Positions 1 to 20,000 of a stretch of 20,000 nucleotides of DNA are shown here, one piece after another. The notes beneath the pieces are model-generated. The model made no database searches. It worked only from the letters and a program-made list of their open reading frames with translations, and was not told the DNA's origin. Position numbers and translations under genes: made by a program. Positions within the stretch are counted from its first letter, which is position 1, and each line of letters starts with the position of its first letter. The stretch is from an uncultured virus (IMG/VR IMGVR_UViG_3300014208_001449) (lineage: Duplodnaviria; Heunggongvirae; Uroviricota; Caudoviricetes): IMG/VR virus record IMGVR_UViG_3300014208_001449, one strand, 5' to 3'.

Positions 1-2
1 GA

Positions 3-200
3 GACCCTTCGATAGACAAACCCGAAGACCTCGTAAGAGAGATCCTTCTAGATATGCGAACCGTCCGAGACTCCGCAACTGTACAGGACGCTATCGCCTT
101 TCTGAAAGAAGGGGGCTACGGGATCTTCGATCCTAGCCTTCGCGAACCTGATCCCGAGGCTGTTGTTGAGAGACTTTACCGTCTACTACGCGGAGAATGA
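3..200 (+). CDS. 3' end of a hypothetical protein (truncated by window start)
   Basis: Open frame DPSIDKPEDLVREILLDMR...RLLRGE* ending TGA at 200, 9 nt before the next ATG. Confidence 0.6.
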   Translation, partial: DPSIDKPEDLVREILLDMRTVRDSATVQDAIAFLKEGGYGIFDPSLREPDPEAVVERLYRLLRGE

Positions 201-209
201 GGCCACGAA

Positions 210-497
210 ATGACTTTCAAGCCAGTCTCTCCAAACGAAAAGGGCACGTACGTCCAGTGCCGTCTCTCTCGGGGCAACCAGGGAACCTACTCATGGATCC
301 CCAAGAAGTTTGCCATCGTCGGTAAGGTCCTCCTGCTCAAGGAAGGCGAAGAGTGGGAGGACGACTGGAAGGTGGAAGAGGCCTGGGCCGAAGCGCCCGC
401 AGAAAAGGTCATTGCAGCGTCTCGACTCTACATGAAGCACAGGGACGGAACCGACGCTAGGCGAGATTCAGATGGCTGGAAAGGACCCAATAGATGA
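210..497 (+). CDS. hypothetical phage protein, 95 aa
   Basis: ATG start; 3' end overlaps the next start at 494; protein-like composition (QCRL...SWIP...W). Confidence 0.75.
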   Translation: MTFKPVSPNEKGTYVQCRLSRGNQGTYSWIPKKFAIVGKVLLLKEGEEWEDDWKVEEAWAEAPAEKVIAASRLYMKHRDGTDARRDSDGWKGPNR

Positions 498-916
498 GCA
501 CTTCTGAATGGGGCAGGCCGTATCGGAAAAGTTTCCCTGGACACCGTATCTTCCCGACTACCTCATGTGCCGACTGCGAGTATTTCGAAGTGGCCGCCAT
601 GTTCAGCCGGAGGTGCAGCAAGAATCCAGACACGCATATCTGGGCTCCAGGATTCAGCCCCGAGCAAGAACGCCAAGAGAACGGAGGAGTGCAAGCTGAG
701 GTTTGCCCAAGCTTCACTTTGGCAAGAGAGATTCTGGAGTGCTTGCCTCACCGTTGTCTCGACTGTGCTTTCTTCGAACAGGCTGTTTACCCGACTGTCC
801 TGGATGGTGGCCCCTACTGTAACCTCGTCAACACCTCTATGTCTGACGAGAAGTCCAGGGAGGGGAACCTCTGTCAATCGTTTAGCTCGAAACCCGCTAG
901 CACCCACGTGGAGTAA
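494..916 (+). CDS. Cys-rich protein with two copies of domain C (CxxCx(F/Y)...C...CxxF)
   Basis: CADCEYF...RRCSK...CPSF and CLDCAFF...PYCNL...CQSF. Confidence 0.75.
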   Translation: MSTSEWGRPYRKSFPGHRIFPTTSCADCEYFEVAAMFSRRCSKNPDTHIWAPGFSPEQERQENGGVQAEVCPSFTLAREILECLPHRCLDCAFFEQAVYPTVLDGGPYCNLVNTSMSDEKSREGNLCQSFSSKPASTHVE

Positions 917-921
917 AAGAA

Positions 922-1470
922 ATGCCTTTCGAGAACCATCCCAATCAACGGTGCTTGGATTGTGCTTTTCAGTCTTACCGGCTGGGCCGCCCGCAACCTG
1001 TTTTGAGTGTGGGATTCGGCACGCAGATTGTCGGTGAAATTCCCACGGTTTCCACCCCTATCTGTTCTTTAACCTTTTTCGAGATATCCGTCGACCCTGA
1101 AACTTACAATAGCTGTCCTTCTTACCGGCTTAGGGATTACCCAAAATCTGGAATTCAGTGTAAAACAGTTTGCGCAAAGCCCCAGAAAAACTGTGACGCT
1201 TCCACCTGCCCTGACTATGCAGAATGGCCACATGGCTCTACGGTAAATAGTGTTGTCACCCTCCCCGAGAAGTGTGGCCTAGGAGACCAACCTGGAACCC
1301 GAACCGGAGAGGTACGGTGCCCGCACCTGCAACCCGCGTTTGATAGATATGGTCATTTTGATGGAGAGGACTGCTCTCTAGAAGACGTCCGGTGCGGAGA
1401 GGAACGGTCAAACAGTTGCCCTCTCGACCGAGACAATCCTGGCAAGGCCCTAACCTGGAGGCTTGACTAA
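922..1470 (+). CDS. Cys-rich protein: N-terminal domain C plus C-terminal domain B
   Basis: RCLDCAF...PICSL...CPSY; VTLPEKC...RCPHL...CSL...CPLDRDNPGKALTWRL; TAATG overlap with next gene. Confidence 0.8.
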   Translation: MPFENHPNQRCLDCAFQSYRLGRPQPVLSVGFGTQIVGEIPTVSTPICSLTFFEISVDPETYNSCPSYRLRDYPKSGIQCKTVCAKPQKNCDASTCPDYAEWPHGSTVNSVVTLPEKCGLGDQPGTRTGEVRCPHLQPAFDRYGHFDGEDCSLEDVRCGEERSNSCPLDRDNPGKALTWRLD

Positions 1471-1958
1471 TGACTATCCCCCTGGAAACCATTGCACTAG
1501 CTGGCGGCCTCTTTGTCCCCCTCGTTGTCTGGCACTTTTTGGCAGATTGGTGCACGCAGTCAGAATACTCAGCAGAGGTCAAACACGAAGGAAACTGGGA
1601 ACTCACCGCCCACTGTCTCCTTTACACGTTCCTATTCGTGCCCTTCCTCTACCTGTACGGACTGCCCCTCTGGGCCAAGATCGCAGCAGGCTCGATTCTG
1701 CTCTGGTCCCACTGGACTGGAGATCGAGGCATTCCCGTGTGGCTATGGGCTCGGTACATCCGGAAAATGACGTGTGTTCTAAACCTGGAAACTCTTGAGC
1801 GGGAGCGAATGACAGTGCCCAAGGACTTGTTCCGTGACGGACAGTTCTTGAACACGTCTTTCTACTTCCGACCGATCCTGGTCATCGTCATTGACCAGTT
1901 GTGGCATTTACTGTGGCTTTGGGCTATTGTTGGGCTGACGCTCTACGTAAGGGGCTGA
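1470..1958 (+). CDS. DUF3307-like integral membrane protein (putative metal-binding His/Asp motifs)
   Basis: Hydrophobic helices with HFLADW, HCLLY, HWTGD and DQLWH motifs typical of DUF3307. Confidence 0.75.
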   Translation: MTIPLETIALAGGLFVPLVVWHFLADWCTQSEYSAEVKHEGNWELTAHCLLYTFLFVPFLYLYGLPLWAKIAAGSILLWSHWTGDRGIPVWLWARYIRKMTCVLNLETLERERMTVPKDLFRDGQFLNTSFYFRPILVIVIDQLWHLLWLWAIVGLTLYVRG

Positions 1959-1960
1959 TC

Positions 1961-2644
1961 ATGCTCGTGTACATGTTGACGTTCGAGGATCTCCGGACCT
2001 ACGAAGGCTATCAGTTGGAGCTAGGGGTAACCCATGAAATTCCGGAGGACCCAAACCGGAGGTGGCAGAAAACCCTGTGCTCAGACAGTCTGTTCAACTG
2101 GTATCTTGACCCTCTCCTGGCGGCAATCTGGGACGCTAGCTACGCCAGATACCAACTCCGGACCGACAGACAGGCCCGACTATTCGAGGCCGAAGCGAGC
2201 GGGCAAATCGTCTTGGGAGAGGATCTGAAAGTCAGCGGAGGGTCGGACGAGATCACGCTCTTACGTGAAATCCCCGTCCTGGAAATCTCACGGAACCAAC
2301 GGGTAACTTTCGCTATCCTCTGTGCTCAGGAAGTCACAGATACCCCTACCTGGGGATGGAGAGCCTGGGCCGACAAATGGTTGAGCGGCGAAGACCGAAC
2401 AGAGGAGTCTGCCCGAAAAGCAGGAGACAACATGGGGGCTTTGGAAGGTGGAAGTGCCGAATCGGCGGCTGCCTGGGCCGCCCAACAGGCGGCACGACAC
2501 GAAATTTACCCGTGGATTTTGGCAGAAGAGGTGGGGATGTGGGCTAATCAAGCAGCAGTCCGATCCTCCATGCAGGCCCAACGAAGAAACCTTTCGCCTC
2601 TGGATTTCCTGGCGATTGCCAAACGTGCGGTGGAGAAGGGCTGA
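1961..2644 (+). CDS. conserved phage hypothetical protein, 227 aa, with Ala-rich C-terminus
   Basis: ATG at 1961 directly after the previous stop; LC...Y.DPLLA...RVTFAILCA...WADKWLSGEDR pattern recalled from phage hypothetical proteins. Confidence 0.75.
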   Translation: MLVYMLTFEDLRTYEGYQLELGVTHEIPEDPNRRWQKTLCSDSLFNWYLDPLLAAIWDASYARYQLRTDRQARLFEAEASGQIVLGEDLKVSGGSDEITLLREIPVLEISRNQRVTFAILCAQEVTDTPTWGWRAWADKWLSGEDRTEESARKAGDNMGALEGGSAESAAAWAAQQAARHEIYPWILAEEVGMWANQAAVRSSMQAQRRNLSPLDFLAIAKRAVEKG

Positions 2645-2648
2645 AACC

Positions 2649-2924
2649 ATGATGCTGGAACGAGCCCTTGTGGCCTGGAACAGAGGCGAGCACCTTGTTC
2701 TCGAAGCCCACGGTAGAACTCTCAGAAGAATCATAGAAGAAAAAGGAATCACAAACGCTTTTTACTATGACCCGTGCAGTAGCCCGTTCCACGGAATATG
2801 GGTTTGGGAGGGGACTCCTAACGTAGGACACCCAATCAGTCCCTTCGACGACTATCACTGGCGCCATTTGAAATGGCAAGAACGCAGGTGCTTGCACAAA
2901 CAACTTTGTCTGTGGATGGACTAG
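2649..2924 (+). CDS. hypothetical protein, 91 aa
   Basis: ATG at 2649 (MMLERALVAW...), 4 nt after the previous stop; GGAG upstream. Confidence 0.65.
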   Translation: MMLERALVAWNRGEHLVLEAHGRTLRRIIEEKGITNAFYYDPCSSPFHGIWVWEGTPNVGHPISPFDDYHWRHLKWQERRCLHKQLCLWMD

Positions 2925-2991
2925 CCCCCGCCGTTTTTTCAGCTATAGCCTCCTCTCTGTAGAGAGATTGCGTAAGCTACAGAGTCCGAAT

Positions 2992-3198
2992 ATGAACCGT
3001 TTCAACGCCCCTGAAGTCCTCGCGGCCCTCTTCAAGGCACTTGAAGTGGCAGGGCTCGAAGACACGATTTCCCGCTTGAAGCAGTTGGGCGTGCCTGCTA
3101 TCGTCGACAAAGCTTGGCAACAGAGGTCCAAAATGGCGTCTGAAAACATAGCAGACAAAGTGGCGGACCGGTACCTGAAATCTGAGAAAAGGAAATAG
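2992..3198 (+). CDS. small protein with C-terminal KMA...KVADRY tag
   Basis: MNRFNAPEV...KMASENIADKVADRYLK; alternative TTG start at 2968. Confidence 0.7.
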   Translation: MNRFNAPEVLAALFKALEVAGLEDTISRLKQLGVPAIVDKAWQQRSKMASENIADKVADRYLKSEKRK

Positions 3199-3202
3199 CA
3201 CC

Positions 3203-4255
3203 ATGAACCATACCGCTCGTATCACCCCTCCCTCTTACCTTGTGGTTTCTGAGCCTACGACTGGCAAAGTGGTCTTCAAGACCCCGACGGCCATCAAGAC
3301 GATCGGAGCCATCCGGCACAAGGCTGAGGAGCTTCACGCTCAGTATCCTGGCATGGCGGTCCATGCTCTCGGCACGGAACGAGGATTCGGGGCGGAGAAG
3401 CTTGCCGCAGCTAAACCCGTGGGCAAGGTCCAGAAGGCTATTGTTGCCTACCTGGAAACCAAGAACGACAAGTCGGCCGACAGGGACGAGTTGCTCCGGC
3501 ACTGTGGGCATGGAGTTCACTTCGGTGCCTTTACCGACTCCCTCGACGTACTGGCAAAGAAAGGTCTGGTCAAGATGAAGGACAAGAACGTGACTCTAGT
3601 TACAGAGTCGGATAAGACCGCGTCGCGGGTGGCCTCTCGGTTTGTCCAAGCCCTGATGCCCTATCCGACCATGCGGACCCTGGGGAACTTCAAGGACCCC
3701 AAGCTGATCAGCCGTCTCGTGAATGACCGGACCGACGTGGATTGGATCACGGACCCCCGTAGCGAACTGTACCAGCAGAAGTCGCAGGACAGCGGTTTCC
3801 TGGAGTACACGGTACCCAGTGTCAAGAAGCAGTTCGCAGAGGTGAATGACCTCATTCGCGAGGCTACTACCCGTTGCCTGAAACGCTTGAAGGCTTGGCA
3901 GAAGCTGGCCGTCCCGCAGTTCGAAGAGCTGGGCTACACCGTGAAGCTAGGGAAATTCACTTCCGTCGTTCAAAGTTCGGATTGGGCTGACTACGATTTC
4001 CGGCAGATCATCAGCATCACAGACAACGTGTTCGGCGGCACAGAAAACCGACACCTGACCTGGGGGTTCCGAGACTTCGTGTACCTTTCGGAGTACCAGA
4101 ACCACTGGACCAGTTTCTCCTCAGACTCGCAGATCGATGCACCTCTGACCTTTGCGGCTATGGTGCTCTCTATGAAAGAGCATCTTCAGAAGAATGCCTG
4201 GAAAGAGTTCATCGCTTGGCGTCAGAAGAAGATGACGGAGAAGGGGGTCGCTTAG
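3203..4255 (+). CDS. 350 aa multidomain protein: winged-HTH-like segment, KTASRVASRF tag, C-terminal domain of unknown function
   Basis: Long ORF; VQKAIVAYL...DELL...SLDVLAKKGLVKM resembles a wHTH; internal DKTASRVASRF. Confidence 0.8.
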   Translation: MNHTARITPPSYLVVSEPTTGKVVFKTPTAIKTIGAIRHKAEELHAQYPGMAVHALGTERGFGAEKLAAAKPVGKVQKAIVAYLETKNDKSADRDELLRHCGHGVHFGAFTDSLDVLAKKGLVKMKDKNVTLVTESDKTASRVASRFVQALMPYPTMRTLGNFKDPKLISRLVNDRTDVDWITDPRSELYQQKSQDSGFLEYTVPSVKKQFAEVNDLIREATTRCLKRLKAWQKLAVPQFEELGYTVKLGKFTSVVQSSDWADYDFRQIISITDNVFGGTENRHLTWGFRDFVYLSEYQNHWTSFSSDSQIDAPLTFAAMVLSMKEHLQKNAWKEFIAWRQKKMTEKGVA

Positions 4256-4258
4256 ACC

Positions 4259-4522
4259 ATGCCCAAGAAAGCCCCGCAACCCGTCAACCTGAAAAAGAAA
4301 GACAACCTCACTGTCCACCTGGACTCATCCATCCCTAGAGATACTTCGGCCCAAGCTCTTATAAATCGCCCTGGCTCCGGCCCTCATAAGAACCGCGAAA
4401 AGGACGTGGCAGAGGGACGTTCCAGGAAACCAAAGCATCCAAGACGATGGCTTGATAAAGAGGCACACATGGATGAACTGATTGGAAGGATTGTCTCACG
4501 GCACTCTAAAGAAACCGCCTAG
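4259..4522 (+). CDS. basic protein with GxH...RKxKH motif (ArfA-like pattern) and KEA...RIVSRH tag
   Basis: GSGPHKNREK...SRKPKHP; DKEAHMDELIGRIVSRH. Confidence 0.7.
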   Translation: MPKKAPQPVNLKKKDNLTVHLDSSIPRDTSAQALINRPGSGPHKNREKDVAEGRSRKPKHPRRWLDKEAHMDELIGRIVSRHSKETA

Positions 4523-4533
4523 AAAGGTAACCC

Positions 4534-4689
4534 ATGCCCAAGACTCCCAAGCCTGCGAAGCTACGGGACGAAGACCTAGACACTGGAACCTTTCACATCA
4601 AAACAGCCGCTCCGAGTGAGCGGGTCATGAGACTCTTCTCTTCGAAACAGACAGAAAAGAAACCAGTGAAACGATCCAGAGGCCGGTAA
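4534..4689 (+). CDS. 51 aa basic protein with KTA...RVMRLF tag (not in ORF track)
   Basis: GAAAGG RBS, ATG 4534, MPKTPKPAKLRDEDLDTGTFHIKTAAPSERVMRLFSSKQTEKKPVKRSRGR*, TAA 4687-4689. Confidence 0.65.
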   Translation: MPKTPKPAKLRDEDLDTGTFHIKTAAPSERVMRLFSSKQTEKKPVKRSRGR

Positions 4690-4698
4690 CGTTAGTCC

Positions 4699-4727
4699 TT
4701 GACAGCCCCTATCTCCCACGCTAATCT
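4699..4727 (+). promoter_or_regulatory. sigma70-type promoter
   Basis: TTGACA (4699-4704), exactly 17 nt spacer, TAATCT (4722-4727). Confidence 0.7.
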
Positions 4728-4733
4728 TTCTTC

Positions 4734-4908
4734 AATTCCCGTTGGGCCCCTGCTCCGTTGCAGCACAGTGCCTCGCGGGAGGTTGCTTACTGGGCCGAAC
4801 GGTGCCCGAAGCGACGTCGGCTGGCTACATCTACCCGAGGCTAGCAGTCCGGCGATGGGGACTAGGAGGTGCTCGTTTCGATGATGAAAACGGGCTCCTT
4901 CCTTTTCT
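4734..4908 (+). ncRNA. candidate structured non-coding RNA of unknown family (~175 nt)
   Basis: Lies between a consensus promoter and a terminator-like hairpin; multiple complementary segments; no convincing + strand ORF. Confidence 0.55.
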
Positions 4909-4909
4909 T
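4864..4909 (+). terminator. intrinsic terminator-like hairpin
   Basis: GCTCGTTT (4871-4878) / AAACGGGC (4888-4895), closed by AGGA/TCCT, followed by TCCTTTTCTT. Confidence 0.5.
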
Positions 4910-4939
4910 GTTTCATTCCCCCAGACTTTGGCGTATACA
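4910..4939 (+). promoter_or_regulatory. SigB/SigF-like promoter GTTT-N17-GCGTAT
   Basis: GTTTCATTC-N11-GGCGTATACA; same layout as 6345-6374; upstream of ATG 4972. Confidence 0.55.
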
Positions 4940-4971
4940 GGAAACGTAAAGGGTCTACCTAGGGACTTGTC

Positions 4972-5337
4972 ATGTTCCGCGAGACAACCATCGAAGAGTA
5001 CACACAGGGCGGGTGCCACCTGTTAGCCAAAGAGATCCTCCGACTCCGGCCTGACCTAAAGGCTGGGATTCTTTCTCACAGGGGGGATGCAATCGGAGAA
5101 GCCCACTGTTTCGTTATCCTGCCCGAGAGTGAGTCCCTCGATACCCTTGTTCTCGACGTAACAGGGAAACAGCCCCTCTACAAGCTGAAAGACGAATGGG
5201 GTTGGTTGAAACACGTGTCTGTCTTTGATTCCCGCGAGGAATTCGAAGAGGAGGTTTCAGATTGGTGGGCTCCGGATATCCCCAAGCCTTCGGTTCGCAG
5301 AGTCGCAAAGGTTCTACTTCAGTCTGTTGGGCTCTAA
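4972..5337 (+). CDS. putative transglutaminase/papain-like fold protein (Cys-His-Asp triad)
   Basis: YTQGGCHLLA...AHCFV...VLDVTG pattern. Confidence 0.65.
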   Translation: MFRETTIEEYTQGGCHLLAKEILRLRPDLKAGILSHRGDAIGEAHCFVILPESESLDTLVLDVTGKQPLYKLKDEWGWLKHVSVFDSREEFEEEVSDWWAPDIPKPSVRRVAKVLLQSVGL

Positions 5338-5339
5338 GG

Positions 5340-5528
5340 CTAGATCGTCGTTGGCCGGTAAAGCTGTTCGTCGGTCACCTGTCGAACTTTCCGCAACTGC
5401 GCAATCTCAGCTTCCGCTCTGGCAAAAATCGCCTCCAAAGCAGCACGGTCTGTCAGGCGTTCCGCTGCAGCTTGCACTTGTGCTTTCAGTTCCGCTTCAC
5501 GTTCAGGAGTCAGGCCAAGGTTGCTCAT
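5340..5528 (-). CDS. small coiled-coil hypothetical protein
   Basis: ATG 5528 with AGGAG upstream (TTG 5549 is an alternative start); helical E/A/R-rich sequence. Confidence 0.65.
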   Translation of the reverse strand: MSNLGLTPEREAELKAQVQAAAERLTDRAALEAIFARAEAEIAQLRKVRQVTDEQLYRPTTI

Positions 5529-5545
5529 CTCTTTGCTCCTAGCCG

Positions 5546-5770
5546 TCAAGGTTTGCGGCTACGCAGGATTTCCAAGTGCTTGTCAAACTCCGCTTTGAAC
5601 TCCGCCAACGCTTTGCCCTCACTGTCAAGCATCATGACGGCGGCGTCCAGAAGTTTGGCGTAGGCCAGGACCAGTACCGTAACACTACGCGGTTCTAGAT
5701 CCAGGACTTCCTCTTCCACCGAAGAGATTAGGTTCAAGTCCACACTACTGACAAAATCGGAACACTTCAT
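5546..5770 (-). CDS. hypothetical protein, 74 aa
   Basis: ATG 5770 (MKCSDFV...) overlaps the upstream stop (ATGA). Confidence 0.65.
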   Translation of the reverse strand: MKCSDFVSSVDLNLISSVEEEVLDLEPRSVTVLVLAYAKLLDAAVMMLDSEGKALAEFKAEFDKHLEILRSRKP

Positions 5771-5985
5771 TTTATCCACCCTTCCGTCCAGTTTTCGCAA
5801 GTGGGTTCACCGACACAGCCGAAACAAGGCAGATCCCCATCCCATGCCTTGGAACAGCTATCGAGCCGGAACCAGTGGTAAGAGTTTGTCCCGTCAGGAC
5901 TGGCAACTAGCCAATATTCCCAGTGCCCGCCTCGTCGTTTACGCCACCACGCCCAGCCGCCAAACAGCCCGTCGAAAAGGTCCAT
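5767..5985 (-). CDS. Trp-rich hypothetical protein
   Basis: GGGAG RBS; GGWAWWRKRRGGHWEYW. Confidence 0.65.
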   Translation of the reverse strand: MDLFDGLFGGWAWWRKRRGGHWEYWLVASPDGTNSYHWFRLDSCSKAWDGDLPCFGCVGEPTCENWTEGWIK

Positions 5986-6061
5986 TTTTTATACTCCCTA
6001 TCTATTCACGTCTAACCAAGTTTTCGTTCAAAGCCAAGGCATTTCCTGCCACGGAATCTAT

Positions 6062-6274
6062 TCACCGTCCAGTCCCATTAAGGTGCCGCCTGTTCCGATA
6101 AGAGAACGTCGCAGACCGATAAAACTCCTCCGGCGGAGTCACGTCGTAGAAGTAATTCTCGTCCGGTTCATAGGTCAGCCCGGCTGCTTCACAGGGCACC
6201 TGAGGATACGGGACCGGACCGCTTTTCAGATAAGTCGGCAACAGACTGTCAGGCTTGTTCCACTTGAGCGGCAT
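6062..6274 (-). CDS. hypothetical protein, 70 aa
   Basis: GGAG RBS then AAAAATG; promoter-like motif upstream. Confidence 0.6.
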   Translation of the reverse strand: MPLKWNKPDSLLPTYLKSGPVPYPQVPCEAAGLTYEPDENYFYDVTPPEEFYRSATFSYRNRRHLNGTGR

Positions 6275-6306
6275 TTTTGTCAGTCTCCATGAAGGGCCTC
6301 TTTACT

Positions 6307-6330
6307 ATACCCGATTTCAGTCTAGGAAAC
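6307..6330 (-). promoter_or_regulatory. SigB-like promoter GTTT-N14-GGGTAT (leftward)
   Basis: Minus strand reads GTTTCCTAGACTGAAATCGGGTAT, upstream of the gene starting at 6274. Confidence 0.45.
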
Positions 6331-6344
6331 CATGTACGATTCCA

Positions 6345-6374
6345 GTTTCATTCTGGTCCGGTCCGGTGTATACA
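6345..6374 (+). promoter_or_regulatory. SigB/SigF-like promoter GTTT-N17-GTGTAT
   Basis: GTTTCATTC-N11-GGTGTATACA at the head of the long rightward gene run. Confidence 0.55.
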
Positions 6375-6416
6375 TAGGGTGCGAGAGAGAACGGACCTCA
6401 GTTGGGAGACAAGAAG

Positions 6417-6764
6417 ATGAGCACCAAGCAGACCGACCTGTACCCCTGGACCGAAGATATGGAAGTCTCCCTGACCTCCGGCAGAAGCCACGATGTCCCC
6501 CGCTTCCACAAGGTCTCCCGCCTCACCGACACGATGGTCATCATCAACGAACAAGAGTTCCGCAGGGATACAGGCTACGCGGTAGCCCTCCTCTACCAAG
6601 GCTGGAATATCCACCCCGTCACCCAGGAAGACCGTGACCTCGTGAACTTGCTGGATACCCGTGCCAAGCTGGTCAAGGCTCTTGACAGCTTCCGCCCCCT
6701 CTTCGCAGACAAGGCCACCTGCGAAGCCCTGCTGGCCCTCCTCGAACCCAAGACGGAAAGTTAA
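6417..6764 (+). CDS. hypothetical protein, 115 aa
   Basis: GGGAG RBS, ATG 6417 (MSTKQTDLY...). Confidence 0.75.
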   Translation: MSTKQTDLYPWTEDMEVSLTSGRSHDVPRFHKVSRLTDTMVIINEQEFRRDTGYAVALLYQGWNIHPVTQEDRDLVNLLDTRAKLVKALDSFRPLFADKATCEALLALLEPKTES

Positions 6765-6769
6765 CCAAC

Positions 6770-6967
6770 ATGGACGCTACCAAGATCCAGGATCTCGCTC
6801 AGCGCATCTACGAAAACGAGAAGCAACAGAAGGCCATCGGCTGGGCCAAGTTCGCCGAACGGGCCCAGGCCCTGTGGGGTGAAGTCGCGGAGGAAGATCA
6901 CGAGACTTACCTCGCTGTCAAAACCGCCGTCCAGGCGCTCAAGTTCTCAGGAAAGGAACGAGTGTGA
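6770..6967 (+). CDS. hypothetical protein, 65 aa
   Basis: ATG, GGAAAG upstream, tight packing. Confidence 0.7.
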   Translation: MDATKIQDLAQRIYENEKQQKAIGWAKFAERAQALWGEVAEEDHETYLAVKTAVQALKFSGKERV

Positions 6968-6969
6968 TC

Positions 6970-7239
6970 ATGAAGTTCCCCCTCGGCCAAATGGTCATGA
7001 CTCCTGGTGTCCAGGAACTGGTCCTCGGCGGAGTCTGCAACCCCGCAGCCCTCCTGGCCCGTCACGCGGCCGGAGACTGGGGAGACCTCGACGAAGAGGA
7101 CAAGGCCCAGAACGAGGCCGCCCTGCGGAACAGGGAACGCCTGTTCTCGATGTACAGGCTGAGCCCCGCTCAGAAAGTGTACGTGATCACCGAGCGGGAT
7201 CGTTCCGTCACCACCCTCCTGCTGCCTGAGGAATACTAG
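6970..7239 (+). CDS. 'plasmid-related' conserved protein (FxLG...TPG...RHxxGDWG...ITExDRSxTTxLLPxEY family)
   Basis: Full signature present: FPLGQMVMTPGV, LARHAAGDWGDL, VITERDRSVTTLLLPEEY; family recalled from plasmids, ICEs and phages. Confidence 0.85.
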   Translation: MKFPLGQMVMTPGVQELVLGGVCNPAALLARHAAGDWGDLDEEDKAQNEAALRNRERLFSMYRLSPAQKVYVITERDRSVTTLLLPEEY

Positions 7240-7250
7240 GAGACTTCACG

Positions 7251-7499
7251 ATGACCTCCCCTTTCAAGAACCTCAAGTGCGTCCTCTTCCACAACATCCC
7301 CGTCTGTCACGGGTTGAGCACCACCTGCGCTTCTAACGGTAGTTCCTGTAACGCTTGTGTCCCCTACGGTGACTTTCCCCTCTGTTTCCTCGGCATCCGT
7401 GCCCTCGGTGGGTTCTTCAACGCCGTCGGCAACCCCTACGACGACGAAAGCGCGGAGTCCTTCCAGACCCGCGTCAGCAACCTCATCAAGGACCTGTAG
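7251..7499 (+). CDS. Cys-rich hypothetical protein
   Basis: AGGAG RBS; several Cys including CNAC. Confidence 0.7.
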   Translation: MTSPFKNLKCVLFHNIPVCHGLSTTCASNGSSCNACVPYGDFPLCFLGIRALGGFFNAVGNPYDDESAESFQTRVSNLIKDL

Positions 7500-7510
7500 G
7501 AGGAACCACC

Positions 7511-7741
7511 ATGCCAGTTCACGTTACCGTAGGCGACCTGAAGCGTGTGCTCGAAGGGGTACCCGACGACACCCCCGTCGTCGTACCCAGCACCGACCAT
7601 TCCTTCCGAAAGGTCCGTGCCTCCCTCCAGCAGATTGGCACCGACAACCGAGGGTACTACGGAGAAGTAGATCGTCGTTGCCCCAACGAAGGCTGGGGCG
7701 ACACCCCCTGCACCCTCCTCACCGCACTCGTCATCGAGTAG
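7511..7741 (+). CDS. conserved phage hypothetical protein (TVGDL...L...PDD.PV type)
   Basis: AGGAGG RBS; VTVGDLKRVLEGVPDDTPVVV is a common phage N-terminal pattern. Confidence 0.75.
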   Translation: MPVHVTVGDLKRVLEGVPDDTPVVVPSTDHSFRKVRASLQQIGTDNRGYYGEVDRRCPNEGWGDTPCTLLTALVIE

Positions 7742-7752
7742 GGAGACCCGCC

Positions 7753-8076
7753 ATGTTTACCAAGCGTACTCCCATCCCCGGCGTCGGGCTCCTGACCGAT
7801 ACGGAACGAGCCGTCCTCATCGCCGTCTACGGTGCCGCCACCGCCCCCAACCCCTACGTACACAACGGGGTGAACACCGGGAACGTTTCCGTCCGAGATG
7901 TCAGCGACGCCTGCCAGCAGGTCGGTATCACGGTCACCGAAACCTATGCCGCCATTGAACGGATGAGTGTAGGAGGCTGGTTCCTCACGCGAGAGCACGA
8001 CCCGAGGAAAGAGAACACCGTTCGCCTGCTGCCCAACGGTGCCGCACTGGCAACCCTCTTGATGACAGAAAGGTAG
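7753..8076 (+). CDS. putative winged-HTH DNA-binding protein
   Basis: GGGAG RBS; LTDTERAVL...VSVRDVS...TYAAIERMSVGGWF...VRLLPNG is MarR/wHTH-like. Confidence 0.65.
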   Translation: MFTKRTPIPGVGLLTDTERAVLIAVYGAATAPNPYVHNGVNTGNVSVRDVSDACQQVGITVTETYAAIERMSVGGWFLTREHDPRKENTVRLLPNGAALATLLMTER

Positions 8077-8100
8077 ATCCTGCAGTGCACACTTTTCCTG

Positions 8101-8295
8101 TTGCTGGTTGCCTTAGTTTTGGCTCTCTTCATGGGAGTCGGCGTGGGGATCAGCGTGGGGCCACAATCCGGCAAGTTCACGGGCTACGGCTTGTGGAAGT
8201 GCAAGCCTGGAGACACCAGGATGGCCTGCCCTCCTCATCAATCAACGACGAAGACAAGCCAAAGCTTCAACAGAATGCCCGAAACGGAGAACTGA
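8101..8295 (+). CDS. small membrane or secreted protein (start uncertain, possibly CTG 8080)
   Basis: Hydrophobic LFLLLVALVLALFMGVGVGISV followed by a polar tail; ends 3 nt before the next ATG. Confidence 0.5.
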   Translation: MLVALVLALFMGVGVGISVGPQSGKFTGYGLWKCKPGDTRMACPPHQSTTKTSQSFNRMPETEN

Positions 8296-8298
8296 ATC

Positions 8299-8601
8299 AT
8301 GGATAACGAACAGAGACTTTTCCTTGACCTGCCGGTTGTGCTCCGCGACAAAGGGCCCATGTGCACAGGCCTGTACCTCTGTGGTTCCGCTTTCAAGGGC
8401 GGGGAAACAGCCCACGGCAATCGGCTGTACTGCAACCATAGTGCAGAGGGCGTCTGCCTCGTGGCAGTGAAACGTCTAGGTCGAGTTTTCGAAACAGCCT
8501 GCCAGAGCACACCGGAAACTAATGAACAGCTCGGGCGTAGCGTGAGACGCATCCTGAAAACCGTCAAAGCCGCTGGCACGCACGAAGAGGAAAAAAACTA
8601 A
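8299..8601 (+). CDS. Cys-containing hypothetical protein
   Basis: GGAG RBS, ATG, 100 aa. Confidence 0.7.
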   Translation: MDNEQRLFLDLPVVLRDKGPMCTGLYLCGSAFKGGETAHGNRLYCNHSAEGVCLVAVKRLGRVFETACQSTPETNEQLGRSVRRILKTVKAAGTHEEEKN

Positions 8602-8676
8602 ACCTCGGTCGATTTTGCTTCCCTTCAATGGGAATCCAGAATATAAAGCCCCCAGAACGCCCAGAGGAATCCAACC

Positions 8677-8955
8677 TTGACCGACTGGTCCAACCCCCAC
8701 GAAAACAAAACCTGCACCTCATGGGGCCGCCGTGTCGGGATCCTCTTCCTCGAAGTGGTCAGACTGTCAGGCAACACCAGCTACGGGACTCGTATCTCTC
8801 TGGGACCGAGCCCTCTCCATCCAATTCCGTTTCTCAGTGGCTTGCGATACTTCATCTCGGGTGAATCCAAGGATACCCTAACAGAAGCTCAGGAAGCGGT
8901 CGAGAAGTGTGCCCGAGAAATCCTCTGGCAGGCAAACGTAGACTTGGGAGACTAA
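8677..8955 (+). CDS. domain A family paralog 1
   Basis: GAGG RBS, TTG start; W...RRVGILFLEV...TLTEAQEAVEKCAREIL...DL. Confidence 0.75.
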   Translation: MTDWSNPHENKTCTSWGRRVGILFLEVVRLSGNTSYGTRISLGPSPLHPIPFLSGLRYFISGESKDTLTEAQEAVEKCAREILWQANVDLGD

Positions 8956-8966
8956 AGGAAACAAAA

Positions 8967-9227
8967 ATGGCAAAGACCCAGTGGCACGACATAGAAGAGG
9001 ACGAGAGCTGCAGGCGTGTCGGTGGATTCATGCTCAAAGCCATGAAGGACCCTGAAGCCTCCGGTTGGTGGTCACACGTATGCTTGCCGCAAGTCATGGG
9101 AGAATTCAGAGCCGTAGCAACGAAGTACCCGCTCCCTTCCAAAGAGGTGGCTCAGGCGGCTTGTGAACAAATGGCCCGAGAGATGGCCCGGGATGTTCTG
9201 GACGACTTGAACGGTCAGGAGAGCTAA
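8967..9227 (+). CDS. domain A family paralog 2
   Basis: AAGGA RBS; MAKTQW...RRVGGFML...PSKEVAQAACEQMAR...DL. Confidence 0.8.
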   Translation: MAKTQWHDIEEDESCRRVGGFMLKAMKDPEASGWWSHVCLPQVMGEFRAVATKYPLPSKEVAQAACEQMAREMARDVLDDLNGQES

Positions 9228-9228
9228 C

Positions 9229-9528
9229 ATGGCAAAGACCACCTGGAACCGCACCATCGATGACGCTGCCAGTATCGGACGGGTAAAGTTCACTCGACGA
9301 GTCGGGGTTTTCCTGTTAGAAGTACAACAGATTGCCTATCGTCGAACCCCAGAATCACCCGAGATGTGGAGCTTTTCCGTGAGTCTAGACACTCTCAAGG
9401 CACATGCCAGCTTGATCACTGGCGGGATGGCCTTCGACACCGCCGAAGAGGCCCAGGATGCAAGCGATAGATTCGTAACGTCTATTCTGGAACATGCACT
9501 TGAACACCTGAAGGGAACCAAACCATGA
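9229..9528 (+). CDS. domain A family paralog 3
   Basis: MAKTTW...RRVGVFLLEV...DTAEEAQDASD...ALEHL. Confidence 0.8.
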   Translation: MAKTTWNRTIDDAASIGRVKFTRRVGVFLLEVQQIAYRRTPESPEMWSFSVSLDTLKAHASLITGGMAFDTAEEAQDASDRFVTSILEHALEHLKGTKP

Positions 9529-9785
9529 CCAAAAACCCCTGGCAGAAAGAGTTCACGCCCTACCCCTCGAATCGGTTTTACCGCCACGTCGGGCGTTTCA
9601 TTCTAGTGGTTGAATACTATCTCGGGGGAACTGGCTGGTGGGCCAAGGTACTCTTGAAGAATACCTTGGAGAACACCACGATCCACACGAAAAACCAGAT
9701 TCCCTCCCAAGAGGAAGCTCAGGCGGTCTGCGAGCAGATAGTCCGAGAGCTTGCCCAAGAGGCCCTGGACGGCTTGAACGAGTAG
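9525..9785 (+). CDS. domain A family paralog 4
   Basis: ATGA overlap; MTKNPW...RHVGRFILVV...PSQEEAQAVCEQIVR...ALDGL. Confidence 0.8.
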   Translation: MTKNPWQKEFTPYPSNRFYRHVGRFILVVEYYLGGTGWWAKVLLKNTLENTTIHTKNQIPSQEEAQAVCEQIVRELAQEALDGLNE

Positions 9786-9799
9786 GGAGGCGAACAGAG

Positions 9800-9985
9800 T
9801 CAACCGAAGAGGTTAGGATTGAACCCTGTGTCAATCCCGTCAAACTCTCCGTCTTTAGGTAGCATCTCTGTAAGACTCTCAATGCAACTCTCCAGGTACT
9901 TCCGGCGGTCGGGATCCGTCTCGTGCTCCAAGCGGGCTTTTATCACTCGGATTGTGTCGAGGTAGTTCTGGCTGTACAGCCGCAT
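9800..9985 (-). CDS. 61 aa hypothetical protein, opposite orientation to its neighbours
   Basis: GGGAGG RBS 9 nt before ATG 9985; MRLYSQNYLDTIRVIKARLEHETDPDRRKYLESC... Confidence 0.65.
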   Translation of the reverse strand: MRLYSQNYLDTIRVIKARLEHETDPDRRKYLESCIESLTEMLPKDGEFDGIDTGFNPNLFG

Positions 9986-10042
9986 CTGGGGGCGCCTCCC
10001 GAAGTGTGTCCCCACTTTACTCCCGCGAGCCTGAAAATTCAA

Positions 10043-10070
10043 GTTACAAAATGCCGCCGGATAGGGTATA
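10043..10070 (+). promoter_or_regulatory. SigB/SigF-like promoter GTTA-N17-GGGTAT
   Basis: GTTACA...GGGTATA with the same spacing as 4910 and 6345; upstream of ATG 10110. Confidence 0.5.
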
Positions 10071-10109
10071 GATACATACAGGCGGCCAAGTGGGAGAGAG
10101 GGTTGGAGC

Positions 10110-10349
10110 ATGGACGAAGAGCCTAGGTTCTGTAAAGACTGCCGATTCGTAGAAGCGGGATGGCAATTCCAAGACCGGCTTCGGGTAGCAGCACGACAGA
10201 GCAACCCTGGAAACCTTAGTTGGTGGGGTCCCTACTGCTACAAGCTTTGGCCTCATCCTGTTTTTGGGCCGGACTCCGAAATCGGAGCCTACTGCACAGT
10301 ACGCAATGCTCGTTTGGACTGCCCGAGTTTCGAAACAAAGGAGGAATAG
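10110..10349 (+). CDS. domain C Cys-rich protein
   Basis: FCKDCRF...PYCYK...YCTVRNARLDCPSFE. Confidence 0.75.
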   Translation: MDEEPRFCKDCRFVEAGWQFQDRLRVAARQSNPGNLSWWGPYCYKLWPHPVFGPDSEIGAYCTVRNARLDCPSFETKEE

Positions 10350-10352
10350 AAA

Positions 10353-10577
10353 ATGGTCTTCTGTAAGTCCTGCTGTTACATGCAGCCAAAACGCGCAGTT
10401 TTTGTTCCCAGTTCTCAGACTCCCTACGGGATGGAGCTTGGCTACGGCCCTGGGGAACCAGTCTGCCAAGCAGAGGGTTTCGTCGACCCTATCACAGAAC
10501 AGCCTGCCCAAATTGAGTGCCGTATAAGGAATCTGTTCTGCGACTGTCCAGACTTCAAACCTACAGAAGTGGGTTAG
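10353..10577 (+). CDS. domain C Cys-rich protein
   Basis: GGAGG RBS; FCKSCCY...PVCQA...ECRIRNLFCDCPDFK. Confidence 0.75.
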   Translation: MVFCKSCCYMQPKRAVFVPSSQTPYGMELGYGPGEPVCQAEGFVDPITEQPAQIECRIRNLFCDCPDFKPTEVG

Positions 10578-10581
10578 CTTC

Positions 10582-10701
10582 ATGAACGGGCTTTCTAGCG
10601 TCGTCTTGTTCGTAATCGTCACGGAGTGCCTTTTCTCCCGCGAAGAGGCTAAAAAGGCATCCCTGACGCTTACCTAAGCCAACCTGAAAGGAACACCGTA
10701 A
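10582..10701 (+). pseudogene. decayed domain A gene remnant
   Basis: Frame reads ...FSREEAKKASLTLT*ANLKGTP*, echoing the EEAQ motif and the HLKGTKP tail of paralog 3. Confidence 0.4.
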
Positions 10702-10703
10702 CC

Positions 10704-10955
10704 ATGGCACAAACCGATTGGCAGTCCACTATCACAGGAATCGACACCGTCCGGCTCGTAGGCCCCTACCGCCTGGGAACCTACAAGATGAACAAAGAGG
10801 GCCAGGACAAGTGGTTCGGAGCGGTGGAACACGTGGCTTCCGCTGGGATGCTTCACCTCAGCAACTACTACAATACGCAGGAAGAGGCTCAAAAGGATTG
10901 TGAGGACTACGTCAGGGCTCTCCTGGCCCAGGCCCTTGTGGAACTGGACGGGTGA
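10704..10955 (+). CDS. domain A family paralog 5
   Basis: MAQTDW...RLVGPYRL...NTQEEAQKDCEDYVRALLAQALVEL. Confidence 0.8.
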   Translation: MAQTDWQSTITGIDTVRLVGPYRLGTYKMNKEGQDKWFGAVEHVASAGMLHLSNYYNTQEEAQKDCEDYVRALLAQALVELDG

Positions 10956-10961
10956 GCAAAC

Positions 10962-11222
10962 ATGAAAACTGCTTGGCAACGGGACCGCAGTTCCCACAAC
11001 ATGAGCGACGAAGTTTGGATTCGCAGCGTGTTCCCTTTCTACCTTGAAGTCTTCTTTGTCCATGAAAATAAATGGGAAGGGAACGTTTCGGACGGGGCTC
11101 TGAAATATTCCGCCAAGACCCATCCGTCCAAAGAGGAAGCCCAAGCAGCCTGCGAAGCCCGCACTTGGGAGATAATCCGGCACATGGTCTTAGATTTAGG
11201 CGGAGAAGGAGCGGTGCTATGA
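10962..11222 (+). CDS. domain A family paralog 6
   Basis: MKTAW...RSVFPFYLEV...PSKEEAQAACEARTWEII...DL. Confidence 0.8.
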   Translation: MKTAWQRDRSSHNMSDEVWIRSVFPFYLEVFFVHENKWEGNVSDGALKYSAKTHPSKEEAQAACEARTWEIIRHMVLDLGGEGAVL

Positions 11223-11731
11223 GCAATGCTTCTGCTTCTGCTACTGCTTCGCAGTGGGTCGAGACGGTCTACGGTGCCTATCGCCGAAAGTTCGGGCCCA
11301 TCCACCTTGAGGTTCTGAGCCACCTCGCAGGGAATTGTTGGCTTACGGAGTTCGACACAAAGCAGTACCCCACTCGGGAAGAGGCTCAAAAAGCCTGCGA
11401 GGATTACGCAAAGGCTTCGGTACAGGAAATCTTGACCGACCTGGGGGATAACCAGCCTTCATCAACCCTAGTTGCAGCCAGATTTGCTTTCCTTGACCAA
11501 CCTGAAGCTATCACAGTCACGCTCCCTAAAGGGGCCTGTTTCATCCCCGACGCCCGTGGGTTCCCTACTGAAAAGTGCCCTTATATGCTCTCGGGTTCCT
11601 ATGGGGATGCTGACTTCTGCGGGCGCCTTGCCGGTTTTCCGGAACTGGTCGGGCCCGCTCCCGTAGAACCCTGCCCTCTGGGCGGAACAGAGCATCCTCT
11701 GACTTGGGAATTGAAAGGAACACAACCATGA
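11219..11731 (+). CDS. domain A + domain B fusion
   Basis: ATGA overlap; RRKFGPIHLEV...YPTREEAQKACEDY; VTLPKGAC...KCPYM...FC...CPL...LTWELK. Confidence 0.8.
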   Translation: MSNASASATASQWVETVYGAYRRKFGPIHLEVLSHLAGNCWLTEFDTKQYPTREEAQKACEDYAKASVQEILTDLGDNQPSSTLVAARFAFLDQPEAITVTLPKGACFIPDARGFPTEKCPYMLSGSYGDADFCGRLAGFPELVGPAPVEPCPLGGTEHPLTWELKGTQP

Positions 11732-12504
11732 AACAATGGCAACCGAAAAACCCAAACAACCCCCTTCACTTCATCCGGAAAGTCGGACCTTTCACCTTGG
11801 GAGTCGAATTCTACTCGGCTGAAAAAAGAGGCTGGGATACCGAGACAGGTTGGGACGTTCGAGTCACCGAAGGGGATAGTAAAAACAACTCCCTCGGGAT
11901 CTGTGGCCCCTATCCCTCACTGGAAGAAGCCCAGGTCGTAGCCGAGATGCTGGTGGATAACCGCTTGGGCTCCCTCCTGTCAGAAGCCGTGACCGGACAG
12001 GGAATGCCCTGGCAATCCACAGCATCGCAGAAGGACAAAACTCTTCCTGCCCACGTCAGAGAGGTTGGACCTTACCGGTTGGAAGTAGAACAGTACATGC
12101 ATCACTTCCCTCAAAGCAAAGCCCTGAGGTGGCGTGTTGTCAGTCCGCAGGTTCCGGGGTATCACTGGCCGATTCTAGAAAGACACGTTCCTGAGAAGGC
12201 TCAGGAGTTGGCGGAACAGGCAACACAGAAGCTCATTCAGTTGACCAGAATCGAACTCGGGTTCCAAGAGGGCATGACTATCCTTCTACCGCCAGGGTAT
12301 TGCAAAAGCACGAACCAGGGCATCGAAGTTCGTTGTCCCTTCCTTGTTTCCGTCGAGGAGTGTTTGGATTCCTGTGACCTGTCCAACAAAGAGGGCTACT
12401 GCGAGGGAGAGACTGAGGCTCTGGCTCAGCACTGCCCCCTACGGGAACCCGACGAAGAGATGGTCTGGGAACTCAAGAGAAAGAAAGGAACCCGTCATGC
12501 CTGA
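11728..12504 (+). CDS. domain A + A + B fusion
   Basis: RKVGPFTLGV...YPSLEEAQVVAE; REVGPYRLEV...EKAQELAE; LLPPGYC...RCPFL...SCDL...CPL...MVWELK. Confidence 0.8.
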   Translation: MKQWQPKNPNNPLHFIRKVGPFTLGVEFYSAEKRGWDTETGWDVRVTEGDSKNNSLGICGPYPSLEEAQVVAEMLVDNRLGSLLSEAVTGQGMPWQSTASQKDKTLPAHVREVGPYRLEVEQYMHHFPQSKALRWRVVSPQVPGYHWPILERHVPEKAQELAEQATQKLIQLTRIELGFQEGMTILLPPGYCKSTNQGIEVRCPFLVSVEECLDSCDLSNKEGYCEGETEALAQHCPLREPDEEMVWELKRKKGTRHA

Positions 12505-12874
12505 TAGCACCTTCAGGGATCTAACCATAGGGGTTCCCGATTGCTCCTGCGGAGCAAAGTGCCAGTGGGTTCAAAAGACCGGAGACAGCAAACAGGAAAT
12601 CATGTGGGACTGCCACCGACACGTCACTATCACGAATGGCGTGGAAACTGAAAAGCATCCCTGCCTCTACAAAGACTACACACAGGCAGAACGGCTGGCT
12701 ATCCTGGAAACCTTTGCCCGTAAGGCAGTCCCCGTTCTGATTCGAATGGCTCGGGTTACCTACCCTGAGAAACCTCACGACTGCGGCTGGCTCCCGCCCG
12801 AACTCCAAGAGGCCCTGGGTCTAGACCCGCTTCCCGAGGTAATGTTCAACGACTTCAGCGGGGATGAGAGATAA
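12497..12874 (+). CDS. Cys-containing hypothetical protein, 125 aa
   Basis: AAGGA RBS, ATG 12497 (MPDSTFRDL...CSCG). Confidence 0.7.
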   Translation: MPDSTFRDLTIGVPDCSCGAKCQWVQKTGDSKQEIMWDCHRHVTITNGVETEKHPCLYKDYTQAERLAILETFARKAVPVLIRMARVTYPEKPHDCGWLPPELQEALGLDPLPEVMFNDFSGDER

Positions 12875-12876
12875 TC

Positions 12877-13119
12877 ATGATTCCACACAGCGTGACTCTT
12901 TTCAAAGGGGCTTGTACAGACCCCACTACTAGGGCGCGGTGTCCTCACTTATACCCTGGCTACGACTACCAGAACGAAGTGGCAACTGAATTCTGCCTCC
13001 TGGCAGAAGAAGAAATCTACTGCCAAGGAATCAGATCCTTCAAGTGCCCTCTGGACCGACACGACCCCGACTGTGAACTGACTTGGGAACTGAAAACCAA
13101 GGAGTCGGATCATGACTGA
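12877..13119 (+). CDS. stand-alone domain B protein
   Basis: VTLFKGAC...RCPHL...FCLL...KCPLDRHDPDCELTWELK. Confidence 0.8.
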   Translation: MIPHSVTLFKGACTDPTTRARCPHLYPGYDYQNEVATEFCLLAEEEIYCQGIRSFKCPLDRHDPDCELTWELKTKESDHD

Positions 13120-13510
13120 GATGGACACCTCCGTTTGTGTGCCTGAGAAGAGGTGCAGAGGCTATCTCTCGTCAGCAGACAGCCGATGCCCTTTCCTCCA
13201 CCCTCTGCTTATCCCCTATGCCAAAGAACTGAACTTTGACGGACGTTTTGACTTGATCGACAGAACCTCTTCGCCAGAACTGTCGGAGTGGTTCGACAGT
13301 AAATGCGCTTTCACAGGACAAGAACTCACCGCTCACGATATGCGACCGGACAACTGCCCACTCGACCGGCATAATCCAGGCTGCGAGCTGACTTGGGAAC
13401 TCACGTCGTCCGAGGGAATCCAGAAGATCCTTCACACAGCCCGTCACTTGGAAGAATCCGTTGACAAGCTGTGTGCGATTCATGGCCTACCCAGGCCAAA
13501 TGCCGATTGA
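13112..13510 (+). CDS. domain B protein with insertion and C-terminal helix
   Basis: AGGAG RBS; RC...RCPFL...KCAF...NCPLDRHNPGCELTWEL. Confidence 0.8.
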   Translation: MTEMDTSVCVPEKRCRGYLSSADSRCPFLHPLLIPYAKELNFDGRFDLIDRTSSPELSEWFDSKCAFTGQELTAHDMRPDNCPLDRHNPGCELTWELTSSEGIQKILHTARHLEESVDKLCAIHGLPRPNAD

Positions 13511-13549
13511 CAAATAGCACCGCAGAGTGTTACAGATCAGCCGAGACTA

Positions 13550-13924
13550 ATGCCTTCCTTTGAAAGGATCCCCATGAATCTTGAAATCACCAGTCGCTTT
13601 TCTGACAAGGGCCGAACCCGCATCCACGCCGGTTTCGTTTCCGGTGAACGCCCCGACCCTGTCGAGACAGCCCTCAGGGTACCAACCCCTGACCCCAAAC
13701 CGGCTCGACCCCGTCGGAACAAGTGGGTCTACGGGGTACTGGCGGTTTTGGTCATGTTCGGCTTAGGGGTCTTAGGTCACAGGCTGAACTCCCGTATTCG
13801 TACCTGCGTAGAAACTCACTGTGTCCGGCCCTCGGACTCCCTTTCGACGGTTTCAGTTTGCATCTCTGCCTGTCGGGCTGCTGTTTTTGCGTCAGGCATC
13901 TGTGATACTTGCACCAAGGAGTGA
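13550..13924 (+). CDS. single-pass membrane protein with Cys-rich C-terminus (start may be 13574)
   Basis: TM segment WVYGVLAVLVMFGLGVLG; CxxxC and CxxC motifs. Confidence 0.65.
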   Translation: MPSFERIPMNLEITSRFSDKGRTRIHAGFVSGERPDPVETALRVPTPDPKPARPRRNKWVYGVLAVLVMFGLGVLGHRLNSRIRTCVETHCVRPSDSLSTVSVCISACRAAVFASGICDTCTKE

Positions 13925-13927
13925 ACC

Positions 13928-14557
13928 ATGAGGTCCACCGCAGAAGCCCTCCTGATCCGAGGGGCGTGGCTTTTCACCCAAGCTCTCGACTCAAGCCATG
14001 GCCCCATTCCGGCTTCTCGTAAGGCGGCACTGACCGAAGAGATCGAGGCATGGAAACTGGCCGTCCGAAACCTCACGGGCTCTGACCCCGCATTCAGGCA
14101 GGTAGCCTGCAAAGACTGTCAGCATCGACGCTGGTCAAGCAAGGAAGGGGATTGGGCAACGGGGCGGCCATTTTGCGTGATTGACCTGCAAAAACACGAC
14201 TGCATCGTCAAGAACCAGAACCTCGACTGTCCAGACTTTGCCCCTACGGCACCGGCAAAGAGCCTAGATACGAAGCCCCTGTTCGACGATCTAGCAATCA
14301 AGCCTGGAACGGCCTTGTGCCCTCTGCAGGATGGCCAGGGTTGTATCTCTTTTACCTCCAATGGGACAGGCGGATGCTTGGCCCAGTTGGAGATACCAAG
14401 ATACCACAAGGCACAGATCTGCTCCAAAGCCATTAGCAGGGCTCTGGCCGTTACGGAAGCCATTGCAAACGCCACCGACGATTGCTGCGGAATCCACTTC
14501 TACAAGACCGTCGTCGACGTCTTGCAGGCAAACCACTGTTTGCCAAAGGAGCCCTAG
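13928..14557 (+). CDS. Cys-rich protein containing domain C
   Basis: AGGAG RBS; ACKDCQH...PFCVI...DCIVKNQNLDCPDFAP plus a further Cys cluster. Confidence 0.75.
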   Translation: MRSTAEALLIRGAWLFTQALDSSHGPIPASRKAALTEEIEAWKLAVRNLTGSDPAFRQVACKDCQHRRWSSKEGDWATGRPFCVIDLQKHDCIVKNQNLDCPDFAPTAPAKSLDTKPLFDDLAIKPGTALCPLQDGQGCISFTSNGTGGCLAQLEIPRYHKAQICSKAISRALAVTEAIANATDDCCGIHFYKTVVDVLQANHCLPKEP

Positions 14558-14558
14558 C

Positions 14559-14816
14559 ATGACCGCCTCCTATCGAACCTGTCCAGGTGTTATTATCTGC
14601 CCCGAGTGCAAACAGTTGGTGAAAGCCACGCTGTATATCGACCAGTGGGGGATGAAGGTGGGCGGGGAGACAAAATGGCACTTCTGCCTTCCTGCGGACC
14701 CGCCTCCCTCGATTGCAAGTGCAGAACCCAAGAAGCCGAGCCGACTGGTTGGCTGGTTCAAGAACCTGTTTCGACGAAGTCGAGATCGAAGTCAAACCAA
14801 AGAGAAAGGCAAGTAA
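14559..14816 (+). CDS. small putative Zn-ribbon protein
   Basis: AGGAG RBS; CPEC...HFC. Confidence 0.65.
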   Translation: MTASYRTCPGVIICPECKQLVKATLYIDQWGMKVGGETKWHFCLPADPPPSIASAEPKKPSRLVGWFKNLFRRSRDRSQTKEKGK

Positions 14817-14817
14817 A

Positions 14818-15054
14818 ATGGAACAGTATTTCGTGCTCAGCCTCGGGCCTGACGGACCCCGCCTCGTAGCCATGGACAAGGCACTCCTTCTCAAACGCCT
14901 GGATGGTGACTTCTGGGGGACAGATCCGACGTTCTTGAACCACATTCCAGGAACGGCGATGGACCTGACGGAATACGAAGGCGTCATGATCATCAAGGGC
15001 ACGGTGGTCCAGCCTCGCACAAAGAAAGTTGTCGTTGCCCACGATATCGACTAG
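14818..15054 (+). CDS. hypothetical protein, 78 aa
   Basis: ATG 14818 just after the previous stop; MEQYFVL...MIIKGTVVQP. Confidence 0.7.
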   Translation: MEQYFVLSLGPDGPRLVAMDKALLLKRLDGDFWGTDPTFLNHIPGTAMDLTEYEGVMIIKGTVVQPRTKKVVVAHDID

Positions 15055-15086
15055 AGGGCTAGGGGGCTAAGGGGGAGGGTCCGTTT

Positions 15087-16400
15087 ATGGCTGCTCAGCA
15101 ATTCGAGGACAGAGCCTCAAACCCCTTCGGTTTGCCCCCGAAACAAGGGCAGGAGGATCCATGGTGGAAATTTGAACACCGATTCAATGCCAACAACTCA
15201 GGCTTCACAGACACGTTTCTCCCCCTCGCTTTCCAAAGAAGACACGAGAAAATACAAGGGCCCGTTCACGAAACAGGCATGTATTACCTGTCTGAGCCCA
15301 AAAAGATACTGTCTTTAATATCGGAACGTTTTGGGGAACCTGTTTACATTTTTTACAATTGGAAAAACCCGAAACAAGTCTCTACTGCCTGCTGGTCCTG
15401 GGACGGTGGCATTGTTCGTGCCAGTAGCATCTCTGAAAAAGAGATACACCAACTAGAGCTGTACACCACTAGCCAGGAGGATATGGACTGGTTCGTCACC
15501 ATGGCAAAGCCGTTCTGGAACAACGATGAAGACAAAAGCTCCCTCTACATGGTCCAACGAGCAACTCGGGAGAAGCCAGTCTCTTTCAACAACCTGGGGA
15601 CCGTCGAAGAGCCGCCCGAACGCGGGAACTACTCACCTGAAGTCCTGGCCCAGTACGACAGGGCCTTGGCAGACTTGCTCTCCTCTGATCCCAAGGGCCG
15701 CATCCTGCTTCTAGAAGGACCTCCCGGGTCTGGGAAGACTCGGCTCGCCAAGGGCTTGATTCACGACACTCACGGGAAAGCGGATTTCATCGTCATCAAC
15801 CCCAACAACTACGACGATTTACAGGATCCGGAACTGATCTCTGGAATCCAAACTACCTTCGTAGCGGACGTGAGTCAAGAGGATCGGAAACCCGTCGTGC
15901 TCATCCTGGAAGACGCGGACCAACTCCTTCAACCCCGAAAAACCGGTTCCTCGATTGGCGGGCTCTCTTCCGCTTTGAACATGGGAGACGGACTTCTGTC
16001 CAGCTTCATAGATATCCGTTTGATCGTCACAACCAACGCTCCCGTCGACTCCATAGACCCAGCTATCACCCGTACGGGACGCCTGTCCGAGAGAATCCAC
16101 GTCGGGGAATTGAGCCCACAACAGGCTCAGGAAATCTATGCTCGACTGCTCGGTCCCGATCAGGTTCTGAGCCCAGGTGACTGTAAGAACTGGATGCTCT
16201 CCGACGTGTACTCAAAGGCTAGGGAGAAGGGTTGGACAGAACAGAAACCCGAACCCCAACATGGAGGAGGGTCTGAGAAAACTGGCCAGAAGCCTAAGGG
16301 TTTTGCGGAACTCCATGCGGAGGCCCTTCAGATCGAAAACGAATTTAGGGACGCCGTAGCCAATTTATCGTTGCCCCCAACACTTAGGCACCAACCCTAG
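15087..16400 (+). CDS. AAA+ family ATPase (single AAA module, BCS1-like type) with unknown N-terminal domain
   Basis: Walker A GPPGSGKT, Walker B LILEDAD, sensor I TTN, second region of homology DPAITRTGRL. Confidence 0.9.
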   Translation: MAAQQFEDRASNPFGLPPKQGQEDPWWKFEHRFNANNSGFTDTFLPLAFQRRHEKIQGPVHETGMYYLSEPKKILSLISERFGEPVYIFYNWKNPKQVSTACWSWDGGIVRASSISEKEIHQLELYTTSQEDMDWFVTMAKPFWNNDEDKSSLYMVQRATREKPVSFNNLGTVEEPPERGNYSPEVLAQYDRALADLLSSDPKGRILLLEGPPGSGKTRLAKGLIHDTHGKADFIVINPNNYDDLQDPELISGIQTTFVADVSQEDRKPVVLILEDADQLLQPRKTGSSIGGLSSALNMGDGLLSSFIDIRLIVTTNAPVDSIDPAITRTGRLSERIHVGELSPQQAQEIYARLLGPDQVLSPGDCKNWMLSDVYSKAREKGWTEQKPEPQHGGGSEKTGQKPKGFAELHAEALQIENEFRDAVANLSLPPTLRHQP

Positions 16401-17368
16401 GCTCGCGTGTACTGCTCGTAGAACGTCTCGTGACACACGTAGAAAACCTGCTGGGCCTCCTCTTCTGAAAGTCCCTCGTACCGGTAATCCACACCACCCT
16501 CGACCGGTACACTCACCTTGCCAGGAACCCGCTTGAACGTGTAGACCAAAGCTGTAGCATCCACGTCAGCACACTTGTACAAACCACCAAGCTCATGCTT
16601 GAACGTTTCTCCGGGTTCGGGGATATACGAGAAGAGAGGGTGTGTATCCCGGAACTTCTGAATCGAGTTACGCAGCACAAGGCGATCCGCCAGGGACTCT
16701 GCCAACTGGAGGCACTCTTCCAAAGCCTTGGTCCCCGTGGAATTGGACTCCAACCAGTACTCCGTAACCTGCCCCTTGCCCCACTGGGAATTGACGTTCC
16801 ACCTAGGAAAGACCTTCCAAGCATTCCAAACAGCCGTCTCCCCAAAGCTGTGCCTGGGGTCACAGAAATAGGCCAGGGTCTCAAGAGGCTTCAAACTATC
16901 CGTAGTGAGGGAGAAACAGAATTTAGCCCTCTGCTCCTCGTTGTTCTCGGGTACGTCAATGCGGTGACGGATGCTGCGACTATCAACCCCATCCAGACAC
17001 CGCAAAATCCCACTCAGGGCCCCTGTGACACAGACGCTGGCCCAATCGAAATCTTTCACTATCTCAGTCTCATCCTGGACAATAGGGCCGTCCGGAGGGA
17101 TGTATTCGAACTCGCGCCCCAACAGGAACGCCCCCAGAGAGATATTGATCTTGCTCTCTCCTTCGGATTCGGATTCGGATTCGGGCTCCTGGCAAGAGAA
17201 TGAATACTCTTCAGAACTAACCGAATCGCACCGGTAGATGACCCACCCTTTGCCTTTCGCTCTACGGTACAAATCCCCCGTAAGAGGGCGATACCCCAGC
17301 AGAGGAAACTTCTGGTACAGGGCAGTCAATTGCTCGTGCAGACGGGCCAGAGTCAACGTGTCACTCAT
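16397..17368 (-). CDS. 323 aa protein: SH3/DUF1653-like repeats flanking a shared alpha/beta domain
   Basis: PLTGDLYRR...ISLGAF and PEPGETFKHELGGLYKC...HETFYEQY. Confidence 0.75.
   Translation of the reverse strand: MSDTLTLARLHEQLTALYQKFPLLGYRPLTGDLYRRAKGKGWVIYRCDSVSSEEYSFSCQEPESESESEGESKINISLGAFLLGREFEYIPPDGPIVQDETEIVKDFDWASVCVTGALSGILRCLDGVDSRSIRHRIDVPENNEEQRAKFCFSLTTDSLKPLETLAYFCDPRHSFGETAVWNAWKVFPRWNVNSQWGKGQVTEYWLESNSTGTKALEECLQLAESLADRLVLRNSIQKFRDTHPLFSYIPEPGETFKHELGGLYKCADVDATALVYTFKRVPGKVSVPVEGGVDYRYEGLSEEEAQQVFYVCHETFYEQYTRA
17162..17185. repeat. 6-bp in-frame tandem repeat (TTCGGA)x3 + TTCGGG encoding an (ES)n linker
   Basis: Direct reading of the sequence. Confidence 0.7.
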
Positions 17369-17972
17369 GACTAGTGCTCCCTCCAGTCGAAACCAACTCC
17401 CACTCCTTGTAGAACGTCTCGTGGGGGATTACGACCGTTTGCTCAAGCAAAGTCCCGCCGTCTGTCCGCTCGACGGCCTTCAGAATCGGCCGACCAATTC
17501 TGTCGGGCTGGATCTCTAGGCCAAGATACTCATAAACCGTTTCAGGGTGCGCTGTCTGCCGAACCCTATCCCCGGGCTGGACAGAATTGTAAGACCACAA
17601 GGGATACTTGGCCGCTGTCTCGTCACACCAGAGAGTGGCGTTCAGCATCCGTGTGAGGTACAGAATCTCAGTGAGAGCCACGTTTGCTTTGGCTCCCGTC
17701 TTTATAACAAAGACCGGAGTAGTCTCTTCCCGGATAGGTGTCGCTGGAATGCGAGGACGAACCTCCAAGGTCCCGCCTTCCTGGGTACAGAGATAGGCGA
17801 TATTGGAAAGGGCCTTCTCGTTCTTCGTGTAGAAGGCCAACTCCAAAGACTGCCCGAACTCGACCTCCTGGGACCACCACAGGAACTCAATGCTGGGGTC
17901 CAGCACCTTCAACACCGATTGGAGGTCTTCGAACCATTCCTTTTTCACAGGCTCTTGCGTGACATTGCTCAT
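17361..17972 (-). CDS. 203 aa paralog: shared domain plus one SH3/DUF1653-like repeat
   Basis: ATG 17972 (MSNVTQEP...) with GAGGG upstream; VQPGDRVRQ...VYEY...HETFYKEW. Confidence 0.75.
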   Translation of the reverse strand: MSNVTQEPVKKEWFEDLQSVLKVLDPSIEFLWWSQEVEFGQSLELAFYTKNEKALSNIAYLCTQEGGTLEVRPRIPATPIREETTPVFVIKTGAKANVALTEILYLTRMLNATLWCDETAAKYPLWSYNSVQPGDRVRQTAHPETVYEYLGLEIQPDRIGRPILKAVERTDGGTLLEQTVVIPHETFYKEWELVSTGGSTSHE

Positions 17973-17985
17973 TTTTTTTACACCC

Positions 17986-18276
17986 TCACCCTTCCAAGAT
18001 GTATTTCGACATTCCGTACTCCGAAGGATCCTGAGCCAGAACTTCTTTCCAATCCTTAGCCCCGCCTTTGCCATCTGACCAACGTTTACCATGAATGCGA
18101 AGAAAATCCCCCATCTGCTCATCCACCGACCTGGGTGTTTCGTGTGAGTATTTCTCCGTAGCATAGTCTTCAGGTTCTCGAATCCAAGCCATCCCCAGGA
18201 GTTCACCCTCCCGAGAAGCCCTGATCAACTCGAACATTTCTTCCGGAGTCTTACGCAGGATAACTACTTTGTACAC
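17986..18276 (-). CDS. hypothetical protein, 96 aa
   Basis: GGAGGTG RBS, GTG start overlapping the end of the upstream gene. Confidence 0.65.
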   Translation of the reverse strand: MYKVVILRKTPEEMFELIRASREGELLGMAWIREPEDYATEKYSHETPRSVDEQMGDFLRIHGKRWSDGKGGAKDWKEVLAQDPSEYGMSKYILEG

Positions 18277-20000
18277 GGTTCACCTCCAATTTCGACTAAC
18301 TCGAAGTCCTCCCTGAAATACCGCGGATTGACGTGCAGAATGGGGTGCCTGTCTGCTCCCTCCGCCGGATCAAGTATCACACGTGCGTTCTGCGCCGCAG
18401 GCGCAACCTCTCGGACCTTGTAGAGTCTGCCTGTTTCCTTCTCTCGCCACTGCGTCCCAGGCTCGATACGGGAGATCGTGCCGATATAGGCAAAGTGGTC
18501 CTTGAGCATTTTGCCATTGAAATTCCAAGGGCAGGCGACTCCATACAGCTTACGTAGTCCAACCCACCCATCATCCGCTACCACGAATATCTCCCAAAGC
18601 GAGTTCCGGCCAGCTTCTGTGTCCAAACTAAGCAGAGTCCCATCCTTCTGCTTCGTCTGCCAGACAGAATGTAGCTTGATCTGCCCGCCGACCATCAAAT
18701 CGGCCTTCTTCGACTTTGCCTCGAATTCATCAAGCATACGCAGATAGTTCAGACAGTCCTGGGACTTCTGTTCGAACTCCACCGCAGACTTGGCACCACC
18801 ATCCGTCAGGTCCAGAAAATCTGTGCTAAGCTTCGGCTTGTAGGCGTTGTAGAGGAGGACGAAATTGCTCTCAAGCTCACTGATCGGAATCCATGCCTTT
18901 CCAGAAGTATTACCGCCCAGAGGCGGGTCAATCTTAACAGTGTTGCGCATAGGAAACAAATCCACGATCTCGTGGTGCGTCCCCCTCCACCTATGTTGCC
19001 ATATCTGCCCGACCTCAGGCTTGTGTACCTGTACTTGTATCGGTACCGGAGCCTTTGTCTTATAAACAAACGCATCCTGAAGCCTCTGGACAGAGATACT
19101 CTCCTCTCCCAACCCCCGGAGCGGGGGATTGACATGCACCGTATGCACCCCAACTCTCGCCGTGTAGTCAATCCCCACGATCTCATAGCCCGTATGATCC
19201 GCGGTCGTCCGTCTCCGCCAAATCTGCCCCAATTCAGGCGCTACCTCAGATTTCCCCGCATAACAGAACCGATTCAGGAAGTCCCCGATAGTAACCCTAC
19301 TCCTACCGATTGCCATATCGGGCGGACTGATGTTCACGTAAGCCAGAGTCCCATGAGAGTCCCTCATGAGATAAAGAACCTCGTGAAGGGTCTTATCTTT
19401 GTCCCCTCTCTTCTGCCAATGCTGTCCAGGCTGGATATCGGGCCAGAGACCGGGTTCTTCGTCCTGGTCAGACAACCTCTTTTCTGCAATTCTGCCCGCC
19501 CCTGCCTGACAGGAATATCGGAAGTCCTTGAGCAACCTCTCCACGGTTACCTTCTTCATCCGATTAGCTGATAGCAGAGACAGAATCACCCTAGTCTCGC
19601 CCGCTAAATTTTTCTCGAAAGCCAAGGTCTTGTACGCTTCACCAGAACCCTCGGCAATCCACACTTGGTCAAACCAAACCCCCTTAACCCCAACCTCCGT
19701 CGAATAGTATCGCAGCGGATCCCGCAAACTTGCCAGAATGACGTCAGCCACCACAGAAAGCTGGTACCTAGCCGCATCCCCTTTGGAAGAGGCGCGTAGA
19801 ACATAGACAACGGAAATCCCCGCATCGTCCAAAGACTCAACCCGCAACGACCACCCCACCACGGAGGAAATGGCCCGCGTGAGCAGGCCGAGAAGCGAAG
19901 TTGCATCCACTCCCTTCTCTAGGGCGAAACCAAATCGCAAAGGAGCCTCGTCTAAATCAACGGTCGCCCACTTGGGAGCCACTCCCGGGACTCTCTTCAG
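18264..20000 (-). CDS. >578 aa protein with ~6 tandem SH3/DUF1653-like repeats (5' end outside the window)
   Basis: Frame stays open to 20000 (LKRVPGVAPKW...); repeated PG/LG/VG-Q-x-W...(Y/H)E(I/V)...F motif. Confidence 0.8.
   Translation of the reverse strand: MKRVPGVAPKWATVDLDEAPLRFGFALEKGVDATSLLGLLTRAISSVVGWSLRVESLDDAGISVVYVLRASSKGDAARYQLSVVADVILASLRDPLRYYSTEVGVKGVWFDQVWIAEGSGEAYKTLAFEKNLAGETRVILSLLSANRMKKVTVERLLKDFRYSCQAGAGRIAEKRLSDQDEEPGLWPDIQPGQHWQKRGDKDKTLHEVLYLMRDSHGTLAYVNISPPDMAIGRSRVTIGDFLNRFCYAGKSEVAPELGQIWRRRTTADHTGYEIVGIDYTARVGVHTVHVNPPLRGLGEESISVQRLQDAFVYKTKAPVPIQVQVHKPEVGQIWQHRWRGTHHEIVDLFPMRNTVKIDPPLGGNTSGKAWIPISELESNFVLLYNAYKPKLSTDFLDLTDGGAKSAVEFEQKSQDCLNYLRMLDEFEAKSKKADLMVGGQIKLHSVWQTKQKDGTLLSLDTEAGRNSLWEIFVVADDGWVGLRKLYGVACPWNFNGKMLKDHFAYIGTISRIEPGTQWREKETGRLYKVREVAPAAQNARVILDPAEGADRHPILHVNPRYFREDFELVEIGGEPCTK

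Follow-up and report, generated by a model that had tools for sequence, protein, structure and literature searches.

Locus and gene setting

The window, the 20-kb stretch of phage DNA analysed here, is part of a 189,794-nt contig (G+C content, 54.7%); the analysis thus covers 20 kb of 190 kb. It is made up of densely set short genes, most of them not assigned to a family, and among the 22 window proteins scanned, clear Pfam matches were found only for an AAA ATPase and a DUF3307 protein. The best cultured-phage match of the AAA ATPase was in Myxococcus phage Mx1 (31% identity; E value, 4e-33), and in Mx1 the ATPase gene likewise closes a run of small genes ahead of a convergent block. We infer that the contig belongs to a large phage that is distant kin of Mx1. 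The locus is a gap between two short plus-strand genes, with the following features:

4534..4689, plus strand: gene for a 51-aa basic protein, the final gene of the upstream plus-strand block 2968-4689
4699..4727, plus strand: sigma70/sigmaA-type promoter TTGACA-17-TAATCT; putative start at A4734, from spacing
4736..4781, plus strand: predicted hairpin H1 with an asymmetric internal loop and apical loop 4754-4759; helix probabilities 0.92, 0.99 and 0.70
4782..4815, plus strand: predicted hairpin H2, adjoining H1; apical loop ~4796-4803; helix probabilities 0.97 and 0.90
4816..4853, plus strand: predicted hairpin H3, adjoining H2 and the weakest of the three; helix probabilities 0.54-0.84; z -0.4
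4755..4802, plus strand: possible loop-loop pairing of 4755-4759 with 4798-4802 (five Watson-Crick pairs, from sequence)
4864..4909, plus strand: terminator-like hairpin H4 (4864-4903) and U-rich run; z -3.4, 0 of 300 shuffles
4881..4949, plus strand: 22-codon ORF; its AGGAGG (4864-4869) is buried in H4
4910..4939, plus strand: promoter of a second class, GTTTCATTY-N11-GGYGTATA, serving the downstream gene; second copy at 6345-6374
4972..5337, plus strand: gene for a 121-aa protein, phage YunG-like by language-model features (a lead)

The 51-aa ORF is a called gene with a codon score of +0.07 and is the only member of its protein cluster. The YunG-like assignment of 4972..5337 comes from families carried by 11-51% of the cluster members, and structure models of the 121-aa protein showed a weak resemblance to the transglutaminase/cysteine-protease fold. 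This is the one gene between the gap and the convergent genes.

Elsewhere in the window, three successive proteins encoded at 2968-4522 share a short motif, R/K-V/I-A/V-x-R-aromatic, which is also present in a protein of the IMG/VR record G262 (see below), and a possible late promoter lies at ~2935-2963, ahead of these genes. One product of this stretch, an 87-aa basic protein (4259-4522), is weakly DUF7230-type phage-like (language-model score under 0.9, a lead only) and may be ArfA-like. The region 8964-11945 contains paralogous short genes with a common repeated segment of 33-45 nt in at least four copies.

Coding potential of the gap

Codon scores and gene calls both indicated that the interval 4734-4909 is non-coding. 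The 74-aa minus-strand frame had a codon score of -0.10 bits/codon, the 61- and 94-aa plus-strand frames had -0.22 and -0.16, and a 62-aa minus-strand frame had -0.20. For reference, 31 window genes had a mean of +0.17 and a lowest value of -0.03 (leave-one-out), and 198 shadow frames had a mean of -0.14 bits/codon. None of the six candidate products overlapping the gap was present in the protein collection, in which all three flanking proteins were found. If the interval were a 74-aa minus-strand gene (4692-4916) and the hairpins accidental, the open frame across the whole gap would be accounted for, but the codon score of this frame is under those of all 31 reference genes, it was not called, and it had no Pfam or PHROG match. 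Moreover, it has no spaced ribosome site, since a G run stands directly against the ATG. We regard a minus-strand gene as highly improbable.

The sequence-only reading had stated that the gap holds no credible sense ORF. The gap is indeed non-coding by score, but a 22-codon sense ORF at 4881-4949 had been overlooked. A perfect AGGAGG at 4864 is followed by two ATG codons, and the transcript could be the mRNA of a 22-aa peptide that is silenced by its hairpin-buried ribosome site, in the manner of a leader peptide or a type I toxin. However, 11 nt separate the ribosome site from the start, the codon score of -0.18 is shadow-frame-like, the ORF was not called and the peptide is, by inspection, too short and too polar for a membrane helix; its Phe/Leu content follows from a frame that crosses the U run and the next promoter. 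Because of its codon score, the long spacing and the overlap with the next promoter, the ORF is probably incidental, and we give a peptide-encoding mRNA little chance.

The TTGACA/TAATCT promoter

A perfect TTGACA, a 17-nt spacer and TAATCT were found exactly where the sequence-only reading had placed them. The promoter lies 10 nt past the stop codon of the upstream gene, at the head of the non-coding gap. Its -10 box matches the consensus in three of six positions and keeps the TA---T core. The pattern TTGACA-N17-TAnnnT occurs once in the 20-kb window. A generic promoter/terminator scanner run on the window listed neither this promoter nor the H4 terminator.

In Mx1, a relaxed pattern gave 27 promoters, all on one strand, versus 4.75 in shuffles. 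A gene start lies 21-41 nt from the promoter at 25 of these sites, and the other two have a nearby start on inspection. Here, unlike in Mx1, the next gene is 245 nt beyond the TTGACA promoter. Most of the 27 sigma70-type promoters of Mx1 (OR576727.2, 69,000-121,000, minus strand) have a GATC-containing spacer motif, which is likely an operator. In G262, a closer relative than Mx1, the pattern TTGAC[AT] occurs about as often as in shuffles (8 sites against 6.95), which counts against a stand-alone RNA. One TTGACA promoter of G262 precedes two tRNA-like genes, which counts for a stand-alone RNA, since it suggests that this phage group puts RNA genes behind such promoters.

Predicted fold of the element

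In the predicted ensemble of 4733-4912, H1, H2 and H3 follow one another without intervening bases and are followed by a 10-nt linker, H4 and a U-rich run. The first helix begins 2 nt past the putative start, and the hairpins tile the interval as far as the U run. Prefixes were predicted to fold in the same order: one ending at 4785 gave H1, one ending at 4815 gave H1-H2 and one ending at 4855 gave H1-H2-H3.

All 15 sequence segments that we checked (the hexamers, the spacer and 12 paired segments) are at the positions given in the sequence-only reading, but the long rod that had been assembled from them did not hold up. With its three helices enforced, the energy was -65.6 versus -73.8 kcal/mol, which corresponds to a probability of 4e-7, and two other long-range closings, when enforced, had probabilities of 1e-5 and 3e-5. 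In these models, three abutting hairpins are preferred over the rod. A second, mutually exclusive set of pairings had also been proposed. An alternative pairing does exist, but it is merely a local re-pairing of H3 (4820-4845 plus 4846-4863) with an ensemble probability of 0.05; the TGCT/AGCA pairing listed with it is helix 4751-54/4762-65, with a pair probability of 0.29. The complementarity of the H1 and H2 loops was equalled or exceeded in 94 of 1,000 shuffles, which speaks against the loop-loop pairing.

The proposed comparison of folding energy with shuffled sequences had a divided outcome. The whole molecule was barely above dinucleotide shuffles (4730-4909; z -1.36; 16 of 200 as stable), and with H4 excluded (4734-4855) z was -0.9 and 55 of 300 shuffles were as stable. 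Local hairpins stood out more clearly: with the pair span limited to 60 nt or less, 4734-4912 had a z of -2.7, and 2 of 300 shuffles were as stable. This value would come about eighth among 452 contig-piece windows, several coding windows being equal or better. The global folding energy (z -0.9 to -1.5) is weakly above chance and counts against a stand-alone RNA. Two groundwater DNA runs contain the stretch, and one of them may be the source sample; no variant of the element was seen in either, the second showing zero other letters over 4720-4902. No RNA run was listed among those containing the stretch.

The terminator-like hairpin H4

The claim that the gap ends in a hairpin and a pyrimidine tract is supported by H4, a strong hairpin followed by a U run. 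H4 is the sole hairpin clearly above shuffles; taken alone, the 3' hairpin had a z of -3.8, with boundaries chosen after the fact. No T run was found on the opposite strand of H4. Like a Rho-independent terminator, H4 has a G+C-containing stem and then a U-rich run on one strand; it differs in being long and bulged and in being missed by the scanner, and a terminator accounts for only the last 45 nt of the element.

The interval could be the ordinary 3' end of the upstream plus-strand operon, with H4 terminating its transcripts and insulating the next promoter, the TTGACA motif a chance occurrence or weak, and H1-H3 incidental or mRNA-stabilising hairpins within GC-rich spacer DNA. H4 alone is clearly above shuffles, as this explanation would have it, and the remainder (4734-4855) is matched by 55 of 300. 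Furthermore, no convincing plus-strand terminator was found between the stop codon at 4689 and H4, and therefore upstream transcripts should cross the region in any case; in G262, the promoter pattern is no more frequent than expected by chance, and no conservation was found. However, a perfect -35 box, 17-nt spacing and a TA---T core stand exactly at the head of the gap, a pattern present in 6 of 200 shuffles when it may fall anywhere in the 20 kb, and H1 begins directly behind the putative start. An operon 3' end is a serious alternative that we nevertheless consider unlikely.

Alternatively, the RNA could be a cis-acting leader, a riboswitch/attenuator or an HK022 put-like antiterminator, that governs read-through of H4 into the YunG-like gene. 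Promoter, structured leader, terminator and gene are the classic layout, and putL, as described in PMC9378689, consists of two stem-loops right after an early promoter. In a full alternative fold, 4807-4818 pairs with the 5' arm of the terminator, and this is the minimum-energy fold for the prefix ending at 4890. However, such sequestering of the terminator arm was reached by 28-40% of 120 shuffled leaders (prefixes 4884-4890) and is gone by 4900, and the terminator-less fold is 8.7 kcal/mol above the best fold. The two-state switch put forward in the sequence-only reading is no better founded, the alternative fold being no better than in those shuffled leaders. In addition, the downstream gene is served by a promoter of its own and stands alone before convergent genes, and no riboswitch family of Rfam matched. 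A cis-acting leader is, in our view, rather unlikely.

A second promoter class in front of the downstream gene

The downstream gene had been credited with a promoter motif of its own at 4910, and this motif recurs: GTTTCATTC-N14-GTATACA at 4910 was found again at 6345. The motif, ACGATTTCA GTTTCATTY-N11-GGYGTATA, differs from the sigma70 consensus. A scan of IMG/VR with the motif gave 11 matches, five of them in G262, a 257-kb record; a looser form of the motif gave 35 IMG/VR loci, among which G262 alone had repeats. Indeed, G262, which has the same G+C content, contains 20 copies, mostly just 5' of a ribosome site and start codon. The GTTTCATTY-N11-GGYGTATA promoter motif marks this phage group and finds relatives that were missed by the protein searches tried. 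Recognition of the second promoter class probably depends on a sigma factor or an activator of the phage. Since the YunG-like gene has a promoter of this class, it could be transcribed without the TTGACA promoter. Of the pyrimidine run at 4900-4909, just a portion is accounted for by the upstream consensus of the motif.

Two further regions of G262 were observed. The minus strand of C1 26178-26341 (L244) carries, in tandem, a pair of tRNA-like genes preceded by a TTGACA/TATAGT promoter. Both have 9-nt anticodon loops and are found only at relaxed thresholds, neither default ARAGORN nor the Rfam gathering scores having picked them up; they are possibly frameshifting tRNAs or nuclease decoys. 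At C1 ~228830-229045 (L254), a 215-nt intergenic stretch lies between divergent promoters and has several near-perfect hairpins, one of ~21 bp. It may represent a further RNA or else a palindromic DNA site, and it has no likeness to the 4734-4909 element.

Searches for homologues

A blastn search of the element against 50,697 phage records gave no match, and a search against plasmids gave no credible match (three records with matches of 26-33 nt; E value, 2). Three DNA patterns, searched as exact matches in IMG/VR, gave zero matches each, and one pattern gave none in GTDB contigs. One pattern had eight loci in JGI metagenomes, at which the best model scores (9.8 bits) span the pattern alone. 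When 301 genomes from a single phylum were searched at the DNA level, eight had one short match each. The upstream regions of the 20 second-class promoters of G262 contained no counterpart; the top local alignment (z 3.3) was in coding DNA.

We also searched with a covariance-type model, R1, which consists of this single sequence and its fold and is insensitive because it was built from one sequence. R1 matched one of 30 AAA ATPase-related records, at 11.5 bits and with many broken pairs (30 of 81 loci listed), and gave one 8.6-bit fragment on Mx1 plus record G002, one 9.3-bit fragment on G262 (a record that is 49% complete) and none on 19 records with single promoter-motif matches. On bacterial genomes, it matched 1 of 5 and 1 of 151, neither credibly. 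A match of 20.9 bits was rejected, as it is without H1 and H2.

The neighbouring proteins had no relatives in IMG/VR, their 90% clusters containing themselves only, and no match by tblastn against phages; the downstream protein had five HMMER relatives, all weak or partial. Since the neighbouring proteins are singletons as well, the absence of RNA relatives says little, and since the patterns were exact and the model was made from a single sequence, the negative searches show only that no close copy was seen. As no homologue was found, neither covariation nor conservation stands behind the stand-alone RNA reading. In PMC10690425, a comparative ncRNA class is defined by covariation among at least three distinct homologues, and because at least three matching regions are required, a singleton falls outside this virus-wide screen. 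In general, singletons are invisible to comparative screens that need at least three homologues. Two short motifs of the element were not found in six of the supplement files of PMC10690425.

Comparison with known RNAs

Rfam 15 gave four matches in the whole window at E values up to 5, all far under threshold, and two snoRNA matches in 4690-4930 at E values up to 10 (14.5 and 10.8 bits versus 58 and 40). At the gathering thresholds, the element belongs to no Rfam family, be it tRNA, 5S, SRP, RNase P, tmRNA, Y RNA, a riboswitch, a ribozyme or a CRISPR repeat. This agrees with the earlier failure to match the element to tRNA, 5S, SRP or riboswitch cores. We also considered FMN, fluoride and ZTP riboswitches, HDV-like and hammerhead ribozymes and the end of tmRNA as possible likenesses and dropped them, none being supported by Rfam.

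6S RNA forms a long irregular rod with a central unpaired bubble that mimics an open promoter; it binds the sigma70 holoenzyme and templates pRNA. Like the candidate, 6S RNA (RF00013) is ~175-185 nt long and has its own promoter and terminator. However, the candidate has neither the long rod nor the central bubble in the predicted ensemble and no Rfam match, and the 6S-like polymerase decoy of the sequence-only reading was given up on this account, each of the three long-range closings having the very low probability given above. A literature search for a phage-encoded 6S RNA with a central bubble returned no paper. Y RNAs have a Ro60/Rsr gene nearby, and no Ro60/Rsr Pfam match was found among the 22 window proteins. 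ARAGORN predicted zero tRNA genes, none at relaxed settings of 95-80% and one minus-strand call only at 75%, and without a tRNA-like module or an Rfam match the suggested Y-RNA-like mimic also fell away. Sponges of CsrA/RsmA (CsrB, RsmY/Z type) have several GGA motifs in hairpin loops; the candidate has just three GGA, each paired in the best fold, and was rejected as such a sponge.

Base pairing with other transcripts was examined within the window. The longest complements elsewhere in it are 10 nt, and five loop/linker segments compared with 36 window gene starts showed no excess pairing (23-87% of shuffles as good). Since nearly all bases of the predicted RNA are paired, with no obvious unpaired seed, and the window holds no long complements or excess pairing, action through shape is favoured, given a transcript.

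According to PMC10914365, the small ncRNA candidates of phages phiKZ, PAK_P3, YuA and LUZ19 were mapped as transcripts and are conserved within the genus. They are 100-200 nt long and structured, with a start site at one end and an early terminator at the other, like our candidate, and they often lie upstream of a gene, as it does, with function mostly unassigned. The candidate differs in being predicted from DNA alone, in having no relative found and in the separate promoter of its downstream gene. By analogy, it would work most like these promoter/terminator-bounded Pseudomonas phage RNAs. According to PMC9378689, putL of HK022 has two stem-loops in ~70 nt just behind the early promoter, and put RNA suppresses termination via the beta-prime zinc-binding domain. 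In architecture, the candidate is alike in its tandem stem-loops right behind a promoter with a terminator downstream; it differs in having three hairpins over 118 nt and no long early operon downstream. Racrs, RNA anti-CRISPRs that consist of a solitary repeat unit (PMC10651486), are likewise intergenic, promoter-proximal small phage RNAs, and the CRISPR repeat library described there has 17,823 repeats. H2, a hairpin of 34 nt, has the length of a CRISPR repeat; no CRISPR-repeat family of Rfam matches 4690-4930, and the single short matches that eight of the 301 genomes contain are attributable to chance.

A candidate stand-alone small RNA

The sequence-only reading had taken the element for an independent transcript. 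A promoter, a non-coding interval, a terminator-like hairpin and a separate downstream promoter favour this view, but the folding energy is weakly above chance. Taken singly, no reading fits the locus better than an independent small transcript. We think it somewhat likely that the promoter yields a short RNA, a count that includes the leader reading. A genuine small non-coding transcript is probably made here; it falls into no recognised family, and its predicted fold is unlike the one first proposed. The explanation that we tentatively put forward, at somewhat less than an even chance, is a small RNA expressed early from the phage genome as a transcript of its own, whose fold would let it serve as a decoy or scaffold for protein binding.

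According to this explanation, host sigmaA RNA polymerase would start an RNA of ~175 nt (~4734-4909) at TTGACA/TAATCT early in infection. During transcription, the RNA may fold into the abutting hairpins H1-H2-H3 of the computed structure, possibly locked by a kiss between loops 1 and 2, and would be released at the putative intrinsic terminator H4. It would then work by its shape, as a decoy or scaffold for a host or phage protein and not as an antisense RNA; action in trans and a decoy function are what we infer for the product. The next gene would be transcribed apart, from the second promoter class, of which the recurrence of the motif is an observed fact. It is a long shot that the RNA founds an undescribed class of RNAs of large phages, in which a loop 1-loop 2 kiss would lock three coaxial, abutting hairpins and the product, made by host polymerase at the very start of infection, would be a structural decoy for a host ribonucleoprotein or an anti-phage sensor, within a phage group that has unusual tRNA-like genes with 9-nt anticodon loops as well.

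The element is a reasonable candidate RNA, not a demonstrated class. What is known of phage small RNAs comes largely from a handful of model phages. If this one is transcribed and folded as predicted, it would be an RNA-only early function in a large, almost unstudied phage group.

A structured 3' element behind a bacterial regulator gene

The highest-scoring R1 match, at 23.9 bits in a bacterial genome (G030), is a common terminator and not a homologue: the loop and 3' arm of H4 resemble a bacterial hairpin-plus-T-run behind a gene of this genome, and a model of the bacterial 3' element scored unrelated terminators higher (27-33 bits) than the phage RNA (17 bits). In five related bacterial genomes, the bacterial element itself (G030, L189 1500-1660, and L192-L195) is present as a conserved 3' structure downstream of an HTH-receiver regulator gene that looks planctomycete-like. 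It belongs to no Rfam family and shows two-sided changes in 8 of 45 pairs. Between the loop of the first hairpin and the loop region of the third, 6-7 bases are complementary, and a terminator follows.
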